From Eledone cirrhosa (taxonomy: Eukaryota), in NCBI GenBank assembly GCA_964016885.1, contig OZ024745.1, positions 87,544,001 to 87,608,000 of the forward strand: a DNA stretch of 64,000 bases. Direction: 5' to 3'. A model generated the notes under the pieces. That model searched no databases. It was given only the letters and a program-made list of their open reading frames with translations, and had not been told where the DNA came from. The number at the start of each line of letters is the position of its first letter. Position 1 is the first letter of the stretch. Both the position numbers and the translations under genes were made by a program. Of the stretch, positions 1 through 64,000 are shown in pieces.

Positions 1-857
1 TTTCGCTGTATAATGGTCAGGGGCATCAGGGCAAGGACAAACAACAGAGGGGACAGACTATCTCCCTGGAAGATACCTCTCTTGATCTTCACGCCTCCCA
101 AGGATTCTTCAGCTGATGTTAACTCTGTTTTCCAGGACTTCATACTTTTGCCCAACAACTGTCTGATGTTATCTGCCACCTTGAAGATCTCTAGGCTTTT
201 GGTGATCCAAGAATGAGGGACCATGTCAAATGTCTTTTTGTAGTCTATCCATCCCATGGCAAGACCAGTGTGTCTCCGCTTGCAATTCCTCATTAGCATC
301 TTATCAATAAGTAACTTGTCCTTTGCACCACGGGACTTCTTTCGGCATCCTTTCTGTTCGTCCGGTAACAAGTTGTTTGTGTAGAGGTGATGGTAGATTT
401 CCTCAAACATAATGCTTATCAACAGTTTCCACATTACGGACAGACATCGGATAGGTCTATAGTTGGTAACAACATTACCCTTGATTCTGTCGTTCATTAC
501 CAGAACTGTGGTACCTTTTGTCAACCACTCTGGTACCTCACCTGACATCAAGCAGTCATTGAACATGGTTGTCAGTTTCGGTTGGAGGGATGTTATATTT
601 TTAATCCAATACCCCTGCACACCATCTAAGCCTGGTGATTTCCAGTTGGTTAGTTTTTTGGCCTGCTCCTTAAGAATTTCAACTCTGATACTCAAATCAG
701 TTTGTTGGTGTGCCTGTTCACAGATCTCCTTTTGTACTGTCTCAATCCACACTTCCTGGTCATTATTTTTAACATCCTGCTCCCATATTCCTCTCCAGAA
801 TGTTTTAGTTTGTTCCGCCTCAGGGATCAAGTCGTTGTCTCTTTCTTTCCCTTCAAG
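1..857 (-). mobile_element. R4/Dong-like RLE non-LTR retrotransposon, family A, 5'-truncated RT fragment (continues past window start)
   Basis: Near-identical to 17819-18675, which encodes KSPGLDGV, NYRPIRCL, EQKGCRK, WIDYKKTFD and GIFQGDSLSPLLF; 5' junction abuts (TTA)n at 858. Confidence 0.9.
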
Positions 858-903
858 TATTATTATTATTATTATTCCCTTATTATTATTATTATTATTA
901 TTA
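858..903. repeat. (TTA)n microsatellite between retroelements
   Basis: tattattattattattcccttattattatt... read directly. Confidence 0.95.
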
Positions 904-2943
904 CAGTTGGATTTATCTTGCTTTATGTTCATATGAGTTATCAGCAAGTCACAACCAGTAACCTCAAGAGACAACAAGGTCCGCCATGTTCTAGGAAGAA
1001 CATACATACTCACACATGCATCTTTAGTGTTTAGACTTGTGATGTACTTATTTTGATAGAATCTTCCTTAGTATATGGGCAGTTCCCATCTTTTGTATTT
1101 CTCCTATACGCGGGTTTCCTGGGATTTGCGATAAGTAATCATTAGACTCCTAAGGTATCATTCCTAGAGCGCCTACAACCACTGGTATTGTTTTAGTTCT
1201 CAATTTCCACATTTTTCTAGTTTCTATCTCCAGGTCCTTATAATTGCTCAATTTTTCAAATGTTTTTATAGATACATTCTTGTCTATTGGAAAGGACATA
1301 TCAATTAGCAGGCATACCCTCTTTTTAAACTCCTTCAATATTATATCAGGTCTATTTGCATCTATTTTTCAGTCTGTTTGGATGCTAAATTTCCACAAAA
1401 TTGAGATGTGATCTTTCTCAAGTATGTAAGGTGGTTGATGCTCCCACCAATACTGTTGATGGGGCAGGTCAAAATGCTTACACATTATCCAATGTATGTA
1501 TTGTGCAGCTCTGTCATGCCTGTTTAGGTATTCGGTTGGAGCTATAGGACTGCACATTGAAATTATATGGTCAATGGTCTCTGGTTCTTTTTTACATACA
1601 CGGCATAATGGGCTGCATCCATTTTTTATTATCTTGGCTTGGTAATTTTTTGTTGGCAGACACTGATCTTGTGCTGATATAATCAGTCCTTCAGTCTCCG
1701 ATTTCAGTCCAGAGGATGCCAACCCCTGATGGGTTAAAGTTTTGTCAACATCAGGATTGTTAGCTCGCTCTGGGTATTTTCCATACAGAGGCTTTTCTTG
1801 CCATTTCTTAGCCAGTTTCTGTAGCAGTTCTTTCTTTGCAGTTACTTTTACCTGCTTTGCTTTTTCTGTGTTTTCCATTTCAGCAGTAAATGGGACTTCT
1901 GAAATTTGTAGTCCATTACTGTATCTTTGTGCATCTTTTGTAATGGAATATGATCTTTTGATGCTTTCGTGTTTCAAAACGAGTTTGATCATCCAATCAT
2001 GTGATTCCCTTAGATATGTAGATAATCCAATTGTTGCAGTTTTCAACGCAATGTCTAACTGGATTAACCCACGTCCTCCTTCTTTCCTAGGGAGATATAT
2101 TCTATCTGTATCTGCCTTAGGGTGATGCATTCTGTGCATGGTTAAGAATTTTCGAATTTTTGTATCGAGCCTACGGATCTCTGTGCTTGACCAGTTGATG
2201 ACATTATAACTGTAGTTTACTACTGGTATGGCAAGCGTGTTTATGGCATCGATCCTATTCCTTGCATTCAATTCCGTTCTTAAGATTGCTCTTACTCTGC
2301 GGTAACATTCCTTCCTTATGCTTTCCCTCATTGTCGAGTGCTTGATTCTGTCTCCTTCACAAACACCTAGATATTTGTAAGTTTCCTCTTGATCAAGTTC
2401 TCTTATCACATTCCCCCGATCAAGATTAATGTCTGAACTTTTCAGCTGCTTTCCTCTGGTGAACGTTGCTTTGGCGCATGTATCTAGTCCAAACTCCATT
2501 TTAATGTCATCACTGAACTGCTCCAGAGTGGATAATATCCGTTGCAATTGTTCATCATTTTTTACAAATAGTTTCAGGTCATCCATGTAGAACAAGTGAT
2601 TAATGGTTTTGTCATAGACTTTATATCCATGTTTTGTTTCATTGAGCATTTTACTTAATGGTATAAGTGCGATGCAGAATAAAAGCGGTGATAAAGAGTC
2701 ACCCTGAAAAATTCCAGAATTAATATTAACTTCTCCAGCTTCCAGTGATTTTGTTTCACTATTCAAAAGGAGTGTCGTTTTCCATGTCTTCATACTGAAT
2801 GACAAAAACCTCCTGACAACGGGAGATATTTTGAAAATCTCTAAACTTTTTTCAATCCAACTGTGTGGCAAACTATCGAATGCTTTTTTATAATCTATCC
2901 AAGCAATTGATAGATTTTTGTGTCTATTATGACAATCTTCCAG
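904..2943 (-). mobile_element. R4/Dong-like RLE element, family B, 5'-truncated, with 3' UTR
   Basis: ORF 1369-2979: WIDYKKAFDS, GIFQGDSLSP, YMDD, CCHC knuckle CRVCKK..ETIDHIISMC; frameshifted RLE (RPD..LLID..K) ending at stop 1048; 3' UTR 904-1047 followed by (TAA)n on its own strand. Confidence 0.92.
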
Positions 2944-2960
2944 TATTATTATTATTATTA

Positions 2961-3900
2961 CTCTTTGAGTCTCAGTCATTGATGTTAGTTAACTCGAAAG
3001 TTTGTTGAAATGAATATCAAGCCACTACCTGCAGCCTCAGATATTCAGGACGTATCGGAGGGTTCTTGCTGTTCCCAGCAAGCATGCCTTTTAAAGCGTT
3101 CTAAAAAGCGTGAAGGGGCCAATTTTCTTTAACCATCCCTGGAAACTTTTTGAGTTAGTCCCTAGTGCGCCTATGACAATCGGGATCACTTTCACTTCAT
3201 GGCAGTTCCAAATCCTTTTAACCTCCCACTTTAAGTCCTGGTATCGGTTAATTTTCTCCCTCTCCTTCTCTTGCACTCTTGTGTCGAATGGGCAGGCCAC
3301 ATCCACAATCAGGCACGATCTTTTTTCTTTGTCCACAACCACCAGGTCAGGTCTATTGTGTTCCAGTTTCTTGTCGGTCTGTATCCTAAAATCCCACAGC
3401 ACCTTCACCTGATCGTTTTCTATCACCGCCTCTGGCTTATGCTCATACTACTTCTCAGAATGTGGTAAATTGTTTACTTTGCATAGGTGCCAGTGGATCA
3501 CCCTGCCCATCACATCATGTTTCCAGCTCTTATAGTGAGTCTGGCCTAGGTGTTTACACTCGGATACAATGTGAGCCACAGTCTCCTCTCTCTCTCCACA
3601 TATCCTGCACAGTGGGCTAGCCTCCTCCTTGTAAATATGGTGTTTCAACCACTTCGTTTTGAGGGCCTGCTCCTGCACAGCCATTAACATTCCTTCTGTA
3701 GCCTTTTTAAGGTCTCCTCTTTTCAACCAGTTCCATGTCAGTGGATCTCTAAATTCAGTTTTCTCAAAGAAGGTACTATGAAGGGATTTTTCATGAAGAA
3801 TGCTCTTTCTCGTTGAGGTTATTTCCTCCTTGGACATCCCCTGGCCTATTGTCCCCTCCTTCAGTACAGTTCTGAGCATTGGCTACTTACTATCAGTCAC
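2961..3900 (-). mobile_element. R4/Dong-like family A 3' fragment (zinc knuckle + restriction-like endonuclease)
   Basis: CRICGEREETVAHIVSEC; RPDLVVVDK..LIVDVACP..EKINRY; (TTA)n on both sides. Confidence 0.92.
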
Positions 3901-3919
3901 ATTATTATTATTATTATTA

Positions 3920-6421
3920 CAGTTGCATTTATCTTGCTTTATGTTCATACGAGTTATCACCAAGTCACTACCAGTGACCTCAAGAGACAACAAGGTCCGC
4001 CATGTTCAAGAAAGAACATACATATTCACACATGCATCTTTAGTGTTTAGACTTGTGATGTACTTATATTGACAGAATCTTCCTTAGTATATGGGCAGTT
4101 CCCATTAGTACTATCTTTTGTATTTCTCCTATACGCGGGTTTCCTGGGATTTGCGATAAGTAATCATTAGACCCCTTAGGTATCATTCCCAGAGCGCCTA
4201 CAACCACTGGTATTGTTTTAGTTCTCAATTTCCACATTTTTCCAATTTCTATCTCCAGGTCCTTATACTTGCTCAATTTTTCAAATGTTTTTATAGATAC
4301 ATTCTTGTCTATTGGAACAGACATATCAATTAGCAGGCATACCCTCCTTTGAAAGTCCTTCAATATTATATCAGGTCTATTTGCATCTATTTTTCGGTCT
4401 GTTTGGATGCTAAAGTTCCACAAGATTTAGATGTGATCTTTTTCAAGTATGGGAGGTGGTTGATGCTCCCACCAATTCTTTTGATGGGGCAGGTCAAAAT
4501 GCTTACACATTATCCAATGTATATATTGTGCAGCTCTGTCAGGCCTGTTTAGGTATTCGGTTGGAGCTATAGGACTGCACATTGAAATTATATGGTCAAT
4601 GGTCTCTGGTTGTTTTTTGCATACACGGCATAATGGGCTGCACCCATTTTTTATTATGTTGGCTTGGTAATTTTTTGTTGGCAGACACTGATCTTGTGCC
4701 GATATAATCAGTCCTTCAGTCTCCGATTTCAGTCCAGAGGATGCCAACCCTTGATGGGTTAAAGTTTTGTCAACATCAGGATTGTTAGCTCGCTCTGGGT
4801 ATTTTCCATACAGAGGCTTTTCTTGCCATTTCTTAGCCAGTTTCTGTAGCAGTTCTTACTTTGCCGTTACTTTTACCTTCTTTGCTTTTTCTGTGTTTTC
4901 CATTTCAGCAGTAAATGGGACTTCTGAAATTTGTAGTCCATTACTGTATCTTTGTGCATCTTTTGTAATGGAATATGATCTTTTGATGCTTTCTGTTTCC
5001 AAACGAGTTTGATCATCCAATCATGTGATTCCCTTAGATATGTAGATAATCCAATTGTTGCAGTTTTCAACGCAATGTCTAACTGGATTAACCCACGTCC
5101 TCCTTCTTTCCTAGGGAGATATATTCTATCCATATCTACCTTAGGGTGATGCATTCTGTGCATGGTTAAGAATTTTCAAATTTTTGTATCCAGCCTACGG
5201 ATCTCTGTGCTTGACCAGTTGATGACATTGTAACTGTAGGTTACTACTGGTATGGCAAGCGTGTTTATGGCATCGATCCTATTGTTTGCATTCAATTCCG
5301 TTCTTAAGATTGCTCTTACTCTGCGGTAACATTCCTTCCTTATCCTTTCCCTCATTGTCGAGTGCTTGATTCCGTCTCCTTCACAAACACCTAGATATTT
5401 GTAGGTTTTTTCTTGATCAAGTTCTCTTATCACGTTCCCCCGATCAAGATTAATGTCTGAACTCTTCAGCAGCTTTCCTCTGGTGAACGTTGCTTTGGCG
5501 CATTTATCTAGTCCAAACTCCATTTTAATGTCATCACTGAACTGCTTAACAGTGGATAATAGCCCTTGCAATTGTTCATCATTTTTTGCAAATAGTTTCA
5601 GGTCATCCATGTAGAACAGGTGATTAATGGTTTTGTCATAGACTCTATATCCATGTTTTGTTTCATTAAACATTTTACTTAATGGTATAAGTGCGATGCA
5701 GAATAAAAGCGGTGATAAAGAGTCACCCTGAAAAATTCCACAATTAATATTAACTTCTCCAGCTTCCAGTGATTTTGTTTCACTATTCAAAAGGAGTGTC
5801 GTTTTCCACGTCTTCATACTGAATGACAAAAACCTCCTGACAACGGGGGATATTTTGAAAATCTCTAAACATTTTTCAATCCAACTGTGTGGCAAACTAT
5901 CGAATGCTTTTTTATAATCTATCCAAGCAATCGATAGAATTTTGTGTCTATTATGACAATCTTCCAGTATCATTTTGTTAACCAGAAGCTGATCCTTACA
6001 GCCATATGAGCCTCGTTTACACCCTTTCTGCTCAATGGGAAATAGGTCATTTGTTATCAGGTGGTCATATGTGTATTCAGTTAGGACTGATGTTAAAATT
6101 TTATACATTGTGGTCCAGCAAGTTATCGGTCTGTAATTTTTGGGATTGTTTGTCTCATCATTCTTCGGAAGCAGGAATGTAATGCCGTTAACTAGCCATG
6201 ATGGTATCTTTTCTGGCTCCTTAACTGTTTCATTGTAAAGTTGGGCTAACAGCTCATGAGACTCTGTGAAGGCATTTATCCAAAAGATTTGTATTTTCTC
6301 TTTTCCTGGGGATTTCCATTTGCTGGTTTTTCTTAGAGCCAAGCGCAACTGTTCAACTGTTATATTTTCCCATGTTTGTTCCTCAAGGTGAGCTGTATCT
6401 TTCATTTGTCTGTCTATCCAG
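3920..6421 (-). mobile_element. R4/Dong-like family B, 5'-truncated, frameshifted
   Basis: ORFs 5176-6405 (RT: KSPG, NYRPIT, QKGC, YMDD), 4427-4747 (CCHC) and 4064-4423 (RLE). Confidence 0.92.
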
Positions 6422-9345
6422 ACACAGAGTAGTTGCCGCTGACACCAGACCAGGTGTCATACCGACAGCCATTACTGGCACAACAAAAGTCACACCAGTG
6501 CTGCTGCTGAATGTCAGAGGCCTGCTGAAACTCAGTAACATGAGTAAAATTTCCTACGTGGGAGACTTAGCAATAAGCAAACAAGCATTATGCATGGCAC
6601 TAACCGAAACGCATCTGACAAGCAGTATAGCAGTTGTAGAAATACATATACCAAAATATACTGTATTTCGTTCGGACAGGAAGGAGAGAACTCATGGTGG
6701 GGTTGCTCTGTCTATCCGTGAAGATGTCACACCAATTGTACTGTTGACACATTCAAACTCAGTCTGTGACACACTGATAGTACATATGAAGCAACTAAAG
6801 ACAGCAGTAATATGTGTCACATATCGGCCGCCCGATGCCCCCAGTCATGGGGGTAAATTTGAGGATAGCCTAAGTAGGATAGAAGAGGTCCTTGACAAAC
6901 AGGACTAGGGTCTCAACATTCTACTGCTGGGAGACTTCAACCTACCAAAGGTCAAATGGCCTGAGGGCCACCTACTCCCTGGAATGATGTCAATAGAACA
7001 GAGACAGACGGAATCCCTGCTGGCCCTCACACACAGGCTGTTCATGGAGCAAGCGATACTCCTCCCAACAATAGGCGAAAATGTCCTGGACCTCTGTTTT
7101 ACAAACAACGAAGTGCTCATCCACAATGTAAAGGTGACACCAACAATTCTCTCGGATCATAACTTAGTAGAACTAATGATATGTGGTCCGAGAGAACCAA
7201 CAGATACAAAACCACCAAGAAGCTCCGGGAAGTTATCCAGCCTTAACTTCTACAAGGCTAACTGGAAGAAGATTAAGAGAGAATCCAGAAGCAATCATGG
7301 AGTAAAAACACCGCCACACAAGACACTAACGCACAATTTCAACACTTCATGACAACGATACACACTATATGCAAAAAGTTTGTCCCGGAGAAAAAGGCAA
7401 ACAGACACAAAAATCTTATTCCCAGAGATAGGAAAATCCTTATGAGACGTAGAACCAAGCTCTCAAACCAGTTGAATGCTCAACAAGAAAACAAAAACAA
7501 GAAGGAATCCTATTTGAAATGTGTACTACTTGGCACCGAGTTTGCACTCAAACTTTCCGATGAAAATGAGAGGGCAAAGAAAGAGAACAGGGCCATCGAA
7601 AACATCAAAACAAACCCTAAGGCCTTCTTTAAATTTGCAAAAGAAACTGCCTCGGTACACTGCAAGATTGGGCCACTCTTTCATTAACCGAAAACCCCCA
7701 AGAGATATGTGAAATACTGAACGAACAGTACAAAAGTGTCTTCACATGTCCACTGAGGCACATGCAAATAACGAAGCCAGAGGAGTTCTTTGATGCCACA
7801 ACACTACATGAAGAAATGGCGACCATCAAACACATAGACATAATGGAGGAGGATGTGGTGTACGCCATAGATGAAATTAGAACAGACTCAGCTGCTGGAC
7901 CTGATGGATTCCAAGCAGTTCTCTTAAAAACATGTAAGCGGGCCTTAGCAACTCCACTGAAGATGCTCTTCAGAAGCTCCCTGACTAGCGGTGTACTACC
8001 CAGTGAGCTGCAAGAAGGCACAATATGCCCTATCCATAAAGGAGGTAGCAGATCAGACGCCAAAAACTATAGACCAGTCTCCCTGACGTCACATATCATA
8101 AGGTCATGGAGCGAGTCATCAGAAAGAAACTGATCACTTTCCTCGAGGAAAATGACCGCCTGCCTAGCACGCAAAATGGCTTCCGCCCAGGAAGAAGCTG
8201 CCTTACACAGCTGCTACATCACTACGACTGGGTACTGAAACAACTACTAGACAGCTCACATGTGGACGTGATATATCTTGACTTTGCGAAGGTCTTTCAC
8301 AAGGTTGACCACGGAATGATATGTCACAAACTACACGGACTCGGCATAACTGGAAAAAGTAGGTGAGTGGCTGCATGACTTCCTAAAGGACAGAAGCTAG
8401 ACAGTCGCAGCAAATAGGGCCCTCTCAAAGGAAACACCAATAACAAGTGGGGTGCCCAAGGGGACAGTCCTGGGACCACTACTGTTTGTGGTGGCTCTCT
8501 CAGACATACCCTCTATAGTACATACAACAACATCCCTCACTAGCTATGCTGATGACACTAAGGTAGCACAGGCAATCAAAAACCCGGCTGACGGTGCCCT
8601 TTTACAACAAGATCTGGAAGCCATATACAAATGGGCGGAAGAAAACAACATGCAGTTTAATGCTGGCAAATTCCAAGCCCTACAATACAAACCTCTAAAC
8701 AAACCTGCAAACACACATATAGTACAACACAACTACACAGGACCAGGGGGGACCGATATCCCCGTGTTTAAATCGATACGAGACCTGGGCATAGACATGA
8801 GCGATGGTGCATCTTTTTCTTCACACATCATGAAAGTGGCGACAATGTGCAGACGACTCGCTGGCTGGATCTTGAGGACTTTCCGGACAAGAGACCGAGA
8901 CACCATGTTGACACTATGGAGGACATTTGTCCTAAGCCGCCTGGACAACTACTCCCAGTTGTGGTCACCCCATAGTGTCAACCTAACCGCGGAGCTTGAG
9001 GCAATGCAGCGAAGCAACACCAAGATGATTGCCACGATGGAGGAGACAAGCTACTGGGAGAGGCTAAAGGAGCTGAACCTCTACTCCTTGGAACGAAGAC
9101 GGGAGAGATACGCAGTGATCTACATGTGGAAAATCCTGGAGGGACTAGCATCAAACTTTGGCATTGGGTTGCTGGACCAACCGTCGAACAGGACGTCACT
9201 GTGTGGTGCCAAAGGTCCCGTCTTCCACATCTAGAATAAGGAGCAGGTATTGTAATAGCCTGGGATTCAAGGGCCCTCAACTCTTCAACAAGCTGCCGAG
9301 GGATCTGAGAGATTTGCATGACATGGAGGTGGATGTCTTCAAGAA
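6422..9345 (+). mobile_element. Decayed CR1-group (CR1/Crack/L2-like) LINE ORF2: AP endonuclease + RT
   Basis: APE motifs LNVRGL, LTETHL, GGVAL, YRPP, GDFNLP, LDLCF, SDHN; RT motifs AAGPDG, NYRPVSLTS, QNGFRPGRSC, YLDFAK, YADDTK, LYSLERRRERY; several stops/frameshifts; 3' end missing. Clade assignment is approximate. Confidence 0.85.
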
Positions 9346-9349
9346 ACAT

Positions 9350-9555
9350 ATATATGCAAGTATCGGTTTACCGAACATTTATTATAATGCTCAGTTTGTT
9401 TGTAAACAAACAAACAGCCCGAATTACGCCGTACAGTGTCAGTGTTGAACAAAAAGGTGACGTGGTTGCCTAAACACTGTACGTCATAATTCGGGCTGTT
9501 TGTTTGTTTCCAAATAAACCGAGCATTATAATAAATGTTCGGTAAACCGATACGG
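9350..9555. repeat. Fold-back fragment of repeat family H1
   Basis: gtatcggtttaccgaacatttattataatgctc...tacagtgt followed by its reverse complement (~80 bp arms). Confidence 0.85.
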
Positions 9556-9884
9556 GACCCAATACAAAAATAATTCAGTCGATGGAAAAAAGCTAACGCG
9601 GACTAAATCCCAATCCATTGAAAACTTCACTGCCTTCATGGTCAGTGGCAAATCCAAAAGAATCAATCACGGACATTGAGGTTAATCAGTGAGGAGTGGG
9701 GTGTTAAAAAGACAGTAGCCAAGTTTAATACTATGAACGATAATAGTAATTTAGGCAAATTTTTGCTCAACAAAATAATTTGGAGATAATTATAAAGGAT
9801 TAGTATATCTACCAACATATTTATACATATATTTAAGTAACAGCCGTACTAAGAGTGAGAAATGAAATTTCGTTTCATTTATCC

Positions 9885-9924
<40 letters not shown>

Positions 9925-10383
9925 AAGAATTAATATATCTTCCAACATATTACTATAATTTTCTTATTTTACGTCTTTTATATAATAGTTCTACATCTCT
10001 TTGTATTGAACCACAAAGTTACTAAGACAAAACCTATATCTCTGCTAGCGTAAGTATACATCTGTATAAATATGTTGATAGATATATTAATTCTTTATAT
10101 ATACATATATATATATATATTTGGGAAAAATGAAACGAAATTTCATTTCTCACTCTAAGTACGGCTGTTAATTAAATATAAGTATGTATACGTACATATA
10201 TGTATACAGATATACAGTAGTATGTATATATATATATACATACATGCACACATATATATATGTACGTATGGATTCACCGAACATTTATTATAATGCTCGG
10301 TGTGTTTGTAAGCAAACATCCCGAATTAAGCCGTACAGTGTCTTGCAACCATAGTTGCTCATTTGTTCAACACTGACAAAGGA

Positions 10384-10426
10384 ACGCTGTACTAGTTTCA
10401 AGCTTATTAGCTATCGTCAGCAACGT
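10384..10426 (-). ncRNA. Minimal type I hammerhead ribozyme (H1)
   Basis: Minus strand: acgttg CTGACGA tagct aata agctt GAAA ctag TA cagcgt. Confidence 0.85.
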
Positions 10427-10655
10427 ATACCTTCCTGCCAGATGGTTGAACGTCTGAACGTATATACTTTCCTTATGCATATTAACGGCTGAGTCGCCTA
10501 ATTTGCATATCGAGTGAGTTAATCGGCCGGGATACCGAAAACGATGAACGGAAAAAATGAAAGGAAATTTCATTTCTCACTCTTAGTACGGCTGTTACTT
10601 AAATATAAGTATGTATACGTACATACATATATGTATACAGACGTACAGTAGTATG

Positions 10656-10754
<99 letters not shown>

Positions 10755-10924
10755 CATACATGCACACATATATATATGTACGTATCGATTCACCGATTAA
10801 CCCGATTCACCGATTTCACCCCGGCCGATTAACTCACTCGATATGCAAATTAGGCTACTCAGCCGTTAATATACATAGGGAAAGTATATACTTTCAGACC
10901 TTCAACCATCTGTCAGGAAGGTAT

Positions 10925-10967
10925 ACGTTGCTGACGATAGCTAATAAGCTTGAAACTAGTACAGCGT
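10925..10967 (+). ncRNA. Minimal type I hammerhead ribozyme (H1)
   Basis: acgttg CTGACGA tagct aata agctt GAAA ctag TA cagcgt. Confidence 0.85.
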
Positions 10968-11241
10968 TCCTTTGTCGTTGTTGAACAAATGAACAACGAT
11001 GGTTGCTAGACACTGTACGGCTTAATTGGGGATGTTTGTTTACAAACACACCGAGCATTATAATAAATGTTCGGTGAATCCATACGTACATATATATATG
11101 TGTGCATGTCTGTATATATATATATATATATATACATACTACTGTACGTCTGTATACATATATGTATGTACGTATACATACTTATACATATATATTCATA
11201 TATATATATATATATATATATATGTATACCCTTTTATATTC

Positions 11242-11337
<96 letters not shown>

Positions 11338-11340
11338 TAT

Positions 11341-11950
11341 AAAAGGGTTTGGATATTCCGACAGGCACTAAGTACCTACAGAAATATGCATGGTGTTTAT
11401 AATAGCTGTGGTTCGATGGTACTAATTTGAGATACCAGAACTATAAAAGTGAGCGGAACAAGTAATCATCAAACAATCTTTTAAATTAATTAAAAACGAT
11501 TTAAATATTCACGTGTTCTATTGCCGCTATTGCCGTTTCCGACGGTTTCACTTATCAAAAGATTGGAAATTCGGAGAATTTCCAATGGAAAGAATTAGAT
11601 CTTCAGACAGATATTTCCATACTATAATGGTATAAAACCTCATAGTAAGTTAATATTTCGCTTCCTGCCCGTTGCATGCGGTCAAGCCGTTAAAGTGACT
11701 TACACACAAAAGTAACGACATGAGTAAAAGCGGGTTATTTTAAACTTGTTGACCATGCCGCTAAAAATAGCAGCGCGATACAACGTTTTGTTCTCTACAT
11801 ATCGGAGAAAAGATATAAATGGGTATGGATATTCCGACAGGCACTAAGTACCTATAGAAATATGCATAGTGTTTATAATAGTTGTGGTTCGTTGGTACTA
11901 ATTTGAGATACCAGAACTATAAAAATGAGCGGAACAAGTAATCATCATAT
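11341..11950. repeat. ~476 bp unit (1.3 copies) with degenerate hammerhead H10 at 11533-11610 on minus strand
   Basis: ggatattccgacaggcactaagtacc block recurs at 11345 and 11821; minus strand ctgt CTGAAGA [long stem II] GAAA ccgtcgg AA acgg. Confidence 0.6.
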
Positions 11951-12475
11951 AGCTAACATGTTAAATATTTAACAATGACTTGATAATTATAAGTTAACTG
12001 CCCTACACTATCTCTCACTTAAGCGCATTAGCATTTCTTAGCTATAAATCACCTAAATTTCTAAATTCTCAAGGAGTTAATTTCCTTGAAACCTGTCTCT
12101 AATTAGTAAGGTAAATATCCTCAGGCGGCCATCTTGTTATGCATAGGCAGACATCGCTTAATACAGCCTCGACAGATGAATAATGCTTGCCTATAAGAAA
12201 AATTAAGTAGATCCAAAACACCGTTGTGAAATACCAATATATGGAACATTACATTCATATAACCTTCTTTCTTTACTTACTTTATATTTCTTATTCCATA
12301 GGATATTTATAAATATTTTCATTATTCTTTGAAGTTCTGAAGAGTCTCTCCATTTTTTACCTAAGTTACTTATCTTCATCTGAACCAGATCAATAAGGAT
12401 CTATAATCAATTGATGCATAAACATTATATGGAGTAGCGAAACAATTGTAAACGGACATTATTATTATTATTAAT

Positions 12476-12678
12476 GGGCGGTGGATTGGCAGTATCGGTA
12501 GAGGGTCGGACGCCATGCTTTCCAGCATAGTTACGTCCCTTTTACGATCTGAGTTCAAATCCCGACGAGGTTGACTTTGCCTTTCATCCTGACGGGGTCG
12601 ATAAAATAAAGTACCAGTAATGCACTGGGTAATTGCTGGCCTTGTGCCAAAAGTAGAAACAATTATTATTATTATTAA
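12476..12678 (+). mobile_element. tRNA-derived SINE (octopus-type, Meta-like core) with (TTA)n tail
   Basis: A box tggcagtatcgg, B box gagttcaaatcc, core gcctttcatcc..ggggtcgataaaataaagtaccag; attattattattattaa on both sides. Confidence 0.88.
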
Positions 12679-12716
12679 CATTCCTTACAATAATTACACT
12701 CCTTATTATTATTATT

Positions 12717-13062
12717 GTTCTTTGAGTCTCAGTCATTCATTGATGTTAGTTAACAGGAAAGTTTGTTGAAATGAATATCAAGCCACTACCTGCAGCCTCA
12801 GATATTCAGGACGTATCGGAGGGTTCTTGCTGTTCCCAGCAAGCATGCCTTTTGAAGCGTTCCAAAAAGCGTGGCGGGGACAAATTTCTTTAACCATCCC
12901 TGGAAACCTTTTGAGATAGTACCTAGTGCGCCTATGACAATCGGGACCACTTTGACATCATGGCAGTTCCAAATCTTTTTACCTCCCACTTTAAGTCTTG
13001 GTATCGGTTAATTTTCCCCCCTCCTCCTCTTGCACTCTCGTGTCGAATGGGCAGGCCACATC
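12717..13062 (-). mobile_element. R4/Dong-like family A extreme 3' fragment
   Basis: VVPIVIGALG...LQKACLLGTARTLRYVLNI* plus the family A 3' UTR; (TTA)n on both sides. Confidence 0.9.
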
Positions 13063-13093
<31 letters not shown>

Positions 13094-13308
13094 GAATGCT
13101 ATGGTTGACGGGGGCTCGGCTCTGTAAGGTACTGTAAATTTTGAACGCTATAACAATTGTAAATTGTTTAAAACTTAGACCAACTTGTAGACAAAAACAC
13201 CCTCCTCCTCGTGAGAGGGGTCTTTCTGCCCGTTATTTGGCCCTTCGGGGTTAAATAACTGCTTATCGGGGTTTTGTACCCAATATTTATTTTTAACAAA
13301 AAAACAAC

Positions 13309-14700
13309 ATGGTTACGAAAAAGAATTTGCATAGGTCACTCCCACTCATTCCGTCTTCTTTTTCCTCAATCGTCACTACAGCAGAGAGAAGATTGTCTCT
13401 CCCCCTCCCTTCTTTAAATGTGTCTCTCTCCCTCCCTTCTCTTTCGCAAGCGACGAAAGAAAAGAAAAGTCTCGTGCAAAGCGTGCAAGGTTTCTCCACG
13501 ACGACGACGACAGCGACGAAACAGGTGTGCGGGAAATACGAAAACCCAGTTCATTCGTCTGACGTCAGGAATAATAGCAGTAGCAGCCGTAATAACAACA
13601 GCAACAGTGACAATGAAAACAACAGTAGCAGCCTCAACAGCATCACCAGCAGCATAAACAACAACAGCATTAGCAGCAGCAACACCAACAACAACCACAG
13701 CAACAGCGGCGGAGGCAGTAGTCGTAGTAACTGCAGCAACAACAAAAGTAACAGCAGCTCTGACGACAACAACAACAACAGCAGCAAAGAAAAACCAATC
13801 TCATTTGCAGGTATTGCGAAAAACATGGAAACAATCCTCATAACAAATGAGGAATTAGAGGAAGCGAAGAAGATGGTGACAAAGAATGGACACCGAGCAA
13901 TCTGCAAGGCAGCGGAAAACTTTTTCGAAACCCAACAGCACTGTACGGTCACGTACCGTACAGTAAGTACAAAATCCGGTAGGGTGGAAAGATCCACAGA
14001 GGCCCAAATACAAAAAGCCTTCGGGTCTGTGTGGCAGCGGAAGACGCACATCACCCGAGGCCAAAAATATGCCACCGTAGACGTACTTTTTGCCACACCC
14101 CAGGAGGCAAAGGCCCAATCCGTAGTGACCCTAAGGAGCGAGGAAATGGTGTTGGTGCCCTCCTACTGCGGGAAAAAAATTGTGAGGGTCAAACTGACCC
14201 ACGTCCCCCCGAGAATGGCCCCTTCTTGGCTGGCCACGTCTGTCCTCGTCGGAATCGAGGACGAAACAACTGTACTGCAAGTACAGAAAAAAGTAAGAGA
14301 AGATTGGGTCGGCACCTCCATTGAGATGCTAATCCAAACCAACCAGGAGTGCATCGAAGCTATCCCGGATGTGATAGACTTCGATAACGGCACTCGACTG
14401 CCCATAAGTGTTGAGGGCAAACGCCCGAAATGCTTTCGCTGTGGATCGAAGACTCACCCCAGGGCCTTCTGCAACGAGAAGACCCTGAGAAAGGAGAAAA
14501 CCCCCCTCCTTCCGAAACCGGCTCCACGGCTACCAGCAACAGGACAAGCGGCAACCAGGAACGATAGGTCCGTGGCACCCATACCCACGCCACGGAAATC
14601 AAAAACAGCAGCAACAGTGGAAATATTAACAACAACAACAGCAATACCAAATGCAGCTGCAACAGACTCCAGTGCAAACATCACCAACAACAACAAGTGA
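13309..14700 (+). pseudogene. Tx1-like ORF1 (gag-like, CCHC knuckle), C-terminally truncated
   Basis: Asn/Ser-rich N-terminus; CFRCGSKTHPRAFC = CX2CX4HX4C. Confidence 0.85.
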
Positions 14701-14711
14701 AAGAGTGGAGC

Positions 14712-15934
14712 AGGTCCTTGCCGTCCAACAGCGTCGTCGGACGCTGGACGGACGGACCGGTTAAATTGCTAGGGGTCTGGTTCGGTCCGGACCTCCAGAC
14801 GGACAAAAACTGGGACGAGGTGACGAGCAGGGTGGCTTCTCTCACCCAGAAATGGGCCGAGAGGAAGCTATCCCTGAAAGGTCGAGCGGAGGTGGCTAAC
14901 GCGTACATCGCGTCCGTCATCTGCTACCGCCTGACCATCGTACCTTGTCCTAAGCCTCGCCTGACTGCGCTGGAGCGTTTGCTCTTTCGCTTTTTGTGGA
15001 AGGGACGCGCTCCGATGGTTAGGCGGTCCATCTGTTGTCAACACCCGCTACGTGGAGGGCTGGGCATGCCGTGGCTGATGATGCGCAGGCATGCGCTCAG
15101 GCTACGGCATCTACACCTCTTCCTTGACGGTGATCAGGTGTGGTCGCCGTTTGCTAGACACGTGTTCCCCAGCTCGTTTCCTTGACAGGGCTGCAGTCCT
15201 GGGTCAAGCGAAGACCGAGAGGGAGCGCCTGGAGACTGGAATGTCTTCAGGCGCTCACAGCCCTCGACCAATCGGGCAATGTGATCGGTGGAAACTCCAC
15301 CTCGGCTTTCTATAGAGAATTAGTAGAGGGGAAGAGCGACGACGTACTTGGGGAAAATCTAGGCGTCGACGAAAATCAACTAGCCAATCTCTTCGGAAGA
15401 ACTTTCAGGCCAGGGCCTATGGACAACTTCCAGAAATCTCTGGCCTGGCAGTGCTACCGAGGAGCCTTGCCAGTTCGGGATAAACTCTACAGGCATGGAG
15501 GTGCCGTCAGCCGGGCATGTCCGAGATGCGCGCAGGGCGACGAAACCGTCCTGCACGCACTCGTCCAGTGTCCGAAAATTGCTGACTTGTGGGTTTATGT
15601 CGAACACCTGCTGTCGCGTTTAGGACGGATCCGGCTATCATCTGAGTCCATCGTGAGGATTGCCCCGCCCTCCTCCTTTAGCCGGGAAGGGCAGGCAGTT
15701 TTTATCTGTCTGGTGGCCATGGCGAAAGAGATAGTATGGTGGACACGTTTGAAAGGGCTGAAGACGAGCACTTACCTCTTCGGTGATGCTCTGATTGACT
15801 TTTTCAAATTTCATTTGAAAAGGAAAATCAGAGTAGAGAGGGAAGTGCTCTCTTCCCAGCATGTTGTTGAAAGATGGGTGAGAGAAGCAAGAATGGCCCG
15901 AGTGAATGGGCCTACTCTGAGCATATATCTGTAA
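14712..15934 (+). pseudogene. Tx1-like ORF2 C-terminal remnant
   Basis: VKLLGVWFG, GGLGMP, CPRCAQGDETVLHALVQC. Confidence 0.85.
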
Positions 15935-16183
15935 ATTAAAGGTGGAAAACTGGGAGAGGGCACTTGCCTTGGTGGTCAGGGTCATTGTGGCTTTTTTACT
16001 GGACTTTCTCCACAAATGTCCCTCCGAAGTCTCCCCCCTATTGGGGAATTTTTCATTGGTATTTTTTATTACATCCTCTGTTTTTGTTTTTTACACGCAG
16101 AAATGCCCATTTGTACCGCCTTGCATTGTCCTGCACTGTCCTTAATGTCTACTTTACGTAAACCCTTGTGGTTAATAAAGAAA

Positions 16184-16185
<2 letters not shown>

Positions 16186-16272
<87 letters not shown>
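16186..16272. repeat. (TTA)n microsatellite
   Basis: About 29 perfect TTA units. Confidence 0.97.
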
Positions 16273-18675
16273 GTTCTTTGAGTCTCAGTCATTGATATTA
16301 GTTAACTGGAAAGTTTGTTGAAATGAATATCAAGCCACTACCTGCAGCCTAAGATATTCAGGACGTATCAGAAGGTTCTTGCTGTTCCCAGCAAGCATGC
16401 CTTTTGAAGCGTTCCAAAAAGCGTGGCGGGGCCAATTTTCTTTAACCATCCCTGGAAACTTTTTGAGATAGTACCTAGTGCGCCTATGACAAATCCTTAT
16501 TACCTCCCACTTTAAGTCCTGGTATCGGTTAATGTTCTCCCTCTCCTTCTCTTGCACTCTCGTGTCGAATGGGCAGGCCACATCCACAATCAGGCACGCT
16601 CTTTTTTCCTTGTCCAAAACCACCAGGTCAGGTCTATTGCGTTCCAGTTTCTTGTCCGTCAGTATCCTAAAATCCCACAGCACCTTCACCTGATCATTTT
16701 CTATCACCCACTCTGGCTTATGCTCGTACCACTTCTCAGAATGTGGTAAATTGTTTACTTTGCATAGGTGTCAGTGGATCACCCTGCCCATCTCATCATG
16801 TCTCGAGCCCTTATAGTGAGTCTGGGCTAGGGGCTTACACTCGGATACAATGTGAGCCACAGTCTCCTCTCTCTCTCTCTCCACATATCCTGCACAGTGG
16901 GCTAGCCTCCTCCTTGTAAATATGGTGTTTCAACCACTTCGTTTTGAGGGCCTGCTCTTGTGCAGCCATTAGCATTCCTTCTGTAGCCTTTTTATGTTCT
17001 CCTCTTTTCAACCAGTTCCATGTCTGTGGATCTCTGAATTCAGTTTTCTCAAATAAGGTACTATGAAGGGATATTTCATGACGGCTGCTCTTTCTCCTTG
17101 TTGTTATTTCCTCCTTGGACATCCCCTGGTATATTGTCCTCTTCTTGAGTACAATTCTGAGCATTGGCTCCTTACTATCAGTCACGTATTTGTGTAGGTT
17201 GTTTTTCTCCATCTTAACACAGTCCTCTAGGTTGATAAGACCTCTTCCACCTTCAGATCTCCTTAAGTAGAGTCTATCGACATCACTCCTCTTGTGGAAC
17301 ATGTTGTAGGTAGTCAATAGCTTCCTAGTCTTCCTATCCATTTCTTTTTGTTCAGCAACATTCCATCTCAGAATTCCCGCACTGTACCTAATAATAGACA
17401 CAGCTCGGGTATTTACTGCACTTATGGCATTCCTACTGTTCAGATGTGACTTTAATATGCTCCTTACTCTCCGAATGTATTCAGATCTTATCAATTCCTT
17501 CATATTTTTTTCCTCTTGATGTCATCAGCCTCCAGAACACCCAAATACTTGTATCCTTCTTCAGTGTCAATTTCCTTTATCATCTCACCTGTTGGTACCC
17601 GGATTCCGTTGCTTCTGCTCAATTTACCCCTCTTCATCACAAGGACTCCACACTTACTAATACCAAATTGCATAAATATATAATTGCTGAAAATACGGAC
17701 AGTGTCAACAAGCACATCCAACTCATTCTCACTCTTCCCGAAGAGCTTAAGATCGTCCATGAAGAGGAGGTGATTGATGGTAAGCTCTCCCTTTCCCAAC
17801 TTGTATCCTGCTCTCACTTTTCGCTGTATAATGGTCAGGGGCATCAGGGCAAGGACAAACAACAGAGGGGACAGACTATCTCCCTGGAAGATACCTCTCT
17901 TGATCTTCACGCCTCCCAAGGATTCTTCAGCTGATGTTAACTCTGTTTTCCAGGACTTCATACTTTTGCCCAACAACTGTCTGATGTTATCTGCCACCTT
18001 GAAGATCTCTAGGCTTTTGGTGATCCAAGAATGAGGGACCATGTCAAATGTCTTTTTGTAGTCTATCCATCCCATGGCAAGACCAGTGTGTCTCCGCTTG
18101 CAATTCCTCATTAGCATCTTATCAATAAGTAACTTGTCCTTTGCACCACGGGACTTCTTTCGGCATCCTTTCTGTTCGTCCGGTAACAAGTTGTTTGTGT
18201 AGAGGTGATGGTAGATTTCCTCAAACATAATGCTTATCAACAGTTTCCACATTACGGACAGACATCGGATAGGTCTATAGTTGGTAACAACATTACCCTT
18301 GATTCTGTCGTTCATTACCAGAACTGTGGTACCTTTTGTCAACCACTCTGGTACCTCACCTGACATCAAGCAGTCATTGAACATGGTTGTCAGTTTCGGT
18401 TGGAGGGATGTTATATTTTTAATCCAATACCCCTGCACACCATCTAAGCCTGGTGATTTCCAGTTGGTTAGTTTTTTGGCCTGCTCCTTAAGAATTTCAA
18501 CTCTGATACTCAAATCAGTTTGTTGGTGTGCCTGTTCACAGATCTCCTTTTGTACTGTCTCAATCCACACTTCCTGGTCATTATTTTTAACATCCTGCTC
18601 CCATATTCCTCTCCAGAATGTTTTAGTTTGTTCCGCCTCAGGGATCAAGTCGTTGTCTCTTTCTTTCCCTTCAAG
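16273..18675 (-). mobile_element. R4/Dong-like family A, 5'-truncated (RT, CCHC, RLE)
   Basis: ORFs 17500-18831 (FMDD), 16835-17503 and 16330-16707 (RPDLVV); (TTA)n on both sides. Confidence 0.92.
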
Positions 18676-18721
18676 TATTATTATTATTATTATTCCCTTA
18701 TTATTATTATTATTATTATTA

Positions 18722-20761
18722 CAGTTGGATTTATCTTGCTTTATGTTCATATGAGTTATCAGCAAGTCACAACCAGTAACCTCAAGAGACAACAAGGTCC
18801 GCCATGTTCTAGGAAGAACATACATACTCACACATGCATCTTTAGTGTTTAGACTTGTGATGTACTTATTTTGATAGAATCTTCCTTAGTATATGGGCAG
18901 TTCCCATCTTTTGTATTTCTCCTATACGCGGGTTTCCTGGGATTTGCGATAAGTAATCATTAGACTCCTAAGGTATCATTCCTAGAGCGCCTACAACCAC
19001 TGGTATTGTTTTAGTTCTCAATTTCCACATTTTTCTAGTTTCTATCTCCAGGTCCTTATAATTGCTCAATTTTTCAAATGTTTTTATAGATACATTCTTG
19101 TCTATTGGAAAGGACATATCAATTAGCAGGCATACCCTCTTTTTAAACTCCTTCAATATTATATCAGGTCTATTTGCATCTATTTTTCAGTCTGTTTGGA
19201 TGCTAAATTTCCACAAAATTGAGATGTGATCTTTCTCAAGTATGTAAGGTGGTTGATGCTCCCACCAATACTGTTGATGGGGCAGGTCAAAATGCTTACA
19301 CATTATCCAATGTATGTATTGTGCAGCTCTGTCATGCCTGTTTAGGTATTCGGTTGGAGCTATAGGACTGCACATTGAAATTATATGGTCAATGGTCTCT
19401 GGTTCTTTTTTACATACACGGCATAATGGGCTGCATCCATTTTTTATTATCTTGGCTTGGTAATTTTTTGTTGGCAGACACTGATCTTGTGCTGATATAA
19501 CCAGTCCTTCAGTCTCCGATTTCAGTCCAGAGGATGCCAACCCCTGATGGGTTAAAGTTTTGTCAACATCAGGATTGTTAGCTCGCTCTGGGTATTTTCC
19601 ATACAGAGGCTTTTCTTGCCATTTCTTAGCCAGTTTCTGTAGCAGTTCTTTCTTTGCAGTTACTTTTACCTGCTTTGCTTTTTCTGTGTTTTCCATTTCA
19701 GCAGTAAATGGGACTTCTGAAATTTGTAGTCCATTACTGTATCTTTGTGCATCTTTTGTAATGGAATATGATCTTTTGATGCTTTCGTGTTTCAAAACGA
19801 GTTTGATCATCCAATCATGTGATTCCCTTAGATATGTAGATAATCCAATTGTTGCAGTTTTCAACGCAATGTCTAACTGGATTAACCCACGTCCTCCTTC
19901 TTTCCTAGGGAGATATATTCTATCTGTATCTGCCTTAGGGTGATGCATTCTGTGCATGGTTAAGAATTTTCGAATTTTTGTATCGAGCCTACGGATCTCT
20001 GTGCTTGACCAGTTGATGACATTATAACTGTAGTTTACTACTGGTATGGCAAGCGTGTTTATGGCATCGATCCTATTCCTTGCATTCAATTCCGTTCTTA
20101 AGATTGCTCTTACTCTGCGGTAACATTCCTTCCTTATGCTTTCCCTCATTGTCGAGTGCTTGATTCTGTCTCCTTCACAAACACCTAGATATTTGTAAGT
20201 TTCCTCTTGATCAAGTTCTCTTATCACATTCCCCCGATCAAGATTAATGTCTGAACTTTTCAGCTGCTTTCCTCTGGTGAACGTTGCTTTGGCGCATGTA
20301 TCTAGTCCAAACTCCATTTTAATGTCATCACTGAACTGCTCCAGAGTGGATAATATCCGTTGCAATTGTTCATCATTTTTTACAAATAGTTTCAGGTCAT
20401 CCATGTAGAACAAGTGATTAATGGTTTTGTCATAGACTTTATATCCATGTTTTGTTTCATTGAGCATTTTACTTAATGGTATAAGTGCGATGCAGAATAA
20501 AAGCGGTGATAAAGAGTCACCCTGAAAAATTCCACAATTAATATTAACTTCTCCAGCTTCCAGTGATTTTGTTTCACTATTCAAAAGGAGTGTCGTTTTC
20601 CATGTCTTCATACTGAATGACAAAAACCTCCTGACAACGGGAGATATTTTGAAAATCTCTAAACTTTTTTCAATCCAACTGTGTGGCAAACTATCGAATG
20701 CTTTTTTATAATCTATCCAAGCAATTGATAGATTTTTGTGTCTATTATGACAATCTTCCAG
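18722..20761 (-). mobile_element. R4/Dong-like family B (duplicate of 904-2943)
   Basis: ORF 19187-20797 RT + CCHC; RLE remnant 18968-19156. Confidence 0.92.
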
Positions 20762-20778
20762 TATTATTATTATTATTA

Positions 20779-21718
20779 CTCTTTGAGTCTCAGTCATTGA
20801 TGTTAGTTAACTCGAAAGTTTGTTGAAATGAATATCAAGCCACTACCTGCAGCCTCAGATATTCAGGACGTATCGGAGGGTTCTTGCTGTTCCCAGCAAG
20901 CATGCCTTTTAAAGCGTTCTAAAAAGCGTGAAGGGGCCAATTTTCTTTAACCATCCCTGGAAACTTTTTGAGTTAGTCCCTAGTGCGCCTATGACAATCG
21001 GGATCACTTTCACTTCATGGCAGTTCCAAATCCTTTTAACCTCCCACTTTAAGTCCTGGTATCGGTTAATTTTCTCCCTCTCCTTCTCTTGCACTCTTGT
21101 GTCGAATGGGCAGGCCACATCCACAATCAGGCACGATCTTTTTTCTTTGTCCACAACCACCAGGTCAGGTCTATTGTGTTCCAGTTTCTTGTCGGTCTGT
21201 ATCCTAAAATCCCACAGCACCTTCACCTGATCGTTTTCTATCACCGCCTCTGGCTTATGCTCATACTACTTCTCAGAATGTGGTAAATTGTTTACTTTGC
21301 ATAGGTGCCAGTGGATCACCCTGCCCATCACATCATGTTTCCAGCTCTTATAGTGAGTCTGGCCTAGGTGTTTACACTCGGATACAATGTGAGCCACAGT
21401 CTCCTCTCTCTCTCCACATATCCTGCACAGTGGGCTAGCCTCCTCCTTGTAAATATGGTGTTTCAACCACTTCGTTTTGAGGGCCTGCTCCTGCACAGCC
21501 ATTAACATTCCTTCTGTAGCCTTTTTAAGGTCTCCTCTTTTCAACCAGTTCCATGTCAGTGGATCTCTAAATTCAGTTTTCTCAAAGAAGGTACTATGAA
21601 GGGATTTTTCATGAAGAATGCTCTTTCTCGTTGAGGTTATTTCCTCCTTGGACATCCCCTGGCCTATTGTCCCCTCCTTCAGTACAGTTCTGAGCATTGG
21701 CTACTTACTATCAGTCAC
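20779..21718 (-). mobile_element. R4/Dong-like family A 3' fragment (duplicate of 2961-3900)
   Basis: ORFs 20909-21244 and 21266-21697 translate identically to the first copy. Confidence 0.92.
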
Positions 21719-21737
21719 ATTATTATTATTATTATTA

Positions 21738-23411
21738 CAGTTGCATTTATCTTGCTTTATGTTCATACGAGTTATCACCAAGTCACTACCAGTGACCTCA
21801 AGAGACAACAAGGTCCGCCATGTTCAAGAAAGAACATACATATTCACACATGCATCTTTAGTGTTTAGACTTGTGATATACTTATATTGACAGAATCTTC
21901 CTTAGTATATGGGCAGTTCCCATTAGTACTATCTTTTGTATTTCTCCTATACGCGGGTTTCCTGGGATTTGCGATAAGTAATCATTAGACCCCTTAGGTA
22001 TCATTCCCAGAGCGCCTACAACCACTGGTATTGTTTTAGTTCTCAATTTCCACATTTTTCCAATTTCTATCTCCAGGTCCTTATACTTGCTCAATTTTTC
22101 AAATGTTTTTATAGATACATTCTTGTCTATTGGAACAGACATATCAATTAGCAGGCATACCCTCTTTTGAAAGTCCTTCAATATTATATCAGGTCTATTT
22201 GCATCTATTTTTCGGTCTGTTTGGATGCTAAAGTTCCACAAGATTTAGATGTGATCTTTTTCAAGTATGGGAGGTGGTTGATGCTCCCACCAATTCTTTT
22301 GATGGGGCAGGTCAAGTTTTGTCAACATCAGGATTGTTAGCTCGCTCTGGGTATTTTCCATACAGAGGCTTTTCTTGCCATTTCTTAGCCAGTTTCTGTA
22401 GCAGTTCTTTCTTTGCAGTTACTTTTACCTGCTTTGCTTTTTCTGTGTTTTCCATTTCAGCAGTAAATGGGACTTCTGAAATTTGTAGTCCATTACTGTA
22501 TCTTTGTGCATCTTTTGTAATGGAATATGATCTTTTGATGCTTTCGTGTTTCAAAACGAGTTTGATCATCCAATCATGTGATTCCCTTAGATATGTAGAT
22601 AATCCAATTGTTGCAGTTTTCAATGAAATGTCTAACTGGATTAACCCACGTCCTCCTTCTTTCCTCGGGAGATATATTCTATCTATATCTGCCTTAGGGT
22701 GATGCATTCTGTGCATGGTCAAGAATTTTCGAATTTTTGTATCGAGCCTACGGATCTCTGTGCTTGACATTGTAACTGTAGGTTACTACTGGTATGGCAA
22801 GCGTGTTTATGGCATCGATCCTATTCCTTGCATTCAATTCCGTTCTTAAGATTGCTCTTACTCTGCGGTAACATTCCTTCCTTATCCTTTCCCTCATTGT
22901 CGAGTGCTTGATTCCGTCTCCTTCACAAACACCTAGATATTTGTAGGTTTTTTCTTGATCAAGTTCTCTTATCACGTTCCCCCGATCAAGATTAATGTCT
23001 GAACTCTTCAGCAGCTTTCCTCTGGTGAACGTTGCTTTGGCGCATTTATCTAGTCCAAACTCCATTTTAATGTCATCACTGAACTGCTTCACAGTGGATA
23101 ATAGCCCTTGCAATTGTTCATCATTTTTTGCAAATAGTTTCAGGTCATCCATGTAGAACAGGTGATTAATGGTTTTGTCATAGACTCTATATCCATGTTT
23201 TGTTTCATTAAACATTTTACTTAATGGTATAAGTGCGATGCAGAATAAAAGCGGTGATAAAGAGTCACCCTGAAAAATTCCACAATTAATATTAACTTCT
23301 CCAGCTTCCAGTGATTTTGTTTCACTATTCAAAAGGAGTGTCGTTTTCCATGTCTTCATACTGAATGACAAAAACCTCCTGACAACGGGGGATACTTTGA
23401 AGATCTCTAAA

Positions 23412-23412
<1 letters not shown>
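21738..23412 (-). mobile_element. R4/Dong-like family B, 5'-truncated, internally deleted
   Basis: ORFs 21882-22241 (RLE), 22312-22770 and 22748-23371 (YMDD). Confidence 0.92.

Positions 23413-23472
<60 letters not shown>
23413..23472. repeat. (TTA)n microsatellite
   Basis: About 20 perfect units. Confidence 0.97.
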
Positions 23473-23689
23473 GAATGCTATGGTTGACGGAGGCTCGGCT
23501 CTGTAAGGTACTGTAAATTTTGAACGCTATAACAATTGTAAATTGTTTAAAACTTAGACCAACTTGTAGACAAAAACACCCTCCTCCTCGTGAGAGGGGT
23601 CTTTCTGCCCGTTATTTGGCCCTTCGGGGTTAAATAACTGCTTATTGGGGTTTTGTACCCAATATTTATTTTAAACAAAAAAAAACAAC

Positions 23690-25778
23690 ATGGCTACGAA
23701 AAAGAATTTGCAGAGGTCACTCCCACTCATTCCGTCTTCTTCTTCCTCAATCATCACTACAGCAGAGAGAAGATTGTCTCTCTCCCTCCCTTCTTTAAAT
23801 GTGTCTCTCTCCCTCCCTTCTCTTTCGCAAGCGACGAAAGAAAAGAAAAGTCTCGTGCAAAGCGGTGCAAGGTTTCTCCACGACGACGACGCCAGCGACG
23901 AAACAGGTGTGCGGGAAATACGAAAACCCAGTTCATTCGTCTGACGTCAGGAATAATAGCAGTAGCAGCCGTAATAACAACAGCAACAGTGACAATGAAA
24001 ACAACAGTAGCAGCCGCAACAGCATCACCAGCAGCATAAACAACAACAGCATTAGCAGCAGCAACACCAACAACAACCACAGCAACAGCGGCGAAGGCAG
24101 TAGTCGTAGTACCTGCTGCAACAACAAAAGTAACAGTAGCTCTGACGACAACAACAACAACAGCAGCAAAGAAAAACCAATCTCATTTGCAGGTATTGCG
24201 AAAAACTTGGAAACAATCCTCATAACAAATGAGAAATTAGAGGAAGCGAAGAAGATGGTGGCAAAGAATGGACACCGAGCAATCTGCAAGGCAGCGGAAA
24301 AATGTTTCGAAACCCAACAGCACTGTACGGTCACGTACCGTACAGTAAGTACAACATTCCGTAGGGTGGAAAGAGCCACAGAGGCCCAAATACAAAAAGC
24401 CTTGGGGTCTGTGTGACAGCGGAAAACGCACATCACCCGAGGCCAAAAATATGCCACCGTAGACGTACTTTTTGCCACACCCCAGGAGGCAATGGCCCAA
24501 TCCGTAGTGACCCTAAGGAGCTAGGAAATGGTGTTGGTGCCCTCCTACTGCGGGCAAAAAATTGTGAGGGTCAAACTGACCCACGTTCCCCCCGGGATGG
24601 CCCCTTCTTGGCTGGCCGCGTCTGTCCTCGTCGGAATCGAGGACAAAACAACTGTACTGCAAGTACAGAAAAAAGTAAGAGAAGATTGGGTCGGCACCTC
24701 CATTGAGATGCTAATCCAAACCAACCAGGAGTGCATCGAAGCTATCCCGGATGTGATAGACTTCTATAACGGCACTCAACTGCCCATAAGTGTTGAGGGA
24801 AAACGCCCGAAATGCTTTCGCTGTGGAGCGAAGACTCACCTCAGGGCCTTCTGCAACGAGAAGACTCTGAGAAAGGAGAAAACCCCCCTCCTTCCGAAAC
24901 CGGCTCCACGGCTACCAGCAACAGGACAAGCGGCAACGAGGAACGATAGGTCCGTGGCACCCATACCCACGCCACGGAAATCAAAAACAGCAGCAGCAGT
25001 GGAAATATTAACAACAACAACAGCAATACCAAATGCAGCTGCAACAGAGACTCCAGTGCAAACATCACCAACAACAACAAGTGAAAGAGTGGAGCTGGTA
25101 CCCCTCCCCGACCTCACAGAATCAGACATGGAGTGTGAGGTGGGAGAGAGATGGCAAAAGGTCGTAAGAAGGCACAAACGCAGAAGCAGCGCATCGTCGC
25201 CTTTGAAAGGGGAGGAAAGAAATGAGAAAAGGGTAAAGTCTACTGCAAAGAGACCCACAGCAGCAACACCACCAACACCATCACCACCTACACTACCACC
25301 ACCAACCCCACCGCCAACAACACCTTCAACACCACCACCACAAGCACCAACATCGCAAACACAACAACAAAACACACACACCCAGCAACAACGACAAGAA
25401 AATAGCAGATCCACACCGCACCCCCAAAAAAACAAATGCACGGCAATAAATACACACAACAAGAAACTAATGACTTACATAATTGAACACACAGACATTT
25501 CACAACAGGACTACATAATACCAGCACCAATCAAAACGCCAACTAACATAAGACTGCTAAAAATAGCACAGAAACAATACACAAACATTAAAACGAAATT
25601 CCCCAACGCAGTTGGTGATTTCAGGGACCTAGGAGGAACTATCAATCGAAGAGTATATTCAGACATTCTCACAGAAGAGCCGACGACCAGCCGAAGGGAC
25701 GATTCAGTGGTCCTTTCACCAGACGATCAAGTGAAAAGGGATGTAAAAACCATCCCTCCTCTACCAAAAGTACGGTAA
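23690..25778 (+). pseudogene. Tx1-like ORF1 (frameshift and two stops)
   Basis: MATKK start; CFRCGAKTHLRAFC; Pro/Thr-rich tail. Confidence 0.87.
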
Positions 25779-25813
25779 GTGGTCTTTCCCATCTTTTCCA
25801 CTCCATTTTAAAC

Positions 25814-28800
25814 ATGACCTCACTCAGAATAGGCAGCATAAATGCGCGTGGCTTGGGGTCGTCATGGAAGCAGGGTCACCTGCTCAACGACCTCAGGTCA
25901 CTAAACATAGATGTAGTGGCCATCAGCGAGACCAGAATCTCCGAAGCACGGGCCTTCGCACCGATCTTCGGCGGCTACGATGTGTACGCATCTCCCAGCC
26001 GTCCTGGATCGGGGGGAGGAGTTGCTGTGCTTTTTCGGAGAGGTTTGGATCTCGCCATACGGGCCATCTTCCTGGACCCAGAGGGTAAGCTGGTGGTGCT
26101 GGACGTGACCAGCGGAGACGGGCAAGCTTTCAGGCTAGTGGCCGTCTATGCCCCGACAGGAGCAGGGCGGCCTGATTTCTTCCGGCGTCTGGAGACCTTT
26201 CTTGGAACGTCCCGCTCTTTAGTGTTAGTGGGCGACTGGAACGGGATCTTAGATGCACGCTGGGACTGTGTGGGATTAGCGGATAGGGGTGGAGGGTGCA
26301 AGAGGCTCAACAACCTGCTCAGGCGTTTTGAACTGTCTGACAGGTACCGATTGGATTTCCCGAATGCGCCAATGTGGACTTGGACAAATCGCATAGGGTC
26401 ATCCAGATCATATCTAGATAGAGTATTTTGTAGGGAAATAGATAGGTCTAGCATAGGCTGTCCACAATTCATGATAGTCAGCTACACGGACCACAAATTC
26501 ATGATCTGTGTGCTTGACTTAGATAGGCTTCATAGACGAGGACCCGGCTACTGGAAGCTAAACGCGTCCTTACCAGCGCGCAAGGCATACAGTGACCGGA
26601 TTAGCGAACTAGTTACGCGGGCGTTGACGGGGGCCATCGTCAACAACAAGTGGTGGTTTGCTCTGAAAAGAGCGATTAGAATAGAATCCATTAGGTTTAG
26701 TAAGGCTTTAGCAATAGAGAAAAATAGAGCAGAGGGAGAACTAGTTAGAAAATTAGACGAGGCGCTTAGCAAAGGCATTGCGACCGACGTGCTTGTGGCG
26801 AAATTGGCCCTTGACCAATTCTTCAATGCAAAGCACGAAGGCTGCGTTGTCAGAGCAAGGGTGCGTGCTCTCAGACACGAGGGGACGAAAGCCGTTCAAA
26901 GGGCCCGAGTGGCGGAGGCGCATCGTGGCAACAAAGCCACGATCCGGTCTTTGGTGGACCACGACGGGCGCATACTACTCGATCCCGGGCAAATGTGTGA
27001 AGCTTTTCAGCGACACTTCGCTCAGCTGTTCGGGGGCAGCGGTGGGCCGGGTCGAGGGATGGACTTTAGTGTCTACCTCGACGGACTGCCGCGGCTTTTG
27101 GCCACTGAGGCGAAGTGTTGCGAAAAGCCGATAACAGCCGCTGAAGTAAGGGAGGCAATGACTGGCTGCACAAGGGGTAAATCGCCTGGTTTGGATGGTC
27201 TGCCCTATGAACTTTACGTACATATGCCAGACTTGTTCGTAGGCCTCTTGGCGGACGTCTACTGCAACTGGCAACAGAACGGGAGAATTCCCAGTTCTGT
27301 GAGCCGAGGAGCGGTGGCACTGCTGAGAAAGGATCCGAACAAGGGGGATAACATAGATAATTTCCGGCCCATAACTCTGCTAAACACAGAGTTCAAGATT
27401 TTTGCCAAGGTGCTAGCAAAGAGGTTGGCGCTTGTCGTTGGTGGTCTGGTGGGAGAGGCGCAGACATGCGCCATTCCCGACAGATCCATCCACGACAACC
27501 TCCACCTCATGCGATACATCGTAGAGAGGGTAGCTAAGGAACATGGCACGGGTGGGTCCTTGATCAATTTAGATCAGTCGAAAGCTTTCGATAGGGTCGA
27601 CCATCGTTACCTAGCGGCAGTCCTGAGGGCGGCTGGCTTTGGGCCCGTCTTCAGAGGCTGGATCGCTGCCATGCACAGCGACATCTGCTCTGTGGTGAGA
27701 GTGAACGGTCACCTGTCGGAACCGTTCAACATCATGCGCTCGGTCCGTCAATGATGTCCCCTTTCGTCCCTCTTGTACGTATTGACTCTCGAGCCATTAC
27801 TGCACAAACTGGAGACGTTGAGGGGAGTCCCGCGCGAACTAGGATGCGGAAGATCCGTGTCAGCATATGCGGACGATGTCACCGTAGTGGTGTCGAACGC
27901 CAAACACATCGAGGCGATCGGCACTACACTAAGAGAATACGAAGCGGTGACAGGAGCAATGATCAACCAGGAAAAGTCAGTGGACCTGCAGCTCGGCACC
28001 TGGAGAGGCAGGTCCATGCCGTCCAACAGCGTCGTCGGACGCTGGACGGACGGACCGGTTAAATTGCTAGGGGTCTGGTTCGGTCCGGACCTCCAGACGG
28101 ACAAAAACTGGGACGAGGTGACGAGCAGGGTGGCTTCTCTCACCCAGAAATGGGCGGAGAGGAAGCTATCCCTGAAAGGTCGAGCGGAGGTGGCTAACGC
28201 GTACATCGCGTCTGTCATCTGCTACCGCCTGACTGTCGTACCTTGTCCTAAGCCTCGCCTGACTGCGCTGGAGCGTTTGCTCTTTCGCTTTTTGTGGAAA
28301 GGACGCGCTCCGATAGTCAGGCGGTCCATCTGTTGTCAACACCCGCTACGTGGAGGGCTGGGCATGCCGTGGCTGATGATGCGAAGGCACGCGCTCAGGC
28401 TACGACATCTCCACCTTTTCCTCGACGGTGATCAGGTGTGGTCGCCGTTTGCTAGACACGTATTTCCCCAGCTCGTTTCCTTGACGGAGCTGCAGTCCTG
28501 GGTCAAGCGAAGACCGAGAGGGAGCGCCTGGAGATTGGAAAGTCTTCAGGCGCTCACAGCCCTCGACCAATCGGGCAATGTGATCGGTGGAAACTCCACC
28601 TCGGCGTTCTATAGAGGATTAGTGGAGGGGAAGATCGACGACGTACTTGGGGAAACTCTAGGCGTCGACGAAAATCAACTAGCCAATCTCTTCGGAAGAA
28701 CTTTCGGGCCAGGGTCTATGGACAACTTCCAGAAATCTCTGGCCTGGCAGTGCTACCGAGGAGCCTTGCCAGTTCGGGATAAACTCTACAGGCATGGAGG

Positions 28801-29233
28801 TGTCGTCAGCCGGGAATGTCCGAGATGCGCGCAGGGCGACGAAACCGTCCTGCACGCACTCGTCCAGTGTCCGAAAATTGCTGACTTGTGGATTTATGTC
28901 GAACACCTGCTGTCGCGTGTAGGACGGATCCGGCTATCATCTGAGTCCATCGTGAGGATTGCCGCGCCCTCCTCCTTTAGCCGGGAAGGGCAGGCAGTTT
29001 TTATCTGTCTGGTGGCCATGGCGAAATAGATAGTATGGTGGACACGTTTGAAAGGGCTGAAGACGAGCACTTACCTCTTCGGTGATGCTCTGATTGACGT
29101 TTTCAAATTTCATTTGAAAAGGAAAATCAGAGTAGAGAGGGAAGTGCTCTCTTCCCAGCATTTTGTTGAAAGATGGGTGAGAGAAGCAAGAATGGCCCGA
29201 GTGAATGGGCCTACTCTGAGTATATATCTGTAA
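25814..29233 (+). pseudogene. Tx1-like ORF2: APE + RT + C-terminal zinc knuckle (two in-frame stops)
   Basis: SINARGL, ISETR, VYAP, GDWN, YLDR, TDHK, WKLNASL; KSPGLDGL, FRPITLLN, DQSKAFDRVDH, AYADD; CPRC..ETVLHALVQC; stops at 27752 and 29027. Confidence 0.93.
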
Positions 29234-29721
29234 ATTAAAGGTGGAAAACTGGGAGAGGGCACTTGCCTCGGTGGTCAGAGACATTGTGGCGTTTTACTGG
29301 GCTTTCTCCACAAATGTCCCTCCGAAGTCTCCCCCCTATTGGTGAATTTTTCATTGTTATTTTTTGTTACACCCTCTGTTTTTGTTTTTTACACGCAGAA
29401 ATGCCCATTTGTACAGTCCTGTATTGTCCTGCACTGTCCTTAATGTCTACTTTATGTAAACCCTTGTGGTTAATAAAGAAATCATTATTATTATTATTAT
29501 TATTGAATGCTATGGTTGACGCAGGCTCGGCTCTGTAAGGTACTGTAAATTTTGAACGCTATAACAATTGTAAATTGTTTAAAACTTAGACCAACCTGTA
29601 GACAAAAACACCCTCCTCCTCGTGAGAGGGGTCTTTCTGTCCGTTATTTGGCCCTTCGGGGTTAAATAACTGCTTATTGGGGTTTTTGTATCCAATATTT
29701 ATTTTAAACAAAAAAAACAAC

Positions 29722-31816
29722 ATGGCTACGAAAAAGAATTTGCAGAGGTCACTCCCACTCATTCCGTCTTCTTCTTCCTCAATGGTCACTACAGCAGAGA
29801 GAAGATTGTCTCTCTCCCTCCCTTCTTTAAATGTGTCTCTCTCCCTCCCTTCTCTTTCGCAAGCGACGAAAGAAAAGAAAAGTCTCGTGCAAAGGGTGCA
29901 AGGTTTCTCCACGACGACAACGACGAAACAGGTGTGCGGGAAATACGAAAACCCAGTTCATTCGTCTGACATCAGGAATAATAGCAGTAGCAGCCGTAAT
30001 AACAACAGCAACAGTGACAATGAAAACAACAGTAGCAGCCGCAACAGCATCACCAGCAGCATAAACAACAACAGCATTAGCAGCAGCAACACCAACAACA
30101 ACCACAGCAACAGCGGCGAAGGCAGTAGTCGTAGTACCTGCAGCAACAACAAAAGTAACAGCAGCTCTGACGACAACAACAACAGCAGCAAAGAAAAACC
30201 AATCTCATTTGCAGGTATTGCGAAAAACTTGGAAACAATCCTCATAACAAATGAGGAATTAGAGGAAGCGAAGAAGATGGTGACAAAGAATGGACACCGA
30301 GCAATCTGCAAGGCAGTGGAAACATTTTTCGAAACCCAACAGCACTGTACGGTCACGTACCGTACAGTAAGTACAAAATCCCGTAGGGTGGAAAGAGCCA
30401 CAGAGGCCCAAATACAAAAAGCCTTGGGGTCTGTGTGGCAGCGGAAAACGCACATCACCCGAGGCAAAAAATATGCCACCGTAGACGTACTTTTTGTCAC
30501 ACCCCAGGAGGCAAAGGCCCAATCCGTAGTGACCCTAAGGAGCGAGGAAATGGTGTTGGTGCCCTCCTACTGCGGGCAAAAAATTGTGAGGGTCAAACTG
30601 ACCCACGTCCCCCCCGGAATGGCCCCTTCTTGGCTGGCCGCGTCTGTCCTCGTCGGAATCGAGGATAAAACAACTGTACTGCAAGTACAGAAAAAAGTAA
30701 GAGAAGATTGGATCGGCACCTCCATTGAGATGCTAATCCAAACCAACCAGGAGTGCATCGAAGCTATCCCGGATGTGATAGACTTCGATAACGGCACTCA
30801 ACTGCCCATAAGTGTTGAGGGCAAACGCCTGAACTGCTTTCGCTGTGGATCGAAGACTCACCTCAGAGCCTTCTGCAACGAGAAGACCCTGAGAAAGAAG
30901 AAAACCCCCCTCCTTCCGAAACCGGCTCCACGGCTACCAGCAACAGGACAAGCGGCAACCAGGAACGATAGGCCCGTGGCACCCATACCCACGCCACGGA
31001 AATAAAAAAACAGCAGCAGCAGTGGAAATATTAACAACAACAACAGCAATACCAAATGCAGCTGCAACAGAGACTCCAGTGCAAACATCACCAACAACAA
31101 CAAGTGAAAGAGTGGAGCTGGTACCCCTCCCCGACCTCACAGAATCAGACATGGAGTGTGAGGTGGGAGAGGGATGGCAAAAGGTCGTAAGAAGGCACAA
31201 ACGCAGAAGCAGCGCATCGTCGCCTTTGAAAAGGGAGGAAAGAAATGAGAAAAGGGTAAAGTCTACTGCAAAGAGACCCACAGCAGCAACACCACCAACA
31301 CCATCACCACCCACACTAGCACCACCATCACCACCGGCGACAACCCCACCGCCAACAACACCTTCAACACCACCACCACAAGCACCAACATCGCAAACAC
31401 AACAACAAAACACACACACCCAGCAACAACGACAAGAAAATAGCAGAACCACACCCCACCCCCAGAAAAACAAATGCACGGCAATAAATACACACAACAA
31501 GAAACTGATGACTTACATAATTGAACACACAGACATTTAACAACAGGACTACATAATACCAGCACCAATCAAAACGCCAACTAACATAAGACCGCTAAAA
31601 ATAGCACAGAAACAATACACAAACATTAAAACGAAATTCCCCAACGCAGTTGGTGATTTCAGGGACCTAGGAGGAACTATCAATCGAAGAGTATATTCAG
31701 ACATTCTCTTAGAAGAGCCGACGACCAGCCGAAGGGACGATTCAACGGTCCCTTCACCAGACGATCAAGTGAAAAGGGATGTAAAAACCATCCCTCCTCT
31801 ACCAAAAGTACGGTAA
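29722..31816 (+). pseudogene. Tx1-like ORF1 (stops/frameshift)
   Basis: ORFs 29677-31005 and 31022-31540 match ORF1 of the other copies. Confidence 0.87.
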
Positions 31817-31851
31817 GTGGTCTTTCCCATCTTTTCCACTCTATTTTAAAC

Positions 31852-34800
31852 ATGACCTCACTCAGAATAGGGAGCATAAATGCGCGTGGCTTGGGGTCGT
31901 CATGGAAGCAGGGTCACCTGCTCAACGACCTCAGGTCACTAAACATAGATGTAGTGGCCATCAGCGAGACCAGAATCTCCGAAGCACGGGCTTTCGCACC
32001 GATCTTCGGCGGCTACGATGTGTACGCATCTCCCAGCCGTCCTGGATCGGGGGGAGGAGTTGCTGTGCTTTTTCGGAGAGGTTTGGATCTCGCCATACGG
32101 GCCATCTTCCTGGACCCAGAGGGTAAGCTGGTGGTGCTGGACGTGACCAGCGGAGACGGGCAAGCTTTCAGGCTAGTGGCCGTCTATGCTCCGACAGGAG
32201 CAGGGCGGCCTGATTTCTTCCGGCGTCTGGAAGACTCTTTAGTGTTAGTGGGCGACTGGAACGGGATCTTAGATGCACGCTGGGACTGTGTGGGATTAGC
32301 GGATAGGGGTGGAGGGTGCAAGAGCCTCACCAACCTACTCAGGCGTTTTGAAATGTCTGACAGGTACCGATTGGATTTCCCGAATGTGCCAATATGGACT
32401 TGGACAAATCGCATAGGGTCATCCAGATCATATCTAGATAGAGTATTTTGTAGGGAAATAGATAGGTCTAGCATAGGTTGTCCACAATTCAAGATAGTCA
32501 GCTACACGGACCACAAATTCGTGATCTGTGTGCTTGACTTAGATAGGCTTCATAGACGAGGACCCGGCTACTGGAAGCTAAACGCGTCCTTACCAGCGCG
32601 CAAGGCCTACAGAGACCTGATTAGAGAACTAGTTAAGCGGGCGTTGACGGGGGCCATCGTCAACAACAAGTGGTGGTTTGCTCTGAAAAGAGCAATTAGA
32701 ATAGAATCCATTAGGTTTAGTAAGGCTTTAGCAATAGAGAAAAATAGAGCAGAGGGAGAACTAGTTAGAAAATTAGACGAGGCGCTTAGCAAAGGCATTG
32801 CGACCGACGTGCTTGCGGCGAAATTGGCCCTTGACCAATTATTCAATGCAAAGCACGAAGGCTGCGTTGTCAGAGCAAGGGTGCGTGCTCTCAGACACGA
32901 GGGGACGAAAGCCGTTCAATGGGCCCGAGTGGCGGAGGCGCGTCGTGGCAACAAAGCCACGATCCGGTCTTTGGTGGACCACGACGGGCGCATGCAACTC
33001 GATCCCGGGCAAATGTGTGAAGCTTTTCAGCGACACTTCGCTCAACTGTTCGGGGGCAGCGGTGGGCCGGGTCGAGGGATGGACTTAATGTCTACCTCGA
33101 CGGACTGCCGCGGCTCTCGGCCACTGAGGCGAAGTGTTGCGAAAAGCCGATAACAGCCGCTGAAGTAAGGGAGGCAATGACTGGCTGCACAAGGGGTAAA
33201 TCGCCTGGTTTGGATGGTCTGCCCTATGAACTTTACGTACAGATGCCAGACTTGTTCGGAGGCCTCTTGGCGGACGTCTACTGCAACTGGCAACAGAACG
33301 GGAGAATTCCCAGTTCTGTGAGCCGAGGTGCGGTGGCACTGCTGAGAAAGGATCCGAACAAGGGGGATAACATAGATAATTTCCGGCTCATAACTCTGCT
33401 AAACACAGAGTTCAAGATTTTGGCCAAGGTGCTAGCAAAGAGGTTGGCGCTTGTCGTTGGTGGTTTGGTGGGAGAGGCGCAGACATGCGCCATTCCCGAC
33501 AGATCCATCCACGACAACCTCCACCTCATGCGATACATCGTAGAGAGGGTAGCTAAGGAACCTGGCACGGGTGGGTCCTTGATCAATTTAGATCAGTCGA
33601 AAGCTTTCGATAGGGTCGACCATCGTTACCTAGCGGCAGTCCTGAGGGCGGCTGGCTTTGGGCCCGTCTTCAGAGGCTGGATCGCTGCCATGCACAGCCA
33701 CATCTGCTCTGTTGTGAGAGTGAACGGTCACCTGTCGGAACCGTTCAACATCATGCGCTCGGTCCGCCAAGGATGTCCCCTCTCGTCCCTCTTGTACGTA
33801 TTGACTCTCGAGCCATTACTGCACAAACTGGAGACGTTGAGGGGAGTGCCGCGCGAACTAGGATGCGGAAGTGCCGTGTCAGCATATGCGGACGATGTCA
33901 CCGTAGTGGTGTCGAACGCCAAACACATCGAGGCGATCGGCACTACACTAAGAGAATACGAAGCGGTGACAGGAGCAATGATCAACCAGGAAAAGTCAGT
34001 GGGCCTGCAGCTCGGTACCTGGAGAGGCAGGTCCATGCCGTCCAACAGCGTCGTCGGACGCTGGACGGACGGACCGGTTAAATTGCTAGGGGTCTGGTTC
34101 GGTCCGGACCTCCAGACAGACAAAAACTGGGACGAGGTGACGAGCAGGGTGGCTTCTCTCACCCAGAAATGGGCGGAGAGGAAGCTATCCCTGAAAGGTC
34201 GAGCGGAGGTGGCTAACGCGTACATCGCGTCTGTCATCTGCTACCGCCTGACCGTCGTACCTTGTCCTAAGCCTCGCCTGACTGCGCTGGAGCGTTTGCT
34301 CTTTCGCTTTTTGTGGAAGCGACGCGCTCCGATGGTCAGGCGGTCCATCTGTTGTCAACACCCGCTACGTTGAGGGCTGGTCATGCCGTGGCTGATGATG
34401 CGCAGGCACGCGCTCAGGCTACGACATCTCCACCTCTTCCTCGACGGTGATCAGGTGTGATCGCCGTTTGCTAGACACGTATTTCCCCAGCTCGTTTCCT
34501 TGACGGAGCTGCAGTCCTGGGTCAAGAGAAGACCGAGAGGGAGCGCCTGGAGATTGGAAAGTCTTCAGGCGCTCACAGCCCTCGACCAATCGGGCAATGT
34601 GATCGGTGGAAACTCCACCTCTGCGTTCTATAGAGGATTAGTGGAGGGGAAGAGCGACGACGTACTTGGGGAAACTCTAGGCGTCGACGAAAATCAACTA
34701 GCCAATCTCTTCGGAAGAACTTTCGGGCCAGGGTCTATGGACAACTTCCAGAAATCTCTGGCCTGGCAGTGCTACCGAGGAGCCTTGCCAGTTCGCGATA

Positions 34801-35252
34801 AACTCTACAGGCATGGAGGTGCCGTCAGCCGGGAATGTCCGAGATGCGCGCAGGGCGACGAAACCGTCCTGCACGCACTCGTCCAGTGTCCGAAAATTGC
34901 TGACTTGTGGGTTTATGTCGAACACCTGCTGTCGCGTTTAGGACGGATCCGGCTATCATCTGAGTCCATCGTGAGGATTGCCGCGCCCTCCTCCTTTAGC
35001 CGGGAAGGGCAGGCAGTTTTTATCTGTCTGGTGGCCATGGCGAAAGAGATAGTATGGTGGACACGTTTGAAAGGGCTGAAGACGAGCACTTACCTCTTCG
35101 GTGATGCTCTGATTGACTTTTTCAAATTTCATTTGAAAAGGAAAATCAGAGTAGAGAGGGAAGTGCTCTCTTCCCAGCATTTTGTTGAAAGATGGGTGAG
35201 AGAAGCAAGAATGGCCCGAGTGAATGGGCCTACTCTGAGTATATATCTGTAA
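31852..35252 (+). pseudogene. Tx1-like ORF2 (frameshift, stops, 21 bp deletion)
   Basis: ORFs 31852-33153, 33177-34373 (VRQGCPLS, AYADD) and 34500-35252. Confidence 0.93.
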
Positions 35253-35499
35253 ATTAAAGGTGGAAAACTCGGCACTTGCCTTGGTGGTCAGGGTCATTGT
35301 GGCTTTTTATTGGGCTTTCTCCACAAATGTCCCTCATAAGTCTCCCCCCTATTGGGGAATATTTCATTGTTATTTTTTGTTACACCCTCTGTTTTTTTTT
35401 GTTTTTTTACACGCAGAAATGCCCATTTGTACCGTCCTGTATTGTCCTGCACTGTCCTTAATGTCTACTTTATGTAAACCATTGTGGTTAATAAAGAAA

Positions 35500-35547
<48 letters not shown>

Positions 35548-35667
35548 GTATTATTCCTTACATTAAATTATAATTACACTCCTTCTTCCTCACATATACT
35601 GAAACTATATTGACTTTCTTTAAATAACGTCTTCCTTGTGAAATTAGTGGTCTTGTCTTTGCTTAAC

Positions 35668-35684
35668 TAATGAATATATATATA

Positions 35685-35724
<40 letters not shown>

Positions 35725-35784
35725 TATATATATATATGAATATATATATATATATATATATATGAATATATATATATGAATATA

Positions 35785-35848
<64 letters not shown>

Positions 35849-35870
35849 TATATATATTTATATATATATA

Positions 35871-35908
<38 letters not shown>

Positions 35909-36252
35909 TATATGTATATATATATATATATGAATATATGTATATATATATATGAATATATATATATATATATATATATATGAATATATGTATATATATA
36001 TATATGAATATATATATATATATATATATATAGATATGAATATATGTATATATATATATATGAATATATATATATATATATATATATGAATATATATATA
36101 TATATATATATATATGAATATATATATATATATATATATATGAATATATATATATGTATATATATGAATATATATATATATATATATATATATGAATATA
36201 TATATATATATGAATATATATATATATATATGAATATATATATATATATATA

Positions 36253-36288
<36 letters not shown>

Positions 36289-36382
36289 TATATATATATA
36301 TGAATAAATATATATATATATATATGAATATATATATATATATATGAATATATATATATATATGAATATATATATATATATA

Positions 36383-36458
<76 letters not shown>
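35668..36458. repeat. (TA)n microsatellite with tatgaa interruptions
   Basis: Direct; similar tracts at ~46060-46780, 51240-51340, 52660-53150, 54760-55470, 58420-59165 and 60525-61280. Confidence 0.97.
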
Positions 36459-36461
<3 letters not shown>

Positions 36462-36780
36462 AAAATTTCGCTCTACATGGCTGATTACAATAAATGTAAT
36501 CTGTTGTTTTCGAATATTAATAATAGCATTCGATTCGTTTGCATTAATGTCTGCAGTTCTGTTCCCATGCCAACATAAGAGCAAGAATGAAACGTCCATT
36601 CTACTGACGTGGCTATAAAATTGAGGCTTGTTTGCATAATTGCAAACGAATCGAATGTTATTATTAATATTAAAATAAAGTACCAGTAATTCACTTGTGC
36701 CAATAGTAGAAACAATTATTAATATTCGAAAAACTCAGATTACATTTATTGTATTCAGCCATGTAGAGTGAAATTTTCTT
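36459..36780. mobile_element. MITE-like fold-back element (~85 bp inverted arms) with a SINE 3' fragment in the right arm
   Basis: aagaaaatttcgctctacatggctga... versus ...tcagccatgtagagtgaaattttctt; SINE piece 36672-36715 flanked by ttattaatatt duplication. Confidence 0.75.
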
Positions 36781-36877
36781 TTTTATTTGAATTTGGCAAA
36801 GCCGGCCATTTATCGCTCGTATACAGGAAATTGACTGGCCAGTCAAGGGATAGTTCACAAACATAGACTTAAGTATA

Positions 36878-39300
36878 GTGTTTGAAGAAAACCTGAAGAT
36901 AGTTAATTTTCTAGATGTTACACTTAACCTCAATTCACGACTCTTCCAACCCTACCACAAACCCAACGAGAATTTATATTATGTCAACGCAAAATCGAAC
37001 CACCCTAGAATAGTCACTAACGGTATTACAAAAAGCGTCTCTAGTAGAATTTCAGGACTATCTTCCAATGAAGATACATTCGATAGAATCTCATATTACT
37101 ATATTAGCGCCCGGGGCATAGCGAGGGAATCTCATTCAAACGTCCATTAGGTAGTAGTAGTAACGATAGCTTAGGCCAAAATAGTGACACTTTAGTTAAC
37201 AGCAGGCGGGAGGCGAAGGAGGATCAATATAGACTTCATGTTGTATTGCCTCCTAGTCCCAATGACGACGGTACCAATGAGAATAACCACCCAGGTACAA
37301 ACAGGGTGTCGGAGCACCGTAGAGCCAGCGGCAACTTTAATTATAACCTTAACTGTAGAGCTGATAAAACACCCGTTGCACGTAAAATAAAACGGAGCTC
37401 GGGTAGGGGGAATAGGGATAAAGGTAGTAGGCGCATAGTGGATATAACCTCGGCTATCAAGGGAAATTCCAATAACTGCACGGAGGGTACACCACCCCGG
37501 AGACTTGGGACGATTCCAAACACCACCTGGACACCCCGGGGCATCATCGACCCACAGGAAGTTATCAGTTCTAATAGACCAGTAGAAACCAAGGAGGCAG
37601 GTAACACTAGTATAGAAGAACAAGAGGCATCGGACCAGAACAATCCTGTGTACAACCCCCCCATACTCCACCGGCCTTACCACTAGTATAGCTAAGCCTT
37701 TCTTTAGGGCCTTAGACAATTGCTTCCCGAGATCACACAAATACTATAAAATATTCAATAGGAATACCATCAAGCTGTCCTACTCCACAACCAGTAACAT
37801 AGCTCAGAATATAGCTAAGATGAATTATAGTAGACTTAGGAAAGCCCAGGGCGGGATGAGGCATGTCAGAACTAATGGCAATGCTATGCATGAACGGACT
37901 CATACGCGTGAGGTGGGTCGAGCCACCCCAACCCCTGGGAAATTACCCATAGAGCAGACAAGAACTGAGACCCGACACCAGGGGTATCGTGGTTCCTCAG
38001 GAACTACTCCGGTCGGTAGCAGAAAAGGCAATTGCAGGAATACCGCTACTTGCCCCTTGACTGGGAAATGCCTCACCAAGAACATGGTCTACGACTGTAA
38101 GGTCTCCGCTTTAGATAGAACGTTCAGGTATGTTGGGGCGACTGTCACTGAATTTAAGGATAGATGGTATAATCACCGCCATACCTTTAATAAAGTAGAT
38201 AAAAAAAATAGCACGGCGCTTTCTGAATTAGTCTGGAAGCTTAAACAACAGAATATAGAGCACTCCTTATCCTGGTCCATAGTTTGCTCAGCCCAGCCAT
38301 ATAACGGCAGCACGGGCGTTTGTAATTTATGTATAGCTGAAACCTTTAATATAATTAGAAGCGCCCCCTACTAATCAATAGGAGAGCGAACATTTTCAAC
38401 ACCTGCCAGCATAGAACGTTGAAAACCTTCCTCTGGATTGTTGGAAAGTAACCTACCAGTAACTCCCCCTTTTTACCTTAGCCATAGAGTTCTCTCAATT
38501 AGCAAAAAATAGACAATCACACACTCAGGTAGTAGACAGCTAAGGTCGTTTGCTCACCTACACACTGTACTCCGGTATGTTTCCACAGAGTTCTGACAGC
38601 TGAGTGCACATTTACCATTACTTTAGAATACCTAGTTAGTAAATAGTTAGAACAATTACACACGCAGTTAAGACCGATTACGCGCATTCACCATTACTTT
38701 AGAATACCTAACCATAGAGTTCTCTCAGGTAATAAATAGACGTATTACACACTCAGTTAAGAACGATTACGCTCTTTATACATAATTCTACACAGCACTC
38801 GGTTTCTTTAGACACGGAGTTCCCACAGTTATGACCAGTCATGATCTTGTCGATTGAATACTACACTGGGTTTTGGTCTGTGATCCTCTAACTATGGAGT
38901 GCTCACAGTTGCTGAAGGGACAATACTACTTACACTCCATCAATAGGCTTACACACATCCACGGGGTTTTGTTATTTTATTTTGTGTTGGGTAACACACC
39001 TCCACCACTCAAACACTTAACTTAAGGGCCCGAGGGCCCTTATGACGGGAAAACGCACACACTGACACCTTAACTCAAATACCCAATCCTACATGGAGCA
39101 CCTTGTTGGCCTACTTGGCGGGTGCTTGCACGCACAGACTCGGAGACGCAGACTCTCAACGGGACAACGGCACATATAGAGTTCGATACGAGCTGACTAC
39201 TTGCTCTTCACATGGATATGTATATACCAAAACATACACTATTTAGACGATACGGATGTTACAATTCAATCGATACACGTATAGCAGAACGTTGAACGGA
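36878..39300 (+). mobile_element. Penelope-like element, 5'-truncated (probably Naiad-type): RT thumb, GIY-YIG, long 3' region
   Basis: NFLDVTLNL..YHKPN..YVNAKSNHP; KIFNRNTIKLSYS; NCRN..CPLTGKC, MVY..YVG..FKDRWYNH, STALS..VW, CNLC; 3' boundary approximate. Confidence 0.85.
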
Positions 39301-39359
39301 ATTTACTTGCGTGTGTATAGGGTTGTGGTTGACGCAATTTCTTTCTAATTTACATCGTG

Positions 39360-39845
39360 TACATACCTATATTTAAGTATCAGCCGTACTAAGACTGACA
39401 AATGAAATTTCATTTTTTCCATTTATCGTTTTCGGTACGCCCGGCCGAATAACTCACTCGATTTCCAAACTAAGCTGTTCAGCCCTTATTATGCATAAGG
39501 AAAGTATATACTTTCAAACGTTCAGTAAACTGACAGGAAGGTATACGGTGATGATGACAGCTAATAAGCTCCAAAATAGTTCATCGTCCCTTTGTCAGTG
39601 TTGTACAAAATGGCAACAATGGTTGCCGAAGACTATACGGCTAATAATTCGGGCTGTTTGTTTACAATCAAACCGAGCTTTATAATAAATGTTCGGTAAA
39701 CCCATACGTACATATATATATGCGTGCATGTATGTATGTCTATACGTACTACTGTACGTCTGTATACATATATGTATGTACGTGTACATACTTATATTTA
39801 AGTATCAGCCGTACTAAGAGTGAGGAATGAAATTTCATTTTTTCT
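39360..39845 (+). repeat. H1 unit with mutated hammerhead core (39545-39587)
   Basis: Same orientation as 10820-11190; core reads ATGATGA..CAAA atag TT. Confidence 0.8.
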
Positions 39846-39870
39846 ATATATATATGAATATATATGTATA

Positions 39871-40390
<520 letters not shown>

Positions 40391-40497
40391 TATATATATA
40401 CATATATATATATATGAATATATATATATATGTGTCCCAATATCTCTGACACCATCAACACCAAAAACACAGAGGTGGCATATCTAAGAACAGACTA

Positions 40498-40553
40498 ACT
40501 GCCTGACGAGATCATAGCCATTCAATGGCTATCAGCGAAATATATATAGCAGT
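40498..40553 (+). ncRNA. Type I hammerhead ribozyme (H4)
   Basis: actgc CTGACGA gatc atagcca ttcaa tggctat cagc GAAA tatata TA gcagt. Confidence 0.83.
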
Positions 40554-40600
40554 AAATAAATGATTATGAGTTCAATCAATTGACTTATGTTTCGTCACTA

Positions 40601-40686
<86 letters not shown>

Positions 40687-40723
40687 AAGTAAAAGCGAAG
40701 TAGTTTCAGATGTTCAAGTCCTT

Positions 40724-40873
40724 TAATAATAATTGTTTCTATTTTAGGCACAAGGCCAGCAATTATCCAGTACATTACTGGTACTTTATTTTATCGACCC
40801 CGTAAGGATGAAAGGCAAAGTTAACTTCGGCAGGATTGGAACTCAGATCGTAAAGGGACGTAACTATGCTGGA
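40724..40873 (-). mobile_element. 5'-truncated SINE (same family as 12476)
   Basis: Reverse complement of SINE body; empty site visible at ~41838-41855. Confidence 0.88.
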
Positions 40874-40945
40874 TGTGATATATATTTCAATGACGACACT
40901 GGCCACACTGTTCTGTGTGCGAGTGTCGTGACATCATCAGACAGC
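40874..40945 (-). ncRNA. Type I hammerhead ribozyme (H7), stem I clipped by SINE
   Basis: Minus strand: gctgt CTGATGA tgtc acgacact..cacac/gtgtg..agtgtcgt catt GAAA tatata TC aca|SINE. Confidence 0.75.
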
Positions 40946-41768
40946 TTGTTACATAATAAGGTTGTTTACGAGGCAATCCAAATTGAATCGACATGGGTAC
41001 GGATGAAGTTCGTGCTTTTGGGTTTTTCATCCGTTCCCTTGTGAGCACCAATTCACCCCCACCGGTCTGCGCAAGCGCATGTCCGAAGGAAGTTGACCAT
41101 TAGCACCGCAGATTTCAACGAAATTCTCTGTCAGTGGCCCACCTATGCCTTGCCAAAGTTTACTGCTACCCATCGCTACTGTGGCAGTCAGCTGAAAGCC
41201 AGAGGGGATGGGAAGATGTTAGTTTTTAGAGGTCATAATACTTCCTTTCACTAAGCGTTGACAGTAAGACTGACCATCAACTCATAAGGGAACATAAACT
41301 TAATTCTAGGTACTATGGTTTTACATAGTAAGTTAAGAGTGAGAGTTGGGAATAAAAATTAAAATTAAAAGTTAAAATCCTAAATCAAATATCAGAGATT
41401 ATAAATTAAACAATAAAGAATTCAAAAATTCTAAATTCAAAATTTTTTTTTCCCGTGATAATTCGGATTAAGTAAAGATATAGATTGAAGTGAGTAAATA
41501 ATATGGAGAGAGATGTTTAAGTAATATGTTCTGGGAGGGATTCTAGTGTTACCGATATTGAACGGCAGTGCCGTACATCATAACGGAGGGCAAACCACAT
41601 GGTTCAAGGCATTAGTCAATCCGTTACACGGTCATACTTTCCATCACATGGTGGGGGATGAATTGGTACTGACAAGGGAACGGATGAAAAACCCAAAAGC
41701 ACGAACTTCATCCGTACCCATGTCGATTCAATTTGGATTGCCTCGTAAACAACCTTATTATGTAACCA

Positions 41769-41842
41769 GCTGTCTGATGGTGTCACGACACTCGCACACA
41801 GAACAGTGTGGCCAGTGTCGTCATTGAAATAAATATCACAGC
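41769..41842 (+). ncRNA. Type I hammerhead ribozyme (H7), A9G core variant
   Basis: gctgt CTGATGG [stem II] GAAA taaata TC acagc. Confidence 0.7.
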
Positions 41843-41965
41843 ATTATTATTAAAGGAATTGAACATCTGAAACTACTTCGCTTTTACTTATTCGATATTT
41901 ACTCCGTCACTCCTATGTGGAAAAAGTACGTTGAGTGCTTGATTTGAATTGCATCAATGTTTACC

Positions 41966-42010
<45 letters not shown>

Positions 42011-42131
42011 ACAAACATAGAATATTCGAAAATATTCTGTATGTTTATAATAAACATTTTGAAGACCTAATCGCTATAGAATAGAATACGTCACGTATTA
42101 CAATTTGAGATTCTCGATAAAAGCAAGGGAA

Positions 42132-42174
42132 GTAACCTACGCGTTTCATTCTTATTTGAAATCATCAGGATTAC
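42132..42174 (-). ncRNA. Minimal type I hammerhead ribozyme (H3)
   Basis: Minus strand: gtaatc CTGATGA tttc aaataa gaat GAAA cgcg TA ggttac, enclosed by perfect helix ttctcgataaaagca/tgcttttatcgagaa. Confidence 0.87.
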
Positions 42175-42443
42175 ATATCCAATGCTTTTATCGAGAATGA
42201 CACAGCTAGAGACTTATAGAATACTTAGCTGTGTACAGGAACTGGTTTGAAAGAGCGGTTGCCGGTCCGGCAGAAATTAGAATTTGGATTTAATGCTCTG
42301 AAATAGCGATATATATGTGAAGACAAACATAGAATATTCGAAAATATTCTGTATGTTTATAATAAACATTTTGAAGACCTAATCGCTATAGAATAGAATA
42401 CGTCACGTATTACAATTTGAGATTCTCGATAAAAGCAAGGGAA

Positions 42444-42486
42444 GTAACCTACGCGTTTCATTCTTATTTAAAATCATCAGGATTAC
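42444..42486 (-). ncRNA. Minimal type I hammerhead ribozyme (H3, second unit)
   Basis: As 42132-42174 with one C-G to U-G change in stem II. Confidence 0.85.
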
Positions 42487-42740
42487 ATATCCAATGCTTT
42501 TATCGAGAATGACACAGCTAGAGACTTATAGAATACTTAGCTGTGTACAGGAACTGGTTTGAAAGAGCGGTTGCCGGTCCGGCAGAAATTAGAATTTGGA
42601 TTTAATGCTCTGAAATAGCGATATATATGTGAAGACAAACATAGAATATTCGAAAATATTCTGTATGTTTATAATAAACATTTTGAAGACCTAATCGCTA
42701 TAGAATAGAATACGTCACGTATTACAATTTCAAAATGTTT

Positions 42741-44150
42741 ATGTGTGTGTTTATGTTTGTTTATTTATTTGTTTATTTATATGTTACTGGTTGGTTGTTT
42801 GTTCTATGTGTGCGTGTGTTTTCATTTTGTCCTTAATTGTAAGTTGTGATGTGGCTGTTCCATTCATGTTTTCTATTTAATTTTGGTTAGAGTTCATTTA
42901 TGTTTATTGCCTCTCTGATTTGTCTAAACATTGCGTCTTTTCTGTGTGTAGATTCTATTTTTATTTCTATGTTCTCTAATTTACCCCTATGTTCTATTTT
43001 AGCATGTTGGTGGGGTACAGATGATTCTTTACTATCTTGAAGCTCTCGCCAATGTTCATTTATCCGTTCCCCTATAGTACGAGCTGTCTCACCTATGTAC
43101 ACTATATTCTTATCTCTACATTGTCCTTCAGTACATCTTATGCTATATACTACATTTCTAGTTTTACAGTTAATATGGAGGCTTAATTTACAAATTATAC
43201 ATTTCTTATCTATACAGGGAGGTCTTTGAAAAGGGTATGTATTGCTAATAAGTGTTTTTATGGAGGTACCTGTTCTTTCTACTATCTTAATATTGAGTTT
43301 ATGTTTATCTAGGGCCCTTCTAAATTTGTAAGCTAATTCACCTCTAGGGGTTGTATGGATGAACATTACACTCTGGTATTTATTGATACCATACCATGAG
43401 TTTATTCTATTAATCTTATTCCTAGTTCTTTCTATTCTATTCCAAAATTTGCTCCTACACAAGGGGCAGGTCCCATTTGTATCATTATTTACCATTTTTT
43501 CCCATTTGGTTCTGGCTCCTCTATATACTCTGATTTTATCTCTCTGATTGTAACCAGAGAACTGCATACGGTGGATGAAGTATTGTATGTGTCTCTCTAG
43601 TTCTTTGAGCTTGCACATGCGGGACAGGTTTCTCATCACCCGTACCAAATCCGCGATCAGATTTTGGTCAGAAACAGCTGAGTTTCGGTGGATCAGATAT
43701 TTGGAAGTCATGGGTTTGGCATAATGGGAATGGAGGATTTGTTTTTTGTTATTAATGGTATCTAACCAGAGCTCTGTGTCTAGTACGGGTGATCGATGGT
43801 TGGGGTGTTTGCTTGGGTAGTCTATAGTAACTCTAATACTCTGGTGGATGGAGTTAGCTATTTGCAGGATGCTTTCCATGGTGTTTTTTTCTAATTCCTG
43901 ACTGTTCTCTAGTGGGGGTGTTTTTACTACGATGTTTATATCATCAACGTAGCGCGAGTACATTATCAGGGTTAAGGGGGTGCTGTCTTCTAATTGTTCT
44001 TTAAGTTTCAGTTTAAGACTACTGTCCCACCATACCATGAATAGGTTAGCTATGACACCTGCAATGCTAACACCAATGACTGCTCCCTCCTCTTGGGCAT
44101 ATGTTTTTCCTTTAAATTTGAACATATGTTCCTTAAGGGTTAATTTTATA
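42741..44150 (-). mobile_element. Penelope-like element, 5'-truncated (RT + GIY-YIG)
   Basis: ORF 42887-44296: FKFKGKTYAQEEG, YSRYVDDI, VLDTELW, HYAKPM, CIDKKCIIC, VVYSIRC..YIGETARTIGERINEH; the ORF's first ~50 aa are flanking DNA. Confidence 0.9.
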
Positions 44151-44810
44151 TATATATATATATTCATATATATATATTCATATATATAAGTTAAAACGAC
44201 GAAATAACATTTCAAATCATTAGAAACATACTTCACTGCTTTACGATCGTTTCTAGGTGATAATACTACATCGTTATCATCATATTTCGTTATCAATCTA
44301 TGTAGGGTTAGTTACGAAATATCAGATAAGGAATATATTTACTTACATGTATTTCATCAGCCGTTTTCAAAAGCAATGAGAATTTAATTCAAAATCAGTA
44401 GTAAATTGAGTTCTATGAGCTTATTTGGAGGTAGCTGAATAACAAATCAATCAAATTTCTTTTCCATATGATGTTAATATGAAAAATAACTCACTTTAGT
44501 TGAGGTCATGACACTTTGAAAGGAATGGTTGAATGGTGTTAAAAATAGAATTACTATAAAGAAGCTATGAGGAAAAAGGGATTGTTATATTGATAGTGGA
44601 AAGTAGATGGTGGAGTGAAGTTTAAAAAGGAATGTAAAAATTAAAAGTTGAGTTGTGTTGTATTGAATTTTTAGGTGAATATAAATAAGTAAATATAAAA
44701 TATATAGAGATAGCTAGGATAAATATAGATAGGTAAATTAATGGCCATGAATTGGAAGCATAGTGTATTAAAAGATGAAAATCATAATAAGATAATGAAA
44801 TATAATAATA

Positions 44811-44992
44811 TAATAATTGTTTCTACTTTAGGCACAAGGCCAGCAATCACCCAGTGCATTACTGGTACTTTATTTTATCGACCCCGTAAGGATGAAAGGC
44901 AAAGTCAACCTCGGCGGGATTTGAACTCAGATCGTAAAGGGACGTAACTATGCTGGAAAGCATGGCGTCCGACCCTCTACCGATACTGCCAA
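44811..44992 (-). mobile_element. tRNA-derived SINE
   Basis: Reverse complement of the 12476 family. Confidence 0.88.
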
Positions 44993-45387
44993 AATAATAT
45001 AATGTAATATAATATAGTACGGTATGGTACATTGTATATAGTATAATACAGCGTATGATACATCATAAAATATAAAATAGTACATATTTTCAAGTGTGTA
45101 TGTATATGTTTATATCTATATATGCGTATCTATGTTTTTAATAGAGTATCAATATAATTATACCTCTATCTATATATGTGAATATATGCACTTTTGTGAT
45201 CTATGAAAATTATGCGTTTTGACTATATGTCAACATGCATTTATCTGAGTTTGATTACTTACACATAGACACACTTGAAAATATTTACTATTTTATATTT
45301 TATGATGTATCATACGCTGTATTATACTATATACAATGTACCATACCGTACTATATTATATTATATTATATTATATTATATTATTAA

Positions 45388-45576
45388 GGGCGGTGGATTG
45401 GCAGTATCGGTAGAGGGTCGGACGCCATGCTTTCCAGCATAGTTACGTCACTTTACGATCTGAATTCAAATCCTACAGAGGTTGACTTTGCCTTTCATCC
45501 TTACGGGGTCGATAAAATAAAGTACCAGTAATGCACTGGGTAATTACTGGCCTTGTGCCTAAAGTAGAAACAATTA
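45388..45576 (+). mobile_element. tRNA-derived SINE, full length
   Basis: gggcggtggattggcagtatcgg...aaagtagaaacaatta. Confidence 0.88.
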
Positions 45577-46001
45577 TATTATATTATTATATTTCATTAT
45601 CTTATAATTTTCATCATTTAATATACTATCCTTCCAATTCATGGCCATTAATTTACCTATCTATATTTATCCTAGCTCTCTCTGTATATTCTATAATTAC
45701 TTATTTATATTCACCTCAAAATTCCATACAACCCAACTCAACATTTAATTTTTTCATTCCTTTTTAAACTTCACTCCACCATCTACATTCAACTATCAAT
45801 ATAACAATCCTTTTTTCCGCATAGGTTCTTTATAGTAATTCTATTTTTAACACCATTCAACCATTCCTTTCAAAGGGTCATGACCTCAACTAAAGTGAGT
45901 TATTTTTCATTTTAACATCATAAGGAAAAAAACAATTTGATTGCTTTGTTATTCAGGTACCTCCAAATAAGGGCATAGAACTCAATTTACTACTGATTTT
46001 G

Positions 46002-46090
<89 letters not shown>

Positions 46091-46131
46091 GAATAAATAT
46101 ATATATATATATATATTTATATATATGAATA

Positions 46132-46164
<33 letters not shown>

Positions 46165-46170
46165 GAATAA

Positions 46171-46220
<50 letters not shown>

Positions 46221-46222
46221 GA

Positions 46223-46342
<120 letters not shown>

Positions 46343-46555
46343 ATATATATATATAATATGGTGCTATTTTAAATATACATGTTTTAACGGTCTGTTCTCC
46401 TGTATTTTACTTCTCCACGTGCTTACGCTCTGCTAATTCTCTCGCCCACTAGATATTAACACTGTCGGCACTAGTATCGAGCACACTCTGCATACGCTAT
46501 TTGGCAAATAACTACATGTATCACCTGTCCCTCCTTTTCTCTCTCTCGATACGTA

Positions 46556-46788
<233 letters not shown>

Positions 46789-46838
46789 AAAATAAAGTTA
46801 AATAAAAGTCAAATGATTAAAATTTAGCTTCGTTTATT

Positions 46839-46893
46839 ACTGCTATATATATTTCAGTGACAGCCATCTTTGGCTGTGACCTCTTCAGGCAGT
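46839..46893 (-). ncRNA. Type I hammerhead ribozyme (H4); truncated inverted partner at 47151-47245
   Basis: Minus strand: actgc CTGAAGA ggtc acagcca aaga tggctgt cact GAAA tatata TA gcagt. Confidence 0.83.
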
Positions 46894-47401
46894 TTGAATT
46901 AGTATGGTATAGACAAGTACATATATTGTTTAGGTGTATGATATTGTCAATACTCTGATATGCCCAGTTCCTTGTTGGGTTGTTAATTCACTGGGGAACT
47001 GGAGTCATATGAATTCAAAGAAACGAATTTTCGTGTCACATGTCCCTTTCTCCTCTCATTGGTCAGTTATTAGAACATTCCTCATTCTGAGTGTTGTTAT
47101 TGTTGGAGTTAGCTTAAAAATTCATAAAATGGTAGAAGGGACAAGGTGTTAGGTCACAGCCAAAGATGGCTGTCACTGAAATATATATAGCAGTAATAAA
47201 CGAAGCTAAATTTTAATCATTTGACTTCTATTTAACTTTATTTTACACTACTCCGGAGTAACCAAACCAACCTGCGCACTTCGTCGAGTGCTCCAGCCTG
47301 CATACTGAGGTGTTGGTATACAACCAACATAAACACAAAATCTCTCTCTCTATATATATATATAATATATAAGATCAAAAGATGGTTAAATGAGTTCCAT
47401 G

Positions 47402-47468
47402 TATTTTATTATGCGCATTTCAAAAATATCATCATGCAATAACATTTGTGTTTTCATCAGATAAAATA
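47402..47468 (-). ncRNA. Type I hammerhead ribozyme (H5), left arm of fold-back 47365-47682
   Basis: Reverse complement of 47573-47643 with a 4 nt stem II deletion. Confidence 0.75.
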
Positions 47469-47572
47469 GGAGGACATGATATGAAGGTTAAAAAACACTT
47501 GTGGATAGTGGATATGTTGATTTAAAACTGCACTATCCACAAGTGTTCTTTAACCTTCATATCATGTCCTCC

Positions 47573-47643
47573 TATTTTATCTGATGAAAACACAAATGTT
47601 ATTGCATGATGATATTTGTTTTTGAAATGCGCATAATAAAATA
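47573..47643 (+). ncRNA. Type I hammerhead ribozyme (H5)
   Basis: tattttat CTGATGA aaacacaaatgttatt gcat gatgatatttgttttt GAAA tgcgca TA ataaaata. Confidence 0.83.
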
Positions 47644-47769
47644 CATGGAACTCATTTAACCATCTTTTGATCTTATATATTATGTATACTCCAGTCCTAC
47701 AAACTGTAGAGTGCTTCTTAGCTGATATCTGCATTGCTATATTGTACTACAATAAAACTCACCTCCTAC

Positions 47770-47875
<106 letters not shown>

Positions 47876-47899
47876 TATATGTATATATATTCATATATA

Positions 47900-48440
47900 T
47901 GGACAACATGTGAAGAATTCATTTCTCGTGATTAGGCAATCGCTATTCCATAATCTCTTTAGAATATTTATTCGTTCATTAATACATAGTACACACGACG
48001 GAATTCCTCTTGCGTGTGGCTTGGACTTAGTGATAGCTTTCCATTGAATGCAGTAGTCTATACTTGTGTCCTTGAGTTGTGTGGACACATGTTCTAAAGA
48101 GATTATGGAATAGCGATTGTCTAAACAAGAGCATTAAATTTTTCACACGTTGTCCACACCTCTCGAAACACCTCTTACGTAACTACAAAGCTCCGGATTG
48201 AATTACAACAATATCCTAATTTTCTTAACAACTAGAAATGTTCGGACTTTCGCAGTTATCTCCCTCACACCTCTCGCACGCATTTTAGTATTGCCTGTGT
48301 AAAGTGATCGTTTCTGCGCATGCGCGTTCGTACGGTTGCCCTTCCTGTTCCGTATAACCATGTCCATTACGACCTGAGGATCCGCTAAGGTGAAAGAATT
48401 GTTATCGGTATGGTGAACTAACTGTTGTGTAACCACTTCT
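47900..48440. mobile_element. Naiad-type PLE 3' end with inversion and terminal repeat
   Basis: Minus 47900-48090 encodes [27 protein letters not shown]; plus 48092-48200 repeats the tail inverted, then UTR with a hammerhead. Confidence 0.75.
48370..48407 (+). ncRNA. Minimal hammerhead ribozyme (H8), slightly degenerate
   Basis: cgac CTGAGGA tcc gctaa ggt GAAA gaattg TT atcg. Confidence 0.6.
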
Positions 48441-48455
48441 ATATATATATATATA

Positions 48456-48515
<60 letters not shown>

Positions 48516-48517
48516 TA

Positions 48518-50504
48518 CAAAACCACCAACCTTTACGGACTTCCGAAGATCCACAAGTGTAAAATAATTAACGATGCCTGTAAATAATTAACAATGCCTG
48601 TAAACAATCCACCTCAGCCTGCGTGAACACACAATAAGACCAATTGTAGCGGGCCCACAATGAGAAACACACAGACTGAGCAACTTTATAGACATTCTAC
48701 TAAAACCAATTCTCAAACACATACCAAGCCTTGTAAGAGACGATCTGGACCTATTAAACCACCTCCCCAAATATGTCAACAACGACACAATTATTATATC
48801 TTTCGATGTAGTGAATCTCTACACAACGATCCCACACCAATACGGATTAGAAGCAATAGGATTCTGGCTAGAGAAATATCCCAGTGAGATACCTGGCAGA
48901 ATAGAAAAAAGCTTCATGACCGAGGGATTAAAATTTATCTTAGAGAACAACTTTTGGGATTTCGATGGCAGTACTTACAAACAAATATCGGGAACTGCGA
49001 TGGGTATAAAAGCCGCTCCAACTTATGCCAACTTAGTCATGGCATACTTAGAAGTCTAGATATATGAACAGTCCAAATCAAAATACGGATTGAACTTCCA
49101 CAAATATTTATCAGAGAATTGGAAACGAGACTTGGATGATTGTCTCATTCTTTGGTCCCACACACTCGACCAACTGAATGATTTTAAAAATGTAATTAAC
49201 GGCATCAATAACCACATCCAATTGACAATAGAATACAGCCAAGATCAACTCCCATTTCTGGGCATCTTACTCTTAAAAAAAGACACAAATATTGAAACTG
49301 ACATACACTACAAACCAACAGATTCCCAAACAATGCCTGCTATTCACCTCCAACCATCCAAATCACACGAAGACGAACATTCCTTTTAACCTAGCAAGAA
49401 GAATTTGCACAATTGTCTCCAATTATGAAACGCGAAATAAAAGACTTCCAGAATTAAAGGAAATTCTACTCGAAGGATAGTATCCACCATTACTAATAAA
49501 TAATTGTTTCTACTTTAGGCACAAGGCCAGCAATTACCCAGTGCATTACTGGTACTTTATTTTATCGACCCCGTAAAGATGAAAGGCAAAGTCAACCTCG
49601 GCGAGATTACTAATAAATAATGGAATAGAAAGGGCTAAAGCAATAGGCATTGATGAATTACGAAAACAGAAACAAAATCAAGGTACGTCCAATATTTTAT
49701 CATATATCTCAACACACAATCCAAGAAATGTGGAAGTTTACAACGCTATTCACAAGAACATCCCACTACTAAAACAAGGCCCAAGAATGAAAAGAACCCT
49801 TGAAACACACACAATAATCAAAAACAAAAGACAACCGAAATTACTGAAAACATTACTCACCAATGCAAAATTACCTACCACAAACCCACAACCAACTGTC
49901 AAAAAATGTGGTCGCTCTAATTGTGGAGCCTGCACTCACCTCATTGAAGGCAAAACGTATACATTCCAATCAGGACGAAAATTTTGCTGTAAAAAATCAC
50001 TTCACTTGCTCATCAAAAATCTACTTTATGCCATTATATGTAAAGGATTCAATGAAGATTATATAGGACAAATTAAACTCACACTCAGGAACAGAATGAC
50101 AGTTCATCGCCAACAATTACGAGATCCAACCACGAGACAGATACCACTAAGCACACATCTAGACATATGCGCAAGTAATAAGACACCCAAATTCCAAATC
50201 TTCCCATTTTACCTTTGTGCTGACAATACAACAGAACAAATACGAATAAATAAGGAAAATATGTTTATTCAAAAATATAGACCAACATTAAATATGGTTT
50301 AATATACATTATGTCAACACCATAACATGCTAACCATCCAAAAAGACACAAACACACACACATAACACCTACTACTTTAGAAAATAAAAACCCGAACTAA
50401 ATAAACCTTCACATACGTTTGTGCTGACAATACAACAGAACAAATACGAATAAATAAGGAAAATATGTTCATTCAAAAATATTTCTACTAACGGAATCAT
50501 TTTC

Positions 50505-50537
<33 letters not shown>

Positions 50538-50597
50538 ATATATATATTCTCTTCATCTTAACATGCTAACCATACTCCCACACACACATAACCCCCT

Positions 50598-50629
<32 letters not shown>

Positions 50630-50750
50630 CTCCCACCCCATTTCTACTAATAGAATCACTTTCCTACACACATACACACACACAAAATATATATATTCTC
50701 TCCATCTTAACATACTCCCACACACACAACACACATAACACCCATTAGAA
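48518..50750 (+). mobile_element. Penelope-like element (Neptune-like), 5'-truncated, decayed
   Basis: YGLPKIHK, RPIVAG, SFDVVNLYTTIP, YKQISGTAMG, RDLDDC, LPFLG, HYKPTDS; CGRSNCGAC, LLYAIIC..YIGQ..RNRMTVH; ORF ends 50302. Confidence 0.9.
49505..49605 (-). mobile_element. 5'-truncated SINE inserted in the PLE with 16 bp TSD
   Basis: attactaataaataat at 49489-49504 and 49606-49621. Confidence 0.9.
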
Positions 50751-51238
50751 ATTAAAAATTAATAATTAAAAATTAATACTTTTTCAAGTGGGAATCTGGA
50801 TTGAGGCGAGTAAAAAAAATTTAGATTGAAGTGAGTAAATAATATGCAGAGAGATGTTTAAGTAAGAAGTTTTGAAATGGGTATTAATGTTACGGTTATA
50901 TTATCTATATACTGAACGATAGTACCGTAGAGTAGAACGGAGGGTAAATTACGGTATGAAAGGTAGTATTTAGTCGGGTACATAGTTAGAATTTCCATCA
51001 CATGGAACAGAACCAAAATAAAACGATATAACGTACACAAAAGAAAAAAACAATTAATGAATAAATGTAAAAACACATAGAGTACATATATGCAAAATGA
51101 GATAGATGATCAATATGATTGTCAATTTGTCCATGTATAGATTGAATTCTGTTCAAATGCGATTTGGTGCAAGAAAATAGGGGTTTATCTTTGTTTTTGT
51201 TTCCGCGTATTTATCCTGCCGAAAGGTATTAATATTTA

Positions 51239-51344
<106 letters not shown>

Positions 51345-51382
51345 ATATTAACAAATGGAAGCTATATTTATAAAATCATATT

Positions 51383-51448
51383 TATTTCATTATACATATT
51401 TCAAGGGCCACGAAGGTAAACTCTGGTTCGCTTTCATCAGATAAAATA
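51383..51448 (-). ncRNA. Type I hammerhead ribozyme (H5-related)
   Basis: Minus strand: tattttat CTGATGA aag..cca..tgg..ctt GAAA tatgta TA atgaaata. Confidence 0.7.
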
Positions 51449-51639
51449 TAATATAGGTTAGTTTTATAAATAGATATTGTCATAACCTTAAAAACTGCAA
51501 GCATTCTGGTTGGAATCTCCTGGATAGTGGAGTTATTAGATTTATTGTTGGTTTATTATGCAAATTAGTGACGGAAAGGTTTAAATAACAGTATATTTAA
51601 ATTAAGCCGTTGGACACTAATTTGCATAATAAACCAACA

Positions 51640-52240
51640 ATACATTTTATGTAATTGTTTCCTAGTTCTTTCTATATTAAATTTCTTATAGTCAATAAGA
51701 AGTAGTGCAAAATCGCGGTATAAACCACCATTGAGGTTGAGTAGATTCTTATGAATTTCATTTGAGAAATAAAGGCCCAACAAATCAGTGATCTGCGCCG
51801 AGTCACAAGATCCCATAGTTATGACAAAGTTGTTATGTGTATCCCTGCGGGTCCATAATTGATCTTCAAATGTCATTATGGTTTTTCGGGCCGCAAGGAT
51901 GACATCAATTTGGGATCTAGTAAGGTCACTATTGTTAATAGCCATAATTAATGCCTTATTTAATAGGATAGGGGAAATAGAGGTGTTGTATGAATTAATA
52001 TCAAATTGTATACATTTTTTATTTTTATTCTCTTTAATATTAGTGAACCATTCAATTACTTCACCTATATTTCCCCACTGGCTAAGATATATTTTATGCT
52101 TAAATTGGGGGATCATTCTATCTAATATTTTTTTGCTGATAATTCAAATGTCAGATTTGGAAGGGCAAATTAGTCTCATAGAAGTTTACTATTAAAGTCT
52201 TCCTTGTGGTCTTTTAGAGAATCATCTTTAGGCAGAATCA
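51640..52240 (-). mobile_element. Naiad-type PLE RT fragment
   Basis: RLICPSKSDI, QWGNIGEVIEWF, QFDI..SISP, ITMGS.DSAQI.DLLGLY, GGLYRD. Confidence 0.82.
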
Positions 52241-52267
52241 TCCCCCAATCATCTTTAAAGAAAAATA

Positions 52268-52665
52268 TATACATGAATGTATATATAGTATATTTGGCAA
52301 TATAAGCATACAGTGTATTGACAAATATACTATATATACATTCATGTATACATCGCTATTTCAGAGCACCAATTCTAATTTTCAATTTTTGCTGCACAGG
52401 CAATCGCTCTGTATAATCAGTTCCTGATTATTACTGGAATTCTATGAGAATCCAACATTTATAATTTTCAACAGACAAAGCGAGTGCTAAGCTCTGATGA
52501 TTACCAACAGTATGAAACAGCTTATCTGTCTGCTTATCTTCCTTTGTTTGTTGAAAAAAGAAGTAAGTGACATAGTTACTACTCTAAAATAAGAGCGCAA
52601 GTTATTCAAAATGTTTTTAACTAAGCATACAGTATATTGCCAAATATACTATATATACATTCATA
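52268..52665 (+). repeat. H3-related ~319 bp unit with stem III-deleted hammerhead (52488-52524)
   Basis: aagcatacagt.tattg.caaatatac at 52304 and 52623; atcgctatttcagagca shared with H3; taagct CTGATGA ttac caaca gtat GAAA c agctta. Confidence 0.7.
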
Positions 52666-52731
52666 TATATATTCATATATATATATATATATATTCATAT
52701 ATTCATATATATATATATATATATTCATATA

Positions 52732-52837
<106 letters not shown>

Positions 52838-52853
52838 TATATATATATATATA

Positions 52854-53097
<244 letters not shown>

Positions 53098-53128
53098 TAT
53101 ATGAATATATATATGAATATATATATGA

Positions 53129-53157
<29 letters not shown>

Positions 53158-53160
<3 letters not shown>

Positions 53161-53289
53161 AGCAGCGATGAATTGGTTTAGCGAGGTTTTTTATATGAAA
53201 TCATGTGTCGAAACAGATATTGTTATACTTGGGGTGTGTTCTGTTATTAATTCTGGCAATATTACGCAAATATGACCCTCCCCAAGTAT

Positions 53290-53296
<7 letters not shown>
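53158..53296. repeat. Short (TA)n-embedded repeat with 18 bp internal inverted repeat (copies at 55146-55283 and partial at 61281-61330)
   Basis: atattgttatacttgggg ... ccccaagtataacaatat. Confidence 0.8.
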
Positions 53297-53378
<82 letters not shown>

Positions 53379-53666
53379 CAAATAACGAAACGAAATTAAA
53401 TTTCGTTTCGTTTGTAACTCACTTTTGTATGACAGACGCTTAAACAATTAAGTTAAAAATGTACATCCACATATGTATACTGAAATACTAGTATGCATAT
53501 GAATACACACACGTGTACATATGTAGATGTACCGAGTTTTTCACTGGTCACTTTACTGTGAGTGTCCAGCTATTCTGTATGTAAACACACAGACAAACCG
53601 GTTTTTAGAGTCATACTGGTTTTTGAGGAAACACCTTTCCTCTATTCTCCAGAAAGCCAGACAAGG

Positions 53667-53711
53667 AATATTGGACTAGTTTCGATGTTGTTACATCTCA
53701 TCAGCAATATT
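53667..53711 (-). ncRNA. Minimal type I hammerhead ribozyme (H2), fully canonical core
   Basis: Minus strand: aatattg CTGATGA gatgt aaca acatc GAAA ctag TC caatatt. Confidence 0.92.
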
Positions 53712-54132
53712 TACCTATCTTCCGGCCTTTCTAGAGAATCGTAAAAGCACATATCGTTATATGCTTTTTCTATGAAAATTAGTAGTGGGCAGACTAATTT
53801 GCATAGAGCGTGAGTACGTACCGGTTCAACGGAGACGATAAAAACAAATAACGAAACGAAATTAAATTTCGTTTCGTTTGTAACTCACTTTTGTATGACT
53901 GACGCTTAAACAATTAAGTTAAAAATGTACATCGACATATGTATACTGAAATACTAGTATGCATATGAATACACACACGTGTACATATGTAGATGTACCG
54001 AGTTTTTCACTGGTCACTTTACTGTGTGTGTCCAGCTATTCTGTATGTAAACACACAGACAAACCGGTTTTTAGAGTCATACTGGTATTTGAGGAAACAC
54101 CTTTCCTCTATTCTTCAGAAAGCCAGACAAAG

Positions 54133-54177
54133 AATATTGGGCTAGTTTCGATGTTGTTACATCTCATCAGCAATATT
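54133..54177 (-). ncRNA. Hammerhead ribozyme (H2, second unit), U16.1C mutant
   Basis: Minus strand: aatattg CTGATGA gatgt aaca acatc GAAA ctag CC caatatt. Confidence 0.75.
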
Positions 54178-54783
54178 TACCTATCTTCTGGCCTTTCTAG
54201 AGAATCGTAAAAGCACATATCGTTATATGCTTTTTCTATGAAAATTAGTAGTGGGCAGACTAATTTGCATAGAGCGTGAGTACGTACCGGTTCAACGGAG
54301 AAGATAAAAATAAATAACGAAACGAAATTAAATTTCGTTTCGTTTGTAACTCACTTTTGTATGACTAACGCTTAAACAATTAAGTTAAAAATGTACATCC
54401 ACATATGTATACTGAAATACTAGTATGCATATGAATACACACACATGTACATATGTAGATGTACCGAGTTTTTCACTGGTCGCTTTACTGTGAGTGTCCA
54501 GCTATTCTGTATGTAAACACACAGACAAACCGGTTTTTAGAGTCATACTGGTTTTTGAGGAAACACCTTTCCTCTATTCTCCAGAAAAACCAGTATGACT
54601 CTAAAAACCGGTTTGTCTGTGTGTTTACATACAGAATAGCTGGACACTCACAGTAAAGTGACCAGTGAAAAACTCGGTACATCTACACATGTACACGTGT
54701 GTGTATTCATATGCATACTAGTATTTCAGTATACATATGTGCATGTACATTTTTAACTTATATATATATATATATATATATTC

Positions 54784-54908
<125 letters not shown>

Positions 54909-54910
54909 AA

Positions 54911-55058
<148 letters not shown>

Positions 55059-55291
55059 TATATATATATATATATATATTCAGATATGAATATATATATG
55101 AATATATATATTCATATCTGAATATATATATATATATATATATATGTAGCGGCGATGAATTAGTTTAGCGAGGTTTTTTATATGAAATCGGGTGTCGAAA
55201 TAGATATTGTTATACTTGGGGTGTGTTCTGTTATTAATTCTGGCAATATTACGCAAATATGACCCTCCCCAAGTATAACAATATATATATA

Positions 55292-55434
<143 letters not shown>

Positions 55435-55609
55435 ATATATATATATATATTCATATATACATATATATATTCATGTATATATTTTTTTTTTAATGCGATG
55501 AAATACCAATGATGGTTGGAAAATCACTGTCGAAGGACTATTTTTATCATATGTAACCCATGTGCAAACCACGCAGTATTCTTCTTCCTTCTCATGTTTT
55601 TAATATATA

Positions 55610-55646
<37 letters not shown>

Positions 55647-55763
55647 GTAGAACACAGGAAGGTAATATCCGTAATGGTGGAAGACTCAGTCCAAGGGACG
55701 AGTTAGGTAGAACTGGTTACACAACATTTAGTTCACCATACCGAGAACAATTGTTTCACCTTA

Positions 55764-55801
55764 CGAGCTGATGATCCGCTAAGGTGAAACAATTGTTGTC
55801 G
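55764..55801 (+). ncRNA. Minimal hammerhead ribozyme (H8) within a short fold-back 55734-55809
   Basis: cgag CTGATGA tcc gctaa ggt GAAA caattg TT gtcg; downstream sequence matches 48408-48440. Confidence 0.62.
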
Positions 55802-55828
55802 GTATGGTGCACTAACTGTTGTGTAACC

Positions 55829-55920
<92 letters not shown>

Positions 55921-55922
<2 letters not shown>

Positions 55923-56430
55923 CTGGAAAAGAAATGAAATGAAATTTCATTTTTCACTCTTAGTACGGCTGACACTTAAATATAAGTATGTATACGTACA
56001 TTCATATATGTATACAGACGTACAGTAATATGTATATATATACATACATGCACATATATGTATATATATGTACGTATGGGTTTACCGAACATTTATTATA
56101 ACGTTCGGTTTGTTTGTAAACAAACAACCCTAATTAAGCCGTTCAGTGTTCGGCAACCATCGTTGCCCCTTTGTTCCACACTGACAAAGGAATGATGAAC
56201 TAGTTTCAAGCTTATGAGCTATCGTCAGCATCGTATACCTTCCTGTCAGATGATTGAACGTTTGAAAGTATATACTTTTCTTATGCATATTAACGGCTGA
56301 GCAGCCTAATTTGCATATCGAGTGAGTTAGTCGGCCGGGCGTACCGAAAACGATAAATGGAAAAGAATGAAATGAAATTTCATTTATCACTCTTAGTACG
56401 GCTGATACTTAAATATAAGTATGGAAACGT
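55921..56430 (-). repeat. H1 unit (1.1 copies) with hammerhead at 56192-56234
   Basis: Minus strand: acgatg CTGACGA tagct cata agctt GAAA ctag TT catcat; ggaaaagaa..gaaatgaaatttc recurs at both ends. Confidence 0.85.
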
Positions 56431-56508
56431 ACATACGTAACACATATATATATATATTATATTATGGAATACTGTTAGCTTCTCGCTACAATACTTTCTA
56501 TACCTTTC

Positions 56509-56576
<68 letters not shown>

Positions 56577-56647
56577 ATATATAATATATATATATGTATA
56601 TATATGTATATATATATATATATGTATATATAATATATATATATATG

Positions 56648-56725
<78 letters not shown>

Positions 56726-56798
56726 GTATGTATGTATACATACTTATATTTAACTATAAGCCGTACTAAGAGTGAGATATGAATATATATATATTCAT

Positions 56799-57066
56799 GG
56801 TGAAGGCGCATGGCTTAGTGGTTAAAGCATTGGGCTTGCAATAGAAAGGTTGTGAGTTCAATTCTTGGACCGGGTGATGTGTTCTTTCCTTGAGCAAGAC
56901 ACTTTATTTCACGTTGCTCCAGTTTACTCAGCGGTAAAAATGAGAACCGGCCTGCGTGCCCAGCTTGTGGGATGGAGTTATCTTATGGCTAAAACAGCAC
57001 GACGTGCTGTGACCAGCGGCGTCGATTGGCGCCCGGCAGACTGGTCGGTCAAAGTGATCAAGATGA
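56799..57066 (+). mobile_element. Second tRNA-derived SINE family (V-domain-like core)
   Basis: A box tggcttagtgg, B box gagttcaattc, core ccttgagcaagacactt. Confidence 0.85.
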
Positions 57067-57862
57067 TATATATTCATATATATATTCATATATATCAAAC
57101 TGGTATGTCCCATTGCAGTCTCTGTAATATGGAGCTTTTCCAAATTCTTAACTTCAGAAAAACCCTTCTTAACAGTAGAATTGAACGAACTATTTTTTGC
57201 CGGCACAAATCAGCAACCAAATTCGAGAACTTTTGACCAACCTGATTCCATTTTCTATTCCTTATCCCTTTTATACCACTAGAATCTATTACGATATCAC
57301 ATTATCAGCACCATTTTCACCTTTATAATTACCAAAGAACAACATCAGATCCTTTTGTATTCTTATACACCTCTATCTTTCACTATTTGTCTCTGCATTT
57401 CTCTACTTAAACCTATCTCGTCTCGATCATTTTATCTTATCCTGTAATACATCTTAAACTAGTTAATTTACTTATTAAAATATCACATAAATATATCCAA
57501 TATTATAATATATTCAACTTTACATCTATCCATATTTAATAATCATCAAACAACATTAATTTATTTCTTTATTCTCATCTCTACATTTCAGATGTTATAC
57601 CATTTTACACAACAATAGATGTAAATTGTTTATTTACTCATCTATCTGTTTATTTATTTATTTATCTATCCTTTTATTTATGAATTTATTAATTTATTTA
57701 TTTGTTTCTTTGCTTAAATCTCTATTTTTTACTTGCCTTGACTCTTGTATTAATGTATATTCGTCTGTCTGTTTACCTTCCTTCTTCTTTCCTTCATCAA
57801 CAATTACTGTCTCTGTCTGCTCTCCTTTTCCTTCTTCATTTTTTCTATCTCTTTCTCGTTTT

Positions 57863-57954
57863 CCTTCTTCTTCTTCTTCTTCTTCTTCTTCTTCTTCTTC
57901 TTCTTCTTCTTCTTCTTCTTCTTCTTCTTCTTCTTCTTCTTCTTCTTCTTCTTC
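57863..57954. repeat. (TTC)n microsatellite
   Basis: About 30 perfect units. Confidence 0.97.
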
Positions 57955-58418
57955 TCCTTATCCAGCTCTACTACATCTATCCCCCTCTTATCTGTCTATC
58001 TGTATCTTCATTATTAATATTATCTTCATTTTGATGTGATAGTTTGATTTCGTTATTTTGCCGGTTATGCATTTAACTCTATCTTCCTTCTCTCTTTCGT
58101 CTTTCTTTTCTCCTCCCCCTCCTTTCAATCTGTCACCCTTCCTTTATTTCTCTCTATATTTCTCTCTATCTTTATTATTAATATTATTATTGATGTAGTA
58201 ATTTGAATTTATAAATTTACCGTTACGCATATATTTTGTATTTTTTACCAGTTCTCTGACGAAATGATGTATGTTACATGTATTTTAAATTGCGTGTCAC
58301 TAATTTCAGTGTTTAGCAATATTTAGACAACTCTATCATAGAAACAATTGTTAGACTGTAAATAAATTTCATTGTTTGAACCGTTGACCATGTTATTCCT
58401 CACTTTTTCAATATTATA

Positions 58419-58496
<78 letters not shown>

Positions 58497-58510
58497 TATA
58501 TATATATATA

Positions 58511-58568
<58 letters not shown>

Positions 58569-58622
58569 TATATATATATATATATATATGTATATGAATA
58601 TATATATATATATATATATATA

Positions 58623-58674
<52 letters not shown>

Positions 58675-58694
58675 TATATATATTTATATATATT

Positions 58695-58786
<92 letters not shown>

Positions 58787-58796
58787 AAAAATATGT

Positions 58797-58885
58797 CCCC
58801 GACGGCAGAGCTCAAGCCGTTTCGACGGCTATTTCTGGACTGTCCTGAAATAGCCATCGAAACGGCTTGAGCTCTGCCGTCGGGG
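58797..58885. repeat. GC-rich near-perfect hairpin
   Basis: ccccgacggcagagctcaagccgtttcgacggctatttc / gaaatagccatcgaaacggcttgagctctgccgtcgggg. Confidence 0.9.
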
Positions 58886-59000
58886 TCATACCTTTTCCTA
58901 TTTCCCACTCTACTACCCTAAGTATTGAGTACTCTGGTGCGTTATGGTCCATCTGGTTCCTTACCACTATTCCTTTGCTATATATATATATATATATATA

Positions 59001-59124
<124 letters not shown>

Positions 59125-59488
59125 TATATTTATATGTATTCATATATATATTCATATATATATATAAATGGAATAGAATGAAACGAAATTTCATTTCTCA
59201 CTCTTAGTACGCAGTTACTTAAATGTAAGTATGTACATACATATATGTATACAGACGTACATACATATGTACGTACATACAAATGTAAGTACGTACATAC
59301 ATATATGTATACAGACGTACAGTAGTATGTATATGTATACATACATGCACACATATCTATATGCACATATCAGTTTACCGAACATTTATTATAATGCTCG
59401 GTTTGTTTGTAAACAAAGAAATAGCCCGAATTACGCGGTACAGTGTTTAGGAAACCAAATCACCTTTTTGTTCAACACTGACACAGGA

Positions 59489-59531
59489 ACGATGTACTAG
59501 TTTCAAGCTTATTAGCCATCGTCAGCATCGT
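59489..59531 (-). ncRNA. Minimal type I hammerhead ribozyme (H1)
   Basis: Minus strand: acgatg CTGACGA tggct aata agctt GAAA ctag TA catcgt. Confidence 0.87.
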
Positions 59532-59929
59532 ACACTTTCCTGTCAGATGGTTGAACGTCTGAAAGTATATACTTTTCTTATGCATATTAACGGCTGAGCA
59601 GCCTAATTTGCATAACGAGTGAGTTTAGTCGGCCGGGCGCACCGAAAAGGATAAACGGAATAGAATGAAACGAAATTTCATTTTTCACTCTTAGTACGGC
59701 AGTTACGGAAATGTAAGTATGTATATATGTGTACGTACATTCATATATGTATATAGACGTACAGTAGTATGTATATATATACATACATGCACACATATAT
59801 ATATGCACGTATCGGTTTACCGAACATTTATTATAATGCTCGGTTTGTTTGTAAACAAACAAACAGCTCGAATTACGCCGTACAGTGTTTAGGCAACCAC
59901 GTCACCTTTTTGTTCAACCTGACACTGGA

Positions 59930-59972
59930 ACGATGTATTACTTTCAAGCTCATTATCTATCATCAGCATCGT
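59930..59972 (-). ncRNA. Minimal type I hammerhead ribozyme (H1), drifted
   Basis: Minus strand: acgatg CTGATGA tagat aatg agctt GAAA gtaa TA catcgt. Confidence 0.75.
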
Positions 59973-60448
59973 GTACCTTCCTGCTAGATGGTTGAACGTC
60001 TGAAAGTATATACTTTCCTTATGCATATTAACGGCTGAGCAGCCTAATTTGCATATCGAATGAGTTTAGTTGGCCGGGCGCACTGAAAACGATAAATGGA
60101 ATAGAATGAAACGACATTTCATTTCTCACTCTTAGTACGGCAGTTAATTAAATGTAAGTATGTATGTATACGTACATACATATGTGTATACAGACGTACA
60201 GTAGTATATATAAATATATATATATATATACATGCAGGGATATATATATGCACGTATCGGTTTACTGAACATTTATTATAATGCTCCGTTTATATATATT
60301 AGAAAGTGAGGTTTTTTTATTATTTTTTTTTTACTGAATGAAAAATAACCGAGGTGTCCTACACGAGTGAAATTATAAAGAAAAAAACATGAAATCGAAA
60401 ATGTAACTAGAGTCTTATTTTTTAAAAATATATATATTTATTTGGTTC

Positions 60449-60481
60449 CTTTACCGGTTTCGCAGTTCTGCTTTTCAAAAG
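60449..60481 (-). ncRNA. Degenerate hammerhead relic (H11)
   Basis: Minus strand: ctt TTGAAAA gcag aa ctgc GAAA ccgg TA aag; two core substitutions. Confidence 0.4.
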
Positions 60482-60525
60482 TAGAATTGAGATGAAGGGT
60501 CTGTGGTTTTTCTCACTTCACTTTT

Positions 60526-60616
<91 letters not shown>

Positions 60617-60711
60617 TATATGAATATATATATGAATATATATATATGAATATATATATATGAATATATATATATATATATATATATGAATATATATATA
60701 TGAATATATAT

Positions 60712-60745
<34 letters not shown>

Positions 60746-60770
60746 TCATATATATATTTATATATGTATA

Positions 60771-60824
<54 letters not shown>

Positions 60825-60839
60825 TATATATTTGTATAT

Positions 60840-60879
<40 letters not shown>

Positions 60880-61043
60880 TCATATATATATCCATGAATA
60901 TATTCATATATATATTCATATATATATATATATATATATTCATATATATATATATATATATATTCATATATATATCCATGAATATATTCATATATATATT
61001 CATATATATATATATATATATATATATTCATACATATATATTC

Positions 61044-61102
<59 letters not shown>

Positions 61103-61188
61103 TATATATATATATATATGAATATATATATATATATGAATATATATATATATATATATGCATATACATATATAAATATATATATGAA

Positions 61189-61232
<44 letters not shown>

Positions 61233-61339
61233 TATACATATATAAATATATATATGAATACATATATATATATATATATATATTGTTATACTTTGGGAGG
61301 GTCATGTTGCCAATAAGAAACACACGCACCAGTTGCTTT

Positions 61340-62166
61340 CACTTCAATTTATTATATATTTATAAATTTATAAATTTACAAATCTACAAACTTATAAATT
61401 TCTGGTTGGTTGGTTGGTTCCACAACCAGATAGTTGTTTATATATAGTCATAGTCCTTTCGTCACACACTCTGTGACCTCTTCAGTGACTGGGGATTCCT
61501 TTCTTTGTTTCTGTGCCTTTCCTTTCTTCTGTCCTACGCCATTTTGTTTCTGTGTGTGTGTTGTGTGCTCAGTTTGCGCATGCGCCACATCCGGGTGTCT
61601 GTGTGTGTTTGTGTTCATTTATCTATTTGTTTATTTATTTACATGTTGTTGGTTGGTTGTTTGTTCTATGTGTGTGTGTGTTTTCATTTTGTCCTTAATT
61701 GTAAGTTGTGATGTTGCTGTTCCACTCATATTTTCTATTTAATTTTGGTTGTAATTCTTTTATGCTTACTGCCTCTGTAATTTGCCTAAACATTGCATCT
61801 TTTCTGTGTGTGGATTCTATTTTTATTTCTATGTTCTCTAATTTACCCTTGTGTTCTATCTTAGCATGTTGGTAGAGTACAGATGATTCTTTATTATCTT
61901 GAAGGTCTCGCCAGTGTTCATTTATCCGTTCCCCTATACTACGAGCTGTCTCATTTTTTTTTCTACATTGTCCTTCAGTACATTTTATGCTATACACTAC
62001 ATTTCTAGTTTTACAGTTAATATGGGGGCTTATTTTACAGGTTATACGTTTTTTATCTATACATGAGGGTCTTTGGAACGGGTGTGTCTTGCTAATAAGT
62101 GTTTTTACGGAGGTACCTGGTCTTTCTACTATCTTAATATTGAGTTTATGTTTATTTAGGGCCCTT
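61340..62166 (-). mobile_element. PLE 3' end (GIY-YIG + terminal repeat), inverted; same family as 42741-44150
   Basis: VYSIKCTEGQC..ETARSIGERINEH..RQITEAVSI..PKLNRKYEW; 3' UTR matches 42741-42860. Confidence 0.88.
61446..61490 (-). ncRNA. Minimal type I hammerhead ribozyme (H9) in PLE terminal repeat
   Basis: Minus strand: agtca CTGAAGA g gtcaca gagtg tgtgac GAAA ggac TA tgact. Confidence 0.82.
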
Positions 62167-64000
62167 AAACAGGCAAAGCTAAATCAGGATACTATAGAGT
62201 ATACCAATAGATATCCCGACAAAATTGACGGTATCAACATGGCCGACACCTCATTATCAGAAGAGTTCAACAACAAAAACACCAACATTTATGGGAACGC
62301 AAAAATAGATAATGATGAAATGTCTGTGTTATGTTTGCCGCCGAAATTTGCGACATTCAAGAAGGTAAATATGATTAGTTGTCTGTCAGAAATAGAAAAA
62401 TCATTTACAAAACTACGCTGGAGCATCAAAAACAAAAGCAACAATATACGCACACACATATACAACACACATCCCAACAACAACAGACACACAGACACAA
62501 ACAACAATAACAACAACACACACATCAACAACAACAACAATAGCAACATAGCCAGAAACAACAACAACAGACACGCAGACACAAACAACAATAACAACAC
62601 ACACAACAACGATAACACACACGGAGACAACAACACACATCAACAACAGCACACATCAACAACAACAACAACACACACGCATTCAATGCCTCTCACCACC
62701 ACCACAATCTTAACAAACACACAGACACAGAAAACAAGTAATGACAGTAGCACAGAAATCAGAGAAATAAGGGAAAGTAATAAGATTAAAAGGAAAAGGA
62801 GATGGGAGACTAAGGATAAAGAGAATAACCAAGACGAACACACAGACACACAAAATAGGGTAGATAACAACATTGAGCCAGTGGAAAGAGACAGGAGTAA
62901 TTATGAGAGACATAGAAACAACCATGAGGCTGTTGGTGGAAATAGAAATAGAAACAACACAACTAACAATAACAATAGCACTAGTACACATAAAGCAGCA
63001 GCCTGGAACTCTCCGTTTTATAATCCCTCCGATAAATCATTCGACCTGCGACGAGTCCACACCAAGACTTTACCATTTAACAAACGCACGCAGTTGCCGT
63101 CGCAGGTCGATGAATAAACAGAAGCACAATTTAGTATAACTAAATCCGAATTTAGAAATATTATAGAACAGTATAGCAAGAAGCATAATAGAATAGAGGC
63201 CCAGCAACTGGGAGAAAAATCTGCAAATGGCTTGCGTAAGCTCATGCAGCGCTCGCGTAATGGAGAGATAGCATGCTTTCCAACAGACAAGTCTGGCAGA
63301 ATGTCGGTTGACAGCCTGCCAAACTACATCCAGGCAATGCAACCCCACATCACTAACACAAGAGAGGTAACACCACAGGAGCATGAGGATAGAGAAAAAG
63401 CCCTCAATGCCCATATGGTGATGTGGACGAATATAATGCAGCCCAACAAAAGGACTGCCAACAACTTCCAGGCCTGGAACAATGACGTGCCGGCGTTGTA
63501 TGGGCTTCGAAAAGACCATAAAACGGGCTGTGACCCTGTCGCGGGACCACCAACACGGCCAGTCTGTGGAGCTAACATTGCTAGTAACTACAGACTGACC
63601 TACTTCCTCTCCCTGATCATACGCCCCATCATTGAGATGTCCCCAGATGTATGTGACAGCACGGAGGACATCCTCAGCAGAATCGGCATGAGTAACCGAT
63701 CTGGAAACCTAACAAAATGCATAATAGGCAGTATGGATGTTGTGTCCCTGTATCCATCTATTGACGTGGATTTTGCTGTGGAGAAATGCGTAGAAATGAT
63801 CAACGAGAGCAAGGTTGAGTTCCGTGGGATTGATACCAGTGAGCTGGGACTTCTACATAAGCTTACCCATAGTAATAGTTACCTAGACACTTATGACCTT
63901 AGCAACCTGTGCCCTACAAGACCAGCAAGAGGCAGACCACCTACCATTACCTCAATGGCCAAGAAAACCCACACAGATAGATGGAACGGGTGGACCAGAG
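62167..64000 (+). mobile_element. PLE ORF N-terminal half and RT start (runs off window)
   Basis: LCLPPKFA, EIEKSFTKLRW, Asn/Thr-rich insert, stop at 63115, then in frame FPTDKSGR, PALYGLRKDHK, TRPVCG, SMDVVSLYPSID. Confidence 0.88.

What the first reader, a model, noticed from the sequence alone, without database searches (positions are those of the whole stretch)
59166..60290. H1: dispersed and tandem ~440 bp hammerhead repeat present at five loci in 64 kb
Seen at 9350, 10128-11190, 39360, 55921 and 59166 as fragments, monomer-plus-overlap, tandem and inverted forms, almost always beside (TA)n and never attached to a matching ORF. It appears to cut off the CR1-like LINE at 9345. Inference: a very high-copy non-autonomous retrozyme that favours (TA)n and probably passes as satellite or unknown repeat.
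Basis: partly seen in the sequence, partly recalled or inferred. Interest (0 to 1): 0.78.

Follow-up and report, generated by a model that had tools for sequence, protein, structure and literature searches.

The report
Ribozyme repeat bearing Penelope insertion signatures
A 442-base non-coding repeat with a hammerhead ribozyme motif occupies an estimated 55,000 places in this animal genome and mostly ends on TA microsatellites at one of two fixed points, exactly as the genome's own Penelope-like retrotransposons do, so it is likely a passenger copied by their enzyme and is predicted to be transcribed from its own U6-like promoter.

Summary
Confirmed. H1 is a 442-bp unit with a type I hammerhead motif on the minus strand, whose stems covary against sister family H2. 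Sampling gives about 55,000 loci (11 in 600 kb). Start points are not permuted: copies have two fixed 3' ends 56 nt apart, both mostly on (TA)n, and scattered 5' ends that ignore the cleavage site. In head-to-head pairs one arm uses each end (22 of 24 classifiable). An autonomous Penelope-like (PLE) family in the same genome follows the same rule (8 of 8; tail 57-59 nt). H1 is therefore most likely a non-LTR retrozyme moved by PLE enzyme, a link so far argued from co-occurrence and pLTR homology. H1, H2 and a third family carry, upstream of the ribozyme, the octamer-like motif of this genome's U6, U6atac and RNase MRP promoters, but with a weaker TATA-like box about 5 bp closer. One insertion grew into a 60-kb, 136-unit array. 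Not shown: transcription, cleavage, circles, the partner's identity. New member of a known kind, with unusually direct mechanistic evidence.

The parts
59166..60290 (-). H1 insertion of 2.44 units; fixed 3' end (site A) at 59166, ragged 5' end near 60290
58979..59166 (.). (TA)n tract abutting the 3' end, the inferred target
59166..59221 (-). 56-nt optional 'tail' with hairpin, between end sites A and B; absent from arms that end at site B
59484..59542 (-). type I hammerhead, first unit: intact core, U.U at the base of stem II, palindromic minimal stem III; predicted cut 59495/59494
59925..59983 (-). hammerhead, second unit; core intact but stems II and III carry private mismatches (likely impaired); predicted cut 59936/59935
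59603..59614 (-). octamer-containing 12-mer also found at -77 to -79 of this genome's U6, U6atac and RNase MRP genes (second copy 60044-60055)
59565..59572 (-). TATA-like box 43 nt after the motif (second copy 60006-60013); weaker and closer than in the U6-type genes
59645..59648 (-). only T4 run of the sense strand, 4 nt beyond end site A at internal junctions (second copy 60086-60089); meaning uncertain
10128..11190 (.). head-to-head H1 pair: left arm ends at site A, right arm at site B, both on (TA)n
9347..9554 (.). short head-to-head H1 fragment pair joined to the truncated LINE
9799..9888 (+). H1 3' fragment ending at site A on (TA)n
39360..39845 (+). old H1 copy, 1.16 units, ribozyme core broken
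55921..56450 (-). H1 copy, 1.2 units, site A on (TA)n
53372..54760 (-). sister family H2 (466-bp unit, about 65% like H1): 2.6 units plus an inverted arm lacking the tail; canonical G-C stem II; same promoter-like motif
42887..44146 (-). 5'-truncated PLE ORF (RT + C-terminal GIY-YIG, P0001); its family is the candidate partner and positive control, not part of H1

Best explanation
H1 is a protein-less 442-base hammerhead repeat with two fixed ends on TA microsatellites, and it is most likely a non-LTR retrozyme that a Penelope-like element's RT/GIY-YIG protein copies in trans. Inferred cycle: (1) the U6-like motif plus TATA-like box would start an RNA at the 5' edge of the ribozyme (polymerase unresolved); (2) read-through of loci with two or more units would give multimers, which the short palindromic stem III is predicted to cleave as dimers into unit-length RNAs that may circularise; (3) the PLE protein would cut both strands of a (TA)n tract and prime reverse transcription at two internal RNA sites 56 nt apart, each offering a few bases of match to TA, one DNA end at each site; (4) copying runs through the cleavage site and often past one unit, most simply on a circle (about 55%) or on an uncleaved multimer (about 40%), and stops at random; (5) the two cDNAs join 5' to 5', or only one is kept; (6) rarely a multi-unit insertion then grows by block duplication into a satellite array. 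Shown in DNA: unit, motif, ends, pairing rule, array history, the same rule in an autonomous PLE family. Inferred: every RNA step and the partner.
For: Fixed site A: 30 of 62 end matches share the same 10-mer junction and 60 of 62 touch TA. Fixed site B: 29 of 141 arm segments start at unit position 55-66, 2 of them really truncated heads. Pairing: of 33 simple head-to-head pairs, 24 could be classed at both ends: 22 A+B (3 with a looser B call), 1 A+A, 1 B+B; single arms are A 31, B 8. The P0001 PLE family ends on TA at two sites 57-59 nt apart (21 short, 24 tailed ends) and all 8 head-to-head pairs are short+tail. [quoted passage not shown] 5' ends of 38 arms not selected for length run from 64 to 1078 nt; 26 pass the cleavage site, 14 exceed one unit, 2 stop within 10 nt of the cut (1.8 expected). 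Ribozyme: core intact in 55 of 65 dispersed and 115 of 134 array units; 5 pairs change on both sides in an H1+H2 alignment, 86.9% of cells paired against at most 46.5% in slid controls. PLEs are abundant, with open frames up to 1,257 aa (41,180 candidates, 100 scored).
Against: No autonomous PLE with an H1-like pLTR was found among 29 other P0001 loci, 30 GIY-YIG loci and 20 nine-kb PLE regions (part's output was cut). H1's ends share no clear sequence with the P0001 family's; a 9-of-10 match lies at non-equivalent sites. The ribozyme is no better conserved than its flanks within H1, its predicted folds do not beat shuffles (z -1.4 to +0.2 in 4 windows) and favour a competing pairing. The covariation rests on 10 distinct rows, 2 of them H2. 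The 59166 units share no variant and differ at 29 of 328 sites, which neither supports nor excludes one template. Most loci were picked by similarity to the window copy; only 11 come from unselected sampling. In vitro, a PLE used uncleaved RNA and did not need its ribozyme. Promoter spacing is 4-7 bp short of the U6-type genes.
Confidence: 0.83

Rival explanations
1. Same PLE enzyme, but the template is an uncleaved multimeric transcript from tandem loci or arrays; the ribozyme and circles are side products (a variant of step 4, not of the mobiliser).
For: No pile-up of 5' ends at the cut fits uncleaved RNA equally; a 60-kb array exists and two sampled loci share 7-9 of its 9 diagnostic variants; unprocessed RNA was the main substrate of the Anolis PLE in vitro; 8 of 9 Xenopus retrozyme dimers did not cleave in vitro (10.64898/2026.07.22.740005).
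Against: Stems are kept by compensatory changes between H1 and H2. Array units differ by about 5% whereas young multi-unit insertions can be nearly uniform (L009: 3 differences in 330 sites). The monomer folds strongly as a circle (-140.7 against -94.6 +/- 5.7 kcal/mol in 40 shuffles, partly owing to TA palindromes).
Confidence: 0.4
2. H1 is only the pLTR of an autonomous PLE whose heavily 5'-truncated copies look ORF-less.
For: The P0001 family has the same layout, ribozyme then two ends; U.U-based stem II also occurs in PLE pLTR hammerheads here; my PLE survey was partial.
Against: Beyond one unit H1 repeats itself, up to 136 times; 5' flanks of the 52 arms listed are inverted H1, TA or unrelated sequence, never a common body.
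Confidence: 0.07
3. H1 is a SINE-like repeat moved by a LINE (CR1/RTE type), with (TA)n as a tail made at insertion.
For: LINEs fill the window; twin priming also makes inversions (recalled); Schistosoma hammerhead repeats are described as SINE-like (PMC6765202, passages).
Against: Both arms of a pair end on TA at two fixed internal sites; the ends lie inside a repeating unit; no 3' similarity to a LINE was looked for systematically, but the identical rule is seen in a PLE family.
Confidence: 0.04
4. H1 is a DNA-level repeat (MITE, Helitron-like or satellite spread by recombination) with an incidental ribozyme-like motif.
For: Inverted pairs mimic TIRs; one fixed and one variable end is also a rolling-circle trait (recalled); an array has expanded by block duplication.
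Against: Inversion points vary between loci and the arms differ by the tail; the array keeps site A on (TA)38; the strict hammerhead descriptor finds 25 motifs in 400 kb against 0-1 in each of 20 shuffles.
Confidence: 0.03

Closest known systems
Non-LTR retrozymes of animals (PMC7229834; parts 2-3 of 6 and passages read), especially axolotl Rtz_331/Rtz_353
   Same: Short ORF-less tandem and dispersed repeats with a type I hammerhead; one-pair stem III with palindromic tetraloop (as HHR_Amex1) and U.U at the base of stem II (as HHR_Amex2); about 60,000 motifs per family there; PLEs proposed as mobilisers.
   Different: Unit 442 bp (their RNAs 170-400 nt); about 55,000 loci in a 3.0-Gb genome; (TA)n targeting, two fixed ends and the one-tail-per-pair rule are not described in the parts read; circRNA is shown there and untested here.
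Li, Clavereau & Pollet 2026 preprint, 10.64898/2026.07.22.740005 (parts 1-3 of 5 read; supplements closed)
   Same: [quoted passage not shown]
   Different: Evidence is co-occurrence and pLTR homology in Xenopus; the text has no 'tail', 'promoter' or 'target site' and samples no mollusc. Here insertion anatomy points to PLE enzyme, but no homologous pLTR was found.
EN+ Penelope-like elements (PMC8557442, PMC3846280, PMC4209133 passages; PMC11167929 parts 1-2 of 4), including non-autonomous Chlamys such as MRC1
   Same: 5' truncation, partial tandems, head-to-head inversions, optional tail at one end, microsatellite targets, hammerhead in the repeat.
   Different: No ORF; tail 56 nt rather than 30-40; canonical-type 6-bp stem I and 4-bp stem II rather than the minimal PLE hammerhead; non-autonomous Chlamys resemble their partners at the 3' end, H1 does not visibly.
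Newt satellite 2 and Schistosoma Sm-alpha
   Same: Hammerhead repeats with an internal promoter: snRNA-type, Pol II in newt; Pol III in schistosome (known here only through citing passages in PMC2220036 and PMC6765202; originals not held).
   Different: H1's motif matches this genome's Pol III type-3 genes (U6, U6atac, MRP), not its U1/U2 promoters, at altered spacing; no PLE-type ends are reported for those repeats in the passages seen.

Membership tests
non-LTR retrozyme | type I hammerhead motif in each unit | tested here: met
   core intact in 55 of 65 dispersed units
non-LTR retrozyme | short tandem-repeated unit without ORF, LTR, PBS or PPT | tested here: met
   442-bp unit, 0.1 to 136 units per locus; no ORF of 150 aa or more overlaps any window copy; PBS/PPT not searched for separately
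non-LTR retrozyme | dispersed, high copy, coexisting with PLEs | tested here: met
non-LTR retrozyme | self-cleavage of the transcript | not testable with these tools
   motif and covariation only; predicted folds unremarkable
non-LTR retrozyme | expression as linear and circular monomer RNA | not testable with these tools
   no RNA holder listed
PLE-mobilised element | fixed internal 3' ends with optional tail at one arm | tested here: met
   control family
PLE-mobilised element | 5' truncation, partial tandems, head-to-head inversions | tested here: met
   (28 of 55 selected loci have an inverted junction)
PLE-mobilised element | sequence homology to the pLTR of an autonomous family | tested here: inconclusive
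   none found in a partial survey
autonomous PLE | own RT + GIY-YIG ORF | tested here: not met
   no common body at the 5' end of 52 arms
Pol III type-3 (U6-like) promoter | upstream motif as in this genome's U6/U6atac/MRP genes | tested here: met
   20.7 bits in H1 against 18.6-21.1 training and 13.0-17.7 leave-one-out; 6 of 7 hits at >=17.2 bits in 600 kb are H1/H2
Pol III type-3 (U6-like) promoter | TATA box 47-49 nt after the motif | tested here: not met
   42-44 nt in H1, H2, H4; 4.7-5.9 bits in H1/H2 against 11.7-13.0
Pol III type-3 (U6-like) promoter | T-run-free body ending in a T-run | tested here: inconclusive
   fits H1 (chance 0.057) and H4; H2 has a T5 before its short end
MITE / Helitron-like DNA element | two fixed termini with TIRs, or TC...CTRR ends (features recalled) | tested here: not met
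   5' ends scattered; ends read CATT then TA

The most novel reading that the evidence does not exclude
At least three diverged retrozyme families in this genome (H1, H2, H4) are self-promoting RNA circles: each keeps a re-spaced U6-type promoter inside the circle, placed to start RNA at the ribozyme's 5' edge, and each offers two docking sites so that a dimeric PLE protein primes both ends of a cut (TA)n tract, one per site. This would give the full life cycle of an animal retrozyme, explain the PLE tail as the distance between the two priming sites of one double-ended reaction, and show one route from retro-insertion to satellite DNA.
Probability: 0.3. Interest if true: 0.78.

Novelty: new member of a known kind. 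Interest (0 to 1): 0.55.

Why it matters
Which enzyme moves animal retrozymes, and what PLE hammerheads are for, are open questions. A repeat of about 1% of a genome that shows the PLE two-site, one-tail-per-pair signature beside an abundant PLE family with long open frames makes the trans-mobilisation claim directly testable in vitro. The strict short+tail rule (22 of 24 and 8 of 8) is a genomic constraint on the PLE mechanism itself. The shared U6-like motif suggests how such repeats are transcribed, and maps this lineage's U6 promoter as a by-product. None of the ten literature searches returned a paper describing these end or promoter features for a retrozyme (notably); subscription papers and unread supplements of PMC7229834 and the 2026 preprint may bear on this.

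Tried and rejected
Rfam scan: no hammerhead call for H1; miRNA hits are TA-palindrome noise below gathering. The repeat finder was swamped by (TA)n. I first took the 312-bp hammerhead tandem at 42004-42730 for the pLTR of P0001; rejected, since none of the 29 other P0001 loci has it adjoining and the family has its own hammerhead. Partner search by GIY-YIG family and PLE flanks found H1 only as a neighbour (L175, L195, L198). A genome search with H2 returned nothing, uninformative as common words are skipped. Sequencing runs: no RNA holder listed; contigs of two runs of unknown kind were laid (7,028 and 12 records) and say nothing on expression. A single 60-kb rolling-circle event for the array was rejected: units have near-identical partners at lags such as 5, 14 and 25, median nearest distance 0.7%. 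A longer tail beyond site A was not seen (0 of 64 internal junctions). The constrained-fold energy was mis-specified and is not used. The 'two outward termini' count (1 of 51) counted only site A and led to finding site B. In the first sample 6 of 7 H1-bearing regions had the hit near position 4,200-5,300; the second sample did not repeat this, so I treat it as chance. RNase P, U1 and U2 genes lack the promoter motif. The original newt and schistosome promoter papers were not held.

Full report
Observation. Thirty-four full units give a 442-bp consensus. On the minus strand each unit has a type I hammerhead: 6-bp stem I plus a distal stem, the CUGANGA and GAAA core, a 4-bp stem II closed by U.U, and a minimal palindromic stem III before the GUA cut (57 segments). 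Rfam misses it. The U.U closure and the one-pair palindromic stem III are both known from axolotl retrozymes (PMC7229834), and such stems need dimers to cleave (PMC4209133). Within H1 the ribozyme is not better conserved than the rest, as expected of copies that decay after insertion, and single-window folds are unremarkable. The evidence that it is maintained comes from sister family H2, about 65% identical, which keeps the core while stems I and II change on both sides (10 distinct rows, one of them mis-registered and partial; 5 pairs; the shuffle control is not a probability).

Copy number. G000 is 3.0 Gb. Sixty 10-kb regions at positions I set beforehand gave 13 BLAST clusters; 2 are H2 cross-matches at 75%, leaving 11. 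My arithmetic on that gives about 55,000 loci (Poisson 95% range 27,000-98,000) and 0.9% of bases. The sample over-weights the four largest contigs (45 of 60 regions, 54% of bases). The window is four to five times denser than average. The best named protein match of the window's PLE is a predicted Octopus vulgaris protein at 62%, so the host is likely an octopod; this is inference.

Ends. In ribozyme sense, copies end at site A (CATT then TA), 284 nt past the cut: 60 of 62 non-internal matches touch TA. A second fixed end, site B, lies 56 nt earlier and also reads CATT then TA: 29 of 141 arm segments, 2 of them truncated heads, with 14 others unclassified and 2 at locus edges. 5' ends scatter from 64 to 1078 nt with no pile-up at the cut (38 of 39 arms placed). 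Head-to-head junctions occur in 28 of 55 selected loci. Of 33 simple pairs, 24 were classifiable: 22 A+B, 1 A+A (a composite of two subfamilies), 1 B+B; 9 had an end that was off the locus or elsewhere, and 4 complex clusters were left out. Selection of many loci by the head sequence favours A at one end but cannot explain B at the other, since single arms are A 31, B 8. H2 shows the same in the window and has site A on TA in L258.

Control. P0001 (RT and GIY-YIG, both just under Pfam cut-offs) belongs to a very large family with long open frames. It has its own hammerhead and two TA-abutting ends 57-59 nt apart, and all 8 head-to-head pairs held are short+tail. The literature describes the optional tail on one inverted arm and traces it to two internal RT start sites with both DNA strands cut and extended. 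H1 thus carries the most specific genomic mark of PLE enzyme. The partner is not identified: no H1-like pLTR turned up. Equal tail length and target make the P0001 family a candidate, no more; H2's tail is about 80 nt.

Promoter. A 12-mer containing the octamer is exactly shared by H1 and H2 (the name 'octamer' is recalled). The genome's U6 genes at three loci, one U6atac and RNase MRP carry it at -77 to -79 with a TATA box at -31; 14 other U6-like and 3 other U6atac-like copies, 4 U1, 4 U2 and RNase P do not. A matrix from those five scores H1 as high as its training sites, and 6 of 7 hits at 17.2 bits or more in 600 kb are H1 or H2. A third hammerhead family, H4 (L194; 3,837 candidates, 40 scored), has the motif three times. 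In all three the TATA-like box is 42-44 nt on, against 47-49, and weaker. Applying either U6 distance puts the start within about 6 nt of the 5' edge of stem I (my reading). T-runs fit Pol III for H1 and H4 but not H2, and all three have T-runs in the promoter part that multimers must cross, so the polymerase is open. Newt satellite 2 and Sm-alpha are precedents for promoter-bearing hammerhead repeats.

Template. An RNA from promoter to site A would be about 330 nt and lack the promoter, yet 16 of 38 arms reach 405 nt or more. Propagation therefore needs a circle, template jumps or uncleaved multimers. Units in one locus share 43% of variants against 4% between loci, but the figure leans on one array and on subfamily structure and cannot separate these.

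Array. C2:382,983,700-383,043,800 holds about 136 same-strand units (134 recovered), ends at site A on (TA)38 and has an inverted flank duplication at its 5' end; near-identical blocks show later expansion.

Verdict. A new, very abundant non-LTR retrozyme family by DNA criteria, with expression and cleavage untested. The kind is known and the PLE link was proposed in 2020 and argued in a 2026 preprint. What is added is the two-site pairing rule with an in-genome control, and the U6-like motif in three families. An earlier scan note on another genome (e1-7810660) reports a similar TA-targeted Penelope-type repeat with a tRNA; it is a lead, not support. Interest 0.55.

Noticed in passing
window 1-22315 and L136 (10 kb before the window): A 17,818-bp tandem duplication at 99.9-99.98% identity; it repeats the truncated LINE and the 9347-11190 H1 cluster. 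Recent duplication or assembly artefact.
   Followed up: partly
L031-L070 (400 kb sample): A strict hammerhead descriptor finds 25 motifs (7 are H1) against 0-1 per shuffle; scaled up, about 190,000 in the genome, from many families.
   Followed up: partly
window 41997-42730, 39972-40388, 40503, 46888, 48374, 51440, 52494, 55768, 61485: Further hammerhead-bearing repeats, several beside (TA)n; 61485 matches the P0001 family's pLTR ribozyme; the 51440 element has the U6-like motif 189 nt upstream.
   Followed up: partly
L213, L214, L215, L244, L245: This genome's Pol III type-3 promoter: octamer-like 12-mer at -77 to -79 and TATA at -31; U1 and U2 instead share a TCAGT-containing element near -56.
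   Followed up: yes
L249 (RNase P RNA gene): Lacks the U6-type motif and shows the U1/U2-type element upstream, hinting at Pol II transcription.
   Followed up: no
L194:240-680 and L270-L289: Family H4: about 440-bp hammerhead repeat with a triplicated promoter-like motif, tandem copies and a fixed end on TA reading like H1's site B.
   Followed up: partly
window 48515-50302: Broken Neptune-like PLE (label from recalled motifs; GIY-YIG hit) interrupted by a short dispersed repeat at about 49500-49615.
   Followed up: partly
L108: Two H1 copies tail to tail around a short (TA)n, each ending at site A; probably two insertions into one tract.
   Followed up: no
L195:6877-9001: A second H1 tandem array of at least 5 longer units (475-511 bp) of the L064 subfamily; extent not mapped.
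   Followed up: no
run X4, organism B: One 226-nt contig covers the ribozyme and promoter part with 18 differences; may be a relative's copy, unverified.
   Followed up: no
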